Origin: a virus
Taxonomy: Duplodnaviria; Caudoviricetes
DNA: 40,803 nt
Virus record (IMG/VR): IMGVR_UViG_3300048856_000136
Coordinates: 1 to 40,803 of that record
Strand: one strand, 5' to 3'
The notes beneath the pieces were generated by a model that saw only the letters and a list, made by a program, of their open reading frames with translations, did no database searches and was not told the origin of the DNA. Both the position numbers and the translations under genes were made by a program. Positions within the stretch are counted from its first letter, which is position 1. Every line of letters begins with the position of its first letter. This document shows positions 1 to 40,803 of this stretch, piece by piece.

Positions 1-348
1 TCACGGCGTATCGATAGTTAATTTCACTTTGTGCCAGCCGCTGGTGGTCCAGCATTTTGCATCGCCCTGACATGGGCAATCATTAACCGGCAAACTTTCA
101 TGACACTTCTCACACTGGCTTTCAGCCAACACTTCTAATTGCTTCTTCAGCTCGCCATGATATTTGCGAATCATCAGTGCTATCAGTTCTGAACGGTCAT
201 ATGGATCACGACCCGGACGACGAGCGGCGCAATCATGGTCGAGCATTACCAGCTCCTGATCATCCAGAATCAGTTCAATCTTGTGATTACCGGCAGCGGC
301 CTGACGTTTCCGCTGCTCGGCTTTGCGTTCTGCTGCGGACTTACCCAA
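1..348 (-). CDS. Conserved phage hypothetical protein with C-terminal Cys cluster (possible Zn binding)
   Basis: 115-aa ORF coupled to 341..613. Basic N-terminus (KSAAERKAEQRKRQ) and CxxC..CxC..C near the C-terminus. Confidence 0.7.
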   Translation of the reverse strand: MGKSAAERKAEQRKRQAAAGNHKIELILDDQELVMLDHDCAARRPGRDPYDRSELIALMIRKYHGELKKQLEVLAESQCEKCHESLPVNDCPCQGDAKCWTTSGWHKVKLTIDTP

Positions 349-613
349 TGCCTTTCTCCTCCATCATAAGGAAAACAATCATTGCTGCCCGAAGCGGGTT
401 AAGGTGTGACACGAATTTATTGCTCATCAAACCTTCAGCTGTAGGGAATGCATCGGCCAAAGAATTTTTGAAGCAACAGACAGCAATCGAAGCCTGCTGG
501 ATAAGAGGGCCAGCATCGGCCCATGAATTACAATATTCAGCGGTCTTGCCCGTCACTTCGGATACCCAGAAGTTGATTTCAAAGTCGAGCATATCGCTGT
601 AGTTTTGCATCAC
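341..613 (-). CDS. NinX/DUF2591-family phage protein
   Basis: Motif YCNSWADAGPLI and C-terminal NPLRAAMIVFL. GGGAGAG RBS. Confidence 0.7.
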   Translation of the reverse strand: MMQNYSDMLDFEINFWVSEVTGKTAEYCNSWADAGPLIQQASIAVCCFKNSLADAFPTAEGLMSNKFVSHLNPLRAAMIVFLMMEEKGIG

Positions 614-619
614 TCTCCC

Positions 620-1024
620 TTAACCCATACATTCAAGGTAGATGCCATTGGCGATCAGTCGCGCGCGGCGTTCGGCTGCTTTCCTGAACTTAGCAATGGC
701 TTCATCTGACCGGTCATTGCGATAATTGATGACCATTGATTTAGCTGGCATTGGCGCAACACGGCGCGGCTTCCTGATTAACGTGTAGGTGCGGTCAATC
801 GAACCACCTTCCAGGCGAACCAGATTGGATGCTTCGATCTGTAAGGTTTGACCGCCACGCTGCATGGTATTGAGAATCAGCCTGTTGAACTCAATGAGTG
901 AAATACCTAGCCTGGCTGACAGTTCACGGCCTGTTGCTGGTCCTTTCGATAACTGCCACGCCAGCTTTTCATTGAAGCCTGAGTTGGGTCCATTGCTGCG
1001 GCGGTACTGGGCAATCTTTTTCAT
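620..1024 (-). CDS. Hypothetical protein, probable winged HTH
   Basis: LSKGPATGRELSARLGIS HTH-like segment. ATGA overlap with the upstream gene. Confidence 0.6.
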   Translation of the reverse strand: MKKIAQYRRSNGPNSGFNEKLAWQLSKGPATGRELSARLGISLIEFNRLILNTMQRGGQTLQIEASNLVRLEGGSIDRTYTLIRKPRRVAPMPAKSMVINYRNDRSDEAIAKFRKAAERRARLIANGIYLECMG

Positions 1025-1461
1025 GACACCACCTTCAAAGCCGGACGTGAGCGGAGCAAATCCATCTCCATCTGCGAGATGATGTTGATAGCGTGAGAAA
1101 TGCCTGGCTGGTGGTGATTAGTCAGCGTGCAGACTGCACGACGTACTTCACCGATAGCCTCACCACGCATCGTACGAATCCACTGGTCGCTGGCAGGTGT
1201 AGAAAGAGCGACGTTCAAGTCATCAATAAGTGTCAGGTCAGCACCAGCTGCCTGAAGGGCGCTAATGGTTTCGGGCAGAACACTGTTGATTCGCAAAACT
1301 TCTGCGGCCATCAGGTTGGCCCGAACATTCGCAACGTCCAGGCGAGAAGACAACTCGCTAACCATCTTTGCCATTTCAAGCAGTGGAGTGTCCGCACCTA
1401 GGTTCTTGGCAAACTGATGGCCTGCTGCTACCAATTCTTTATTGGATTTATTTGAAAGCAT
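1021..1461 (-). CDS. Ead/Ea22-like early phage protein
   Basis: Helical/coiled-coil ORF with TPASDQWIRTMRGEA, resembling the Ead/Ea22 TPATDAFLAEVRAQG motif. GAGGG RBS. Confidence 0.5.
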   Translation of the reverse strand: MLSNKSNKELVAAGHQFAKNLGADTPLLEMAKMVSELSSRLDVANVRANLMAAEVLRINSVLPETISALQAAGADLTLIDDLNVALSTPASDQWIRTMRGEAIGEVRRAVCTLTNHHQPGISHAINIISQMEMDLLRSRPALKVVS

Positions 1462-1666
1462 TCTGATGGCCCTCAGTGAACAGTAATGTTGATGGTTTTA
1501 TTAAGGCGCTCAGCTTCGTTCTGCGCCTTGATAGGGTTACTGATTACCGAGCCATCAGGCATGATCCAGCCGTTCAGGATGTGGCTGTAGGGCAGGGTAA
1601 TGATGCCAACGGTGATATGGTCGTTTGGCTTTTCCATGAAATTCTCCAGTCGCTAGTGAGGCGTGG

Positions 1667-2203
1667 TTAATCAAGACGCATTGGCATGACAATAATTTTT
1701 GCGGTTTCCCATGGGTTCCTGATTTCAATCAGCGACCCTGTAGAGCTGCCATTAGGTTTGATGCGTATTGATTCGAATTTAGGGTTATAAAGCCGGGCAA
1801 CGCGCTCGACATCTGCCAGATATTTAGCGTTAAAACCAATCTCAGAAACTGGTTTGTTATCAGTAGGGATTACGCGTTTAACATCCGGGTATTTGCCATC
1901 AACCACTTCACAGAGCCCGAGGTTTTGACGAACACCAAATTCATCCAGATAAGTAACAACGCCTGATTCAGTGTCAAAAGTGGCTTTATCGAAACGAGTG
2001 AAGCGTGGGCCCTTAAGTCGAACAATAATGTTCTGTTCAAGCCCATCGGTTTGATGCTCACCGATAAATAAACGGTGACCATCGGTTGAATAAAGTTCTT
2101 TGCCAGGAGCAAAGCAGAAGCCCATCAGGTAATAACGTGGGTCGTTCTTTGCCTGAAAAAGCAAAGCAGATAACAAGGCTGGTTTCGTTAGCGTCAGTAG
2201 CAT
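1667..2203 (-). CDS. Truncated DNA polymerase III beta-clamp-like protein
   Basis: DPRYYLMG, STDGHRL, DGKYPDVKRVIP, IGFNAKYL and IIVMPMRL match DnaN domain 2/3 motifs. ATG at 2203 follows a GTGTGTGGAG RBS. Confidence 0.75.
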   Translation of the reverse strand: MLLTLTKPALLSALLFQAKNDPRYYLMGFCFAPGKELYSTDGHRLFIGEHQTDGLEQNIIVRLKGPRFTRFDKATFDTESGVVTYLDEFGVRQNLGLCEVVDGKYPDVKRVIPTDNKPVSEIGFNAKYLADVERVARLYNPKFESIRIKPNGSSTGSLIEIRNPWETAKIIVMPMRLD

Positions 2204-2340
2204 TAAAATTCTCCACACACGATTTTTAGTTGCATGAATCCCTTGCCATTGACGGCAATAAAAACTTATTGGATTCGTTTAAGTTGGCTGGTGGGCTACT
2301 GCAATAACCCACAGCCTGATTACTCCACACATGAAAGGTT

Positions 2341-2464
2341 GCTGCGGTGCCGGGTGCCTCCCGGTGCTCTGGTCAGACTGACAAACTCCAGAGCGGAAAC
2401 TCTTAGACTTTTAGCATGCGCTGTTTGACAGTCTTCCGCGTGCGCTAGCCGCATTCACCACAAC
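2341..2464 (-). ncRNA. C4/CI-like structured phage RNA (copy 1) in the pL transcript
   Basis: Closing stem TTGTGGTG/CACCGCAG, AAT plus a small hairpin, and 3' hairpin CCGGGAGGCACCCGG. Architecture resembles P1 C4/P4 CI-type RNAs. Confidence 0.55.
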
Positions 2465-2535
2465 GAGAAGGACACTTACTCCACGTCTCTAAAGCGTTCG
2501 AAAACACCCGCTTTGCAAATGTCCTTATCGTTGTG
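2459..2535 (-). other. Long inverted repeat, candidate RNase III processing stem
   Basis: CACAACGAGAAGGACA (2459-2474) pairs with TGTCCTTATCGTTGTG (2520-2535), one mismatch. Confidence 0.45.
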
Positions 2536-2593
2536 AAAAAGGGTGGTTAAACCAAACTCCCGGAGTAACCGCTAACACAGCAATTCAGTACTC

Positions 2594-2749
2594 TTAAAAC
2601 GCTGGTCCGCGAACCACGTTTTCAACATCACACTGCACACTCACCACACCGGCATCACCACAACAGACAACATCAGCATCTGGGAATAGCCTCAAAAAGG
2701 TAATCAGGTCCCTGACCGTTGTGTTCGACATGTTTTTAATCATCTTCAC
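2594..2749 (-). CDS. Small 51-aa protein, first gene of the pL operon (below ORF-track cutoff)
   Basis: GTG start after GAGGG RBS: MKMIKNMSNTTVRDLITFLRLFPDADVVCCGDAGVVSVQCDVENVVRGPAF*. Confidence 0.55.
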   Translation of the reverse strand: MKMIKNMSNTTVRDLITFLRLFPDADVVCCGDAGVVSVQCDVENVVRGPAF

Positions 2750-2849
2750 ACTACTGCCCTCACACCACTGCAACTGCTTTAGCGAATCATCCCGGCCTTC
2801 ATATGCCCTGGGCGGCTACTTCGTGGGCGTCCTGCCTGTTCGCTGCTGA

Positions 2850-2919
2850 TGTCTTCATTATTGCCGGAAGTGATAAATCAGTCAACACCGCTAGAGATAT
2901 TTTATATCCAGCGGTGCTT
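2850..2919 (-). promoter_or_regulatory. pL promoter with OL operators
   Basis: Minus strand TTGACT-17-AATAAT, transcript starting ATCAGCAG as in lambda pL. 17-bp operator-like sites at 2859-2875, 2883-2899 (TATCTCTAGCGGTGTTG, near lambda OL2) and 2903-2919. Confidence 0.85.
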
Positions 2920-3020
2920 ATGTTGTTGATTGATCTGATATTAAAAATTCTTTGAACGCTAAATTATTGAATTGAGCATATGGTAAGGTGGTTTTTGTGT
3001 GTTTCTTGAGCGGCAGATTC

Positions 3021-3224
3021 ATGAGCAAACAATCAGATGAGCTTTACGATGAGATGTGCAGGGTTGTCGGTGACGTGGTTTTCACGCTTCACGATTTTGG
3101 GGTTGAGTCGAAGCAGATAGTGATAGCAGATGCACTTAGAGCGGCGCTGGCTCATAAAGGAGAGGAAAGAACAGAGTTGATGATAAAGGCAATAGAAGCT
3201 CAAGTGCGCGTGCTGGATCGGTAG
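3021..3224 (+). CDS. fumD: FumD/YdhZ (DUF2767)-like small protein, copy 1
   Basis: DELYDEMCRVVGDVV...KQIVIADALRAALA resembles E. coli YdhZ/FumD. ATG 3021 preferred. Confidence 0.7.
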   Translation: MSKQSDELYDEMCRVVGDVVFTLHDFGVESKQIVIADALRAALAHKGEERTELMIKAIEAQVRVLDR

Positions 3225-3229
3225 GCATG

Positions 3230-3252
3230 AAAAACCCGGCGTGGTGGCCGGG
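3230..3252 (-). terminator. Intrinsic terminator closing the cI operon
   Basis: CCCGGC/GCCGGG stem with an A-run on the + strand, between convergent genes. Confidence 0.7.
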
Positions 3253-3260
3253 CTGCAAGG

Positions 3261-3740
3261 CTATTTGGAGGCTAGCAACTCAAAAAGCTTAACCACGCCA
3301 AAGAGTGCACCAGGTATTGTTAGCACCCAAAAGACGATGGCTATTTTTTGATCCTTCAACTTCCCATCAAACACAGATGTATGATTATCTAGCGATAATG
3401 AAATTTTTTGTGACTGTAGTGCCAGTTCGGAAGCTAACTTAGACGATTGCAACTCCAGAGCTGATGCAAGTTTTGCTGATTGAAGCTCTAACGCTCCAGT
3501 TAGCTTTGAGCTTTGCAAGTCAATTTTTGAGTCTAAACGGATAAGGCTTTCATTCAGGCGTATAAGCGTAGAGTCGATTGCTTCGACTTTCTTTTCAAGC
3601 TTGTCTAACCGCTCAGTCATGTTGCCTCCACCGCCATTTCCGCCCCCGCGTTCTAATGATCGCTCATTATCTATTCCATGTCCATCAGCAAGGTCTTCAG
3701 GTGATGTCGCGCTTACAAGACGCATATGATCTTTAGCCAT
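3261..3740 (-). CDS. Coiled-coil protein with C-terminal TM helix (rexB position)
   Basis: Gly linker GGGNGGGGNM, four 11-aa repeats (xLQSxKLxxxL) and a hydrophobic C-terminus. Overlaps the upstream gene. Confidence 0.75.
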   Translation of the reverse strand: MAKDHMRLVSATSPEDLADGHGIDNERSLERGGGNGGGGNMTERLDKLEKKVEAIDSTLIRLNESLIRLDSKIDLQSSKLTGALELQSAKLASALELQSSKLASELALQSQKISLSLDNHTSVFDGKLKDQKIAIVFWVLTIPGALFGVVKLFELLASK

Positions 3741-4158
3741 TATCAGCCTCCATGCCTAAGACATTGAATAGAACATCCATGCTATCAACGGGTGCTGTAG
3801 GTTCGCCCAATATGTCTAAAAGCTCACATCTGAATCGATGCGTGCCATTGAATGTTGGGTTAAAGAAATAGCTAGCAGTAAGAAAAGAAGATCGTCTTAT
3901 CGGGTCAATATGGTCTCCAGGAATTGCATCCATGGATGATGAAATGGAAACCTCTTCGTTATGTGGATTGAAAAGCTTAAGGTTAACAAAATAAGGAGAT
4001 CCGGCCTTGAGCTCCAAGAAAGAAATGCCCATGCTCATTGCAATGATGCCGTCATCTCTTACAGTAAAGTTCAATGTAGGGGACCTTGCCCCCTCTAAAT
4101 TAAATTTTGCAGGGAAGATAAATGCGATTCTCCCGGAAGCATTTGTTATCTCGCTCAT
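3733..4158 (-). CDS. Hypothetical beta-rich protein (rexA position)
   Basis: 141-aa AT-richer ORF immediately downstream of cI. Confidence 0.7.
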   Translation of the reverse strand: MSEITNASGRIAFIFPAKFNLEGARSPTLNFTVRDDGIIAMSMGISFLELKAGSPYFVNLKLFNPHNEEVSISSSMDAIPGDHIDPIRRSSFLTASYFFNPTFNGTHRFRCELLDILGEPTAPVDSMDVLFNVLGMEADNG

Positions 4159-4184
4159 TCAATCATGCCCCAATACTAAACAAC

Positions 4185-4898
4185 TCACCCAAACGTCTCT
4201 TCCGGCCACTGAGCCTTAACCACTTTACCTATGATGCGGCAGCTATGATCGCAGTCCAGAATTCTATAGGACGGATTGAGCGGTACCAGATAGCTGACCC
4301 CTGCATCCTTCTCATACTTTTTGAAAGTCACTTCAGAGTCAGCATTCGCTGATGCCACACAGAAGTCGCCAGTCTCGACCGGTTCTGCCGGGTCGATAAG
4401 AATCAGCATCCCTTCAGGGAAGCTTGGTCGAACACCCTGTGGCGCAGTCATTGAGTGACCTTTGACTTCAAGCCAGAAGGCTTTGTCACTGGCCTTCTTG
4501 GTTGTCGGAACCCACGCCTTAGCATCTCTGGAGGTAAAACTACCAACCTCAGAAAAGTCACCAGCCTGGACATAGGTGAACAGGGGATACTCATAGTGAT
4601 TCGGGCGAGAGTTTTCCTCGCCAATCGACTGATACATGTCAGCGATCTCAGCTGCGATTCTCGGACTGAACTCACCAACATTAACTTTCAAAAATCTTGC
4701 TAATGCTGAGGCGTTACTGGGATTTAGAGCGTTTACGCCATTCAACAATGATGCAACAGCTGACTGACCTACGCCTAAGGCGTCCGCCACTGACTCTTGG
4801 GAAATGCCCAATTCAGATTTTTTGCGCTCATAGATTGATTTCAGTCTCTGCGCGTCTTCGATTTGCTCAGTAGTGAGCGGCTTTTTCTTTGCATTCAT
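4185..4898 (-). CDS. cI: Lambda-like CI repressor (HTH + S24 peptidase)
   Basis: [27 protein letters not shown] cleavage site, GHSM, TFKK and C-terminal WPEETFG as in lambda CI. Confidence 0.97.
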
Positions 4899-4980
4899 AC
4901 GTGAAATTTATCACCGCATGGGATAAATGACTAACACCGCACGTGTTGACTATTTTACCTCTAGCGGTGATAATTAAGCC
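4899..4980. promoter_or_regulatory. OR3-OR2-OR1 with pR and leaderless pRM
   Basis: OR3 TATCACCGCATGGGATA 4909-4925, OR2 TAACACCGCACGTGTTG 4932-4948, OR1 TACCTCTAGCGGTGATA 4956-4972. pR TTGACT-17-GATAAT. pRM -10 abuts the cI ATG. Confidence 0.93.
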
Positions 4981-4999
4981 TGTCCATTAGGAGATGATT

Positions 5000-5221
5000 A
5001 TGAGCCAGAGAATAAAACTCAAAGATTATGTAGATCAGTTTGGTCAGACAAAGGCAGCTACCGATTTAGGCGTATACCAAAGCGCGATATTCAAAGCGAT
5101 TTCTCTAAAGCGTGACATCACTGTGATTCTCCATGAGGACGGGACAATTTCAGCGGAAGAAGTAAAGCCGTTCCCTGCAAATCGTAAGTGTGATCACAAG
5201 TCTATATCGACAGCTTTTTAA
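5000..5221 (+). CDS. cro: Lambda-like Cro
   Basis: [43 protein letters not shown]. Confidence 0.95.
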
Positions 5222-5249
5222 TTTTAACCACAGGCAAAAGGGCTTAACC

Positions 5250-5798
5250 GTGGATCAGAAGCACTGGCAGGTAGAGAAGCAACCAGCATGGCTGGTGGCA
5301 GCAATCAAGAAGACTATTTCAAGTCTTCCGGGTGGGTATGCAGAAGCAGCTGAATGGCTGGGCGTGACTGAGGATGCACTGTTCAACCGCCTGCGTACCA
5401 ATGGCGATCAGATTTTCCCAATGGGCTGGGCGATGGTTCTGCAGCAGGCAAGCGGCACCAAGTACATCGCTAATGCCGTATCCCGCCAGTCTAACAGCGT
5501 CAACGTTCCGCTGGTGGACATTGAGGATGTTGATAACGCGGACATCAATCAGCGACTGATGGAGTCAGTTGAGTGGATTGGCAAGCACTCTGCTTACATT
5601 CGCAAAGCAACCGCCGATGGCGTGATTGATGCAAATGAGCGTGAGCAGATTGAAGAGAACAGCTATCAGGTCATGGCTAAGTGGCAGGAGCATCTGACGC
5701 TGCTGTATCGCGTTTTTTGCGCGCCAGAAAAGGTGAACGCCGCAGGATTGCAGCCCGCGACGTTCGATGCGACTAAATCAACGTGTGTGGAGAACTAA
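5250..5798 (+). CDS. ymfL: YmfL-family (CII-position) regulator
   Basis: HWQVEKQPAWLV..LPGGYAEAAEWLGVTEDALFNRLR..GDQIFP matches e14 YmfL. GTG start inferred. Confidence 0.85.
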   Translation: MDQKHWQVEKQPAWLVAAIKKTISSLPGGYAEAAEWLGVTEDALFNRLRTNGDQIFPMGWAMVLQQASGTKYIANAVSRQSNSVNVPLVDIEDVDNADINQRLMESVEWIGKHSAYIRKATADGVIDANEREQIEENSYQVMAKWQEHLTLLYRVFCAPEKVNAAGLQPATFDATKSTCVEN

Positions 5799-5802
5799 TC
5801 GC

Positions 5803-6153
5803 GTGATCAATTTAACCAGATTATCAGGGTTACCGCAATTCCGTTGCCTTCCCTCGACGGGTGGGCGCTTTAGCGGTGAGCTGCTGCGGTATGTGCTCAA
5901 TGTACTAGGCGTCAGCGAAGAAGTTAACCACGGCTTTGTTGACTGGGCTGTGGGCGATGCTAACCAGCGAATGAAGGCGACTAAATGCGAGAGCTTGACC
6001 GTATCTTCCGAGATAAGCGCGGCATCCCTGTGCGGGTCATCCGCTGGGAGCCAGAGAACGACAGGGTTATCTACCTGCGCGACAACTACGAACATGGCGA
6101 GTGCTTCAGCTCTCTTGAACGGTTTAAGCAATATTTCAGGGAGGTCGAAGTAA
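5803..6153 (+). CDS. ymfM: YmfM-like protein (e14 division inhibitor homolog)
   Basis: GTG after GTGTGTGGAG RBS. YVLNV..HGFVDWAVGD resembles YmfM, and it is syntenic after ymfL. Confidence 0.6.
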   Translation: MINLTRLSGLPQFRCLPSTGGRFSGELLRYVLNVLGVSEEVNHGFVDWAVGDANQRMKATKCESLTVSSEISAASLCGSSAGSQRTTGLSTCATTTNMASASALLNGLSNISGRSK

Positions 6154-6179
6154 TTCATGAGCCTACTTCTGAAAGTTAA
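5985..6179 (+). CDS. DUF4222-family protein, overlapping ymfM in another frame
   Basis: FRDKRGIPVRVIRWEPENDRVIYLR..ECFSSLERF typical of this pre-replication gene. Confidence 0.75.
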   Translation: MRELDRIFRDKRGIPVRVIRWEPENDRVIYLRDNYEHGECFSSLERFKQYFREVEVIHEPTSES

Positions 6180-7038
6180 ACCATTGGTGATAAGCCCAGA
6201 GCTTGCGCAGCGCATTGGTCTGAATGAGGCGATTGTGCTGCAGCAGATTTGCTATTGGCTGGAAGACACCACATCCGGCGTCGAATATGACGGCAAGCGC
6301 TGGGTTTATAACACTATCGAAGATTGGACTAATCAGTTCCCATTCTGGTCATCGGACACCGTTAAACGCGCTCTGACATCACTTAAAAAACGCGACTTAA
6401 TTTTTGTCGAGCAATTGAAAAAAGCACAGCATGATCGGACTAATTATTACGCAATTAACCACGCAAACCCTCTGCTGGCCGATGAGGGCAAATTGCCCTC
6501 ATCGAAGGATGCAAGTTGCACTCATCGAACAGGGCAATCTGCACCAATCGATCAGGGCAATTTAAACTCATCGATGGGGGCAAATTGCCCTCGTCTTACA
6601 GAGAATACAACAGAGATTACTACAGAGATTACATCAACCCCTTCTTGTCAGGTTGCCTCGCAACCCGACCGGGAAGTTTTGATCAATGACTCTGCTAAAA
6701 AGGTTCTGACTCACCTGAACCAAACAACCGGGATTAAATTCCAATTTAGCCGTTCATCACTGGAAAATATCCGGGGCCGGCTGGCGGAAGGCTACAAACC
6801 TGCCGAGCTGATGCTGGTGGTTGATTACAAGCATGAGCACTGGCGCAACACAGAGCAGGCTCAATACCTTCGCCCGGCAACGTTGTTCATTCCCAAAAAC
6901 TTCCCTGGCTATCTCCTGTCAGCGACCAAATGGGATAAGTCAGGCCGACCACCATGCGTGAACGGCAAATGGCAGCGCGATGTAATGGCTGTATCCGAAG
7001 TCGATAAAGAAACGCCTCATGGCTTTCGTGGAGCATAA
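6157..7038 (+). CDS. Phage replication initiator with conserved phage C-terminal domain
   Basis: IGLNEAIVLQQI..WVYNT..FPFWS N-terminus, QYLRPATLF C-terminal domain, internal iterons. Confidence 0.88.
   Translation: MSLLLKVKPLVISPELAQRIGLNEAIVLQQICYWLEDTTSGVEYDGKRWVYNTIEDWTNQFPFWSSDTVKRALTSLKKRDLIFVEQLKKAQHDRTNYYAINHANPLLADEGKLPSSKDASCTHRTGQSAPIDQGNLNSSMGANCPRLTENTTEITTEITSTPSCQVASQPDREVLINDSAKKVLTHLNQTTGIKFQFSRSSLENIRGRLAEGYKPAELMLVVDYKHEHWRNTEQAQYLRPATLFIPKNFPGYLLSATKWDKSGRPPCVNGKWQRDVMAVSEVDKETPHGFRGA
6481..6632 (+). repeat. Replication origin: five tandem 23-bp palindromic iterons plus three 12-bp repeats
   Basis: GATGAGGGCAAATTGCCCTCATC-like units start at 6481, 6504, 6527, 6550 and 6573. 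ACAGAGA(A/T)TAC(A/T) x3 follows. Confidence 0.85.
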
Positions 7039-7043
7039 CAGGA

Positions 7044-7481
7044 GTGAACATGATGAATATTGAAGCAATGATTGTGACGCACCTGTTAGCCAACCCGGGG
7101 CAGACAACGGCGCAGCTGGCTAAGTCTACCGGCATCAGTCGTATTCAGGTGAGCAAGTGTATTGGCACCCTGACACTTATCGGCGATGTCTTTCGCGATA
7201 ATCAGTGCCGTTATTTTGTGTCTGAGCCAGCCAGTGAAGGTGATGACAGCTTTTCATTACTGAGCAACAAGGCTTATCGCCTTGAAGAAAAGAAGCTCTG
7301 GCGTCGTGCTGCGGAAGTCTGGCTGCGTGCAATGGATTCAACCCGCAAGGAGGGGCTGCGTCAAAAGGCCGTTCTGCGCCGTACGCACTGCATCGTGATG
7401 GGTTCGGTACGCTGCGAACGCTACGCCGGAATAAACAGCGGTCGGGTCAGTGAGAGCAATCTTCGCGAGGTTATCAGATGA
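7044..7481 (+). CDS. PerC-family transcriptional regulator
   Basis: N-terminal HTH plus KAYRLEEKKLWRRAAEVWLRAMD PerC motif. Confidence 0.8.
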   Translation: MNMMNIEAMIVTHLLANPGQTTAQLAKSTGISRIQVSKCIGTLTLIGDVFRDNQCRYFVSEPASEGDDSFSLLSNKAYRLEEKKLWRRAAEVWLRAMDSTRKEGLRQKAVLRRTHCIVMGSVRCERYAGINSGRVSESNLREVIR

Positions 7482-7600
7482 ATAACCGGTTGATGCACCA
7501 CTACGAACTGAACGTGGTTTTTTACCAAAGCATTCGCACTGCGGCACTGATGATTACCGCGCTGATTATTGTCCTGACATGGGAGCTGAAAACAGCATGA
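7478..7600 (+). CDS. 40-aa single-TM peptide (not in ORF track)
   Basis: MNNRLMHHYELNVVFYQSIRTAALMITALIIVLTWELKTA*. ATGA-coupled at both ends, GAGG RBS. Confidence 0.65.
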   Translation: MNNRLMHHYELNVVFYQSIRTAALMITALIIVLTWELKTA

Positions 7601-8910
7601 GCACACTGGCAAAGATTTACGACGACAAGAAGAATACTGATACCAACATCACTACCCGCAAAACTTATCTGCTGGGCGTTGATGAACTCTACGTCGAAAA
7701 TAATTACAACATCCGGGAGATTGACCAGACCCACGTCGAGGAATTCCGCGACGCCTTTATCGCTGGTGAGCACGTGCCTCCGCTGGCTGTTAAGGTTACG
7801 GAGAAGGGCATCAAGATTATCGACGGCCATCACCGATACTACGGCGCGAAGCTGGCTCAGGCAGCAGAGTATGAACTGCGCCTTGAGTGCAAGGACTTCG
7901 TGGGCAGTGAGGCTGACAGCGTGGCGTTCATGGTCACCAGTAGTCAGGGTCGCGCTTTGTTGCCGCTTGAACGTGCAGCTGCATATCAGCGCCTGATTAA
8001 TCAGGGGTTAGAGCCATCCGAAATCGCCACCAAGGTTAAGCGTTCGATCACCGACGTTGAGCAACACCTGCAACTACTGACCGTTGGCGAACCGCTGATT
8101 GAAATGGTTAAGGCTGGAGAAGTGGCCGCAACCACAGCTATTGCCATGCAGCGTGAACACGGCGTGAAAGCATCAACCGTTGCTCAGGAACAGATGCAAA
8201 AGGCCAAAGCCGCAGGTAAGAAGAAGCTGACTAAGGCCGACGCTATGCCACAGTTCAGCGCAGCCAAAGCACGCCGCCTGTTAGAACTGCTCAGCGTGTC
8301 CGATATGGATAACGTAGAGGATGGTGCGTTTGCTCTTTATGTCGGAAAAGATCGCCGCGAAGAAGTTTTGGCAATCATCAATGAGTACCGCGAAGGGATG
8401 CCGCAGGCGTTCAAAGAAGCGGAGCAGCCGGAGCAGGATTGCGGCGATGAACTACCGCTGACCCGTCAGGATATCCTTGAGCAGAGCGGTGTTGAAACAT
8501 GGGCTTGTGCCATTGCCTGCTTCGGACTCAAACCCGAATACAGCTTCACAGAGTCTAAATACGCGCACGTATGGGCCTCAGATTCAGTCGAAGCGCCAGA
8601 AATGATGGTTGTACCAGCCGATACCATTAAAAAGGCTCTACGCCTCATTAAAGAGCATGAGGATAACCTAGAGCTGAAGCTCTGGATTGCTGACCAGTTC
8701 GAAGAGCCAGACAGTGAGGGTACCTATTTTCAACGCTTCTCATCGGTACTGATTGAAACCCGCCTGGATAAGCCGTGCACGGTTCAGGAATTCACCGCGC
8801 TGGTGGAGCAAACGGATCGTGAATGCTGGTCAAACATTCGCATGCTGCGTCAGGCAGTTCGTGAGGTAGCCGGTCAGATGACCATTCCAGATGTTGGGGA
8901 GGCGGTATGA
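7597..8910 (+). CDS. ParB/Srx-domain protein with C-terminal extension
   Basis: VPPLAV..IIDGHHRY ParB motif followed by an HTH. Confidence 0.8.
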   Translation: MSTLAKIYDDKKNTDTNITTRKTYLLGVDELYVENNYNIREIDQTHVEEFRDAFIAGEHVPPLAVKVTEKGIKIIDGHHRYYGAKLAQAAEYELRLECKDFVGSEADSVAFMVTSSQGRALLPLERAAAYQRLINQGLEPSEIATKVKRSITDVEQHLQLLTVGEPLIEMVKAGEVAATTAIAMQREHGVKASTVAQEQMQKAKAAGKKKLTKADAMPQFSAAKARRLLELLSVSDMDNVEDGAFALYVGKDRREEVLAIINEYREGMPQAFKEAEQPEQDCGDELPLTRQDILEQSGVETWACAIACFGLKPEYSFTESKYAHVWASDSVEAPEMMVVPADTIKKALRLIKEHEDNLELKLWIADQFEEPDSEGTYFQRFSSVLIETRLDKPCTVQEFTALVEQTDRECWSNIRMLRQAVREVAGQMTIPDVGEAV

Positions 8911-9146
8911 GCCGCTTCATTGCAGTAATCCATGGTTGGCATGTTCACAGCAATGGCTTCGATGTTCATCAGATTAACGCTACCGACAAACAAGAGGCCG
9001 CCGAAAAGGCGGCATTTCTGACAATGCAGCGCCAGGGAAAGTTTGACGAGTGCGCATATGTGCTGGTGGAGATTCAGCCGGAAGATGCCATAAAACAGCC
9101 TCGTAAACTCACCTGGCGTGAGCGCTTTACCGGGAGGGTGTCATGA
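8907..9146 (+). CDS. Hypothetical protein
   Basis: ATGA-coupled ORF, GGAGG RBS, LTWRERFTG tail common in phage small proteins. Confidence 0.7.
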   Translation: MSRFIAVIHGWHVHSNGFDVHQINATDKQEAAEKAAFLTMQRQGKFDECAYVLVEIQPEDAIKQPRKLTWRERFTGRVS

Positions 9147-9340
9147 GCAGCTATGAAACGTTAATTGGAGCCTTTGCATTCACTGCCATTTACTTTTTTG
9201 TAGCAGGCCTTGTGGCTGAGCATAGTTGTTCAAATAAATACATGGACATCAGCAGCCCGCTCCCCTCTCTTCTACGAGGGCTGGCTTGGCCGCTGGTGGC
9301 ATTTAAATATTTCGTGCTTATGTTATGGGGTGAACTGTGA
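9143..9340 (+). CDS. Small membrane protein
   Basis: Two hydrophobic segments, coupled at both ends. Confidence 0.65.
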   Translation: MSSYETLIGAFAFTAIYFFVAGLVAEHSCSNKYMDISSPLPSLLRGLAWPLVAFKYFVLMLWGEL

Positions 9341-9702
9341 AGTTAATCCTGCCGTTCCCGCCAAGCGTAAACGGCTACTGGCGGGCAACGAGTACAGGTA
9401 TGAAAATTAGCGCCTCCGGGCGCTCTTTTCGCATCAATGCCTTTGCCGCCGCTATGGAACAGCTAAAGCGCGCACCTCAGCCCATTACAGTGAACGTTGA
9501 AGTTAACGTGCTGCTGTTCCCGCCAGACAAGCGGAACCGTGACCTTGATAACTACCAGAAAGCGCTGTTCGACAGCCTGACACATGCAGGCGTATGGGTG
9601 GATGACAGGGAGATAAAGCGGTTCTCTGTAGAGTGGGGCGAGCAGACCAAAAAGGGCAAAGCACAGGTAACTATCAAGCCATTTGTAGCAGTGGCCGTAT
9701 GA
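9337..9702 (+). CDS. rusA: RusA Holliday junction resolvase
   Basis: LPFPPSVNGYWR, PPDKRNRDLDN..KALFDSL, GVWVDD. Confidence 0.93.
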   Translation: MKLILPFPPSVNGYWRATSTGMKISASGRSFRINAFAAAMEQLKRAPQPITVNVEVNVLLFPPDKRNRDLDNYQKALFDSLTHAGVWVDDREIKRFSVEWGEQTKKGKAQVTIKPFVAVAV

Positions 9703-9709
9703 GGTCCGC

Positions 9710-9743
9710 ACCTGGTTACATGAACAGTAAAAGTGGTTATAGT
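9710..9743 (+). promoter_or_regulatory. LexA (SOS) box overlapping a probable antirepressor promoter
   Basis: ACCTGGTTACATGAACAGTA (CTG-N10-CAG) at 9710-9729 and -10 TATAGT at 9738-9743. Confidence 0.6.
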
Positions 9744-9849
9744 AAAAGGGCTTACTGGCGAATTGCAGTCGCCACAGGCAAAGGTTGGTCCCGTTCATTT
9801 GCAGATGATGGGGCGGGACCGGTTAAAAACAGTGTGTGGAGAAGAGAAC

Positions 9850-10734
9850 ATGCCAAATCAGGCAATGGGCGTAGCTACGCCTGCATCAAACTCAGTAATC
9901 CTTTCATCAAGCACCTCATTAAGCGTGCCTGTCGTCATGTACCGAGAGCAGCGGGTGATCACTACTGACCTTCTCGCTAAAGGTTATGGTGCCGATTCAA
10001 AAAGTATTCACATGAACCTCATGAGAAATGGCACTCGCTTCGAAGAGGGGCGTCACTATTTCATGCTTAAGGGCGACCAGCTCCGTGACTTTAAGAACCT
10101 ACCCACTGTTAGTGGTGTGGTTGATAAGCGCACAAGTCAGCTTATTCTCTGGACCGAGAAGGGCGCAGCCCGAATGTCAAAGATCGTCGATACGGACGAG
10201 GCATGGTCATTCTACGAAAAGCTTGAGGAAAGCTACTTCAGCCTGCGTGAAGTCCATGGCGTGATGCTGCCTGATATCTCTGACCCGATTAAGCTGGCTC
10301 GTGCATGGGCTGATGCAATGGAAGCCAAACAACAGGCAGAAGTGCTGACTCACCGACAGGCCCAGTATATCGATCACCTTGAGAACCTGTTCAGTGATGG
10401 CCTGTCACCCGTTCAGTTCTGCAAGCGCCTGAACGGTGTCAATACCAGCAAGATAAGCGCCTGGCTTCAGGATGCAAACTGGCTCTATGACGATAACCCT
10501 AATGGCAATCATGCGCAGTGGCGTGTTCGTTCTCAGGCCCGTGATAAATACCTGACAGAGAAAAGCAGCAAGATTAACCCAACGTCAGCGGCAAGCTTCA
10601 CTACTCACCAGCCGGTACTGCTTCGTGATGGCGCTGTCTGGCTTTACCGGAAGTACCTCAAAGGCCAGATGCCAATGAAAAAGTCATGGAATGGGGAGTA
10701 CACCCACGACAAAGAGCTGGCAGGTAACGCATGA
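9850..10734 (+). CDS. Phage antirepressor (ORF6N domain + Ant/KilAC-type C-terminus)
   Basis: RVITTDLLAKGYG..RFEEGRHYF..LILWTEKGAARMSKIVDTDEAW, then LARAWAD. ATG 9850 follows GTGTGTGGAG. Confidence 0.85.
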   Translation: MPNQAMGVATPASNSVILSSSTSLSVPVVMYREQRVITTDLLAKGYGADSKSIHMNLMRNGTRFEEGRHYFMLKGDQLRDFKNLPTVSGVVDKRTSQLILWTEKGAARMSKIVDTDEAWSFYEKLEESYFSLREVHGVMLPDISDPIKLARAWADAMEAKQQAEVLTHRQAQYIDHLENLFSDGLSPVQFCKRLNGVNTSKISAWLQDANWLYDDNPNGNHAQWRVRSQARDKYLTEKSSKINPTSAASFTTHQPVLLRDGAVWLYRKYLKGQMPMKKSWNGEYTHDKELAGNA

Positions 10735-11747
10735 GAGCACTGCTTACACCTGAAATCGCACCGCGTACAGGGATTGTGCTGCTTAAGCCAGGCTCAGACT
10801 TGCTTCACCTGTTCCGTAACCGCGTTCTGGTCTGCACACCGACACCTGACATGGAAGACCTGCCATCCGGTCGCATCAATGACGGCACACAGCCATTGCT
10901 GGACGAAACCTCGTTAGAGCCTTTCTTTAGCCATGAACGCGTAATTAAAGCTGCTGGTGGGATGAATGCACTAGCGGCTTTCGTCCGTACGTTTGAGTGT
11001 TGTCAGCTGCATGATGCGAAAACATGGCATCACCACGAATATACGCTGCTTGAGACTGAAATCGGCCTGGTGTCATTGTGTTATAGCCATGATAATGAAC
11101 TCCGGGAAAACGGCATTCCGCTGTCAGTTGAAAGCATAGCTAAAAGCAATATGGCGCTATGGATCATCAGAACCGCCAGTTATGAACTGGGCCTGACGGG
11201 TGAGCATCATTTAACGCTGCCTGAACTGTGCTGGTGGGCATCCCTGAATGACGTAATCGACCTGATACCGGAGGCACCGGCAAGGCGCGTTCTCCGCATG
11301 CCAAAGGACAAAGCAGGCACCGGCACGCTCAAAGAGTCTTTCATCGCACCAGAGCGACGTGCAACCGAAGTAATTCAGGATGCTGCGCTGGTGGTCAAAA
11401 AGATAATCAGCCTTCACGCCGATCCTGAGTCGCCGGAATCATTCATGAAACGCCCCAGGCGTAAGCGCTGGGAAAGTACGACGTATACGCGGTGGGTTAA
11501 GTCACAGAAGTGCGCATGCTGCGGCACGCAGGCAGACGACCCGCATCACATCATCGGACACGGGCAGGGAGGAATGGGTACCAAGGCGCATGATTTATTT
11601 GTGATACCGCTATGCAGAGCGCATCACGATGAACTGCACCGGGATATGAAAGCGTTTGAAGAAAAATTTGGCAGTCAGATTGAACTGCTGTTCAGGTTCC
11701 TCGATCACGCGATTGCAGTCGGTGTGATTGGGACAGACAAAAAATAA
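10731..11747 (+). CDS. DUF968/YdfU-family protein (C-terminal HNH-like Zn motif)
   Basis: MRALLTPEIA start and CACCG..ADDPHHIIGHGQGGMGTKAHDLFVIPLCRAHH. Confidence 0.88.
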   Translation: MRALLTPEIAPRTGIVLLKPGSDLLHLFRNRVLVCTPTPDMEDLPSGRINDGTQPLLDETSLEPFFSHERVIKAAGGMNALAAFVRTFECCQLHDAKTWHHHEYTLLETEIGLVSLCYSHDNELRENGIPLSVESIAKSNMALWIIRTASYELGLTGEHHLTLPELCWWASLNDVIDLIPEAPARRVLRMPKDKAGTGTLKESFIAPERRATEVIQDAALVVKKIISLHADPESPESFMKRPRRKRWESTTYTRWVKSQKCACCGTQADDPHHIIGHGQGGMGTKAHDLFVIPLCRAHHDELHRDMKAFEEKFGSQIELLFRFLDHAIAVGVIGTDKK

Positions 11748-11768
11748 AGTGTGTGGAGAGGATTAACT

Positions 11769-12185
11769 ATGCGTGACATGTCACAGGTATTAGAGCGTTG
11801 GGGTGTATGGGCAGCAAGCGGCAAGACGAACGTTGGCTATCCACGTATTGCTGCGGGGCTTTCACGGTTACTTCCAGCCAGCCGGGCCGGTAAGCCTTCC
11901 TGCTGCGATGATGACGGTATGTTCATCAACGAGGCCATGATACGGCTCTGTAAGAGCGATGAGCACCTTTGTGCACTGGTTGAGTGGTACTACATCGACA
12001 GACTGCCGTTACGGGCACTGGAAAAGAAATGCGGGGTCTCTTACAACACGGTTTCCCTGCGTATTCAGAAAGCAGAAAGCTTTATTGATGGTTGTCTCAG
12101 TGCGCTGAATATCACCCTTGAAATGGATCGTGAGTGCAAAAAAGAAAATATCGTCACGCCATTGATGAAAAGGGTTGTGTCATGA
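11769..12185 (+). CDS. Q: Late antiterminator Q
   Basis: MRDMSQVLERWGVWA..SCCDDDG..AESFIDGCL. Located before pR' and the lysis genes. Confidence 0.9.
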   Translation: MRDMSQVLERWGVWAASGKTNVGYPRIAAGLSRLLPASRAGKPSCCDDDGMFINEAMIRLCKSDEHLCALVEWYYIDRLPLRALEKKCGVSYNTVSLRIQKAESFIDGCLSALNITLEMDRECKKENIVTPLMKRVVS

Positions 12186-12212
12186 CAAAACCGGCTTTAA
12201 TCTGCTATGAGT
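12175..12212 (+). promoter_or_regulatory. Late promoter pR'
   Basis: TTGTGT-17-TAATCT at the end of Q, followed by a -10-like pause element TATGAG. Confidence 0.6.
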
Positions 12213-12241
12213 TGTCACTACGCACTGACACATAACATTCG

Positions 12242-12269
12242 AAACCTCGCCTATCGGCGGGGTTTTTTT
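12242..12269 (+). terminator. tR' terminator
   Basis: CCTCGCC/GGCGGGG stem followed by T7. Confidence 0.85.
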
Positions 12270-12333
12270 ATGCCTCAATGTTTTCAGAATTTGTCAGGAG
12301 TTACTGAAAATAAATTTATGTTAATTTTTTTCA

Positions 12334-12455
12334 GTTGCTGCTAATCCCCCTAAGCGGCGGGGTGTAAATGGTCTTCATAGCTAACGCTGTGGGTAATCTT
12401 GCACAAGCCATATTGATCATTGTGTGGCTTACCGGGAGGCACCCGGGGCGGCAAC
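12334..12455 (+). ncRNA. C4/CI-like structured RNA (copy 2)
   Basis: GTTGCTGC/GCGGCAAC closing stem, AATCCCC..GGGG hairpin, and the same CCGGGAGGCACCCGG hairpin as copy 1. Confidence 0.55.
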
Positions 12456-12646
12456 TTTAACTCAGCTATGCCCTCTGAATTTTCATAATCATGGGAATTT
12501 AAGGCATGGCTGAGTTAAGCAAACTTAATTTTAATCTTTCCTAAAAGATGATTTGAACCCTGTTGCCGATGGGCAAGGTAGTTACCGCTATAGCGTCAGG
12601 TTATTTTTTCGGAAAGATGGAAAGCAGAAGTTTGTTCAGGAAAATT

Positions 12647-12716
12647 TACGGGCAGCAGGACTTGAACCTGCATCTGCAACCTGTTGGTTGTAGTAATACC
12701 TTTATACCACGCCCGT
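12647..12716 (-). pseudogene. tRNA-like element / pseudo-tRNA
   Basis: Acceptor ACGGGCG/TGCCCGT and perfect T arm GCAGG-TTCAAGT-CCTGC. Aberrant 6-nt anticodon loop, no CCA. Confidence 0.6.
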
Positions 12717-12758
12717 ATTGTTACAAATATCACGTAACGAAAACCCACCTTTATTTCA

Positions 12759-12926
12759 TTAACGATACAGCCAGCTTAGATTAATTTTAACAATAGAGGC
12801 TGGTTTTAATGGCGCTCTGCATCGCCCGCATATTGCTCCATGTCTGGTTCGGTTCGCTTTGCTGTAAGTGGAAAAGATGAATATTTTGCATCCGCACCCC
12901 TGGCAGCGGAGTTCGACCTGATTCAT
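12759..12926 (-). CDS. 55-aa zinc-ribbon protein (moron, not in ORF track)
   Basis: GGAGG RBS. MNQVELRCQGCGCKIF...GAICGRCRAPL...LYR* with two CxxC pairs. Confidence 0.7.
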   Translation of the reverse strand: MNQVELRCQGCGCKIFIFSTYSKANRTRHGAICGRCRAPLKPASIVKINLSWLYR

Positions 12927-13083
12927 AGACCCTCCGCCTGAGTCGTGTTACATGAAGAACACTAAGCATGGCAGGTATATCTGAGGCAGCAAGCTTAAGC
13001 CGTAACCTAAGTCAAATTTCTCGCCTTCCTTATTGCAGGTGAAATAAGCATTAAAGGTTCATATCTTTGGGTTCAAGAGTTGC

Positions 13084-13183
13084 AAAAAAAATCCCGCGCT
13101 CTACAGGGTGGGTGAGAGGTGGCGGGAAAAGAGTTCAAGTTTCGTTTCATAAGTCATCCTCTGAGATGACAGACCTACTTTAG
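13084..13183 (-). ncRNA. Candidate sRNA unit
   Basis: -10 CTAAAGT, 5' hairpin GTCATC-TCAGAG-GATGAC, terminator TCCCGC..GCGGGA + T8. Confidence 0.4.
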
Positions 13184-13243
13184 TAGGCTAGAGATATATC
13201 TTTTCGCAAATAATGCTAGTTAATTCAGCATAGTAAAATTCAC

Positions 13244-13269
13244 AAAGGCTCACTTCGGTGGGCCTTTTT
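13244..13269 (+). terminator. Terminator upstream of the holin
   Basis: AGGCTCAC-TTCG-GTGGGCCT followed by a T run. Confidence 0.8.
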
Positions 13270-13375
13270 CGTTTTTGCGCACGCCAAACAGTCTCCACAC
13301 ACACTTTTGACACCGTGGCGTTGCGCAACTTTTATAAGACTACAAACAGCACCGACCGTTATCACGGAGGTGACC

Positions 13376-13624
13376 ATGAGTATCGATATGAGCAAACTTG
13401 CATCTGGCGTAGCCTACGGCGCGTCTGCCGGAACGGTGGCCAACGGGTTGCTCACCCGATTAAGCCCCGATGAGTGGAGTGCTGTTGGTGTTATCGCCGG
13501 TATCGTTGTCGCGTTACTGACATTCGCTATCAATTTTTACTTCAAACGCAAAGTCTCTCTGGCGCAGATAAAGGCGCTGGAAGAACGCGGCTACATACCG
13601 TCTGAAAAACTCGGTGAGGAATAA
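13376..13624 (+). CDS. S: Phage 21-type pinholin, probable dual start (M1/M5)
   Basis: MSIDMSKLASGVAYGASAG..LSPDEWSAVGVIAGI..INFYFK. GGAGG RBS. Confidence 0.9.
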   Translation: MSIDMSKLASGVAYGASAGTVANGLLTRLSPDEWSAVGVIAGIVVALLTFAINFYFKRKVSLAQIKALEERGYIPSEKLGEE

Positions 13625-13626
13625 GC

Positions 13627-14139
13627 ATGGCTATGTCAGCAAGTCTGCGCAATAAACTGATTGCCGCAGCGGGTGGCGGCTCCATGCTTATCGCTACGTT
13701 ATTTCTCGGCGGTAAAGATGGTGTCGAAGGGCGTGTGTACGAACCTTATAAAGATGTCGCTGGCGTGTGGACTGTCTGTGATGGGCATACGGGCAATGAC
13801 ATCATCAAAGGTAAAAAGTATACCGACCGCGAATGCGATCGCCTGATGTGGAATGACCTGCAACCGGTAAAGAAAGCCGTAGACGGAATGGTTAAAGTGC
13901 CGCTCGGCGAATATCAGCGCGCCGCGCTCTACAGCTTCACCTATAACGTTGGCACAGGTGCTTTCTCGAAATCTTCACTTCTGAAAAAGCTTAACGCCGG
14001 TAACGTCGATGGTGCCTGTGAAGAGCTGCGCCGCTGGATTTACGCAGGCGGGCAGAAGTGGCGCGGACTGATGAACCGCCGCGATATGGAGCGCACCATG
14101 TGCCTGGCGGAGAGCGTAGATGATTTGGCTGGCAAGTAA
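13627..14139 (+). CDS. R: SAR endolysin (GH24 lysozyme)
   Basis: Gly/Ala-rich N-terminal SAR segment and the E-8-D-5-T triad (EGRVYEPYKDVAGVWT). Confidence 0.93.
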   Translation: MAMSASLRNKLIAAAGGGSMLIATLFLGGKDGVEGRVYEPYKDVAGVWTVCDGHTGNDIIKGKKYTDRECDRLMWNDLQPVKKAVDGMVKVPLGEYQRAALYSFTYNVGTGAFSKSSLLKKLNAGNVDGACEELRRWIYAGGQKWRGLMNRRDMERTMCLAESVDDLAGK

Positions 14140-14572
14140 CTGGCGCGCACTGTTGTGGTTTCTCCTCTGTCTCTGTGTTGCAGTGTTTGCTTCGGTAGCT
14201 AACTACTACCACAGCAAATACGAAGCAGCAGACAGCCTGGCGGAAACGAGACAGGAAACTATCAATGACATGCAGCGTCGCCAGCAAAGCGTTGCTGCGC
14301 TCGATGCCAAATACACACAGGAGCTGGCTGATGCTAAAGCCACTATCGATCAGCTGCATGATGATGTTGCTACTGGTAAGCGCCGGTTGCAGCTCAACGC
14401 CACCTGCCAGAAAAAGTCCTCCACCGGAGCCGCCAGCGTGGATGATGCAGCCAGCGCCAGACTTACTGACGCCGCTCAGCGGAATTATTTCACCCTCAGA
14501 GAGCGAATCGAAACAGCCGGAAAGCAAATAGCCGGGTTGCAAGAATATATCAATGAGCAATGTCTAAATTAA
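14120..14572 (+). CDS. Rz: i-spanin Rz
   Basis: N-terminal TM, AALDAKYTQELADAK, QIAGLQEYINEQC. Confidence 0.92.
   Translation: MIWLASNWRALLWFLLCLCVAVFASVANYYHSKYEAADSLAETRQETINDMQRRQQSVAALDAKYTQELADAKATIDQLHDDVATGKRRLQLNATCQKKSSTGAASVDDAASARLTDAAQRNYFTLRERIETAGKQIAGLQEYINEQCLN
14331..14531 (+). CDS. Rz1: o-spanin Rz1 lipoprotein embedded in Rz
   Basis: +1 frame, lipobox VSAGC, Pro-rich PPPEPPAWMMQPAPD. Confidence 0.88.
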   Translation: MLKPLSISCMMMLLLVSAGCSSTPPARKSPPPEPPAWMMQPAPDLLTPLSGIISPSESESKQPESK

Positions 14573-14584
14573 GCAGAGGAAGGT

Positions 14585-14821
14585 ATGAGCGAAGCAAAGC
14601 CGCAGGATGGCAGTACCGTAAAGGGGTATCGAACATTAACGCCTGGCGATATTGAAGTGATGAACCGACTGAAAGAGGTAAGCCGCCACTTTCTCAATCT
14701 GCTGGATACGTCAAAAGAAACCGGTGCAGACCCGCGCTGGATTGCCATGGCTAAAACGGAGATGCAGAAAGCTTGCATGTTCGCCTGTCGTGCAGTGGCT
14801 CAGCCAGATGACGATTGCTGA
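14585..14821 (+). CDS. acb2: Acb2/Tad1-family cyclic-nucleotide sponge (anti-CBASS)
   Basis: KGYRTL..DIEVMNRLKE and RWIAMAKTEMQKACMFACRAVAQP match Acb2 motifs. Confidence 0.8.
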   Translation: MSEAKPQDGSTVKGYRTLTPGDIEVMNRLKEVSRHFLNLLDTSKETGADPRWIAMAKTEMQKACMFACRAVAQPDDDC

Positions 14822-14858
14822 TCATCACAAGGCGCATTTACTAGTATGCCTGATGATG

Positions 14859-14955
14859 AAAAAAGCGGCCCATCCGTGGGCCAAGGACATGGTAGGAGTT
14901 CTTTATGGTTTTAGGTTTTACATAAAATAAATTAGCTAACGCTCAGGCGACAACA
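14859..14955 (-). ncRNA. Candidate sRNA unit
   Basis: Minus-strand terminator GGCCCA/TGGGCC + T6. Shares motifs with the array unit at 39225-39330. Confidence 0.4.
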
Positions 14956-15074
14956 AGCATAAGCGGCTGCTTTTTTTATGCGATTAAGAATTCTCCGACA
15001 AGGGATACGGTTAGCCACGCTTTGAAGCGTCGCGGAGCTGGTATAATCGCACCTCAATAAAAAAGAGGTGGTTT

Positions 15075-15308
15075 ATGTTAGATCCTAAGCCGTGCTTTAT
15101 GGTGCTTGCCTATGATTCAAATGATATGCCAGGAAATTGCAAAGATATTATGGGCTACGCCCGTAACACAGAAGAAGTCGAAAGGCTTATACATACAGCT
15201 AAAAATAACGCGCTTTATTCGTATGACCACATTGAAACTGTCGATGCTCATTTGGACAAAGTCTTAATAACCATTCGTCGGAACAAAGATCAAGAATGGC
15301 ATTCATAA
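15075..15308 (+). CDS. Moron hypothetical protein
   Basis: Own extended -10 TGGTATAAT (~15040), GAGG RBS, terminator 15338-15359. Confidence 0.7.
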   Translation: MLDPKPCFMVLAYDSNDMPGNCKDIMGYARNTEEVERLIHTAKNNALYSYDHIETVDAHLDKVLITIRRNKDQEWHS

Positions 15309-15365
15309 AGATCACAAAATGAATGTGATGTCAGACTAACCGCCTCCGGGCGGTTTTTTATTGGA

Positions 15366-15605
15366 GTGAATATGACATATCAAACCGAACAGCAACGTAA
15401 GCGCCAGCGTGAGGAAGAAGAACGCCGCCGCCGTCATCAAAGCAACACTGGCTCAAGCAGCGACCTTATAAACCCGCTAAACCCAATCAGCCCTATTTAC
15501 GTCGGTAACGACTACAGCAGCAGCTCAAGCAGCTCCGATTCATGCAGTGGCGGCTATGACTCAGGCAGTTCGTCCGACAGTGGCGGCAGTTGCAGTAGCG
15601 ATTAA
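15366..15605 (+). CDS. Low-complexity hypothetical protein
   Basis: Arg/Glu-rich N-terminus, Ser/Gly/Asp-rich C-terminus, GGAG RBS, terminator 15610-15636. Confidence 0.6.
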   Translation: MNMTYQTEQQRKRQREEEERRRRHQSNTGSSSDLINPLNPISPIYVGNDYSSSSSSSDSCSGGYDSGSSSDSGGSCSSD

Positions 15606-15750
15606 CACAGGCCGCCTTTCAGGGCGGTTTTATTTTGTTCTGAAAACTGCATTCACTGAGTTCAATTTTCAGCATAAACACAATGAATCATCGGCTGGTG
15701 GTCTCACCATTGCCGAGGGTTAAACACATCCAACTAGCAGGAAACTCTGA

Positions 15751-16389
15751 ATGACTATCTCTGCACGCATTGTTAAGGCAATTGTGACGTTACCAATTCT
15801 CGGAACTGTCAGCCGTGACGAACACGGCGAAGTCATAAAGCGCGGCGAGAAATACCTTATCAAGGTCTATGCTGCCAAACCTGACTGGAAAGAGAAGAAG
15901 TCTTTCCGCGACATGCTGTACGTAGGCGCGCTGAGTGGGCAGGGTTACACAGAATCACCATACAAGCGAGCTCTGGATGCGGTCCTTCCTGAAGGTCATG
16001 AGCTGGTGGCGCTGAGATTTGACGATCTGGGCATACCCTGCTGGGAAGGCTTACCAATTCACATTAACCAGTGGTTCACTGGTGAAGGATGGATGCTCGT
16101 TAAAGAAGGGCAGATTTTCATTAATGACGCATTAATTCAGCCTGGCGCAATCCAAAGTTACAGCATGACTATTGGCGTTAACACTGTCAAGACTACCGCT
16201 GATAAGGTGCGAGAAATCGTTTTGAGGTATCTGAATGGCGAAGCTACAGAGTACAACGTGGTTGATGACCTATGCGCTCTGGTTAAGCAGGAAAATGAAT
16301 ACACAAAGCTTTCAGCTCTAATCAGCGAACAAATCCGAAATCGTATTAAGCAAGAACAGCAGCCGGGCGGATTGCTTCACAAACGATAA
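15751..16389 (+). CDS. Hypothetical protein containing a J-like (DUF1983-like) segment
   Basis: GQIFINDALI resembles GQVFISQAFI in J. Terminator 16388-16410. Confidence 0.65.
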   Translation: MTISARIVKAIVTLPILGTVSRDEHGEVIKRGEKYLIKVYAAKPDWKEKKSFRDMLYVGALSGQGYTESPYKRALDAVLPEGHELVALRFDDLGIPCWEGLPIHINQWFTGEGWMLVKEGQIFINDALIQPGAIQSYSMTIGVNTVKTTADKVREIVLRYLNGEATEYNVVDDLCALVKQENEYTKLSALISEQIRNRIKQEQQPGGLLHKR

Positions 16390-16422
16390 CCTCCTTCGGG
16401 AGGTTTTTTTATTGGAGTCGGT

Positions 16423-16773
16423 ATGCCATCAGCTATCCCTCGCGCATGCCGGAAGCTTGGCTGCGGTAAGACAACAACCGATCGTTCTGGATACTGTGAG
16501 GCTCACCGCAATGAAGGCTGGCAACAGCATCAGCGTGGACAGAGCCGTCATCAGCGTGGATACGGGAGCAAGTGGGACGTTTTCCGTGCCCGCATCCTTC
16601 AGCGTGACAGACATATCTGCCAGCAGTGCATGAAGAACGGCAGGCCGGTACCAGCATCGACAGTCGACCACATCAAACCCAAAGCCCATGGCGGCACCGA
16701 TGAAGACAGTAACCTTCAGGCGTTGTGCTGGCCATGTCACCGAGCCAAGACAGCAACGGAGAGAACCAAGTGA
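16423..16773 (+). CDS. Terminase-associated HNH endonuclease
   Basis: CQQC..VDHIKPKAHGGTDEDSNLQALCWPCH, just before cos. Confidence 0.92.
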   Translation: MPSAIPRACRKLGCGKTTTDRSGYCEAHRNEGWQQHQRGQSRHQRGYGSKWDVFRARILQRDRHICQQCMKNGRPVPASTVDHIKPKAHGGTDEDSNLQALCWPCHRAKTATERTK

Positions 16774-16952
16774 ATCATGATCAGCAAACCTTAATGATGT
16801 TCAAAGGACTAATTGCATCGATGTCAGAAGAGCAGCAGGGGAAGGTTAAAGAGGCTGAAGAGAAGTTGCGTGCTGTGCTGAGCCAGTACCCGGAAGGAGA
16901 AGCAGTGGTGGCGTTCGGTTTGATTGGCGCGCAACTCCAGTTGGAAGGATGA
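16770..16952 (+). CDS. Hypothetical protein
   Basis: GTGA-coupled to the HNH gene, GGAG RBS. Confidence 0.6.
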   Translation: MNHDQQTLMMFKGLIASMSEEQQGKVKEAEEKLRAVLSQYPEGEAVVAFGLIGAQLQLEG

Positions 16953-16976
16953 AGCCAACCACCATCATACTCCACT

Positions 16977-17054
16977 GTTAATGAGAATGATTACGAATTG
17001 CAATGGAGATAGTTGCGGAGTGCAATCATTACGGCGCAAATGATATTCATTATC
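16977..17054. promoter_or_regulatory. Two Fur-box-like sites
   Basis: GCAAATGATATTCATTATC (17036-17054, 16/19 to consensus) and GTTAATGAGAATGATTACG (16977-16995, 14/19). Confidence 0.5.
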
Positions 17055-17059
17055 AATTA

Positions 17060-17140
17060 GCGGGGAGGGCGGGGCAAAAGTTCAGGGCTTTGGGCTCAAA
17101 GGACCGCCGCCTAACTTTTTTTCACACCGCCGCAGGTTAC
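17060..17140 (+). other. HK97-type cos region
   Basis: G-rich run, then CGCCGCCTAA (17105-17114) resembling the HK97/HK022 3' cohesive end, between HNH and terS. Confidence 0.65.
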
Positions 17141-17190
17141 AAAACTTTTTTAGGGGACCCTGAAGGTTCTATCAATAGGAGTTTTCAATC

Positions 17191-17664
17191 ATGTCTGGAC
17201 CGCCGAGAATCCCGACGGCTCTGCGTTTGGTTAAGGGGAACCCATCCAAACGGGCTTTGAACAAGGCTGAGCCAAAACCGCCTTCAGGGGTACCCCTAAT
17301 TCCGAAGCATTTTAATAAACAGGAAAAGTACTGGTTCAAACGGATCGGTGAGGAGCTGGACTGCTCCGGGGTTATTTCCAAACTTGATGGCATGGCGCTT
17401 GAGCTATTAATTGGCGCATATGTCGAATGGCGTAAACACCGCGACGTAATCGATCAGGTTGGTGAGACTTACAACGTGACCAATATGGCGGGGGAAACTT
17501 TGGTAAAGGCTCATCCGCAGGTTGCGATGATGTCCGATGCCTGGAAACGTCTGCGGGCAATGATGTCTGAATTCGGCATGACTCCAGCTTCTCGCAGCAA
17601 AGTTAGCAGCGACGGGCAGGGGGAGGCTGATCCTCTGGAAGAATTTCTTAAAAAGCGCAAATGA
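17191..17664 (+). CDS. terS: Terminase small subunit (P27 family)
   Basis: PTALRLVKGNPSKRALN..EFGMTPASRSK. Confidence 0.92.
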   Translation: MSGPPRIPTALRLVKGNPSKRALNKAEPKPPSGVPLIPKHFNKQEKYWFKRIGEELDCSGVISKLDGMALELLIGAYVEWRKHRDVIDQVGETYNVTNMAGETLVKAHPQVAMMSDAWKRLRAMMSEFGMTPASRSKVSSDGQGEADPLEEFLKKRK

Positions 17665-17667
17665 TGA

Positions 17668-19398
17668 ATGGCAACCGTTCAAGCTGGAATTCAGTACGCC
17701 GAGCGCGTGCTGTCTGGCGAGATTGTTGCTGGCGAACTGGTACGCCTCGCGTGCCAGCGATTCCTCAATGATTTAGAGCATGGGCCGGAACGCGGTATCT
17801 ACTTCAGTGAGGACCGCGCTCAGCACATTCTCGACTTTTACAATTTTGTTCCGCATGTCAAAGGTGTACTGGCAGGCAAGCCGATTGAGCTGATGCCGTG
17901 GCATGTCTTCATTCTGATTAACCTTTTTGGCTTCATTATCCCGCTGATTGATGAAATCACGGGTGAACAGATGCTGGACGAAGATGGCGACGGCGTCATG
18001 GTTCGCCGGTTCAGGACGGCTTATAACGAAGTCGCACGTAAAAACGCTAAATCAACAGTGTCTTCAGGTATCGGTCTTTACATGACCGGCGCTGACGGAG
18101 AAGGGGGCGCGGAGGTTTATTCAGCCGCAACGACCCGAGATCAGGCACGAATAGTTTTTGATGATGCCAAGAACATGATCAAGAAGGCCCCTCGCACGCT
18201 GGGCCGGTTATTTGGTCATGTAAAACTGAATATTCATCAGGAACGTTCCGCTTCAAAGTTTGAGCCGCTCTCAAGCGACGCGAATAACCTGGACGGCCTC
18301 AACATTCACTGTGGCATTGTCGATGAGCTCCACGCTCACCGTACGCGTGATGTATGGGACGTTCTGGAAACCGCAACCGGCGCACGCCTCCAGTCGCTGC
18401 TTTTTGCCATAACCACAGCCGGAACCAACAAAGAGGGGATCTGCTTTGAACAGCGCGACTACGCAATAAAAGTGTTGCGCGGCGTAGTTGACGATGACAC
18501 GTATTTTGCCGTGATTTACACGCTGGATGAAGAAGACGATCCGTTCGATGAGGCTAACTGGCCCAAGGCGAACCCCGGACTCGGCATTTGTAAGCGCTGG
18601 GACGACATGCGGCGACTGGCTAAAAAAGCCAGAGAACAGGTAGCCGCCCGGCCAAACTTCTTTACCAAACACCTGAACATCTGGGTAACCGCTGAAAGCG
18701 CCTGGATGGATATGGAGCGCTGGGCAAAAAGGGAGGGCATTGCAGATTCTGAAGAGCGTAAAAAATGGCCGCTATGGGTTGGCGTCGATTTGGCTAACAA
18801 AATTGATATCTGCGCGGCGGTGAAAGTATGGCGAGACCCGACAGGTAAAACCCATACGGAACCGAGGTTCTGGCTACCGGAGGGACGCATTGAGACAGCT
18901 CCGAACCACATTGCTGAGCTGTATCGCAAATGGTCTGACGCCGGTTTTCTGGAACTGACTGACGGAGACGTTATCGATCACGGCTTCATCAAAGCAGAAA
19001 TCGTTGAGTGGGTGAAAGGTGAAAGCCTGATGGAAATTGCCTTTGACCCATGGAGCGCCACGCAATTCAGCTTGGCGCTAGCCGAAGAAGGATTACCTCT
19101 GGTTGAAGTCGCCCAGACAGTAAAAAACCTTTCGGAATCCATGAAGTCAGTTCAGGCCGAAGTTTATGGCAGCAAAATCCATCATGACGGTAATCCCGTG
19201 ATGACCTGGATGATGTCAAACATAACCGTCAAGCCTGACAAGAACGACAACATCTTCCCGAACAAATCCACGCCTGAAAACAAAATCGACGGGCCGGTCG
19301 CGTTGTTTACTGCCAAAAGCCGACTGCTGGTAAATGGCGGAAACGATGCACAAGACCTGAGCGGCTTCTTTGATAATCCGATAATGGTAGGTTTTTGA
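17668..19398 (+). CDS. terL: Terminase large subunit
   Basis: Walker A ARKNAKST, Walker B IVDELH, nuclease GVDLA and KIDG. Confidence 0.96.
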   Translation: MATVQAGIQYAERVLSGEIVAGELVRLACQRFLNDLEHGPERGIYFSEDRAQHILDFYNFVPHVKGVLAGKPIELMPWHVFILINLFGFIIPLIDEITGEQMLDEDGDGVMVRRFRTAYNEVARKNAKSTVSSGIGLYMTGADGEGGAEVYSAATTRDQARIVFDDAKNMIKKAPRTLGRLFGHVKLNIHQERSASKFEPLSSDANNLDGLNIHCGIVDELHAHRTRDVWDVLETATGARLQSLLFAITTAGTNKEGICFEQRDYAIKVLRGVVDDDTYFAVIYTLDEEDDPFDEANWPKANPGLGICKRWDDMRRLAKKAREQVAARPNFFTKHLNIWVTAESAWMDMERWAKREGIADSEERKKWPLWVGVDLANKIDICAAVKVWRDPTGKTHTEPRFWLPEGRIETAPNHIAELYRKWSDAGFLELTDGDVIDHGFIKAEIVEWVKGESLMEIAFDPWSATQFSLALAEEGLPLVEVAQTVKNLSESMKSVQAEVYGSKIHHDGNPVMTWMMSNITVKPDKNDNIFPNKSTPENKIDGPVALFTAKSRLLVNGGNDAQDLSGFFDNPIMVGF

Positions 19399-20702
19399 TG
19401 AAAAAAGATAAGCAGCCGGGCAGGGTTAAGAGCGCTCTGTTGAACTGGTTGGGAGTACCCATCAGCCTGACCAACGGCACGTTCTGGCAGGAATGGATGG
19501 GGATGAGCAGCAGTGGGAAAGTGGTTACAGCAGATAAAGCAATACACCTCTCTGCTGTATGGGCGTGCGTCAGGCTGTTGAGTGAATCAGTTTCAACCCT
19601 GCCACTGAAGATATATGAGCGACAGGATGATGGCTCACGAAAGCTTGCTATGGATCATCCGGCTTACAAGGTGCTTTGCCGCCGCCCAAATCTGGAAATG
19701 ACACCGTCACGCTTCATGCTGATGGTAGTGGCCAGCATCTGCCTGCGAGGTAATGCCTTCATTGAGAAAAAAATGATTGGTGACCGACTGGTTTCACTGG
19801 TGCCTCTGCTGCCACAAAACATGGTAGTAAAGCGTATGGATAGTGGCTCTCTTGAGTACACCTATACAGAGGTTGAAACACAGCGCGTTATTCCCGCCAA
19901 ATATATCATGCACATTCGCGGCTTTGGCCTTGACGGTGTCTGCGGAATGATGCCTATGCAGGCAGGCCGGGATGTCATTGGTGCAGCGATGGCTGTTGAA
20001 GAGTCCGCCGCAAAGATTTTTGAAAACGGATTGCAGAGCTCAGGTTTTCTGTCTGCTGATGGTGCTCTGAACGAAGAGCAGCGAAGCCGACTCAGAGATT
20101 ACATGCAGAAATTTACCGGTTCGCGCAATGCCGGGAAGATCATGGTTCTGGAGGGCGGCATGAAGTACCAGAATGTCACCATGAACCCTGAAGCCGCGCA
20201 AATGCTTGAGTCCCGCGCCTTCGGTATAGAAGAAATTTGCCGCTGGTTTCGCGTACCGCCGTTTATGGTCGGACATGCTGATAAGCAAAGCAGCTGGGCA
20301 TCCAGCGTGGAAGGAATGAACCTTCAGTTCCTGACCAATACACTTCGTCCTCTGCTGGTAAACATTGAGCAGGAGATTTCTCGTTGCCTACTGGACGGTG
20401 ATGAAGACCTTTTTGCAGAGTTCTCGGTTGAAGGCCTGTTGCGTGCCGACAGTGCTGGTCGTTCTGCTTACTACACGACGGCTCTGCAAAATGGCTGGAT
20501 GTCGCGCAACGACGTGCGACGCCTGGAAAATATGCCACCAATAAAAGGCGGCGAAATTTATACCGTGCAACTAAACCTGACGCCGCTTGAGGACCTGAAG
20601 CAAAACAGTCAGGCGGCGCAGGCGGCGAATCTTCTCAAAGTTCATAACTACGTTTTCCCAGATATTCCTTTCGAAAAATCACCGCTTAAACAGGCGGCTT
20701 AG
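19398..20702 (+). CDS. HK97-family portal protein
   Basis: SAVWACVRLLSESVSTLPL, EEICRWFRVPP, GLLRAD. Confidence 0.95.
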   Translation: MKKDKQPGRVKSALLNWLGVPISLTNGTFWQEWMGMSSSGKVVTADKAIHLSAVWACVRLLSESVSTLPLKIYERQDDGSRKLAMDHPAYKVLCRRPNLEMTPSRFMLMVVASICLRGNAFIEKKMIGDRLVSLVPLLPQNMVVKRMDSGSLEYTYTEVETQRVIPAKYIMHIRGFGLDGVCGMMPMQAGRDVIGAAMAVEESAAKIFENGLQSSGFLSADGALNEEQRSRLRDYMQKFTGSRNAGKIMVLEGGMKYQNVTMNPEAAQMLESRAFGIEEICRWFRVPPFMVGHADKQSSWASSVEGMNLQFLTNTLRPLLVNIEQEISRCLLDGDEDLFAEFSVEGLLRADSAGRSAYYTTALQNGWMSRNDVRRLENMPPIKGGEIYTVQLNLTPLEDLKQNSQAAQAANLLKVHNYVFPDIPFEKSPLKQAA

Positions 20703-20713
20703 GAGCTATTCCA

Positions 20714-21562
20714 ATGACACTGAAAAGCCTTCCGGCTGCACCGGCGGGGCGTCCATCTGCGCTCCGAAATCGGGACCTGCCGTCTGCGGCAATGGATCGA
20801 TGGAACGGCGGCATAAAAGCCGCTAAGCCCGATGAAAACAGCATTTCAGTCTTTGATGTCATCGGCGCTGATTACTGGGGTGAGGGCATCACAGCAAGCC
20901 GTATCGCTGGAATTCTGCGTTCGATTGGCGGCGCAGACGTAACAGTGAATATTAACTCACCAGGCGGTGACATGTTCGAAGGCCTGGCGATTTATAACCT
21001 TCTGCGCGAATACGAAGGGAAAGTGACCGTGAAGGTGCTTGGCCTAGCTGCTTCAGCCGCCTCAGTTATTGCGATGGCTGGTGATGAGGTGCAGATCGGT
21101 CGTGGTGCTTTTCTGATGATCCATAACTGCTGGGTCTATGCAATGGGCAACCGTCACGACCTGGCACAAATCGCGTCAGATATGGAGCCGTTTGATAAAG
21201 CCATGGGCGATATCTATGCAGCTCGTACAGGACTGAGCGCAGATGACGTGGCCGCGATGATGGACAGCGAAACGTATATCGGTGGAAGTGATGCGGTAGA
21301 TAAAGGTTTTGCCGATCGCCTGCTGTCAGCCGACGAAATTTCTGACGACGACGACAGCCCGGCTGCGGCACTTCGCAAACTGGATGCTCTTTTAGCCAAA
21401 ACTGACGCACCGCGTTCTGAGCGTCGAAGACTTCTTAAAGCTTTATCGGGCAACAAGCCAGGCGCTGTTGCCAGTCCTGAAGGTATGCCGGGCGCTACCG
21501 ACGAAATCAACCCTGAAAATCTTGAACAACTTAAAAACGCGCTGGCCGCGTTCGGCAATTAA
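20714..21562 (+). CDS. ClpP-like head maturation protease
   Basis: INSPGGD, GLAASAAS, LMIHN. Confidence 0.93.
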   Translation: MTLKSLPAAPAGRPSALRNRDLPSAAMDRWNGGIKAAKPDENSISVFDVIGADYWGEGITASRIAGILRSIGGADVTVNINSPGGDMFEGLAIYNLLREYEGKVTVKVLGLAASAASVIAMAGDEVQIGRGAFLMIHNCWVYAMGNRHDLAQIASDMEPFDKAMGDIYAARTGLSADDVAAMMDSETYIGGSDAVDKGFADRLLSADEISDDDDSPAAALRKLDALLAKTDAPRSERRRLLKALSGNKPGAVASPEGMPGATDEINPENLEQLKNALAAFGN

Positions 21563-21571
21563 GGAAACAAC

Positions 21572-22789
21572 ATGTCTGAAGTAAATGAAATTCTGAAAAA
21601 AGTTACCGCCAGCATTGAAGAAGCTAACGGCAAATTCAGCGCGAAGGCTGAGGAAGCTCTGAAAGAAGCCAAAAAATCCGGCTCGCTTTCAGAAGAGACT
21701 AAGGCTGCTGTCGATAAGATGGCGTCGGAGTTCAATGCGCTTCGTGAAGCGGAAAAGACGCTGAAAGCCGCCCTTGGCGATTTGGAGCAGCACGTTGCAA
21801 ATATGCCGTTGAACAACGCTGCAAAAGTTATTGAAAGCGTAGGGCGTCAGGTTATCTCTTCAGAAGCGCTGAAAACCTTCGCTTCAGGGGTGGAAGGTAA
21901 CAAGCGCCTGAGCATTCCTGTTAAGGCTGCGCTGATTTCCGTTGACGTACCAGGCCAGATTGTCGCGCCGGATCGTCAGCCTGGCATTGATGCGCAGCCA
22001 AAACAACGTCTGTTCATCCGTGACCTCATCGCTCCGGGCCGCACCGCCTCAAACACCATTTATTGGGTGCAGCAGACAGGCTTTACCAATAACGCTAAAG
22101 CGGTTGCTGAAAACACAACCAAGCCTTACAGCGACATTGAGTTTGCCGAAAAAATCACGCCGGTTCGCACCATCGCGCACCTGTTCAAAGCGGCAAAACA
22201 GATTCTTGATGATATGCCACAGCTCCAGTCAACCATTGATGCTGAACTGCGCTATGGCCTGAAGTACGTGGAAGAGCAGGAAATTCTGTTCGGTGACGGC
22301 ACCGGCGCGCATCTGGAAGGAATTGTGCCGCAGGCATCGGCGTATGCCGCAGCGTTTGCCGTTGAAAACCAGAATGGCATTGACGATCTGCGTCTGGCAA
22401 TGCTTCAGGCGCAGCTGGCACGTTTCCCGGCTTCCGGTCACGTCCTGCATTTTATGGACTGGACAAAGATTGAACTGACCAAGGACTCCCTGGGTCGCTA
22501 CATTCTGGCTAACCCGGCTGCGCTGACCGGTCCGACGCTGTGGGGACTGCCGGTTGTGGCGACCGAAGCCGCCGCGTTTGTGGGTAAATTTCTGACCGGC
22601 GCATTTAATGCTGGCGCGCAAATCTTCGACCGCGAAGATGCCAACGTGGTTATCTCTACCGAGAACGCCGATGACTTCGAGAAAAACATGATCTCCATTC
22701 GCTGCGAAGAACGACTGGCGCTGGCAGTTAAGCGCCCGGAATCCTTCATCTACGGTACTTTTACCGCCCCGGCACCCGCTGGCGCGTAA
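21572..22789 (+). CDS. Major capsid protein (HK97 fold)
   Basis: Coiled-coil delta domain, DFEKNMISIRCEERLALAVKRP. Confidence 0.95.
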   Translation: MSEVNEILKKVTASIEEANGKFSAKAEEALKEAKKSGSLSEETKAAVDKMASEFNALREAEKTLKAALGDLEQHVANMPLNNAAKVIESVGRQVISSEALKTFASGVEGNKRLSIPVKAALISVDVPGQIVAPDRQPGIDAQPKQRLFIRDLIAPGRTASNTIYWVQQTGFTNNAKAVAENTTKPYSDIEFAEKITPVRTIAHLFKAAKQILDDMPQLQSTIDAELRYGLKYVEEQEILFGDGTGAHLEGIVPQASAYAAAFAVENQNGIDDLRLAMLQAQLARFPASGHVLHFMDWTKIELTKDSLGRYILANPAALTGPTLWGLPVVATEAAAFVGKFLTGAFNAGAQIFDREDANVVISTENADDFEKNMISIRCEERLALAVKRPESFIYGTFTAPAPAGA

Positions 22790-22834
22790 TTCATGACGGC
22801 GGCCTGCGGGCCGCTTTTCATTGAGGAGCACACC

Positions 22835-23017
22835 ATGAAACTGCGATCTATAAAGCCTATCTATCACGGCGGGACGGTCCTTACCGAAGGCACTGAATTT
22901 GAGACGCTGGAGCAACACGGACGCCAGCTGGTGGAACGTGGCTATACCGAAGAACCTGGTGCAAAAAAATCGTCCGACGATGAAGACGAAAAGAAAACCA
23001 AGGGCAAATCGAAGTAA
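22835..23017 (+). CDS. Small head-associated hypothetical protein
   Basis: GAGGAG RBS, located between MCP and connector. Confidence 0.7.
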   Translation: MKLRSIKPIYHGGTVLTEGTEFETLEQHGRQLVERGYTEEPGAKKSSDDEDEKKTKGKSK

Positions 23018-23026
23018 GGGGTTTTT

Positions 23027-23353
23027 ATGCTGACCGTTGAACAGGTGAAATATCACTGCAACCTTGAGCAGGACTTCACCGAGGATGATGCCTGGATAAC
23101 GGCCCGCATTAAAGCGGCGGCGCGGTATGTTGAAACGTATACCCGCCGCAGGCTTTATGAAAAGGCTGATGACCCGCTTTATCTGGCCGACCCTGATTCA
23201 CTTTTGTATGGCGAAGATATTGAAACGGCCATGCTGATGTTGATTGCTCACTGGTATGCAAACCGTGAAGCAGTGAACGTTGGCAATATAACTTCAGCAC
23301 TGGACTTTGCTGTTGAAGCGCTTTTACAGCCTTACCGGATTTATGGCGTATGA
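23027..23353 (+). CDS. Head-tail connector (HK97 gp6-like)
   Basis: LMLIAHWYANRE..LLQPYR. Confidence 0.9.
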   Translation: MLTVEQVKYHCNLEQDFTEDDAWITARIKAAARYVETYTRRRLYEKADDPLYLADPDSLLYGEDIETAMLMLIAHWYANREAVNVGNITSALDFAVEALLQPYRIYGV

Positions 23354-23691
23354 GAGCCGGACCTCTGCGTTACCGGGTTACGCTGCAAAAACCCGCTACA
23401 GGTCGACTTCCTTCAGGTCAGCCAGCAACCGGATGGGTCGATGTTAAGAGCGTGAGAGCGTCGATTAGTGATGTTTCTGGTCGCGAACTGCTGGACTCAG
23501 GCGCGGAAATTTCAGGAACCACATCACGCATCTGGATTCGGCGCGTGCCACGAGTGGTTATCAGTGCAGGCTGGCGTATTGTTCATAACCCACCTACCGG
23601 AAACGGTGCGGTCTATGACATTAAGTCAGCCATAACGGCTGAAAACGGCACACGTCTGGAACTGCTTTGTGAGAAGGGGGTTAAACAGTGA
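23350..23691 (+). CDS. Head closure protein (HK97 gp7-like)
   Basis: MRAGPLRYRVTLQ..LELLC. Confidence 0.87.
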   Translation: MRAGPLRYRVTLQKPATGRLPSGQPATGWVDVKSVRASISDVSGRELLDSGAEISGTTSRIWIRRVPRVVISAGWRIVHNPPTGNGAVYDIKSAITAENGTRLELLCEKGVKQ

Positions 23692-24134
23692 TTAGCTCTA
23701 ACCTCGATTTTTCTGGGCTGAATGACATTGCCCGCGAACTTGAGTTGCTGAGTAAGGCCGAGAGCAAACAGGTATTGCGTCGTTCTGTCCGGGCTGGTGC
23801 CGAAATCATTCAGCAGGAAGTCGCAGACACAGCGCCGGAAAAAACCGGCAAGCTTAAACGAAATATCGTTGTGCTCTTTGGTAAAGGAGCGCCGGGTGAA
23901 GCGGTTGCAGGCATTCATATTCGTGGCACAAATCCCGATACGGGCAACAGCGATAACAAAATGAAAGCCTCATCGCCTAATAACGCTTTTTACTGGCGTT
24001 ATCTGGAGAACGGGACATCCAAAATGCCTGCGCATCCGTTTGTCCGACCGGCTTACGACAAGAAGCAGGAAGAGGCCGCAAAAGCGGCTTTTGACGAACT
24101 CAATAAAGCGATTGATGAGGTGCTGTCAAAATGA
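23688..24134 (+). CDS. HK97 gp10-family protein
   Basis: APEKTGKL, FYWRYLENGTSKMPAHPFVRPA. Confidence 0.9.
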   Translation: MISSNLDFSGLNDIARELELLSKAESKQVLRRSVRAGAEIIQQEVADTAPEKTGKLKRNIVVLFGKGAPGEAVAGIHIRGTNPDTGNSDNKMKASSPNNAFYWRYLENGTSKMPAHPFVRPAYDKKQEEAAKAAFDELNKAIDEVLSK

Positions 24135-24460
24135 CCGAAGCCGATATTTTTCCGCTTATTGGTGAGCTGGCTGGCGGTAATGTTTTCCCTTACGTTGCGC
24201 CGTCCGGGACGCCAGCACCGTGGATCGTTTTCCTGCTTCCTTCTGCTGTTTCGGAGGACGTGTTTTGCGGCCATGCGGAGAAGGTTACTACGCTGCAGGT
24301 AGATGTCTGGTCACAATCCACTGATGAAGCCCGCACCATTCGCAATCAGGTACAGGCTGCGCTTCAGCCGCTGCATCCCGTATCTCTTAATGAAAGCAAC
24401 GACTACGAGTCTGACACGTCCCTTTACCGGGCAACGCTGGAAGTTCAGCTCTGGACTTAA
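24131..24460 (+). CDS. Tail terminator (DUF3168)
   Basis: LQVDVWS, YESDTSLYR, synteny. Confidence 0.8.
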   Translation: MTEADIFPLIGELAGGNVFPYVAPSGTPAPWIVFLLPSAVSEDVFCGHAEKVTTLQVDVWSQSTDEARTIRNQVQAALQPLHPVSLNESNDYESDTSLYRATLEVQLWT

Positions 24461-24510
24461 CCCCCTGAATCAGCCGCCTCCGGGCGGCTTTTTACTATCT
24501 GGAGATACCC

Positions 24511-24966
24511 ATGTCCTCAAAGTACGAAAAAACGCAGGGAACGAAAATCAACGTTTCCGCCGAGCCTGCAACCGAGGCGAATCCGTCAGGGGCGATCTGG
24601 CAGAGCATCAACTGCTCTACCAAGGAGATCAGCTTTACTGGCGGACAGAAGTCCGACATTGAAACCACCACGCTCTGCTCCACTGAGCAGGAGATGACAA
24701 ACGGGCTGGCCGCACCGGGTGAAGTCACCCTGTCGGGAAACTGGTCTGCTGATGAGGTGGGACAGGAAACGCTGCGTCAGGCCTATGACGGCGACACGCT
24801 GCATGCCTTTCAGGTGATTTTCCCTTCCGGTAATGGCTATGCGTTTCTGGCAGAAGTGCGCCAGAACAGCTGGAGCGTCTCAACGGCTGGCGTCGTGACG
24901 GCATCCTTTACCCTGCGCGTTAAGGGCAAACCCGTTCCCGTGCTTCCTGCGCCTGTAACACCTTAA
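24511..24966 (+). CDS. Major tail tube protein
   Basis: MSSKYEKTQGT..GGQKSDIETTTLCS, synteny. Confidence 0.88.
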   Translation: MSSKYEKTQGTKINVSAEPATEANPSGAIWQSINCSTKEISFTGGQKSDIETTTLCSTEQEMTNGLAAPGEVTLSGNWSADEVGQETLRQAYDGDTLHAFQVIFPSGNGYAFLAEVRQNSWSVSTAGVVTASFTLRVKGKPVPVLPAPVTP

Positions 24967-25014
24967 TGGCAGCGGCGAAAGCCGCTTTTCCTGATTCATT
25001 ACGAGAAGAATAAA

Positions 25015-25407
25015 ATGGCAAAAGACGCATCACGCAATCCTCTTCGCGCTCTGGCACTGGCCCCGATGGCGGGATTTCGCAGCAAGATCGTTGCGGTCCC
25101 TGAATGGGAAAATGCAAAAGTTAAGCTGCGTGAGCCCTCCGGTGAAGGCTGGCTTGAATGGCAGCAGATTATTAATCCTGACCCTGAAGGAAAAGAGGAA
25201 AACCTGACCGCCGCTCAGCGTGCACTGCGCAACAAAAGTGCTGATGTCGTGCTGTTCATTGACGTACTGCTTGATGAAGACGATATGCCGGTATTCACCG
25301 CCGAGGATCGCCCGCAGGTTGAGCAGATTTATGGTCCGGTCCATGCGCGACTTCTGAAGCAGGCGCTTGACCTGAGTACGTCGCAGGCCGCTGCGGAAGC
25401 AAAGTAA
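25015..25407 (+). CDS. Tail assembly chaperone (G)
   Basis: VPEWENAKVKLREPS, YGPVHARLLKQA. Confidence 0.85.
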   Translation: MAKDASRNPLRALALAPMAGFRSKIVAVPEWENAKVKLREPSGEGWLEWQQIINPDPEGKEENLTAAQRALRNKSADVVLFIDVLLDEDDMPVFTAEDRPQVEQIYGPVHARLLKQALDLSTSQAAAEAK

Positions 25408-25700
25408 AAGAGCCCGGCACGTTTTTCCTGATGGCACTGGCGCTGCGTCTGGGGCGCACTCTGCACGAACTTAAAAGCACCCTGACGGCAAGTGAACTCA
25501 GAATGTGGATTGAGTTCGACCGCGTGAATCCAATCAGTGACCGTCGCGGAGATATTCAGGCTGCTCAGGTTGCTACTGCCGTGCTGAATTCTCAGGGGGC
25601 AAAAGTGAAGCTGGATGATGTGCTGCTTCAGTGGCGGGAGCCTGAACCTGTGGAGGAATCTGACGGGCTCGAAAACTTCTTTGCTGCGCTGGCAGGTTAG
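25404..25700 (+). CDS. Tail assembly chaperone T part, reached by a -1 frameshift
   Basis: GCA AAG TAA ends G. The -1 frame is open (VKEPGTFFLMALAL...) and in frame with ORF 25431..25700. Confidence 0.75.
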   Translation, partial: VKEPGTFFLMALALRLGRTLHELKSTLTASELRMWIEFDRVNPISDRRGDIQAAQVATAVLNSQGAKVKLDDVLLQWREPEPVEESDGLENFFAALAG

Positions 25701-25722
25701 CGCAGCCATTACAAGGTAATTT

Positions 25723-28700
25723 ATGGCTACGCTGCGCGAACTTATCATCAAAATATCTGCTAACTCCTCTTCATTTCAGAGTGAGATTGCGCGGGCGTCC
25801 CGTATGGGGACGGACTATTACCGCTCAATGGAGCAGGGTGGCCGTAAGGCAGCAGCAGCAGCCCGCGAAAGTCAGCGGGCCATTCAGGAACTTAATGAGC
25901 AACTGGTGACAACCCGCGAAACGGCGCTGGAGATGACCGGCGTGTTTGCGGGTGCCTTTGCGACCGGGCATCTTATCGAGCTGGCAGACAACTGGAATGC
26001 CGTTAATGCGCGACTGAAGCAGGCTTCACAATCCACCAGTGAGTTCAGCACGGTGCAGAAGTCGCTGATGGAAATCAGTCAGCGCACCGGCACTGCCTTT
26101 GGAGACAATGCCGATCTGTATGCCCGTTCTGCCGCCTCAATGCGCGAATTTGGCTACAGCGCTCAGGATGTACTGAAAGTTACTGAAGCCGTATCAACCG
26201 GCCTGAAGCTTTCCGGTGCCAGCACTGAGGAAAGCAGTTCTGTTATCACTCAGTTCAGCCAGGCGCTTGCACAGGGCGTACTGCGCGGCGAAGAATTTAA
26301 CGCGGTGAACGAAGCAGGTGATCGCGTCATTCGTGCGCTGGCAGCAGGCATGGGCGTTGCGCGAAAAGATTTAAAGGCGATGGCCGATCAGGGTCAGCTG
26401 ACCATTGATAAGGTTGTCCCGGCGCTGACCAGCCAGCTGGGTAAACTTCAGAGCGAGTTTGCTTCCCTGCCAGCTTCCGTGGCGGGTTCAGTCACCAAAG
26501 TGCAGAACGCCTTTGAGCAGTGGGTTGGTGAAGCGAATACCACATCGGGTGCCACCGCCAGCCTGTCAGGTGCGCTGGAAGGCGTTGCCAAAAACATTGA
26601 TACCGTCGCGACCGTCGCCGGGGCACTGGTGGCGGTGGGGGCAGCCCGCTTCTTTGGCGGCATGGCGTCGGGTGCGCTTTCTGCCTCTGCGGGTATCATT
26701 ACCGCTTATAAAAATGAAGTGGCCCTGACTCAGGCGCAGATACACGGGACACAGATTTCCACGGCGCGGGCGCGAGCCGCAGTCTATCGGGCACAGCAGG
26801 CGCTGGTTGCAGCACGGGGCACGACAGCGCAGGAGGCGGCAGAACGTCGTCTGGCTGCGGCGCAGCTGGCTGTTACGAGAAATGCCGCCGCCCGCACCGC
26901 TGCTCAGGAGCGACTCAACAGCATGACATCGCTGGGTTCCCGGCTGACCAGCAGTGCGCTGGGTCTGGTCGGGGGTATCCCCGGTCTGGTGATGCTGGGT
27001 GCCGGGGCATGGTACACCATGTACCAGCGGCAGGAGCAGGCCCGCGAATCTGCGCGGGCTTATATGAATACCCTGGAGGACGTGAAAAAAGCGGCTCCGG
27101 GCATGGCGCTGCCGGAAGTTTCTGATAATCAGGTTCAGACCAAAGCATCACTGGCGGAACAGAACCGGCTGGTCGATGAACAGGCTCAAAAAGTAAGTCA
27201 GCTTAAAACGGAGATTCAGGGCTATCAGCAGATTATTGCCAGCCCCGGTCCCTCCGTGGGCGGTTACCTCATTAATCACCTGGTCAGCATGGAGTCGGTT
27301 TCGTCGGGTCTGGAGCAGGCTACATCAAGCCTTGCGGTAGAGCAGGAACGGCTGAACCAGATGCAGTCGCGATCTCAGGACGTGCAGTCTGTTCTTGAAA
27401 CGCTGGAAAACCGACGCGTCTTTTTGCTGAGGCAACAGGCATCAGAGCAAAACTCTGTTTACCAGTCGCTTCTGATGATGAACGGCCAGCACACCGAATT
27501 TAACCGTCTCATGTCTCTGGGTAATCAGCTGCTGGAAGCCAGAAGCGGTCTGGGCAGTGCACCGTTTCGCATTCCCGCCGCTCAGCTGAGCACCAAACAA
27601 AGCGCGCTTCTTCAGAAGTCTGAGCGGGACAGTGAGATTGCCGGTCTCTCTGGCGTCAGTCGCATCAGAAGACAGGCTGAATATTCAGCTGATGATGCCG
27701 GGCTGACGAATACGCCGGAATATACAGAGGCGCGCCAGAAGTTCATCAGTAATACGGTGGAGGCGTGGCAGAAGCAGGAAAACCTTTCTGAATCTCTGAA
27801 GGCAGGTAAAAAGGCGCTGAGCGATCAGGCCAAGGAAGAGCGTTCTGCCACTCAGGTGGCTGAACAGTATTCCCGCAAAATAGCTGACCTCAGCGTTGCC
27901 ACAGAGGTTCAGCGCATCAGAGCGTCTCAGGGGGAAAAGGCCGCAGACCTTTACGCCGCTTCACATGAGAACGGGGCCAAGTGGACTGACGAGCAAAGAA
28001 AGGCTATTCAGGCTGCTTCAACACAGCTGGCTATCTGGTCACAGAAAGCTGACGAGGCTGTCCGCAAGCAGCGTGAAATGACTGAATCCCTTAAGGACCT
28101 GCGTGAAGCCGCGCGTAAGTACAGTGATGATGCAGCGCTTACCTCCGGTACCGCAGGTATGGGAGACCGCCAGCGTGATCGGTTTAACGAGCAGCAGCAG
28201 GTTGAGCGCGTCTTTGATAAAACCGACAAGGGGGCGGAAGCCATGGCTGCTCGCTCTGCGGCGCTGGACGCCCTCGATAAAAAGTATCAGGCAACCGCTG
28301 CGGCTGAACAGGACTGGTTATCCGGTGCATCGCGTGGGTATCAGAACTGGCTGAGCAGCACCAGTGATGTAGCCGGTACTGTATCGCAGGGTATTACCAC
28401 CACGATGGACAGTGCGCTGGATAACATGTCAGCCATGCTGGTGGGCAGTCAGGCCGACTGGAAGTCGTGGGGGCTTTCAGTTCTTCAGATGATTTCCAAG
28501 GTCGCGCTTCAGATGGCCATAGTGAACGCTATGAGCAGCGCGGGTTCATCGTGGGGAAGCATTTTGGGTTCGGTTGCCAGCAGTTTTGGCGGCGCAGCGG
28601 CAGGAGCTGCCGGTGCAAGTTCGGCAGCATCAACGGGTGCAATGGGCATGTCTACAAGCTTCAGCGCATATGATGGAGGCGGATTTACCGGCACAGGCGG

Positions 28701-29061
28701 AAAGTTTGATCCGGCAGGCATTGTTCATAAGGGAGAGTTCGTATTTACGAAAGAAGCCACAGATCGCATCGGCGTTTCTAACCTTTACAGTCTGATGAAA
28801 GGTTATGCAAATGGCGGGGTCGTGGATGGTGCTGCGGGTATCAGCGCGTACTCTTCCGGCGTTGATAATGCATCTGGCAAAGGGAGCACAATCATTCACG
28901 TTGATGCGCCGGTAAGCATCGTTCAGGGTGAAGGCTCAGGCGATTCTTCTGCTTCAAGTACCTCCAGCGCTGCCACACAACTCAAATCCATAGTGCAAAC
29001 CACGATCACAGAACGCCTGAGAAAAGAGATTTCACCAGGTGGCATTTTGTATCGCTCATAA
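25723..29061 (+). CDS. H: Tape measure protein
   Basis: 1112 aa, Ala-rich, LRGEEFNAV motif, C-terminal GGFTG..PAGIVHKGEFV. Confidence 0.95.
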   Translation: MATLRELIIKISANSSSFQSEIARASRMGTDYYRSMEQGGRKAAAAARESQRAIQELNEQLVTTRETALEMTGVFAGAFATGHLIELADNWNAVNARLKQASQSTSEFSTVQKSLMEISQRTGTAFGDNADLYARSAASMREFGYSAQDVLKVTEAVSTGLKLSGASTEESSSVITQFSQALAQGVLRGEEFNAVNEAGDRVIRALAAGMGVARKDLKAMADQGQLTIDKVVPALTSQLGKLQSEFASLPASVAGSVTKVQNAFEQWVGEANTTSGATASLSGALEGVAKNIDTVATVAGALVAVGAARFFGGMASGALSASAGIITAYKNEVALTQAQIHGTQISTARARAAVYRAQQALVAARGTTAQEAAERRLAAAQLAVTRNAAARTAAQERLNSMTSLGSRLTSSALGLVGGIPGLVMLGAGAWYTMYQRQEQARESARAYMNTLEDVKKAAPGMALPEVSDNQVQTKASLAEQNRLVDEQAQKVSQLKTEIQGYQQIIASPGPSVGGYLINHLVSMESVSSGLEQATSSLAVEQERLNQMQSRSQDVQSVLETLENRRVFLLRQQASEQNSVYQSLLMMNGQHTEFNRLMSLGNQLLEARSGLGSAPFRIPAAQLSTKQSALLQKSERDSEIAGLSGVSRIRRQAEYSADDAGLTNTPEYTEARQKFISNTVEAWQKQENLSESLKAGKKALSDQAKEERSATQVAEQYSRKIADLSVATEVQRIRASQGEKAADLYAASHENGAKWTDEQRKAIQAASTQLAIWSQKADEAVRKQREMTESLKDLREAARKYSDDAALTSGTAGMGDRQRDRFNEQQQVERVFDKTDKGAEAMAARSAALDALDKKYQATAAAEQDWLSGASRGYQNWLSSTSDVAGTVSQGITTTMDSALDNMSAMLVGSQADWKSWGLSVLQMISKVALQMAIVNAMSSAGSSWGSILGSVASSFGGAAAGAAGASSAASTGAMGMSTSFSAYDGGGFTGTGGKFDPAGIVHKGEFVFTKEATDRIGVSNLYSLMKGYANGGVVDGAAGISAYSSGVDNASGKGSTIIHVDAPVSIVQGEGSGDSSASSTSSAATQLKSIVQTTITERLRKEISPGGILYRS

Positions 29062-29075
29062 AATGATGGTGACAA

Positions 29076-29417
29076 ATGGCTATTGACACATTCACCTGGT
29101 GTGCCAGAACCGAAGCAAGCGAACAGCTGAATATTTCCACCGTTCAGGCGCAGTTCGGTGATGGTTATAAGCAGGTGGCGGGAAAAGGGATTAATGATGC
29201 TGCGGAAAGTTGGTCGCTCACCTGTAATGGGAGAGTCAGCGCTATGGCTCCGGTCAGGGAATTTCTTAAAGCTCACGTAACGGCATCTTTCTGGTGGACG
29301 AATCCATGGGGTGAAAAAAAGCTCTATCGGGTTAAATCCGACTCGATAAACCCCAAGTTTATTAACGGAAACTTTGTCGAGGTTGCTTTCACTTTTGAGC
29401 AATCCTTTGCACCGTGA
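29076..29417 (+). CDS. M: Minor tail protein M (distal tail)
   Basis: AQFGDGYKQ, SFWWTNP, TFEQ. Confidence 0.9.
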   Translation: MAIDTFTWCARTEASEQLNISTVQAQFGDGYKQVAGKGINDAAESWSLTCNGRVSAMAPVREFLKAHVTASFWWTNPWGEKKLYRVKSDSINPKFINGNFVEVAFTFEQSFAP

Positions 29418-29466
29418 CATGTCACAAATATTCAGGCGCTTCGGCGCCTTTTTTTATGGGTGAAAA

Positions 29467-30204
29467 ATGAGCTTTATTCAGGACGTTCAGGCATTAGAGC
29501 CCGGTCAGTTAGTTCAGTTGATTGAGATTGACGGTACAGAGTTCGGGATGGATATCATCCTGCGCTTTCATGCCTACAACCTGCCAACTGAAGGATGGAA
29601 GTCTTTTGCAGCTGAAAACCTTCCCTCCATTATCTGGCAGGGAAACGAGTACGATCCGCACCCTTACGAGCTGACCGGACTTGAAATGAGCAGTTCTGGT
29701 TCGCAGCCCACGCCAAAGTTATCGGTGGGTAACGTGGGGAACTATGTAACAGCGCTGTGCCTTCAGTTTGACGACATGGTGAAGGCAAAGGTACGCATCC
29801 ACACCACCCTGGCGAAATACCTTGATGCAGCAAACTGGACGGCGGGTAATCCAAATGCAAATCCGCAGGAAGAGCGCGTTCAGCTTTTTTATGTGAATGC
29901 CAAATCGTCTGAAAACCGCGTTCAGGTGGATTTTGAATTATGTTCCCCGTTCGACATTCAGAGCCTTCAGCTTCCATCCCGGCAGATTACCCCTGTCTGC
30001 ACCTGGTGCATGCGTGGATGGTACAGAACGGGTACGGGCTGCGATTATGCCGGAAGTAAATATTTTGCCAAAGACGGCACGCCAACGGCTGACCCATCGA
30101 AAGATATTTGCGGTGGCCGGTTAGCGGATTGTAAGGCGAGGTTTGGGGAAGATCAGCCGTTACCTTATGGTGGTTTTCCTGCTGCAAACCTTCAGGGGAA
30201 ATAA
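29467..30204 (+). CDS. L: Minor tail protein L
   Basis: Four Fe-S cysteines (CTW..GCDY..DICG..DCKARFG) and YGGFP. Confidence 0.93.
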   Translation: MSFIQDVQALEPGQLVQLIEIDGTEFGMDIILRFHAYNLPTEGWKSFAAENLPSIIWQGNEYDPHPYELTGLEMSSSGSQPTPKLSVGNVGNYVTALCLQFDDMVKAKVRIHTTLAKYLDAANWTAGNPNANPQEERVQLFYVNAKSSENRVQVDFELCSPFDIQSLQLPSRQITPVCTWCMRGWYRTGTGCDYAGSKYFAKDGTPTADPSKDICGGRLADCKARFGEDQPLPYGGFPAANLQGK

Positions 30205-30206
30205 CT

Positions 30207-30926
30207 ATGCGCAAAAAGATTCTGGATGCGATACGCGAGCATGTTGCAGCGGAGTACCCTAAAGAAGCGTGCGGGCTCATTATTCAGTGTGGCAGAACGC
30301 AAAAGTATGTCCCGTGCCGCAATATCTCGGAAGAACCCACCGCGCATTTCATTCTGTCACCGGAAGATAAACGTGCCGCTGAATCAGAAGGCACGATTCT
30401 GATGGTCATTCATTCACACCCGGATGTGCCACAACTTATCCCGTCAGAAAGAGACAGGGTAATGTGTGATTACTCAGGGGTGGAATGGGGAATTATGTCA
30501 TGGCCAGACGGCGACTTTTGTACATTTTCCCCGCGAGTAAACCGCGAATTAGTCGGGAGACGTTGGGTACTGGGTTTTGCCGACTGCTGGACGCTCATTA
30601 TGGATTACTACCAGCAGGAACATGGTCTCCACCTTAATAACTGGTCAGTTGATTATGAGTGGTGGATTGATGGCAAAGAAAACCGATATGACGATAACTG
30701 GCAGTCAGAAGGTTTTATCGAAGTGCCTGCGGCAGAGATGCGCAAGGGCGACATGATCATGATGCAGATAGGCGCACCGGTTACTAACCATGCCGCTGTT
30801 TATCTGGGTGATAACATTATTCTTCATCATAACTTCGGCAATCTCTCTTCCCGTGTTCCGTATGGCGAATACTGGCGAACCCGCACGGTAAGAGTGGTAC
30901 GGAGAAAGGAGCTGGTGGATGCTTAA
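30207..30926 (+). CDS. K: Tail assembly protein K (JAB + NlpC/P60)
   Basis: EACG, HSHPD, DCWTL, NHAAVYLG. Confidence 0.93.
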   Translation: MRKKILDAIREHVAAEYPKEACGLIIQCGRTQKYVPCRNISEEPTAHFILSPEDKRAAESEGTILMVIHSHPDVPQLIPSERDRVMCDYSGVEWGIMSWPDGDFCTFSPRVNRELVGRRWVLGFADCWTLIMDYYQQEHGLHLNNWSVDYEWWIDGKENRYDDNWQSEGFIEVPAAEMRKGDMIMMQIGAPVTNHAAVYLGDNIILHHNFGNLSSRVPYGEYWRTRTVRVVRRKELVDA

Positions 30927-31542
30927 AACAATGCGCCTCAAAGGGCCGATGGCGAAAATGTTTGGCCATTCTCATCAGTTTCACGTGGCTGATTTGCGGG
31001 AGCTTTTGCGGGCAATGTGTTCACAGATACCCGGTTTCAAAAAGTACGTATCAAATGCGCATTTAAACGGTGTGCGTTTCGCCTTCTTCAGCGGCAAAGA
31101 AAATATCGGCTTGCAGGAATTTGATATGTCCTCAGCTGAAAATGAATTTGAAATGGAGCCTGTTCTTGAGGGTTCGAAACGTGGCGGCACATTGCAAATC
31201 ATTATTGGGGCGGTCGCTATCGTTGCAGCATTCTTTACCGCTGGTGCATCACTTGCTGCATACGGTGCTGCATTAGGAACTACAACAGCCGTTGGGCTTG
31301 CCACAACAGCATTAACCAGCCTGGGTATCAGTATGCTGCTGGGCGGTGTAGTGCAGATGCTTACGCCGCAGCCTAAATACAACATAGGCGCTTCATCCAG
31401 TACGGATAATAAGCCTAACTACGCTTTTGGCGCGCCGGTTAATACCGTGGCGATGGGGTATCCCGTGCCCGTGCTGTATGGACAACGAGAGATCGGCGGC
31501 GCAATTATCAGCGCAGGCAGCTTTACCAGCGACCAGCAGTAA
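30919..31542 (+). CDS. I: Tail assembly protein I
   Basis: LGGVVQMLTPQ, GYPVPVLYG..IGGAIISAG. Confidence 0.92.
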   Translation: MLKTMRLKGPMAKMFGHSHQFHVADLRELLRAMCSQIPGFKKYVSNAHLNGVRFAFFSGKENIGLQEFDMSSAENEFEMEPVLEGSKRGGTLQIIIGAVAIVAAFFTAGASLAAYGAALGTTTAVGLATTALTSLGISMLLGGVVQMLTPQPKYNIGASSSTDNKPNYAFGAPVNTVAMGYPVPVLYGQREIGGAIISAGSFTSDQQ

Positions 31543-31597
31543 AACAACTGCATTAAATTTCAGGCCACCTTCGGGTGGCTTTTTTTATGGGTGAGAT

Positions 31598-34500
31598 ATG
31601 CGACTTCTTGAAGGTGCCACTATTCAGGGCAGTAAAGGCGGCGGCGGTAGCGCACACACGCCGGTAGAGCAGGCGGATGATTTGCTCTCCATTGCAAAAT
31701 TAAAAATGCTTCTCGCCATTTCTGAAGGTGAAATTCAGGGTGAATTAACCGCGCAGCAGATTTACCTGAATGATACGCAGCTCGCAAATGATGACGGCAC
31801 TTATAACTTCACCGGCGTAATTTGGGACTGGCGCAAAGGTACGCAGGATCAGGATTATATTCAGGGCATGCCGGAAGTCGATAACGAACTTTCTGTGAAT
31901 ATTGCGGTTACGCAGTCAGTACCCTGGACCCGCCAGTACAGCAATCTGTCACTCGATGCTGTGCGTATTAAGTTAAGTCTTCCGGTCCAGTATCAGTACA
32001 AAGATAATGGTGACATGGTTGGTACGGTTACGCAGTACGCTATAGACCTGTCAACCGATGGTGGCTCATGGGTCACGGTTGTCGACAGCAGCTTCAACGG
32101 TAAAACCACCTCTGAATATCAGCGCGACCATCGTATAGATTTACCGAAAGCCTCAAGCGGATGGGCTTTGCGCGTTCGTCGCATTACGGCTGACTCAACC
32201 TCATCGAAGCTGGTAAACGGCTTCAAGGTTTTCTCTTTCGCAGAGGTTATTGACAGCAAGCTGCGTTATCCCAATACCGCACTGCTTTATATTGAGGTCG
32301 ATGCGAGCCAGTTCAGCGGGCAGGCACCTAAAGTGACCTGCAAGCCCAAAGGCCGCCTGGTCCGGGTGCCGACAACCTATGACCCGGTTTCACGCACGTA
32401 TGCCGGAACTTGGGAGGGTGATTTCAAATACGCCTACACCAATAACCCTGCATGGATTTTCTATGACCTGGTGCTGGATAAAATATTCGGTATGGGTACG
32501 CGTGTCGATGCCTCCATGATCGACAAATGGGAGCTGTACAGCATTGCGCAGTACTGCGATCAGATGGTACCGGACGGTGCTGGCGGCACGGAGCCTCGCT
32601 TTACCTGTAACGTCTTCATCCAGAGCCAGCAGGATGCTTACACTGTCCTGAAGGACATAGCGGCGATATTCCGTGGCATCACGTTCTGGGGTAACAGTCA
32701 GATTTTTGTTAACGCCGATGTGCCGCAGGTTGATTCTGACGGCAACGTTGACGTTGATTTTATTTACCACGCTTCTAACGTGATTGACGGGCTGTTCACC
32801 TATGCAGGTGGCAGCTACAAAAACCGTTACTCATCCTGTCAGGTGAGCTGGTCCGATCCGGTCAATCACTACTCAGATACTGTTGAGGGCGTTTACGATT
32901 CTGACCTGGTGCAGCGCTACGATGTACGTGAAATGAGTCTGACAGCTGTTGGTTGCACGTCGCAGAGCGAAGCTCACCGGCGCGGTCGTTGGGCCATCCT
33001 GTCCAATGCCAAAGACGGTACAGTTTCTTTTGGTGTGGGACTGGATGGATATATCCCGATACCAGCAGAGATTATCGGCGTCGCTGACCCGTTCAGGTCC
33101 GGCAAGCAGAATGGTGGCCGCATCAGCGAGGTTAATGGTCAGCGGATAACCCTCGACCGGGCCATTGATTATTCTTCCGGTGACAGGCTTGTTGTAAACC
33201 TGCCTGATGGCACTGCACAGACGCGAACTATTGGCAGCATCAGCGCTGATAAAAAAACGGTGAGCGTTAACACTGCCTTCCGTATCACACCTGTTACTGG
33301 TGCAGTCTGGGCAATCGACAGTAATAATCTGGCTATTCAATATTTCCGGGTGACATCCGTTGCCGGAAACGATGACGGAACGTTCACTATCTCAGGCGTT
33401 CAGCATGACCCTAATAAGTATCGATACATTGATGATGGTGTACGCATTGAGCCAGCCCCGATAACAGTAACCCCAATCAGCGTGCTGAAAGCGCCAGCTA
33501 ATATCAAAATTTCTGAAGTCAGTTTCGTTGAGCAGGGCCTGTCAGTTTCTTCAATGCAGGTAACGTGGGATCGCGTTGAAGGAGCGATCAGTTACGTAGC
33601 GCAGTGGCGTAAGGATAAAGGTGACTGGGTTAATGTCAGCCACACAAGCGCTCAGGGCTTCAGTATTCAGGGTATTTATACGGGCGTTTATGACGTTCGT
33701 GTACGTGGCGTCAATGCAGTGGAAGTTTCTTCACCGTGGGGATACGCGGATTCTACAACGCTAAACGGTAAGGCAGGAAAACCCGGTACGCCGGTAAATC
33801 TGTTTGCGACGGATAATGTTGTTTGGGCAATCGACGTGACATGGGCATTTCCTGACGGGGCCGGTGATACGTCTTACACAGAAATACAGGTGGCCACGAC
33901 AGCCGACGGACAAAATCCGCAGTTCCTTGCTTATGTTCCTTATCCTGGTGTCAGCTATCAACACGGCCCTATGCCTGCTGGCGTTCGCCGCTGGTATCGT
34001 GCGCGCCTTGTAGACCGCATCGGCAATACGGGTGACTGGACAGGTTTTATTGGGGGAGCGAGTAATGTAAATGCAGATGAGTTATTAGGCGATATTGTTG
34101 ACCGTGTTCTTGAAACAGATGCCGGTAAGGAACTCGTTTCAAAAATTGATACCAACATTGACGCGATAGAAGCCATGTACTGGGCTGATATCGAAAACTC
34201 ATTAGCGAACGATGCTGATATCCAGCGCTGGCGCGCGCAGGACGGGAACCGCAAAGCTGAAATCATTGAAACCAATAAAACCATTGTGACCAATGATATG
34301 GCTTATGCGGAGAAGTTCAGCCAGGTACAGGCAAGCGTTGATGACAACACGGCTATTGTTCAGGAAACGTCTTCTGCTATGGCGACTCTCGACGGTAAGC
34401 TTTCAGCCCAATATTCAATTAAGGTCGCCGTCGATCAGAACGGCAGGCAGTACGCTGCGGGAATGGGCATCGGTGTAGAGAGCACGCCAGAGGGAATCCA

Positions 34501-34828
34501 GTCGCAGGTTCTCTTTCTTGCTGACCGCTTTTCAATAATGTCCGCTACCGGGCAGAATTTTTATTCCCCGTTTACCGTACAGAACGGGCAGGTGTTTATC
34601 AGTCAGGCTTTTATTGGAGAGGGCTGGATAACAAATGCCATGATCGGGAACTACATTCAGTCTACTAACTATGTAGCCAGCACCACAGGATGGCGGCTTG
34701 ATAAAAATGGAACGTTTGAAAATAACGGCTCTGTGGCCGGTGAGGGGAGGATGGTTCAGACGAATATACGTATCGTATCTTACGACGAAAATAATAATCC
34801 CGCTGCCGTCATGGGTAGAAGACTATGA
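31598..34828 (+). CDS. J: Central tail fibre / host specificity protein J
   Basis: SEGEIQG, LRYPNTA, NNPAW, FN3-like domains, YAAGMGIG..ADRF. Confidence 0.95.
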   Translation: MRLLEGATIQGSKGGGGSAHTPVEQADDLLSIAKLKMLLAISEGEIQGELTAQQIYLNDTQLANDDGTYNFTGVIWDWRKGTQDQDYIQGMPEVDNELSVNIAVTQSVPWTRQYSNLSLDAVRIKLSLPVQYQYKDNGDMVGTVTQYAIDLSTDGGSWVTVVDSSFNGKTTSEYQRDHRIDLPKASSGWALRVRRITADSTSSKLVNGFKVFSFAEVIDSKLRYPNTALLYIEVDASQFSGQAPKVTCKPKGRLVRVPTTYDPVSRTYAGTWEGDFKYAYTNNPAWIFYDLVLDKIFGMGTRVDASMIDKWELYSIAQYCDQMVPDGAGGTEPRFTCNVFIQSQQDAYTVLKDIAAIFRGITFWGNSQIFVNADVPQVDSDGNVDVDFIYHASNVIDGLFTYAGGSYKNRYSSCQVSWSDPVNHYSDTVEGVYDSDLVQRYDVREMSLTAVGCTSQSEAHRRGRWAILSNAKDGTVSFGVGLDGYIPIPAEIIGVADPFRSGKQNGGRISEVNGQRITLDRAIDYSSGDRLVVNLPDGTAQTRTIGSISADKKTVSVNTAFRITPVTGAVWAIDSNNLAIQYFRVTSVAGNDDGTFTISGVQHDPNKYRYIDDGVRIEPAPITVTPISVLKAPANIKISEVSFVEQGLSVSSMQVTWDRVEGAISYVAQWRKDKGDWVNVSHTSAQGFSIQGIYTGVYDVRVRGVNAVEVSSPWGYADSTTLNGKAGKPGTPVNLFATDNVVWAIDVTWAFPDGAGDTSYTEIQVATTADGQNPQFLAYVPYPGVSYQHGPMPAGVRRWYRARLVDRIGNTGDWTGFIGGASNVNADELLGDIVDRVLETDAGKELVSKIDTNIDAIEAMYWADIENSLANDADIQRWRAQDGNRKAEIIETNKTIVTNDMAYAEKFSQVQASVDDNTAIVQETSSAMATLDGKLSAQYSIKVAVDQNGRQYAAGMGIGVESTPEGIQSQVLFLADRFSIMSATGQNFYSPFTVQNGQVFISQAFIGEGWITNAMIGNYIQSTNYVASTTGWRLDKNGTFENNGSVAGEGRMVQTNIRIVSYDENNNPAAVMGRRL

Positions 34829-35802
34829 GTTTTGGACTTCAGACTTTCATCAAGGGGACATCATTTGATGTCCTTGCTTCAATGTCATTCAACTTCGTGG
34901 TTGATATCACAACTATTTCAGGTGCCGGAAGTAAAACCTATTCGTATCCGAACTTTGTAATTAGCGCGGCGTTGATGAATACGTTCTCGGCTGTAGGCAC
35001 TGATGCCCGAAGCTATAACGTCTCTGTCAGCGGCCAGACCGTCTCATGGAACGTGGCGAATACCTGCAAAATTATGGTGACGGCCACACCGGCACCCGGT
35101 TCAGACAGTTCCAAATATTTTGGCTTTACTCTTTATGATAACAGTACGAAGCCGAGAACACTGAAGCTGGCTCCTGACTTTACGCCCTATAATCTGGTTC
35201 AGGTAATCGACCTGACCCCGGCGTACAATCAGGTTTTGCAAACCAGTATTCCGGCTTCGGTCCCGATGATAGCTTTTCATCGCGCAACGAATAATAGTTA
35301 CGATCATGTATGGTGGAATGAAATAAATCAGAACGGCTACTGGGCATTACAGTTCAGGGGTAATACTGGCTTATTTCCCATGCAGCCATGCAGAATTTAT
35401 TTATTTGCAAAGATGCTGGTGAATATACCTAACTGGGGATTCTTTCTTTATAACGGCGGCGCGGACAAAATGGTATGGCACAGCAACTGCCTGCCTCTGC
35501 GGATGAGTATCCTGAACGGTGGAACGATTACTTCATCTGTGCCTCTTGCTTCAACTAATGGAGTTACAAGCTGCTTATTTCAGCCTAGTGACCCGAGCTT
35601 TCCCTCTGTCGGAACGCAATGGTTTGAATGTGCCAGTGGGGGCATGAACTCAGCAGGTAATTACGCGGCCACAGCAAATGACAGGTACCAGCAAACGGCT
35701 TACAACGGGAATTCAAGGCCACCAACATGGGTGGCCGGAACGATAGGTTACACTGAGTGCAATTATTACGATGCCTATTACCGGCAGGCGTTAGGGGTTT
35801 AA
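34825..35802 (+). CDS. Tail-tip accessory protein (post-J)
   Basis: ATGA-coupled to J. Beta-rich, with repeated FGL/FGF/WGF modules, between J and cor. Confidence 0.7.
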   Translation: MSFGLQTFIKGTSFDVLASMSFNFVVDITTISGAGSKTYSYPNFVISAALMNTFSAVGTDARSYNVSVSGQTVSWNVANTCKIMVTATPAPGSDSSKYFGFTLYDNSTKPRTLKLAPDFTPYNLVQVIDLTPAYNQVLQTSIPASVPMIAFHRATNNSYDHVWWNEINQNGYWALQFRGNTGLFPMQPCRIYLFAKMLVNIPNWGFFLYNGGADKMVWHSNCLPLRMSILNGGTITSSVPLASTNGVTSCLFQPSDPSFPSVGTQWFECASGGMNSAGNYAATANDRYQQTAYNGNSRPPTWVAGTIGYTECNYYDAYYRQALGV

Positions 35803-36015
35803 CCTGTCGCACTCAGCGGTATCGACAAACTCAGATTTATTTGTCCATGTATGGAAAGGATAACCGGCAAGATATCTTCCGTTCTCTGTTTTGAATACGG
35901 GTATGTCGTAAGCGTGATTTGCAATATTGGCCTTGTTATAACAAACAGGCGGCGTGCCTAATGCGCATCCGGCTAAAGCCAGAGTAATAACAGCAAGTGT
36001 AATAATCTTTTTCAT
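35791..36015 (-). CDS. cor: Cor superinfection-exclusion lipoprotein
   Basis: Lipobox LAGC, PVC, YLAGYPF.W and terminal Cys. Antisense between J and the tail fibre, as in N15/phi80/HK022. Confidence 0.8.
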   Translation of the reverse strand: MKKIITLAVITLALAGCALGTPPVCYNKANIANHAYDIPVFKTENGRYLAGYPFHTWTNKSEFVDTAECDRLNP

Positions 36016-36135
36016 ATTCGCTTTCTGTGAATTTAGTCTGGATCATATAAGAACACCTAATTCATTTGTATTTAAATGAATGATTTAGATCATAACGATC
36101 TGTATATTCATTTGAATTGAAATATAAATAATCCA

Positions 36136-36160
36136 GCCCGGCCATTGTGCCGGGTTTTTT
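36136..36160 (+). terminator. Intrinsic terminator
   Basis: CCCGGC/GCCGGG followed by T6. Confidence 0.75.
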
Positions 36161-36179
36161 ATTGCCCGGAGAAAAGTAA

Positions 36180-37295
36180 ATGGCATGGTATACCACCGGC
36201 ACGATTGCCGTATCAGGAACGACAGTAACCGGCACAGGTACAAACTGGCTGGATAACAAGCAGTCGATTGGTGCAGGCCAGGCTCTGCTTATTCCCGGTT
36301 CTGGCACGGTTAAGATGTATGAGATTGCGAGTGTAACCAGCGCAACTAAGCTGACGCTCAAGACGTCACCCGGGACGATTGCTGCGGGGCAGGCTTACGC
36401 CATCCTGTCTTTCTATACCGACTCAGTTCCTGACTTTGCGCGACGTCTCGCTGCTCAGTTGAGCTATTACCAGTCACAGATGGATGGCTGGCAGCAGATT
36501 ATGACCGGAACCGGAAATGTGACGCTGACCGCGCCAGATGGCAACAGTGTGACCATTAGTAGCTTTTTAAAGCTGACTGCCGACATGGCGAATAAACTTG
36601 ATACCACTACAGGCGGCACAATTACAGGGCAAGTCAAAGCGTCAGGTACAATTTCTCGCGAAGGTGGCGGCACACTTAGCTTTAATGCAAACAGAACCAA
36701 TTCAGATGCAAACAGTTATTACGGCGCTCAGACTACAGCGGGACAAATATTTTTTGGCACCGGTTCTGGATCAAACTTTGTAGTTAATAACTCTCAAAGC
36801 AATTCAGGCGCATGGCTATCGATTGATGCAAGCCTTGCAGCTTTTGCTAATGCCATAAGTTGTAAGTCTTTTACGGCAGGCGGCGGCACTCTTTCCGGTG
36901 CTCTGAATATGAACGGACAGAATCTGTCAGGCATCAATGTTATGTCCTGGATAAGCACAGCGGCTGCCAGAGCATCGATGGCGGCGGCGGGGTTCAGCGG
37001 TACTTCTGCTTCAGGTAACGGATATTTTGATGTGGTCTCTTCGGTCAGGACATTCAGGGTCATGTACGGTACAGCTGTAGTCACCCTGAACTCATCGGGC
37101 GAAGCCACTGTTCCTTACCCAACAGCTTTCCCCGCAGCGGTTTGCGCGGTAATACCATGCCTTGGGGATAACACGGGAGCCACGAGCTTGGCGGGAATTA
37201 ACTTTGCCCAGAGCAGAACGGGTAACTTTGACATACACGTGTGGGGTCAGACCAGCTCCGCATGCCGCATCAACTTTATCGCGATAGGTTATTAA
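36180..37295 (+). CDS. Side tail fibre protein
   Basis: WYTTGTIAVSGTTVTGTGTNW N-terminus, Gly/Ser/Thr-rich shaft, C-terminal YPTAFP..FIAIGY. Confidence 0.88.
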   Translation: MAWYTTGTIAVSGTTVTGTGTNWLDNKQSIGAGQALLIPGSGTVKMYEIASVTSATKLTLKTSPGTIAAGQAYAILSFYTDSVPDFARRLAAQLSYYQSQMDGWQQIMTGTGNVTLTAPDGNSVTISSFLKLTADMANKLDTTTGGTITGQVKASGTISREGGGTLSFNANRTNSDANSYYGAQTTAGQIFFGTGSGSNFVVNNSQSNSGAWLSIDASLAAFANAISCKSFTAGGGTLSGALNMNGQNLSGINVMSWISTAAARASMAAAGFSGTSASGNGYFDVVSSVRTFRVMYGTAVVTLNSSGEATVPYPTAFPAAVCAVIPCLGDNTGATSLAGINFAQSRTGNFDIHVWGQTSSACRINFIAIGY

Positions 37296-37296
37296 T

Positions 37297-37779
37297 ATGC
37301 CGGAAGAAATCGAAAGCACGCAAGATGCAGTGATTCCAGAAGAAATTCAGAAAGAAGAAGCAGGCTATATGTACAGCCTGAGCGCGCGGGCGTTCTATCC
37401 GAAAGGAACTATTTCGCAGCAGCCTTATGTTGATGCCGGGAGTTTACCCGGTGACTTAACTGATATCAGCGATGAAGACTATGCGGCCTTCTTTAATCCA
37501 CCCGAAGGTTACAGCAGCGTATTCGATGAGTCTGGCCCCCATCTGGAGAAGATACCAGAACCGGATTATAAGGCTTTAGCTGACAAAGATAAGCAAGCCC
37601 TCCTAGACCAGGCTACGCAGGCGATTACCGTCTGGCAAACTAAGCTGCTTATGAGCCGCAAACTTACCGAGAAAGAGTCAGCCTCACTCAATGCATGGAT
37701 GGATTATATCGACGTGCTTAACGACACTGACTTAAGTGATGCGCCTGATGTGCAGTGGCCTGCAAAGCCTTCAAATTAG
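37297..37779 (+). CDS. tfa: Tail fibre assembly chaperone (Tfa)
   Basis: WQTKLLM..LNAWMDYID..DVQWPAKP. Confidence 0.88.
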   Translation: MPEEIESTQDAVIPEEIQKEEAGYMYSLSARAFYPKGTISQQPYVDAGSLPGDLTDISDEDYAAFFNPPEGYSSVFDESGPHLEKIPEPDYKALADKDKQALLDQATQAITVWQTKLLMSRKLTEKESASLNAWMDYIDVLNDTDLSDAPDVQWPAKPSN

Positions 37780-37926
37780 AGAAGTATCAGTCGCTCGGTT
37801 ATTACCGTTACATCTCTGCCATTTCACAGGCACGTGGCAAAAACCTTAATACACATACATAAAGCGCTAAGGATAAGAAATGGTTCTATGCTTATAGAGA
37901 TTTATCTAACCCAGACGGGAGGAACA

Positions 37927-38112
37927 ATGACTGCACATCGTGGTGGAACTGGTAACTTTGCGGAAAATCCTGAGCGTGCTAAAGAAGCGGGTAGCAAAGG
38001 CGGTAAAGTCAGTGGTGGAAATTTCAAGAATGACCCCAGGCGTGCGGTTGAAGCCGGTCGTAAAGGTGGAGCAATAAGCCGGAGAGGCAAAGTAAAGCAA
38101 CCAGAGCAATAA
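37927..38112 (+). CDS. KGG-repeat general stress protein (YciG/GsiB-like)
   Basis: HRGGTGNFAENPERAKEAGSKGG and NFKNDPRRAVEAGRKGG. GGAGG RBS, sigmaS-like CTATGCT at 37886-37892. Confidence 0.88.
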   Translation: MTAHRGGTGNFAENPERAKEAGSKGGKVSGGNFKNDPRRAVEAGRKGGAISRRGKVKQPEQ

Positions 38113-38578
38113 GAGGGTCTGGGTTAACTTTGAATCCCGTACATATTAGCCGTTTGAAATCGCGGATATGAAAAAAACCCGCGTAGGCGGGTGTGGCAAA
38201 GTTCACCAATAAATTTCATCCGTGACCCCAGTAAAGCACATGGTTAATTATTAGCCATAAAAAAGCATGGCGACCAGGCAGTGAATGTTCTGCTTCTGTC
38301 TGAGCAGGCTTACGGGGTGAGTGATTAAATATCAGGCTCTCGTAAATCAGAGAGGCAGACCGAAGAGATAAAAAAGCCCGGTATGGATACCGGGTCATCT
38401 ATTTAGATGAAAAAACACACATAACCTGCACAGCTAAACACTAAACCTTCCCTACTTCGCTTTATATTTTGTTAGAAAAGTGAAAGTCAGAATTATGCAG
38501 AGTTTTATGAGGCCATAAGAAACCCGCCATAACAGAACGTGATATCGTGATTTGGTCGAAAAGCGAGCGGGGTTGGCT

Positions 38579-38785
38579 ATGTACTCAAACGAAGCAGACG
38601 AACTCTACGAGGAGATGTGCCGCATAGTAGGCGATATGGTGTTCACGCTGCATGATTTTGGCGTTGATTCTAAACAGATGGTGATAGCAGATGCGCTGAG
38701 AACCGCGCTGGCGCATAAGGGAGAGGAAAGAACAGAATTGATGGTAAAAGCAATGGAGGCGGCGGTTCGGGTGCTGGAGCGTTAG
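38579..38785 (+). CDS. fumD: FumD/YdhZ (DUF2767)-like small protein, copy 2
   Basis: Highly similar to 3021..3224 (shared FTLHDFGV, ALAHKGEERTELM). Confidence 0.7.
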   Translation: MYSNEADELYEEMCRIVGDMVFTLHDFGVDSKQMVIADALRTALAHKGEERTELMVKAMEAAVRVLER

Positions 38786-39034
38786 TCACAAAAAAGCCCG
38801 CACATGGCGGGCAATTGGTGTGTCCTAATCTTATCGTAGGCAACACAATGCTGTGTGTTACCTGTTCAGCTTAGCTCGCAGGTGCTTATTAACTGTGAGA
38901 ATTGTCTAAATGTCATCTTCTGGTTGTGTCAGCGAGACTGAAGACAAAAAAGCCCGCTCAGGACGGGCCAACCAGTAATTTTGCTGTATGAAGTCTTATT
39001 ATAGACCTGAGGCTTGCAGTCTCGGGCACTGAAG

Positions 39035-39061
39035 TTATCGACCGTATCGCATAAACCTTGA
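39035..39061 (-). promoter_or_regulatory. sigma28 (FliA)-type promoter
   Basis: TCAAGGTT-N11-GTCGATAA. Confidence 0.65.
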
Positions 39062-39147
39062 GCGATAGACACAAAAAACCCGCGCGAGGCGGGCTTGAAA
39101 TGTAATGCCGTCGATCTTATTTGGGGTTTAATTCCCTGGTAAGACTG

Positions 39148-39174
39148 TTATCGGCATAGGTCAGTAATTCTTCA
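39148..39174 (-). promoter_or_regulatory. sigma28 (FliA)-type promoter
   Basis: TGAAGAAT-N11-GCCGATAA, perfect -10. Confidence 0.7.
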
Positions 39175-39556
39175 GGCTGAGATACAAAAAATTGAACGAG
39201 GCGGGTTAGCCTTGGATTTCAGGCAAAAAAATCCCGCATATGCGGGCGATATGACGATGATGTTTTAGTTATGCACCAGGGTAGGAGCGTAGTGACAATT
39301 TGCCATAGATGCTGTTTACATAAAATAAGCTCTTAAAATTATCAGAATTTAAGTATAAAAAACCTGCACGAGGCGGGCAAATAGGTGTCTTTATCTTGTC
39401 GTTCGCAACACTTGCTGTGTTACCGGACAATACTAATCCCCAGATTTTGATAAATAAATCACTCTGTATAGATTATGTGATGTGAGTTCTTTAGTGGTTG
39501 CTGGCGCGCAAAAAGCCGCATCTCTACGGCCTCATGTCACCCAAACGTCTCCGGCC

Positions 39557-39646
39557 CTATGAAAAGTAAAGGCCCTTTTGCAGCAATGCCTCAATCAGCA
39601 TGAGTACTACTATCGCTGCACAAATAGGAGGCAGATAAATCTTCAT
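39557..39646 (-). CDS. 29-aa hydrophobic peptide (type I toxin-like, not in ORF track)
   Basis: MKIYLPPICAAIVVLMLIEALLQKGLYFS*. AAGGGAG RBS within a CTTCCC-AA-GGGAG hairpin, terminator at 39510-39530. Confidence 0.6.
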   Translation of the reverse strand: MKIYLPPICAAIVVLMLIEALLQKGLYFS

Positions 39647-39883
39647 GTTATGCTCCCTTGGGAAGTTTCTGAGTTAGAACCAGAAGTAAACACAACTGGT
39701 TAGGCATACCTCTCTTTCGTCCACTAAAGGGGACTCATCCGTGAGGTGCTATAGTCCTGACAAACCCTGGTGTTGGTTTGTTAGATAAAATTTGGTAGCT
39801 GAAATAATAGGCGGGGGAGATGATATCACCTGTTATCCACAGGGCTTAGCTGTAAATTTATCAGGTGTCACTCTTAGAAATAC

Positions 39884-40145
39884 TCAGTCCATAAACTTAA
39901 GAGACGGATGCTCCATCCCCGCCTCAATAGCATCTACGTTACGCTGCATTTCAGTAATTAGCTTCTTTGCCATATCTAAGGATATCGACATAAGGAAATT
40001 CTTTTTCGGTTAATGCGTGCTCGGCTAGGGTATCCTTGAAAGACAGCTTGAGCACCATCAGCTGAGCCATAGAGCTGTAAATTGAACCGAATTCAACTAA
40101 ATCGCGCATTCTTCCAACATTGGGCTCTCTTTCATTTTTCATCAA
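39884..40145 (-). pseudogene. Frameshifted small gene, possibly BssS-like
   Basis: ORF 39951..40145 continues in another frame near 39985 as ISLDMAKKLITEMQRNVDAIEAGMEHPSLKFMD*. Size and pattern resemble BssS. Confidence 0.45.
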
Positions 40146-40803
40146 CAGGCTCCTCTTGTTTTAATGAAAGCTTAATTTTCTGCAATTCATCGTATCGATC
40201 ATGGAGAGATTTAGGGAAAAGCTCGGTATAAACCTGCCACAGCGTGCTAAGAGAGCGATGTCCGCTCACCTGCGCGACTTCCTCAATAGTGAATCCAGCT
40301 TCGAATAATCTACTAACTCCCTCTCTTCTCAAATCGTGATAGCGCAGATCGGAAATACCCAATTTGTTACGTTCCTGAGCAAACGTAAGGGAAATGTTTT
40401 TCGGCCTGAATGGGAAAATACATTCCTCTCGTTTGGGTTGCCTCATAACAATCTCCCAGGCATCACCAAGCAAGGCAACTTTCATATGATTACCTATCTT
40501 TTTGCGAGGATCCTTTCTGTCTCGTACAACAACCGCTTTTTGCACGTGATCTATATCTTCCCACCGAATACGGGTGACCTCGCCAACGCGCATGCATGTT
40601 AAAATTGAAAACATGAATATTTCGGAGAAAGGAATGTTTTTATATGAACTTTTTTCTCTGACTTTTAGGGCTTCAATAAGACGATCTGTTTCGTCCTGCG
40701 TTGGCCGGCGACTTCTTTTTTGAGAGGAGGTGGTCATGCGAAGCTTATTCATTTGATACTTCGCATAGCTAAAATCATCCAGCCTGACATCTACGTTGAA
40801 CAT
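40132..40803 (-). CDS. int: Tyrosine recombinase/integrase, catalytic portion (probably 5'-truncated by the window)
   Basis: TCMRVGE (R), RDRKDP (K), YHDLRRE (HxxR), SGH, and Y in WQVYT. Confidence 0.92.
   Translation of the reverse strand: MFNVDVRLDDFSYAKYQMNKLRMTTSSQKRSRRPTQDETDRLIEALKVREKSSYKNIPFSEIFMFSILTCMRVGEVTRIRWEDIDHVQKAVVVRDRKDPRKKIGNHMKVALLGDAWEIVMRQPKREECIFPFRPKNISLTFAQERNKLGISDLRYHDLRREGVSRLFEAGFTIEEVAQVSGHRSLSTLWQVYTELFPKSLHDRYDELQKIKLSLKQEEPVDEK

Follow-up and report, generated by a model that had tools for sequence, protein, structure and literature searches.

A candidate late antisense RNA complementary to a two-part tag on early-gene ribosome sites of a lambda-like phage

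The window analyzed here, a 40,803-nt stretch of IMG/VR record IMGVR_UViG_3300048856_000136, probably comes from a lambda-like phage with Pantoea as its host. Four of its genes, a clamp-like gene (start at 2203, minus strand), a ymfM-like gene (5803), an antirepressor (9850) and the antiterminator Q (11769), have the decamer GTGTGTGGAG as their ribosome-binding site, as an earlier note on this DNA had reported. The decamer lies where that note placed it, at 2211-2220 on the minus strand and at 5783, 9832 and 11749 on the plus strand, 7-10 nt before the start codon at all four genes. All four copies are longer by one base, and the resulting 11-mer, GTGTGTGGAGA, is called the tag below. The tags, their hairpins and neighboring features are as follows.

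1667..2203, minus strand: clamp-like gene (PHROG 3007; PHROG 947 processivity factor, E 8e-9)
2210..2220, minus strand: tag 1, GTGTGTGGAGA, ribosome site of the clamp-like gene
2286..2316, minus strand: TTGCAG-loop hairpin of tag 1, strongest among 120 TGCAG sites
5735..5765, plus strand: TTGCAG-loop hairpin 2, in the tail of ymfL (CII-like, 5250-5798)
5783..5793, plus strand: tag 2, ribosome site of the ymfM-like gene (5803-6153, PHROG 1170)
9712..9743, plus strand: promoter-like site (9715-9743) with an overlapping LexA-box-like palindrome (9712-9727)
9756..9820, plus strand: two TTGCAG-loop hairpins (9756-9774 and 9787-9820) in the antirepressor leader
9832..9842, plus strand: tag 3, ribosome site of the ORF6N/KilAC antirepressor (9850-10734)
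11600..11630, plus strand: extra ATGCAG-loop hairpin within DUF968
11698..11733, plus strand: TTGCAG-loop hairpin 4 (core 11704-11728), in the tail of DUF968 (10731-11747)
11749..11759, plus strand: tag 4, ribosome site of antiterminator Q (11769-12185)

The enrichment that the earlier note proposed to check is present: the tag is the most frequent 11-mer of the window, with five copies against a Markov expectation of 0.005-0.017, and any 11-mer reached five copies in 1 of 40 simulations. The note's count of four is right for gene starts and missed a fifth decamer copy at 13293-13302 on the minus strand. Leaders of tagged genes have no other sequence in common. Among relatives, unrelated genes have been swapped in behind the tag, and the clamp slot is occupied by other genes with the same tag in front.

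All five upstream hairpins fold at the positions first proposed with TTGCAG in the loop, and two do lie within coding sequence, in the tails of ymfL and DUF968. When the 120 TGCAG sites were ranked by stem energy, the five tagged hairpins took places 1, 2, 4, 9 and 17, and the probability of four TTGCAG motifs within 90 nt of tags is about 3e-6. Loops that varied among related phages would have spoken against the earlier reading; instead, loops are constant across relatives while 8 of 11 stem pairs covary, and TGCAG is preserved in different reading frames. The ymfM hairpin is weak when judged from this genome alone (z -0.08) and was accepted because of the covariation. The loop of the extra hairpin at 11600..11630 may be owed to Cys-Arg codons. 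Antirepressor, DUF968 and Q seem to form a unit with its own promoter; a LexA-like box was found in 14 of 46 distinct related leaders.

Partial tag sites also occur at 2323-2330, 2479-2519, 2744-2785 and 11600-11630, three of them in the pL region:

2323..2330, minus strand: orphan GTGTGGAG, not followed by a start codon, 14 nt upstream of hairpin 1
2451..2548, minus strand: pL-leader cassette, stem scaffold as in the type A RNA of relatives (E 0.0055)
2744..2785, minus strand: degenerate tag of the first pL gene, a TTGCAG hairpin with GTGTGAAG

The orphan GTGTGGAG is retained in all clades looked at, and its lack of a start codon counts against the model developed below. The pL-leader cassette holds sense-strand TTTGCAAA (2512-2519) and ACGTGGAG (2479-2486) and is possibly a decoy or an extra target. 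The first pL gene (2594-2743) encodes 49 aa that match no family and bears a full tag in relatives such as L042, and the gene next to the integrase is also tagged in relatives.

The fifth decamer copy falls in the late leader, within the following features:

12241..12270, plus strand: terminator-like hairpin after Q, likely tR'
13244..13272, plus strand: terminator-like hairpin immediately before the anti-tag hairpin
13275..13328, plus strand: type B hairpin, candidate antisense RNA (z -3.5)
13376..13624, plus strand: holin

Within the type B hairpin, TCTCCACACAC (13292-13302) is the exact complement of the tag and occupies the 15-nt loop plus closing pair. This is the sole 11-mer copy away from gene starts, and the probability of such a complement arising by chance in the 1.2-kb late leader is about 3e-4. 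When pairing of the loop was computed over 54 starts, the four tagged starts were best (-20.8 to -21.3 kcal/mol), the next reaching -16.9. Cofolding with whole leaders gave moderate values for Q (-4.6), ymfM (-9.1) and the antirepressor (-9.8) and a weak one for the clamp (-0.9; controls 0 to -0.9). An alignment of 20 type B sequences had 96% of cells paired, with one compensatory pair and three G-U changes that fit the plus strand. The hairpin stays constant while the terminators before it and the holins behind it vary, three unrelated holins being found behind it in relatives. The pre-holin slot also holds hairpins with unrelated loops and therefore has some other role too. STnc100 (Rfam) occurs twice in the window. 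The one metatranscriptome available, as contigs only, has a flat depth of 3-6 from which strand and transcription cannot be read.

Relatives that lack a pre-holin anti-tag loop carry other late RNAs complementary to both tag halves, so that the tag complement is found on three unrelated scaffolds. Type A, with UUCCACAC plus a CUGCAA loop, lies directly behind the position of the first late terminator and is a three-stem junction in which one guide is the 5' flank; the CAC part of its anti-Shine-Dalgarno sequence belongs to a stem arm common to other cassettes. Its second loop, located by a 3' anchor free of both motifs, contains CUGCA in all 31 distinct sequences listed, with all 4 pairs of the supporting stem changed on both sides. 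Type C (CUCCACU-CUGCAC) is located behind Rz. BLAST searches with types A and C found no match among annotated phages or E. coli genomes. A type A model also had no match in 151 genomes of the order, a search that is uninformative because it had no positive control.

Co-occurrence of tag and complement was scored in contigs picked by protein and not by motif. An intact type B loop was present in 31 of 35 close relatives, type A in 8/8 members of a second clade and in one close relative (L062), and neither of the two in any of seven untagged phages. In records of two clades that are at least 90% complete, one such element was present in 19/19 tagged genomes vs 0/5 untagged ones. Of 44 distinct pre-holin hairpins from records that cover the late leader, pattern-fetched loci included, 37 had an intact loop without type A, six had type A and a changed loop, none had both and one had neither. 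The pre-holin loop has drifted where another anti-tag RNA is present; in L062, with type A, it differs by one base. One tagged genome with its late leader covered, L055, has neither type A nor type B; in SfV tags are present and no anti element was found. Among 14 near-complete genomes of a third clade, nine carry 2-3 tags, and searches by pattern, wobble pattern and covariance model found no anti element in them.

Bases of the tag also change together with those of the complement. The base before TGCAG is T in 16 of 17 distinct targets accompanied by CUGCAA and G in 13 of 14 accompanied by type C CUGCAC; that before GTGGAG is A in 12 of 14 targets with CUCCACU and, where the RNA is type B, T in 28 of 30. 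Type B targets retain the next-but-one T in 29/30 cases vs 5/17 for type A targets, in line with the longer complement. One type A sub-clade has CUGCAC; its sites at ymfM and the antirepressor read GTGCAG, and those at Q remain TTGCAG. L292 has CUGCAC despite TTGCAG targets. About two independent covariation events account for the changes of the loop base and one for that of the Shine-Dalgarno base; the types follow clades.

Taken together, the sequence data make a c4-like antisense control rather likely, in which an RNA made late would damp the antirepressor, Q and other early genes. The exact complementarity of the pre-holin loop to the ribosome-site half of the tag indicates that the late RNA likely pairs with tagged early messages and likely turns their translation down. 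As the type B hairpin lies behind two terminators, this RNA would be made mainly after Q antiterminates the late transcript. It would cover the Shine-Dalgarno sequences of the antirepressor, Q, ymfM and the clamp slot, and in relatives that of the gene beside the integrase, and the resulting negative feedback would close the early phase, the antirepressor-DUF968-Q unit included. The TGCAG loop is likely a docking site, because one late RNA in relatives complements both tag halves. No CUGCAA loop was found on a candidate trans RNA in this genome, and none is conserved among type B relatives. Of the post-transcriptional regulon proposed earlier, the shared element holds up, with its covarying stems, TGCAG kept across frames and gene swapping; recognition by one RNA is unsupported for this genome because the partner of the TTGCAG loop was not found here.

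Several candidates for that partner were rejected. The minus-strand tRNA-like element at 12646-12717 has CTGCAA in a stem on the plus strand and was not seen in the late leaders of relatives; the ATCCC-CTGCAA-GGGAT hairpin of some relatives has an unconserved loop and is absent here; and the element at 15635-15690 varies and occurs in untagged phages too. A Cys-like T-box riboswitch (UGC plus UGGA) had no Rfam T-box match, and the bases behind the tag are unconserved. T-box pairing with tRNA-Cys or tRNA-Ala was also discarded, as the gap between loop and tag falls to 7-8 nt in third-clade sites and the structure is missing. For a GcvB sponge, the motif order is wrong.

The arrangement resembles several known systems. 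The earlier note had suggested a search for c4-a1b1, and no match to the Rfam models C4, c4-2 or c4-a1b1 at E <= 5 was obtained in the window, near the type A element of L085 or near the type C element of L072. The c4 gene lies in the leader of its own target operon, unlike the complement described here, which lies downstream of Q in the late operon. According to the accounts cited, c4 of P1/P7, CI of P4 and CA of N15 have a two-part target of an upstream element and a ribosome site, antirepressor included (PMC5320573, PMC10732415). The tagged leaders are two-part in the same way with an antirepressor among the targets, and the three-stem junction of type A in relatives is about as large. The elements found here differ in their motifs, in having at least four targets in three transcription units and in their three interchangeable scaffolds; the element in the window is a single hairpin with an anti-Shine-Dalgarno guide only, not a three-stem fold with two guide loops. 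Sar has one target and is read from its opposite strand, whereas the complement here is 3.5 kb away and fits several leaders. The nearest minus-strand promoter-like site that could serve a Sar-type RNA is at 10393, 550 nt away, in a scan that finds no more sites than shuffles. Sar of P22 is described as a small RNA covering the antirepressor ribosome site (PMC10732415).

In Cluster K mycobacteriophages, SAS/ESAS is reported as a private tag at ribosome sites of non-structural genes with an upstream second element, a single reversed SAS copy away from gene starts and an unknown partner, the ESAS repeats being judged not to be RNA hairpins (PMC3203893). The layout of tag, upstream element and one reversed copy is similar here; motif and host phylum differ, the phage being of enterobacterial type, the stems covary, and the reversed copy lies in a hairpin loop that other elements functionally replace in relatives. 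StxS, lambda 6S/LPR1-PreS, Pas and STnc100 are small RNAs cut from pR' or pL transcripts. The targets described for lambdoid late-leader and prophage sRNAs are mainly host or toxin mRNAs, and what these accounts say of targets includes no common phage early-gene tag (PMC7547250; 10.1101/2024.10.31.621285; 10.64898/2026.05.13.724894).

The evidence favors an RNA partner for the tag over a protein, and the complement sits in the late leader. A protein reader, acting as at nut boxB/boxC for antitermination in a phage without N or at a translational operator, with the late complements as later add-ons, is rather unlikely. A variable stem under a fixed loop is typical of protein sites, and the hairpin and GU-rich element in early leaders, the latter with a possible resemblance to boxC, are reminiscent of lambda nut and HK022 put. 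Such a protein would fit with nine third-clade genomes, L055 and SfV having tags but no anti element, with orphan tags in pL leaders that are not translated and with the absence of an N-like gene among the pL genes; the N family had no match among pL proteins by PHROGs (three also by Pfam), where a diverged N could be missed. In contrast to nut and put, the sites here are on ribosome-binding sites, with the complement in late RNA, and several operons have them at Shine-Dalgarno spacing before start codons instead of one per promoter. The tag bases change along with their RNA complements, and a search for a shared tag reader across 28 genomes and loci found no window protein specific to tagged phages. 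A pattern search of five host-type genomes gave 14 matches vs 5 for a backwards control and no clear sign of a host regulon; one match is a prophage site and the other 13 lack an evident stem, judged from the printed match only. HK022 put is described as a two-stem fold that binds the beta' zinc finger (PMC9378689), and no Rfam match to it occurs in the window.

The same pairing could instead operate in the lysogen, where terminator leak or an unseen promoter would supply the RNA and a second immunity layer like c4/CI would silence the antirepressor and Q. We assign this timing a small probability: repression of antirepressors is common to c4, Sar and N15 CA (PMC5320573, PMC10732415), pR' is reported to be active in lysogens (PMC7547250) and type A follows directly on the first late terminator, but types A and B lie behind terminators, type C lies behind Rz, and the plus strand from 12186 to 13300 has no promoter-like site of 9/12 or better. 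Pairing in cis, with read-through from the antirepressor promoter or pR folding the Q ribosome site onto the pre-holin loop as an RNase III-type or anti-Shine-Dalgarno stem and the other tags as by-products, is very improbable. The Q tag and the loop, 1.5 kb apart, can share one transcript, and lambda N-leader and rRNA boxC stems are RNase III arms; against this, 11 bp is short for RNase III, and the same 11-mer is retained in the leftward operon, whose transcripts cannot include the loop. It is scarcely credible that the tag is just a strong ribosome site copied between leaders by recombination and its complement chance. GGAG is an ordinary Shine-Dalgarno core and lambdoid leaders do recombine; the lack of other common sequence in the leaders, the differing and covarying stems, the retention of TGCAG across reading frames and the three unrelated scaffolds of the complement all argue otherwise.

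For SfV/e14-type lambdoid phages at large, it is possible, if doubtful, that RNA feedback from late to early genes is general, with a private two-part tag, Q-dependent guides supplied at least three times on unrelated scaffolds and the mirror-image pL cassette (2451-2548) as a timing decoy. Under that wider reading, a prophage with tags and no guide of its own could also be regulated by the guide of another prophage in the same cell. The literature searched yielded no earlier description of control of early tags by late RNA. Both partners and the swappable bases can be named, and the cultured Pantoea phage AH07 has the same parts, which makes the late-RNA model directly testable. It would also suggest how orphan start-associated tags, the SAS of Cluster K among them, might work. 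Textbooks describe a lambda cascade in which Q only opens the late genes; if the model is true, that cascade has an additional feedback step, a late RNA that lowers Q, the antirepressor and further early genes, in a large family of enterobacterial prophages, SfV included.

The tag, its complement, their folds, their conservation and their co-occurrence are direct observations, and the tag and its complements, themselves real and conserved, most likely constitute an RNA-guided regulon. The tag, GTGTGTGGAGA, occupies the ribosome sites of four genes (clamp-like gene, ymfM, antirepressor (ant) and Q). All coordinates that the earlier note gave for tag copies and hairpins were confirmed, as were its four gene-start sites; its tally was incomplete, having overlooked a fifth copy, TCTCCACACAC on the + strand at 13292-13302. 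The 11-mer is the commonest of the window (Markov expectation <0.02), and the five TTGCAG hairpins rank 1, 2, 4, 9 and 17 among its 120 TGCAG sites. The ymfM site was compared across 16 hairpins drawn from three clades, SfV and a Sodalis prophage: TGCAG never varies, and both sides have changed at 8 of the 11 pairs, a figure that 0 of 500 shuffles equalled. TGCAG is read in differing frames in the ymfL tail, as Leu-Gln in the window and Cys-Ser in clade E, and protein coding therefore fails to account for its conservation (clades P, the close relatives, E and K are labels coined in the present analysis). In relatives, unrelated genes have been swapped in behind the same tag, which also stands on the first gene of pL, the leftward early operon, and on a small integrase-adjacent gene annotated as excise in AH07, a site beyond the ends of the window contig. 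The pL leaders of all clades also contain an orphan tag that no start codon follows. The tag can be missing despite a close Q (loci L002-L014) or a close YmfL (Flotzy).

The fifth copy lies in the loop of a hairpin (type B, z -3.5) between a terminator and the holin ribosome site, and this hairpin is kept ahead of three unrelated holins and behind varied terminators and morons. An alignment of 20 type B sequences has 96% of cells paired and a single compensatory pair, and its three G-U changes are consistent with the + strand. Against 54 gene starts, the loop paired best with the four tagged ones, and cofolding with whole leaders gave -0.9 (clamp), -4.6 (Q), -9.1 (ymfM) and -9.8 (ant); six controls gave 0 to -0.9. 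Searches of the window genome turned up no partner for the TTGCAG loop; the type B 3' arm, once opened, offers it five possible pairs, two of them wobble, a weak match. The pre-holin slot carries several unrelated loops in related loci (L085, L205, L206, L229, L330 and L055), which suggests that guide cassettes with different targets can be exchanged there.

In clade E, the pre-holin hairpin is homologous to type B with a different loop, and a three-way-junction RNA (type A) lies directly behind the first late terminator. Type A combines a 5'-side UUCCACAC with a CUGCAA loop, the complements of both tag halves in antiparallel order. When fetched by a 3' anchor containing neither motif, all 31 distinct type A sequences printed had CUGCA and 29 had CCACAC; the stem beneath the CUGCA loop varies with pairing preserved. 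Type C, found after Rz in part of clade K, holds CUCCACU-CUGCAC in a single stretch, and the phages carrying it have tags of the form GTGCAG...AGTGGAG. Both features that border type C in clade K, a hairpin and a downstream element, also follow Rz in the window (14822-14858 and 14990-15030, +), where the guide stretch is absent between them.

Tag and guide covary in tallies of distinct targets, made with a stem filter that loses some true sites. Immediately before TGCAG, 16 of 17 targets with a CUGCAA guide have T and 13 of 14 type C targets have G; immediately before GTGGAG, 12 of 14 type C targets have A and 28 of 30 type B targets have T. A longer conserved tag accompanies the longer type B complement (29/30, versus 5/17 for type A targets). 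In the CUGCAC sub-clade of type A, the ymfM and antirepressor sites read GTGCAG; a sister sub-clade with CUGCAU has both kinds of target. Locus L192 pairs a deviant ATGGAG tag with CTCCAT immediately before its type A; genome G016 has the same tag but lacks the CTCCAT change, and locus L292 is an exception to loop covariation.

Co-occurrence was assessed in 50 contigs picked by protein similarity and searched as whole records, comprising 43 of the 56 tagged loci of clades P and E (those omitted being mostly short) and 7 untagged ones. Intact type B was found in 31 of 35 clade P contigs; all 8 clade E contigs carried type A, as did L062, a locus whose type B loop is changed by one base. Three partial tagged contigs had neither, and neither type was found in any of the 7 untagged contigs; among records at least 90% complete, type A or B was present in 19/19 tagged versus 0/5 untagged. 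Distinct pre-holin hairpins from contigs that cover the late leader numbered 44, a set that takes in pattern-fetched loci; they divided into 37 with B only, 6 with A and a changed loop, 1 with neither and 0 with both. L055, its late leader covered, has neither type. In a thinned DUF968 tree, with type labels drawn from 7 kb downstream only and L081 consequently mislabelled 'none', B forms one clade with L062 nested inside, A lies around B, and C is patchy in clade K. Because the types follow the clades of this tree, few independent events lie behind their distribution. Type C was present in 5 of 14 near-complete clade K records; in the remaining 9, fetched whole, 2-3 tags each were found and no anti element, and SfV likewise has two or three loose tags with no anti element found.

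The type A model also matches the window pL leader (2548-2451, E 0.0055), with the same stem scaffold. This cassette holds the sense motifs TTTGCAAA and ACGTGGAG instead of complements. Of 19 distinct copies printed in pL orientation, 17 retain both motifs, and the G-U variants of the cassette are consistent with the pL strand. The scaffold is therefore generic; the cassette itself may act as a decoy or constitute an additional target. Other elements in and around the leaders are as follows.

2281-2495, - strand: STnc100-like RNA in the pL leader (E 0.0014)
2780-2845, - strand: hairpin between pL and the first gene, directly after pL; candidate cis-acting antiterminator, the phage having no N-like gene
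12305-12506, + strand: STnc100-like RNA in the late leader (E 5e-9)
12556-12602, + strand: structured element (CCCTGTTGCCG...GCGTCAGG), conserved in the majority of the printed late leaders of clades P and E
12646-12717, - strand: tRNA-like element with a defective anticodon arm, opposite to late transcription, which we take to resemble tRNA-Gly
15635-15740, + strand: palindromic element upstream of the HNH-terminase region, shared by tagged and untagged relatives

In four related late leaders (L028, L039, L046 and L104), paired TATCCC-N6-GGGATA palindromes with variable centres directly follow the first late terminator and look like DNA-binding sites.

The c4 RNA of P1/P7 has a two-part target over the antirepressor ribosome site (PMC5320573), and the window system resembles it in this. 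It is not a c4 member on other counts: neither the window nor the surroundings of types A and C matched the Rfam c4-type models. Sar and CA are similar in mode of action to the proposed guide RNA (PMC10732415, PMC2629481), and Cluster K SAS is similar in layout, also with a single reversed copy (PMC3203893). Small RNAs from lambdoid leaders are described in reports on StxS (PMC7547250), LPR1/PreS (10.1101/2024.10.31.621285), Pas/STnc100 (10.64898/2026.05.13.724894) and DicF (PMC5069750), with targets that differ from those of the proposed guide. A report on put RNA (PMC9378689) offered no basis for comparison. No description of the tag was found in the literature searched, which covered few of the older subscription papers dealing with SfV, ST64B and e14.

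We infer that Q reads through the late terminators, whereupon guide RNA would build up, dock on the tagged early leaders and cover GGAG, damping the antirepressor, Q, ymfM and the leftward genes. This late feedback is probable. Against it stand the missing partner of the TTGCAG loop, the tagged clade K records and SfV in which no anti element was found, L055 with neither type, the L292 exception, the cofolding values, the orphan tag and the generic scaffold of the pL cassette. The tag could instead be bound by a protein, as a nut-like site or operator, although we think this unlikely. The same RNA pairing acting as lysogenic immunity is more doubtful still, pairing in cis is improbable, and a lack of any function is scarcely credible.

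The window, which is a complete record, belongs to a temperate lambdoid phage. Its genes include cI/cro, a CII-like ymfL, a replication gene, RusA, antirepressor, DUF968 and Q, along with genes for lysis and an HK97-type head. The host is probably Pantoea, since the YmfL of Pantoea phage AH07 shares 96.7% identity with the window protein (58% for SfV). Downstream of cI, in the rex-equivalent position (3261-4158, -), are two genes (PHROG 6324 and 5893), found in none of the 28 genomes and loci compared. Prophage ends of clade K (G004, G006, G008, G012, G013 and G022) bear 3' ends which we take to be tmRNA-like (ssrA), pointing to integration at ssrA. Upstream of the antirepressor leader, a LexA-box-like palindrome overlies a promoter-like site (9712-9743, +); such a box occurs in 14 of 46 distinct related antirepressor leaders, the remainder having different upstream DNA. 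If functional, this box would place ant-DUF968-Q under SOS control.

Follow-up and report, generated by a model that had tools for sequence, protein, structure and literature searches.

What fills the gap between the tail genes and the integrase gene of this phage, where an initial annotation had seen a tandem array of individually promoted small RNAs? The window, i.e. the whole stretch of DNA analysed (40,803 nucleotides), is a complete 40.8-kb virus record, that of a lambdoid temperate phage with repressor, cro, cII, replication, Q, lysis, terminase, capsid and lambda-type tail modules. The region is bordered at one end by a tail-fibre chaperone gene and a KGG-repeat gene and, at the other, by the C-terminal part of the integrase gene (40132-40803). 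The integrase gene is truncated where the record ends, and its N-terminus is not encoded by the opening ORF (window 1-348), so that the record terminates within this gene; no attP site was located. The host is probably a member of the Erwiniaceae, and probably Pantoea, as suggested by the plasmid matches to the region, which all come from Pantoea (7 of 72,556 plasmid records). Next to the integrase gene, a broken minus-strand ORF (39884-40145) is spread over two frames; read by eye, it is seemingly whole behind the integrase gene of a related locus (L439).

From the following lines of evidence, we consider it rather likely that 38790-39424 holds five consecutive non-coding cassettes, each closed by a terminator of its own, which would produce separate small RNAs (sRNAs) of 55-85 nt in the lysogen (Table 1). 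The predicted lengths are about 73 nt (A1), 68 nt (A2), 83 nt (E), 69 nt (F) and 55 nt (H), with starts about 7 nt downstream of the -10 boxes.

Table 1. Features of the region and its borders, in the order of the window; promoters and RNA ends are predicted.
Feature	Position	Strand	Details
KGG-repeat stress protein gene, borders the region	37927..38112	+	Pfam PF10685, E 3e-12
Terminator D, convergent on the KGG gene	38171..38192	-	strict scan
Decayed copy of a type B cassette	38256..38334	-	matches on Pantoea plasmids
Terminator C	38371..38394	-	strict scan
DUF2767 gene, convergent on the array	38579..38785	+	Pfam PF10965, E 1.3e-22
Unit A1 (type A)	38790..38875	-	C-TAAGCT -10 at 38874-38868; predicted RNA ~38862-38790
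Unit E	38946..39061	-	sigma28-type TCAAGGTT-N11-GTCGATAA (39061-39035); predicted RNA ~39028-38946
Tract of unit E complementary to the RprA 3' seed	38981..38997	-	16 bp, one mismatch, one G-U
Unit F	39073..39174	-	sigma28-type TGAAGAAT-N11-GCCGATAA (39174-39148); predicted RNA ~39141-39073
Half terminator (5' arm and U tract)	39186..39205	-	same form as the A-to-E junction in L439
Unit H	39225..39292	-	CTACGCT -10-like box at 39292-39286; predicted RNA ~39279-39225
Unit A2 (type A, short form)	39357..39437	-	-10 TAGTAT at 39435-39430; predicted RNA ~39424-39357; imperfect terminator
29-codon hydrophobic ORF with a good Shine-Dalgarno	39557..39646	-	own terminator at 39510-39530

First, the region is crowded with terminators of one orientation. 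A strict scan (stem of at least 5 bp with at least 4 G-C pairs, dG of -6 or lower, and a U tract) found seven minus-strand terminators in 38150-39560 and none on the plus strand, as compared with a mean of 0.11 and a maximum of 1 in 200 dinucleotide shuffles. Their stems (39530-39515, 39246-39233, 39095-39077, 38969-38951, 38812-38796, 38394-38377 and 38192-38177, minus strand) make up 7 of the 13 minus-strand terminators that the same scan finds in the whole 40.8 kb. An eighth terminator (39357) has a mismatched stem and fails the scan, yet it folds and belongs to the repeat family D1; two others, at 39186-39205 and 38256-38280, are broken. The eight intact and two degenerate terminators first reported, all on the minus strand, are thus recovered as seven strict, one imperfect and two broken ones, and the reported spacing of about 130-160 bp holds for the five central ones (156, 126, 154 and 130). 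The region is not a single array, and the ten terminators cannot all be counted as sRNA units: the five units (38790-39424) and the three lower terminators lie on either side of the DUF2767 gene, and the terminator at 39510-39530 most likely ends the mRNA of the 29-codon ORF, not an sRNA. With these two genes, the reported lack of ORFs does not hold for all of the gaps. The 29-aa peptide belongs to no Pfam family and has no homologue in the 533 loci of our collection; the DUF2767 gene flanks arrays or single terminators in three of these loci (L001, L272 and L335). Elsewhere in the window, a lone minus-strand terminator (14866-14883) stands near a transcribed moron (14886-16120) and may belong to another small RNA.

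When the region was compared by BLAST with 50,697 phage records, nothing matched, and a DNA search of 401 order-level genomes matched the terminators only. Within the array, no Rfam family reached its gathering score (37700-40200); IsrK obtained 17 bits of the 50 needed, and STnc100 had no match. No homologue of units H, F, C, D or of the top unit was found in the 533 loci, where terminator C gave no BLAST hit. A sigma70-type promoter scan of the region showed no enrichment (5 sites versus 6.2 in shuffles); the promoters are visible only by comparison with homologues.

Second, such a comparison delineates type A, to which units A1 and A2 belong. This type consists of a 5' hairpin, an A-rich linker and a terminator, and it comprises 17 distinct aligned sequences from prophages, Pantoea plasmids and metagenome contigs. 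A TAnnnT -10 box occurs at a fixed place in 16/16 members, with a C at -13 in 11 of the 16; both were absent from every search pattern, and we take the C at -13 to be a signature of sigmaS. Sequence identity amounts to 0.46 upstream, 0.66 at the -10 box, 0.90 in the hairpin and 0.73 in the linker, the hairpin value being inflated because its ACAC-GCA part belonged to the search patterns. Unit A2 scores 57 bits with the covariance model R1, in whose training set it is included, and its homologue in L439 is 87% identical over 117 nt. The 5' hairpin of A1 carries the motif ACACACAGC (38858-38850). Covariation provides no support (0/7 pairs) because the 5' stem is invariant, and there is no conserved ORF longer than 8 codons. 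Eleven matches to the type A pattern in 401 family-level genomes were all attributed to chance, and no type A was found in the genus-level genomes around G490 (1 genome) and G048 (4 genomes). In the window itself, the gap between the Q and holin genes (13086-13171, minus strand) obtains a weak type A model score of 17.6 bits and might hold a small RNA.

Third, type E has a promoter of another class. Its eight members, which were gathered by their 3' end and not by their promoter, all possess a sigma28-type promoter with an 11-nt spacer (identity of 0.72 in the -35 box, 0.47 in the spacer and 0.88 in the -10 box). The promoters of units E and F show 13/16 matches to what we presume to be the sigma28 consensus (TAAAGTTT-N11-GCCGATAA type), and the array holds two such sites versus a mean of 0.016 in 500 shuffles. 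In 40 related loci, 8 of the 14 sigma28-type sites lie 40-125 nt ahead of a terminator, against a background of 3.4%, seven of these eight being the type E members themselves. A further site on a Pantoea plasmid (L335:3700-4440), 81 nt before a terminator, is unrelated to type E. Unit F resembles unit E in its upstream layout; the two pattern matches found as its possible homologues were both judged to be unrelated. Type E displays three weakly covarying pairs, no conserved ORF, and an invariant stretch, CTGGTTG, directly before the terminator. Two sigma classes are thus predicted by homologue comparison, in agreement with the different sigma inputs initially suggested. As to the -10 elements, those of type A are conserved boxes, but the TATAAT at 39003-38998, which had been assigned to the unit ending at 38946, is likely a wrong call because the conserved promoter of unit E is of the sigma28 type and lies about 35 nt further upstream.

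The remaining units are less well documented. The promoter of unit H was read from its sequence alone. Type B, of which the window retains the decayed copy, comprises 48 distinct pattern-matched sequences (33 aligned), one of which (L370) looks unrelated. It is common at prophage tail ends, is almost always head-on to the last tail gene, and has no conserved ORF. Its stem changes are one-sided only. The RNAalifold fold of type B, whose preferred structure disrupts the terminator, was set aside. Type B also occurs in Pantoea phage AH07, in Escherichia phage SaltyDalty and in Kosakonia cowanii, about 3.6 kb beyond a related integrase (L126:10220-10327). Collectively, the units belong to different families, and not to a common scaffold with variable 5' seeds as had been thought. 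Their predicted features are those of trans-acting sRNA genes: a promoter of their own (predicted from conservation), a U-tailed terminator and no conserved ORF.

Fourth, the cassettes occur in other orders and numbers at homologous prophage ends, as expected if units are gained, lost and shuffled. Locus L262 has three type A cassettes and a type B; L258 has the order A-A-B, with the two type A in tandem; L369 has the order A-like, E, C-like and B; and prophage G403 carries three type A between the tail chaperone and a tRNA-like end. In L439, of which the integrase-side neighbourhood is as in the window, H and F are missing and A is joined straight to E: the 5' arm of the A2 terminator is followed by a U tract and then by the E promoter. 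From this junction and the half terminator at 39186-39205, likely a recombination scar, we infer that units are gained and lost by recombination between similar terminators. Large Pantoea plasmids harbor a single type A behind a conserved alpha/beta-hydrolase gene, and on one Pantoea plasmid type A adjoins DUF2767 and KGG. Among 45 tail-chaperone loci, five close relatives (L292, L294, L295, L296 and L297) have at least three minus-strand terminators behind the gene, and most others have zero to two. One of these loci (L297:2642-4509) also contains five Rfam STnc100 matches above the cut-off in the prophage tail region. Used as a query, the related array of L369 matched only 2 of the 5426 E. 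coli genomes searched, along 56 nt. Two broader searches were unproductive: the integrase-based one returned mostly distant alphaproteobacterial loci, and a loose hairpin pattern returned 119 viral loci, nearly all by chance.

As regards expression, one soil metatranscriptome contains the phage (44/44 pieces at least 99% alike); it comes from a single study and was found using this very stretch, and DNA is possibly present in it. Long contigs span 38930-40125 at a depth of 17.1, the repressor operon at 14.4 and a moron at 11.4; the listed tail-gene pieces have depths of 2-8. Deep contigs at these three places are a weak hint of the pattern expected of a lysogen; the contigs give neither strand nor ends, and one of them crosses five terminators unbroken. 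According to the bin depths, contigs are missing from about 38600 to 38929, where unit A1 lies, a gap that proves nothing.

What could such sRNAs do? Phage-borne sRNAs can act as sponges of host sRNAs, and RprA, an envelope-stress sRNA of the host, was singled out ahead of the pairing tests. The linker of unit E pairs with the conserved 3' seed of RprA (identical in E. coli K-12) at -22.0 kcal/mol, the best value among 168 non-redundant pre-terminator sequences, which was matched by 0/300 body shuffles and 1/300 seed shuffles. Among 346 windows of 15 sRNAs, mostly from E. coli and not from the host, RprA was the best partner of unit E, and over all windows one of 25 shuffled linkers did as well; the same is true of the related unit in L272 (0/25), which is homologous to unit E and hence not an independent case. 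The tract is missing in 6 of the 8 type E members, and the L439 copy has one mismatch more. A scan of the locus collection for the tract gave 59 matches, only one of which falls in a cassette, and that one was already known.

Type A points to the same seed, which it can meet with 8-12 perfect pairs in 17/17 members. Its motif ACACACAGC is identical to positions -95 to -87 of E. coli csgD, where RprA site Ib (-87 to -96) has been established by compensatory changes, according to Mika et al. 2012 (PMC3465796). Of 17 matches to TGCTGTGTGT in three genomes, RprA and one RprA-like copy make up the only shared place. The net binding of type A to the RprA 3' part is modest (-1.6 to -10.6 kcal/mol versus -21 for csgD site I) because the motif is half buried in a stem. 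It is significant for A1 (0/300 shuffles), whereas A2 (P 0.25) and a plasmid copy (P 0.11) do not reach significance. The linker of A1 (38832-38813), itself imperfectly complementary to RprA, adds a second, colinear pairing, and the A1-RprA duplex taken alone is not significant (P 0.08). Collectively, 15 of 80 non-coding pre-terminator sequences reach -16 kcal/mol or lower with the RprA seed, as compared with 4 of 78 coding ones and a mean of 4.3 of the 80 with shuffled seeds (P 0.003), a count inflated by the ACAC-GCA part of the search patterns, the searches used having enriched the 80 in type A. At this set level, weak AU-rich windows of MicF and ArcZ reach 18 and 17 versus 15-16 of 80 for RprA; McaS shares the RprA seed. 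The hexamer AUAAGA, reported at three places, is indeed present at 38829-38834, 38994-38999 and 39115-39120, with ACAAGA at 39394-39399 (three AUAAGA versus 0.32 expected; P 0.0035, uncorrected for the hexamer having been freely chosen). The sites at 38994 and 38829 open the RprA-pairing tracts of E and A1; as a shared conserved seed the hexamer does not hold, not being kept as such in most type A and E homologues.

Complementarity to the seed of a core sRNA is thus predicted for unit E and type A, and not for H, F, B and D. Hence, of the sRNA or sponge cassette originally put forward, conserved bodies and promoter boxes support the cassette, and the sponge is predicted for two units only. We propose that types A, B and H would be read by sigmaS/sigma70, and E and F by the flagellar sigma28, so that the set of RNAs made would track the host state. 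The A-rich linker and U tail would load these RNAs on Hfq; unit E, via its linker, and type A, via its hairpin loop or linker, would then pair with the RprA 3' seed and, as target mimics, titrate RprA and relieve its targets, in the manner of AgvB towards GcvB. Recombination would take place at the GCCCGC terminators, which are nearly identical. That such a decoy role is real for at least one unit seems to us possible, at somewhat less than an even chance. An action of type E against GcvB was unsupported in the pairing tests.

Other sequences resembling RprA were encountered. Type G cassettes (L272:1330-1420, L385:860-945 and L438:460-540), which stand behind a sigmaS-like -10, contain the RprA seed in sense, UUGCUGUGUG followed by GUGUCUU. 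A second RprA-like sequence (L405:1500-1613 in G490; 48.5 bits, below the cut-off) lies among phage-like early genes; with its intact 3' seed and terminator and its different 5' half, it might be a phage mimic of RprA. We offer tentatively the wider proposal that prophages and plasmids of the Pantoea group trade plug-in sRNA cassettes, which would read the sigmaS/sigma28 state and contest the RprA seed, as decoys (type A and unit E) or in sense (type G and the L405 copy); the RNA array would be integron-like, with recombination at the shared terminators.

Four other explanations deserve attention. The cassettes may be genuine Hfq-type sRNAs that target mRNAs, the RprA match being due to chance or to a shared A/C-rich seed class. 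We hold this for a tenable, if minority, view, and it forms part of the likelihood that we attribute to the sRNA battery. It is in line with the lack of a significant match to any of the 15 sRNAs for most type E members and for H, F, B and D, with the position of the invariant CTGGTTG of type E before the terminator, where seeds usually lie, and with the 13 other places that carry TGCTGTGTGT in three genomes. However, the 16-bp RprA match of unit E and the L272 unit survives the all-window correction, and no phage translation-start region pairs with the units better than shuffles do, phage starts being those scanned.

It is improbable that the region is a mere graveyard, i.e. terminators and promoter scraps that deleted morons left behind and that persist only as insulation between convergent genes. 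The half terminator at 39186, the decayed type B copy, the broken ORF at 39884-40145, the orientation of the terminators towards DUF2767 and KGG, and the lack of homologues of H, F, C and D (533 loci) would all fit, and this reading may apply to C, to D and to the 39186 scar. Nevertheless, conservation is not confined to the terminators: the bodies and promoter boxes of types A and E are conserved above their flanks, the sigma28 promoter keeps a fixed distance in 8/8 type E members, and single copies persist on plasmids.

We regard as very unlikely that the units are protein-binding decoys (CsrA/Rsm sponges, anti-CRISPR repeat mimics or type III antitoxin mimics) or leaders of the attenuator kind that encode tiny peptides. 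The top Rfam score of the region is indeed that of Trp_leader (25.5 versus 41 needed), and an 8-codon GTG-started frame exists in 12 of the 17 type A members; however, this frame starts inside the stem, without a Shine-Dalgarno, and is missing from A1, the units are not repeats of one sequence, no repeated GGA loops were seen in the folds, and there is no downstream gene to attenuate. Least credible are type I antitoxins or cis-antisense RNAs aimed at genes of the phage itself (29-aa peptide, DUF2767, tail) in the manner of sar, oop and STnc6030, which the small hydrophobic ORF heading the array and the head-on position of type B could evoke, but 0/5 units pair with any of 40 phage start regions (29-aa ORF included) beyond shuffles, the units end short of the convergent genes, and no Rfam antitoxin matched.

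Returning to the sRNA battery with a possible RprA decoy, its interest is twofold. Phage sRNAs are known singly or in twos, and a battery whose units can be reordered would amount to compact regulatory cargo that escapes annotation entirely. If the decoy is true, a prophage or a plasmid could dampen the Rcs/Cpx envelope-stress output. In E. coli and Salmonella, this output governs RpoS, biofilm and the block that RicI imposes on conjugation (PMC13501541); in Erwinia, it governs exopolysaccharide, motility and biofilm dispersal (PMC7814967). An RprA sponge, a tandem phage sRNA array and a sigma28-driven phage sRNA were not described in the literature searched, which covered few subscription papers.

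The closest known systems are AgvB and AsxR (EcOnc01-03), the anti-sRNAs of EHEC prophages that block GcvB and FnrS by mimicry of mRNA targets (Tree et al. 2014, PMC4104026). Like them, the cassettes would make short terminator-ended RNAs at lambdoid moron sites, with predicted mimicry against a core sRNA. The same paper describes AgvB/AsxR as RNAs of 51-60 nt with a common 42-nt 3' scaffold and variable 5' ends, occurring in convergent pairs after PR', whereas the array consists of five co-oriented unrelated families in the tail-integrase gap, with RprA as the predicted target and sigma28-type promoters. The AgvB/AsxR models RF02702 and RF02703 gave no match at E of 5 or lower in 37700-40200, nor at E of 1 or lower in 12 related loci. 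With no scaffold match and another position, the array is not a member of this family. It also recalls the Pas RNAs of EPEC prophages, which are intergenic lambdoid sRNAs with U-tailed terminators and variable presence or copy number (PMC8550237; bioRxiv 10.64898/2026.05.13.724894). By these descriptions, which set the array apart from Pas, the latter are mostly single genes per prophage region, the pasA copies being at least 22 kb apart and not in tandem, and are restricted to Escherichia/Shigella (bioRxiv 10.64898/2026.05.13.724894). Further literature for comparison includes PMC5861431, PMC12803456, PMC12656757 and PMC12197685. In csgD, ACACACAGC belongs to the leader of an mRNA, as part of a longer site of 36 nt with far stronger calculated binding (PMC3465796), whereas type A has it in a free-standing cassette, half of the motif being buried in the hairpin. 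Finally, the sigma28-dependent sRNAs UhpU, MotR, FliX and FlgO derive from the UTRs of chromosomal genes, as Melamed et al. 2023 (PMC10578931) report, whereas E and F are free-standing phage cassettes with a predicted link to sigma28.

Follow-up and report, generated by a model that had tools for sequence, protein, structure and literature searches.

An array of predicted phage RNA cassettes with sigma28-type promoters and complementarity to the sRNAs ArcZ and RprA

Does a temperate phage encode an RNA that is switched on with the flagellar genes of its host and directed against a host sRNA? This question is raised by a short minus-strand unit, here called D, in a 40,803-nucleotide stretch of phage DNA (the window, i.e., the whole stretch that was analysed). 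The preliminary description had proposed that D has a sigma28 promoter and an RNA whose 5′ end is antisense to the ArcZ seed. Promoter and ArcZ-complementary arm both stood up, while the array context had been overlooked: D is one cassette of several, and the strongest signal among them is complementarity to RprA. Our best reading of the sequence is that D would be a FliA-driven phage anti-sRNA aimed at RpoS-activating sRNAs, and not a member of the AgvB/AsxR family.

The cassette array and the predicted unit D

The window represents a temperate lambdoid phage with repressor, replication, Q, lysis, head, and tail genes, plus the 3′ portion of an integrase gene. Because its proteins are also seen on a 215,712-bp contig, the phage is probably a prophage. 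The tail fibre chaperone falls in the same 90% cluster as a Pantoea sp. protein, and the capsid protein shares 89.7% identity with that of Pantoea phage AH07; based on these matches, the host is likely Pantoea, a plant-associated bacterium. In the moron region between Q and the holin gene, we observed a match to STnc100 (12305-12506, plus strand) and a tRNA-like gene (12647-12716, minus strand).

Approximately eight short promoter-RNA-terminator cassettes with related terminators lie between the tail fibre chaperone and integrase genes, all on the minus strand (Table 1). A search of the array units against Rfam returned no match at the gathering score, and none at E≤10 over positions 37780-40130. 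The integrase relatives that were examined (L052-L054) had no array.

Table 1. Features of the array region (window coordinates)
Feature	Position	Strand	Remarks
Tail fibre assembly gene	37297..37779	+	Left boundary of array
KGG-repeat stress protein gene	37834..38112	+	Left edge of array
Units G and H, non-coding	38170..38460	−	Terminators at 38394 and 38192
DUF2767 protein gene	38552..38785	+	Within array
Unit F	38789..38863	−	5′ hairpin with 10-nt RprA complement; terminator
Unit E, predicted RNA	38945..39028	−	Arm 38997-38981 against RprA seed
Second sigma28-type promoter (unit E)	39035..39061	−	Directly past D terminator
Unit D, predicted RNA, ~70 nt	39071..39141	−	5′ arm, weakly structured body, intrinsic terminator
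ArcZ-complementary 5′ arm of D	39132..39141	−	10 bp including 1 G-U
Sigma28-type promoter of unit D	39148..39174	−	Consensus match
Unit C	39184..39222	−	Degenerate terminator remnant; adjoins D
Unit B	39224..39330 (5′ end provisional)	−	Terminator-ended; ArcZ-seed-like stretch 39284-39275
Unit A	39355..39424	−	Paralogue of F; 9-nt RprA complement; imperfect terminator
12-nt ArcZ-seed complement	39765..39776	Complement on −; identical to seed on +	In hairpin loop
Integrase, 3′ part	40132..40803	−	Right boundary; cut by window end

The D promoter consists of a −35 element, TGAAGAAT (39174-39167), and a −10 element, GCCGATAA (39155-39148), on the minus strand and separated by an 11-nt spacer, precisely where the preliminary description had placed them. 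Compared with the sigma28 consensus of two octamers and an 11-bp spacer, as given in the accessible part of PMC2859248, there are three mismatches, all of which are in the −35 element, while the −10 box is perfect. Four sites with ≤3 mismatches are present in the window versus 0.26 expected, a number reached in none of 100 shuffles, and two of the four are arranged in tandem (39174 and 39061). In the aer promoter, three −35 positions are described as important, with mutation lowering activity, and the +1 lies 6 bp past the −10 box (PMC2859248, same part). The D promoter retains all three positions. Because of the aer spacing, we place the likely +1 of D at 39142-39140. The terminator stem spans 39096-39076 on the minus strand and is followed by a U tract. 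As judged from these elements, the predicted promoter-terminator unit is beyond chance.

In one RNA run (X1), a 1,197-nt contig spans 38930-40125 with no substitutions at a depth of 17.1; other listed phage pieces have depths of 2.2-11.4, and the head and tail genes are mostly uncovered. Since the data of this run and of a second one (X2) are assembled contigs that give no strand, ends, or level, and since the library may hold DNA, this coverage is not evidence of transcription. A 199-nt X2 contig matches 38219-38414 in units G and H with eight differences and, because of these differences, indicates that a relative exists elsewhere.

Two further elements were observed on the minus strand of the array region. 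A 29-aa hydrophobic ORF at 39646-39557 has a ribosome-binding-like site and its own terminator but no Pfam match; in size and hydrophobicity, we take it to be like type I toxin peptides. At 39741-39715, a stretch resembles a hammerhead core with one core change, and is without Rfam support at E≤10.

RprA complements and the wider class of sigma28-type cassettes

The arm of unit E pairs with the RprA seed over 16 of 17 nt (approximately −21.1 to −22.1 kcal/mol), and this seed is identical in five of five genomes. In the paralogous units A and F, the RprA-seed complement lies in each case in the 5′ hairpin; E. coli McaS has the same seed as the RprA stretch to which these two units are complementary. 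For A and F, we discarded an anti-GcvB (AgvB-like) interpretation because RprA and McaS rank first. Homologues of F are present in five other phage records (L115, L118 [= L104], L119, L120, and L121), where they adjoin tail-fibre or umuD-like genes, often in multiple copies. The search pattern that retrieved them contained a portion of the RprA complement; it returned 16 loci, the others being unrelated. An ArcZ complement at position 912 of L118 was not counted, as it is absent from the L119 homologue. Approximately 40 bp upstream of the F-family cassettes, a box (38895-38911 in the window) is conserved in L115, L118, L119, and L121; we take it to resemble an RcsB or CRP site.

Unit E has kin in L193, L189, L293, and L215. 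As defined here by a long RprA-complementary 3′ arm, the sigma28 anti-RprA family comprises E, L193, L189, L293, L283, and L215. L193 pairs with RprA over 17 bp and L293 scores 16.5, each of which was matched by one of 300 shuffles. Over 14 sigma28 cassettes, RprA was enriched with a z-score of 6.2 (0 of 300 shuffles), a value that is inflated because several of the 14 are relatives and not independent; the next of the 28 sRNAs reached 2.1, and ArcZ, at 0.5, was not enriched. These cassettes were hand-picked (13 representatives drawn from 46 groups, mostly with a −35 element, plus L293) without a seed in the query. D falls outside the family, with a pairing energy to RprA of −9.9 kcal/mol versus −22.1 kcal/mol for E. 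Kinship of D through model R1 was not established, as its score of 24.5 bits is inside the range of terminator-only matches (up to 29.3). Separately, L251, L193, and L292 form a further cassette family with RprA pairing scores of 10.5-14.5, and at L050:5400-5310 (minus strand), in another phage, a sigma28-type promoter located behind the repressor gene is followed directly by a 10-nt RprA complement; this element has no clear terminator.

When viral sequences were scanned for just a −10 box plus a terminator, 119 loci were identified in 38 of the collection's 64 parts. At a distance of exactly 11 bp, 94 of these loci, corresponding to 12 of 26 families, had a −35 match (≥5 of 8 positions), while spacers of 9, 10, 12, and 13 gave such a match in 0-3 families. 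Because the −35 element was recovered at 11 bp without being queried, cassettes with a predicted sigma28-type promoter, an RNA, and a terminator are evidently common in enterobacterial prophages. None of 15 representative cassettes had a match in Rfam. The commonest one in viral contigs, L173 with many near-identical loci, is also present in 4 of 5,426 E. coli genomes; it has no Rfam match, and its best partner, GcvB, is not significant. The larger finding from these comparisons is a class of sigma28-type phage cassettes with predicted complementarity to RpoS-activating sRNAs, which is best supported for RprA.

The ArcZ-complementary arm of D and its interpretation

The core of the D arm, ACCAGGGAA, lies at 39140-39132 on the minus strand. 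The nine perfect pairs with the ArcZ seed that had been described, and their position at the predicted start of the RNA, were borne out: the arm forms nine Watson-Crick pairs, or 10 with one G-U, and the match is exact in nine of nine ArcZ copies. E. coli K-12 and eight further genomes supplied these copies, none of which is that of the phage's own host. The D-ArcZ hybrid energy of −16.3 to −16.9 kcal/mol is near those of CyaR (−17.8) and of the strongest lrhA-leader site in E. coli (−17.3). Opening the free 5′ seed of processed ArcZ costs 0.1 kcal/mol; the G run of the D arm pairs weakly inside D, with an opening cost of 4.0 kcal/mol.

At least nine Watson-Crick pairs anywhere in D to any of 28 E. 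coli sRNAs were found in 946 of 3,000 shuffles (~32%). Nine pairs to any of these sRNAs inside the first 15 nt are expected in 6.6% of cases by chance, and a match to the ArcZ seed inside the same 15 nt in 0.14%. Family-wise, 90 of 150 shuffles by energy and 150 of 300 by ungapped score were as good for some sRNA, and by ungapped score, DsrA, GcvB, and MicC are level with or above ArcZ. Taken alone, the seed match of D is only suggestive. In the whole phage, the minus strand has two 9-mer complements to the ArcZ seed and two complements to the RprA seed, and all lie in the array region. The 12-nt match at 39765-39776, a length reached against any of the 28 sRNAs in 15 of 3,000 shuffles, may serve as a decoy or a target on the minus strand, or may mimic a seed on the plus strand. 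An extended −10-like box was observed near 39747-39755, upstream of the plus-strand stretch.

Two cassettes in other genomes bear on the ArcZ reading. In L296, which lies in another enterobacterial prophage within an array of terminators, a sigma28 promoter is followed directly at +1 by the identical 10 letters of D, and pairing with ArcZ extends to 12 bp. The 5′ start of L215 pairs with ArcZ over 14 bp. Each of the two holds both arms in one RNA, that for ArcZ first and an RprA-like arm farther on, and the differences between their ArcZ arms preserve the pairing, which in both reaches into ArcZ-specific letters. L215 was found without a seed in the query and L296 by a model based on E together with seven relatives, with D excluded, among 50 genomes of one genus. 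The hosts of L296 and L295, the latter with the same cassette as L215, encode FliA and an ArcZ with the same seed. With ≤1 mismatch, an ARN4 motif is present in L296 and L215 and in none of A, D, E, and F.

A 5′ ArcZ arm occurs in 2 of 17 distinct sigma28 cassettes (159 loci) versus a null mean of 0.06, and 1 of 300 shuffled sets did as well, a figure that overstates the case because L215 and L296 belong to one family, and thus count as one event, and because L215 was in the alignment of the model that found L296. The exact D arm was found in 9 of 20,000 shuffled sets. L193, L210, L218, and E have no ArcZ arm. Outside the arm, D has no resemblance to L296 (z-score of −1.1), and the arm may either be all that survives of a homologue whose remainder has diverged, or have arisen by convergence. 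Because both readings point to it, we suggest that the arm is under selection. The ArcZ reading is likely, but the case for it depends on one outside family.

No full-length homologue of D was found in the phage records, plasmids, and E. coli genomes searched, nor by blastn in 401 genomes with two candidates scored per genome. A pattern search of the 401 genomes returned 28 places in 24 genomes, mostly coding and none in a promoter-terminator cassette. In viral contigs, D-like patterns gave 12 loci, all attributable to chance, and nine loci, none D-like, while a third pattern gave only L215; in metagenome contigs, three loci were returned, none D-like. The 50 genomes contained only L215-type cassettes and L296. 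The centred genome searches reached groups other than Pantoea.

Other elements with ArcZ complements were noted. At L055:1501-1584 (minus strand) and in L060, a 15-nt perfect complement to the ArcZ seed precedes an A-rich run and a terminator; this element, found with an ArcZ-based pattern, lies between STnc100 and the holin gene in two lambdoid prophages. In L301, L317, L321, and L311 (at approximately position 1500), all from one genus, a terminator-ended element has an ArcZ complement of up to 12 nt, in L321 together with a 9-nt RprA complement. It has no Rfam match, is located between the same chromosomal genes in L301, L317, and L321, and is a candidate chromosomal sponge.

How the arm would function can be read in several ways. 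D could be a target of ArcZ rather than a sponge, in which case ArcZ would trigger decay of D and thereby confine D to motile, low-ArcZ cells, and the job of D would lie elsewhere. In agreement with this possibility, ArcZ can destroy a paired sRNA, CyaR, while remaining unharmed itself (PMC11331407), and the direction is not readable from sequence. However, apart from the arm, D has no conserved stretch that could serve as a seed, the arm is at the extreme 5′ end as in AgvB and AsxR, and the long RprA complements of the neighbouring units fit an array of decoys. We regard this explanation as unlikely.

Similarly unlikely, and if anything slightly more so, is that D is an ordinary trans-acting sRNA with mRNA targets or a partner of the phage's own ArcZ-seed-like RNAs, i.e., unit B and the plus-strand 39765-39776 stretch. 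D pairs over 8 bp with each of these (−14.3 and −14.4 kcal/mol, respectively), and the seed-like stretch of B is kept in L121. ArcZ nevertheless pairs better (10 bp, −16.9 kcal/mol), and the arm grows to 12-14 bp with ArcZ in L296 and L215. Four E. coli regions were compared with D, namely rpoS/nlpD, flhD, lrhA, and csgD, and in these D had no strong site (best ungapped score, 9.5).

We give a little less weight again to the explanation that D arose by duplication of the anti-RprA cassette E and has since decayed, in which case the ArcZ match would be due to chance or an effectless leftover. The four nearest of 17 units to D are E, L218, L210, and L215 (z-scores of 2.2-2.8), the pairing of D with RprA is weak, the degenerate unit C adjoins D, and the family-wise P value of D is 0.5-0.6. 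A perfect −10 box, an intact terminator, and an arm that is unchanged to the letter in L296 despite a diverged body all speak against decay.

Finally, SdsR or DsrA, each of which has a portion of the seed in common with ArcZ, is very improbable as the intended partner. In favour of this reading, the similarity of SdsR that had been noted does result in pairing, with eight Watson-Crick pairs versus nine with ArcZ, and D and DsrA form 11 pairs including two G-U. Against it, the arms of L215 and L296 reach into ArcZ-specific letters. DsrA is probably absent from Pantoea. On balance, and with somewhat better than even confidence, we favour the reading that D is a sigma28-promoted, AgvB-like decoy RNA that would occupy the ArcZ seed.

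Proposed role and relation to known systems

If D acts as a decoy, both D and E would be transcribed through FliA while the host is motile and its flagellar genes are on. D would pair with the 5′ seed that is free in processed ArcZ, acting by sequestration and Hfq binding, and E, with A and F predicted to act likewise, would occupy the RprA seed. In motile cells, the joint effect of D and E would be reduced activity of ArcZ and RprA and thus less RpoS translation, as well as relief of lrhA/flhDC-type targets from repression, resulting in more LrhA-type regulator. Repression of lrhA and activation of rpoS are described for ArcZ as well as for RprA (PMC10578931). The lrhA leader of E. coli has its best ArcZ site ~40 nt ahead of its best RprA site, an order shared by L215 and L296, and D and E may represent the two arms of such an RNA split over a tandem pair. 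Because ArcZ lowers motility in E. coli (PMC11331407) and raises it in Erwinia amylovora (PMC13123061), according to the parts of these reports at hand, the sign of the effect of D on motility is not callable.

Any link to defence is speculative. In Serratia, the LrhA homologue PigU represses CRISPR-Cas; deletion of rprA was without effect there, and PigU controls arcZ and not the reverse, as far as the accessible text of PMC10810281 goes. In E. coli, LrhA is reported to promote CRISPR (PMC12968389).

AgvB and AsxR (EcOnc01-03) are prophage anti-sRNAs of E. coli O157:H7 (PMC4104026, in the part available). Like these, D would be a short, terminator-ended lambdoid-prophage RNA whose 5′ region is complementary to the seed of a core sRNA. 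AgvB and AsxR, however, are 51-60 nt long versus ~70 nt for D, and target GcvB or FnrS, while the array of D is predicted to address ArcZ and RprA from tandem units with sigma28 promoters (PMC4104026, same part). The ~42-nt 3′ scaffold of their family was unmatched in the array with Rfam models, both at the gathering score and at E≤10. As far as described, they lie behind the Q-antiterminated PR′ in convergent pairs, in contrast to the one-stranded array between tail fibre chaperone and integrase.

D shares a sigma28-type (FliA) promoter, in its case a predicted one, with the sigma28-dependent sRNAs UhpU, MotR, FliX, and FlgO; these are described in the accessible text of PMC10578931 as UTR-derived, chromosomal, and acting on mRNAs, whereas D and E would be free-standing phage cassettes with complements to sRNAs. 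CyaR also pairs with the ArcZ seed at a similar energy, but is chromosomal, CRP-controlled, and destroyed by ArcZ, while D is phage-borne (PMC11331407, in part). The RbsD mRNA sponge is likewise a decoy against RpoS-activating sRNAs and lowers RpoS via DsrA/ArcZ; however, in the portion of the preprint available (bioRxiv 10.1101/2023.08.28.555190), it is a chromosomal, ribose-induced mRNA that acts mainly on DsrA, and not a phage RNA. The Pas sRNAs, STnc100, StxS, and Esr41 resemble the array RNAs in being prophage-encoded and clustered (10.64898/2026.05.13.724894; PMC8550237; PMC12197685), and StxS and Esr41 touch RpoS and motility (PMC8550237; PMC12197685). In the accessible parts of these sources, they act on mRNAs or are without assigned function, and the array units, for which the Pas sRNAs were compared by description only, have no Rfam match.

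In the literature searched, with most subscription papers and supplements lying outside, we found no FliA-dependent prophage sRNA, anti-RprA RNA, or phage ArcZ sponge; published lists of Pantoea and Erwinia sRNAs may contain the array RNAs unnamed. AgvB and AsxR are the only phage anti-sRNAs tested in the literature surveyed. Because the ArcZ and RprA seeds are the same in all copies compared, the cassette predictions are testable in E. coli K-12.

More broadly, and tentatively, with slightly less than even confidence, the sequence comparisons suggest that widespread, unannotated FliA-driven prophage decoys in shuffled arrays mimic sites in the lrhA and rpoS leaders and would neutralize ArcZ and RprA singly, as proposed for D and E, or jointly, as proposed for L215 and L296. 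Such decoys would couple host swimming to the RpoS/LrhA network, of which motility, biofilm, and possibly CRISPR control linked to LrhA are part. If this is true, temperate phages would tune the enterobacterial switch between motility and stress with modular RNA cassettes.

Follow-up and report, generated by a model that had tools for sequence, protein, structure and literature searches.

A possible ArcZ decoy in the leader of a predicted 29-aa membrane-peptide gene, with an adjoining small-RNA array, in a prophage probably hosted by Pantoea

Introduction

The small RNAs (sRNAs) ArcZ and RprA activate rpoS (PMC11331407, PMC13501541; statements on cited papers, here and below, refer to the portions of their text that were available). 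The closest described phage-borne antagonists of core sRNAs are the anti-sRNAs AgvB and AsxR of EHEC prophages, which are 51–60 nt long, have a ~42-nt 3′ region in common, are encoded downstream of PR′ and act against GcvB or FnrS (PMC4104026). Titration by the leader of an mRNA is exemplified by OppX, the oppA 5′ UTR, which acts as a sponge of MicF in Salmonella (PMC9988348). Among the targets of ArcZ, rpoS and hexA are paired by the 5′ seed of processed ArcZ in the 5′ UTR upstream of the ribosome-binding site (RBS), with the hexA site at −50 to −42 (PMC11331407), and in E. coli, flagellar sigma promoters drive sigma28-dependent sRNAs that are chromosomal and UTR-derived (PMC10578931). The type I loci tisB/istR, dinQ/agrB, shoB/ohsC and ldrD/rdlD, as annotated in E. 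coli K-12, combine a hydrophobic peptide of 26–35 aa with a long leader.

Here we describe a leader, a small open reading frame (sORF) and an array of five predicted RNA units, A to E, in a 40.8-kb provirus record with lambdoid repressor, replication, lysis, terminase and tail genes; the window below means the whole of this stretch of DNA. Like AgvB and AsxR, the units would be short RNAs that occupy lambdoid moron positions, copy target sequence and antagonise a core sRNA, and unit C is predicted to resemble AgvB in having its anti-seed at the 5′ end (PMC4104026). Unlike AgvB and AsxR, going by their published description, the units stand in a tandem array after the tail genes with only the terminator in common, mostly present their putative seeds in hairpin loops, and by prediction converge on ArcZ, RprA and rpoS (PMC4104026). 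The leader resembles OppX in being a long 5′ UTR with a site proposed to titrate an sRNA, but OppX joins a core gene to MicF whereas the present case would join a prophage sORF to ArcZ (PMC9988348). The leader site recalls those of rpoS and hexA in its position, a 5′ UTR ahead of the RBS, and differs from them in that the 12-mer is perfect, its hairpin is self-contained, no anti-RBS arm is predicted and the distance from the start is greater than in hexA (PMC11331407). The sigma28-like promoters are likewise flagellar sigma promoters placed before small RNAs, although here they are predicted and lie in a prophage array (PMC10578931). Peptide size, hydrophobicity and leader length are alike in the sORF and the type I loci; against these, RBS occlusion is weaker in the sORF, which matches no family and next to which no antitoxin RNA was found.

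Results

The sORF and the array lie after the tail-fibre assembly gene, among genes for a KGG stress protein, a FumD/DUF2767 protein, a BssS-like protein and the C-terminal part of an integrase; we take the first three to be genes of stress-regulon type. The FumD gene (38579..38785, plus strand; PF10965, E=1e-22) converges on the array, and its best named relatives are mostly from Pantoea, with others from Erwinia and Paramixta. On this basis the host of the prophage is likely Pantoea, and 75 Pantoea genomes, a sample of the genus, were taken as the host background. Upstream of the leader, two overlapping ORFs on the minus strand (39884..40145) match positions 54–88 of phrog_17793 (E=1e-5) and, weakly, BssS (E=0.028, below the cut-off); we join them as what is likely one frameshifted BssS-like gene. 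The tyrosine integrase (40132..40803, minus) is represented by its C-terminal 223 aa, compared with 371 aa in relatives, and on the source contig it is split into proteins of 124 aa and 223 aa. Elsewhere in the window, a second FumD/DUF2767-like gene (3030–3240, plus) lies downstream of cI and its two neighbours and converges on a terminator, a layout echoing that at 38579–38812. An Rfam STnc100 match (12305–12506, plus) and a tRNA (12647–12716, minus) lie between Q and the lysis genes, with an STnc100-like repeat also near 2346–2366 (minus). Upstream of the leader, at 39833–39841, a 9-mer that is perfect by what we take to be the DnaA-box consensus lies within a short inverted repeat.

A sequence-only reading of this DNA had claimed a hydrophobic sORF at 39646–39557, and it is present on the minus strand: a 29-aa frame (MKIYLPPICAAIVVLMLIEALLQKGLYFS; 39557..39646) behind the Shine-Dalgarno (SD) sequence AGGGAG, whose product is a predicted single-pass membrane peptide with hydropathy in the type I toxin range (best 19-residue value 2.28, with four type I toxins spanning 1.67–2.56). 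The peptide belongs to no known family, having no match in Pfam, NCBIfam or PHROG and a best score of 0.82 in an Atlas comparison in which scores below 0.9 are leads only. An allele in RNA runs X3 and X4, from one study, has 2 changes in 90 coding bases, both at synonymous third positions as read by hand, versus 10 in 152 leader bases, and protein P0100 is a further allele of the peptide (I8F and E19D). Directly after the stop codon lies a relic of the 3′ end of a cI repressor gene (39537..39556, minus) that matches the window's own cI end near 4207–4185. It is followed by an intrinsic terminator-like hairpin (39508..39532, minus) at the putative end of the sORF transcript, recognised from its fold and from homologues in loci L006 and L081, and absent from the terminator scan output. 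The same relic and terminator trail a 52-aa hydrophobic ORF in L006, while in L081 the terminator follows an intact cI. The alleles and the cI-relic context favour a real small gene, on thin evidence; its product is likely a genuine passenger that lacks toxicity.

Leader and peptide were absent from the 75 Pantoea genomes, searched as protein and as DNA, and 401 genomes of the family gave no match except to the 3′ relic. Pattern searches returned none in viral contigs, where 12 matches of one pattern share the motif alone, and 37 matches in metagenome contigs, all 37 unrelated; BLAST against phages and plasmids, and searches of two tiny genera, gave no homologue of either. The leader is known in only two alleles, the window's own and that of X3/X4. 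A contig from run X3 joins 39517 to 40078, an allele without the sORF, the leader and most of the BssS-like gene. In RNA run X2, one contig spans 38930–40125 at depth 17, with most flanks at ~5–8 and a diverged FumD contig at 14; contigs from these runs carry no strand or transcript ends, and that of X2 may be DNA.

Within the leader, CCAACACCAGGG at 39776–39765 (minus) is the 12-nt ArcZ seed complement reported by the earlier reading and its sole exact copy in the window. It exactly complements the ArcZ seed in five Pantoea genomes and one other enterobacterial genome, the seed being unchanged in all five of the former. The complement is displayed in a hairpin (39760..39781, minus; 130 nt before the AUG) with a 7-bp stem and the 8-nt loop AACACCAG, in which the six stem pairs checked have a predicted probability of 1.0 and the loop is predicted to be unpaired. 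Five pairs of this hairpin lie beyond CC/GG, where four or more would arise by chance in 2% of cases. The duplex of leader and ArcZ is predicted at −24.6 kcal/mol, for an opening cost of 7.2–7.7 kcal/mol; the predicted ArcZ:rpoS leader duplex is −15.7. Because a window-wide hunt against many sRNA seeds is expected, by arithmetic, to yield a 12-mer by chance, the context of the match matters. Shuffles gave p<0.001 for the ArcZ 12-mer within the leader (0/1000) and p=0.002 across the 1.06-kb cassette. Together with the loop display and a conserved counterpart in Pantoea leaders (below), they back the link to ArcZ that had been drawn from the letters, and by these sequence measures the match exceeds chance.

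In the X3/X4 allele the stem is unchanged and the loop carries A>G and C>U, which keep G:U pairs with ArcZ in a duplex still predicted at −22.3 kcal/mol; at 9 of the 12 positions, any transition would yield G:U regardless. These 2 changes within the 12-mer, set beside 10 in 152 leader bases, are not better than the leader average (P=0.18). A candidate −10 element, CTATTAT (39804..39810, minus; sigmaS/sigma70-like by what we take to be the consensus), was chosen by eye, is absent from the promoter scan output, and would have transcription begin near 39797, ahead of the ArcZ site. The surrounding region, 39850–39760, is C-rich (25 C versus 14 G). The leader also holds four GGA motifs, but the hairpin of the CsrA-type site ACGGAU has a pair probability of 0.01, which makes control by CsrA no more than a lead. 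A hammerhead ribozyme at 39742–39715 (minus) was rejected: only a core-like motif and stem II are present, completion within 600 nt reached 7 pairs versus 11 by chance elsewhere, and Rfam gave no match. The core-like motif overlaps the ACGGAU site, and the second allele differs there by one loop base. A duplex of the leader with the region upstream of rpoS (p=0.003 among 32 tests) has scattered pairing and was discounted.

The RBS-occluding hairpin described earlier does exist, pairing CUUCC with GGGAG of the SD across a 3-nt loop (39653..39665, minus; −3.9 kcal/mol), but to call the RBS sequestered was an overstatement. Its opening is predicted to cost only 7.5 kcal/mol (6.7 in a longer fold), cheaper than for 23 of 32 other starts of the phage, all mechanical ORF calls, and compared with 16.8 for tisB, 12.9 for ldrD, 15.4 for dinQ and 8.7 for shoB. 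The SD bases are predicted to be 41–96% paired across competing helices. In X3/X4 the SD hairpin is unchanged, and the strand of a competing upstream helix (39696–39690) has two pair-breaking changes. Predicted RBS access was identical with the ArcZ site held open (7.5 versus 7.5 kcal/mol).

Five minus-strand units share a terminator-like repeat, and four of them pass the terminator scan, which found 8 terminators versus 2.6 +/- 2.1 in shuffles; Rfam gave no match at gathering score in the region. Units A (39354..39504) and D (38788..38943) present RprA complements in hairpin loops, ACACAGCAA in A (39420–39412; 9 nt, p=0.03), followed by the terminator-like repeat, and ACACACAGCA in D (38858–38849; 10 nt, p=0.021), followed by its terminator. 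Unit E (38944..39069) has, by eye, a 17-nt stretch (38997–38981) that would pair 16 bases, one as G:U, with the RprA 3′ region, with a perfect run of only 7 nt (p=0.22), and a terminator. A second ArcZ complement, ACCAGGGAA (39140–39132; 9 nt, p=0.01), lies at the predicted 5′ end of the terminator-bearing unit C (39070..39179), and eight of its bases also complement SdsR. Unit B (39224..39353) complements the SD region of rpoS (39288–39275; 10 nt perfect, p=0.001) and also ends in a terminator. Predicted promoters on the same strand are sigma70-like for unit B (39380–39352) and sigma28-like for units C (39174–39148) and E (39061–39035); by what we take to be the sigma28 consensus, these two are the window's only such sites, and both lie within the array. 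Perfect sigma28-type promoters were also seen in other prophage terminator arrays adjoining fumD (L002 at 3735, reverse-strand count; L079 at 1434).

Two sites of at least 9 nt were found in the cassette for ArcZ (p=0.019) and two for RprA (p=0.032), and among eight Pantoea sRNAs tested these alone have two; the six controls had longest matches of 5–9 nt (p>=0.46). ArcZ, RprA and rpoS were chosen after the matches had been seen, and p-values from duplex energies (0.04–0.15) are weaker than those from exact matches. The unit at 39225, which is unit B, had been read as able to pair 9 bp with the ArcZ site of the leader, and ACCCUGGUG (39282–39274) can do so, but only at p=0.039. With the Pantoea rpoS SD, unit B would form 10 perfect nt and 14 bp with a bulge, at −24.6 kcal/mol versus −20.0 for the leader, and complementarity to the rpoS SD explains the supposed mimic better, because this pairing is longer and stronger. 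Of the mimic and the sponge proposed for the array, the sponge is supported and extends to RprA, and the mimic gives way. Unit B has no homologue, the 14 pattern matches in viral contigs being unrelated.

Homologues of units A and D, and more loosely of E, occur in 7 of the 75 Pantoea genomes and in four viral contigs, three of which have them next to tail genes as in the window; nine genomes matched the array query, and the two that matched through the cI terminator and through bare terminators were left out. The motif ACAGCA, a hairpin-loop sequence complementary to the conserved 3′ seed of RprA, is invariant in 16/16 aligned A/D-type copies. The hairpin is 94% paired, with only one pair changed on both sides, so that covariation is thin. 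The homologue of unit E in L079 keeps the sigma28-like promoter and the RprA match. Terminator-ended elements with the invariant RprA-seed complement were seen in chromosomal loci (L075–L078, L082, L083) and mostly prophage-like ones (L073, L079, L087–L090), with up to three copies beside phage tail genes; in L078 the element follows, by eye, a BLUF-EAL-like gene. In the independent phage array L088, two RprA units flank an ArcZ complement of 10 nt. This array is the only one of 15 other array or RprA-element loci with an ArcZ complement of at least 9 nt, and an rpoS match occurs in 0/15 (L073 and L089 being the same array and L002 having no RprA element). No ArcZ complement was found within 60 nt upstream of an RprA motif in the 75 Pantoea genomes, and an RNA with ACACAGCAA was not found in five supplementary files of a P. 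ananatis sRNA-seq study (PMC6749038). Judged by these comparisons, the combination of ArcZ, RprA and rpoS appears so far unique to this prophage.

The 12-mer of the leader occurs 238 times in the 75 Pantoea genomes, versus 9 times for its reversed control, a count that includes arcZ and ArcZ-like genes. We inspected 92 sites in 90 loci, 30 selected automatically and 60 picked by hand, mostly from genomes with many matches. The sites fall into arcZ, ArcZ-like genes read antisense, RBS-overlapping sites of two gene families and two leader classes, both of which show the loop-in-hairpin design of the phage leader. In the larger leader class (L123, L126, L212–L261), a hairpin with the same 8-nt loop sits 136–140 nt ahead of the start codon AUG in a core MHS-family transporter gene found in 67/75 genomes. 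We compared 48 of these leaders, chosen by leader homology (50 of 68 matches, namely the 30 best and 20 lower, minus two without the anchor). The exact 12-mer is present in 43 of them; the other five, which may share one origin, carry C>U and A>G with G:U pairs kept. Only 5 of 263 other 12-nt windows in the transporter leader are as conserved, all at the selection anchor. No homology beyond the motif was found between phage leader and transporter leader, and in seven transporter leaders ArcZ binding had no predicted effect on RBS access. The transporter-leader hairpin is likely an unreported ArcZ target or sponge.

In the second leader class, hairpins with the AACACCAG loop lie ~40 nt before the start codon (L158, L166, L177, L185, L191). 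The two gene families whose RBS the 12-mer overlaps have signal-peptide-like starts (L143, L148, L156 and kin; L155, L162, L179 and kin) and are likely ArcZ-repressed targets, to judge from site position. ArcZ-like genes, with the same seed and their own terminator, were seen away from arcZ in L157, L159, L164, L165 and L175 (genomes G413, G414, G443) and further in L124, L132, L149, L169, L182 and L192; G414 has three in tandem within ~1.1 kb. P. ananatis pPAR237 appears to be an ArcZ-like gene. We rejected pPAR238 of the same species as an ArcZ sponge, since it runs antisense to an ArcZ-like gene made up of seed and terminator. The words 'paralog' and 'copies' occur 0 times in the available text of a 2024 ArcZ review.

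Discussion

We propose, with a probability of roughly 0.42, that the leader serves as a decoy for ArcZ at the head of an RNA cassette, carried by the prophage, that would titrate RpoS-activating sRNAs and block rpoS translation. A transcript would start near 39797 and end at the terminator near 39510, and processed ArcZ on Hfq would pair first with the 8-nt loop and then open the stem, at a net of about −17 kcal/mol, and such titration would keep ArcZ from rpoS and from its other targets. RprA would be titrated in like manner by units A, D and E and ArcZ by unit C, while unit B would repress rpoS translation directly by covering the ribosome site; sigma28 would switch on units C and E in motile cells. 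The cassette would in this way lower RpoS, dampening the general stress response of the host. ArcZ may also affect the level of the peptide mRNA, an unlocking of the RBS not being predicted. Transcription, Hfq binding, pairing and the effect on RpoS are what we infer from the observed sequences, from complements in greater number than in shuffles and from a loop design that recurs in conserved Pantoea elements. Several findings count against a decoy: leader and peptide are rare, and the second allele has two loop changes; an ArcZ complement of at least 9 nt occurs in just 1/15 other loci, and unit B stands without a homologue; ordinary target regulation would account just as well for the twin site in the transporter leader; and neighbours of stress-regulon type sit oddly with an anti-RpoS cassette.

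Such ordinary regulation would make the leader a long-range ArcZ target that sets the amount of peptide mRNA through blocked Rho termination or guided RNase E, titration being minor, and a small non-toxic membrane protein would then track oxygen and growth phase. The hairpin and spacing shared with the core transporter leader, the conserved look of the ORF and the C-richness of 39850–39760 agree with this, as do the blocking of Rho by ArcZ in the rpoS leader and its binding upstream of the RBS in hexA (PMC11331407). The oppA leader, too, is a MicF sponge in Salmonella and is activated by MicF in E. coli, and because it shows both behaviours, a decoy and a target are not mutually exclusive (PMC9988348). 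We nevertheless hold a predominantly target role to be rather unlikely: no effect on RBS access is predicted in the window or in seven transporter leaders, and the neighbouring complements of ArcZ, RprA and rpoS would be left unexplained. Alternatively, the 12-mer could be a chance match, or the hairpin could be kept for other reasons, in a patchwork of cI-end relics and terminators with an incidental or unregulated ORF. The two site changes in the sole other allele, the rarity of leader and peptide, the X3 allele that joins 39517 to 40078 without the whole segment and the cI-end relic after the sORF all fit, but the shuffle p of 0.002, the 2% for loop display, the conserved twin element in the transporter leader and the RprA family next door make an accident unlikely.

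The sequence-only reading had seen in the peptide a type I toxin-like product; in this model RBS structure would keep it silent, and ArcZ and unit B, the latter as antitoxin or mimic, would control it. Such wiring is not supported: the RBS is weakly occluded, a long antisense partner and a family match were not found, and no coupling of ArcZ to the RBS is predicted. Peptide length, hydrophobicity and a long leader do recall TisB and DinQ, and shuffles give a weak local likeness to TisB (p=0.012), LdrD (0.017), DinQ (0.037) and ShoB (0.18). Blocking of an upstream standby site, the mechanism of tisB, would moreover escape RBS folding, and the RBS of ShoB opens cheaply too (8.7, with 7.5 kcal/mol for the sORF). 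Even so, the opening cost is below all four toxin controls (8.7–16.8, shoB being close), and the upstream RBS helix is broken in the X3/X4 allele. The longest same-strand in-trans complement in the window is 11 nt versus 64, 23, 19 and 10 for the known pairs, an exact-match measure that is imperfect in that the tisB control itself scored only 10; the unit B complement has just 9 nt, and a plus-strand terminator over the leader was not found by the scan. The hydrophobic moment is 0.79 versus 1.5–2.0 for TisB, DinQ and ShoB, and the peptide has no toxin Pfam match. A controlled toxin is therefore improbable, and toxicity of the peptide is possible but unsupported. Very improbable is that the inverted repeat with its 8-bp centre is a DNA recombination core, an attachment site shared with arcZ, instead of an RNA site. 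It has what we take to be the shape of a tyrosine recombinase core, and the integrase is 350 bp away, but the RNA runs compared have no joint here, the second allele departs from the invariant arcZ sequence inside the centre, and core leaders that lack an integrase carry this hairpin too. The case is stronger for the RNA cassette, whereas the toxin story is weak.

In the literature searched, of which most subscription papers lay outside the scope, no ArcZ or RprA sponge in a prophage was found, and the words 'sponge' and 'phage' occur 0 times in the available main text of the 2024 ArcZ review; RIL-seq tables in bioRxiv supplements or subscription papers may hold such pairs. A wider proposition, which we put forward tentatively and regard as doubtful, is that Pantoea prophages carry modular RNA cassettes that would hit RpoS activation thrice, through decoys for ArcZ, decoys for RprA and a repressor acting directly on rpoS, in part under sigma28 control, in a hairpin-loop decoy design shared with an undescribed chromosomal family of RprA sponges and with the core transporter leader. 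AgvB and AsxR each hit one sRNA (PMC4104026), and an array converging on both enterobacterial RpoS activators and on rpoS would differ from them in this respect. If the decoy reading is true, the cassette would supply natural inhibitors of ArcZ and RprA, and the phage would tune the stress-versus-motility state of its host by RNA alone.
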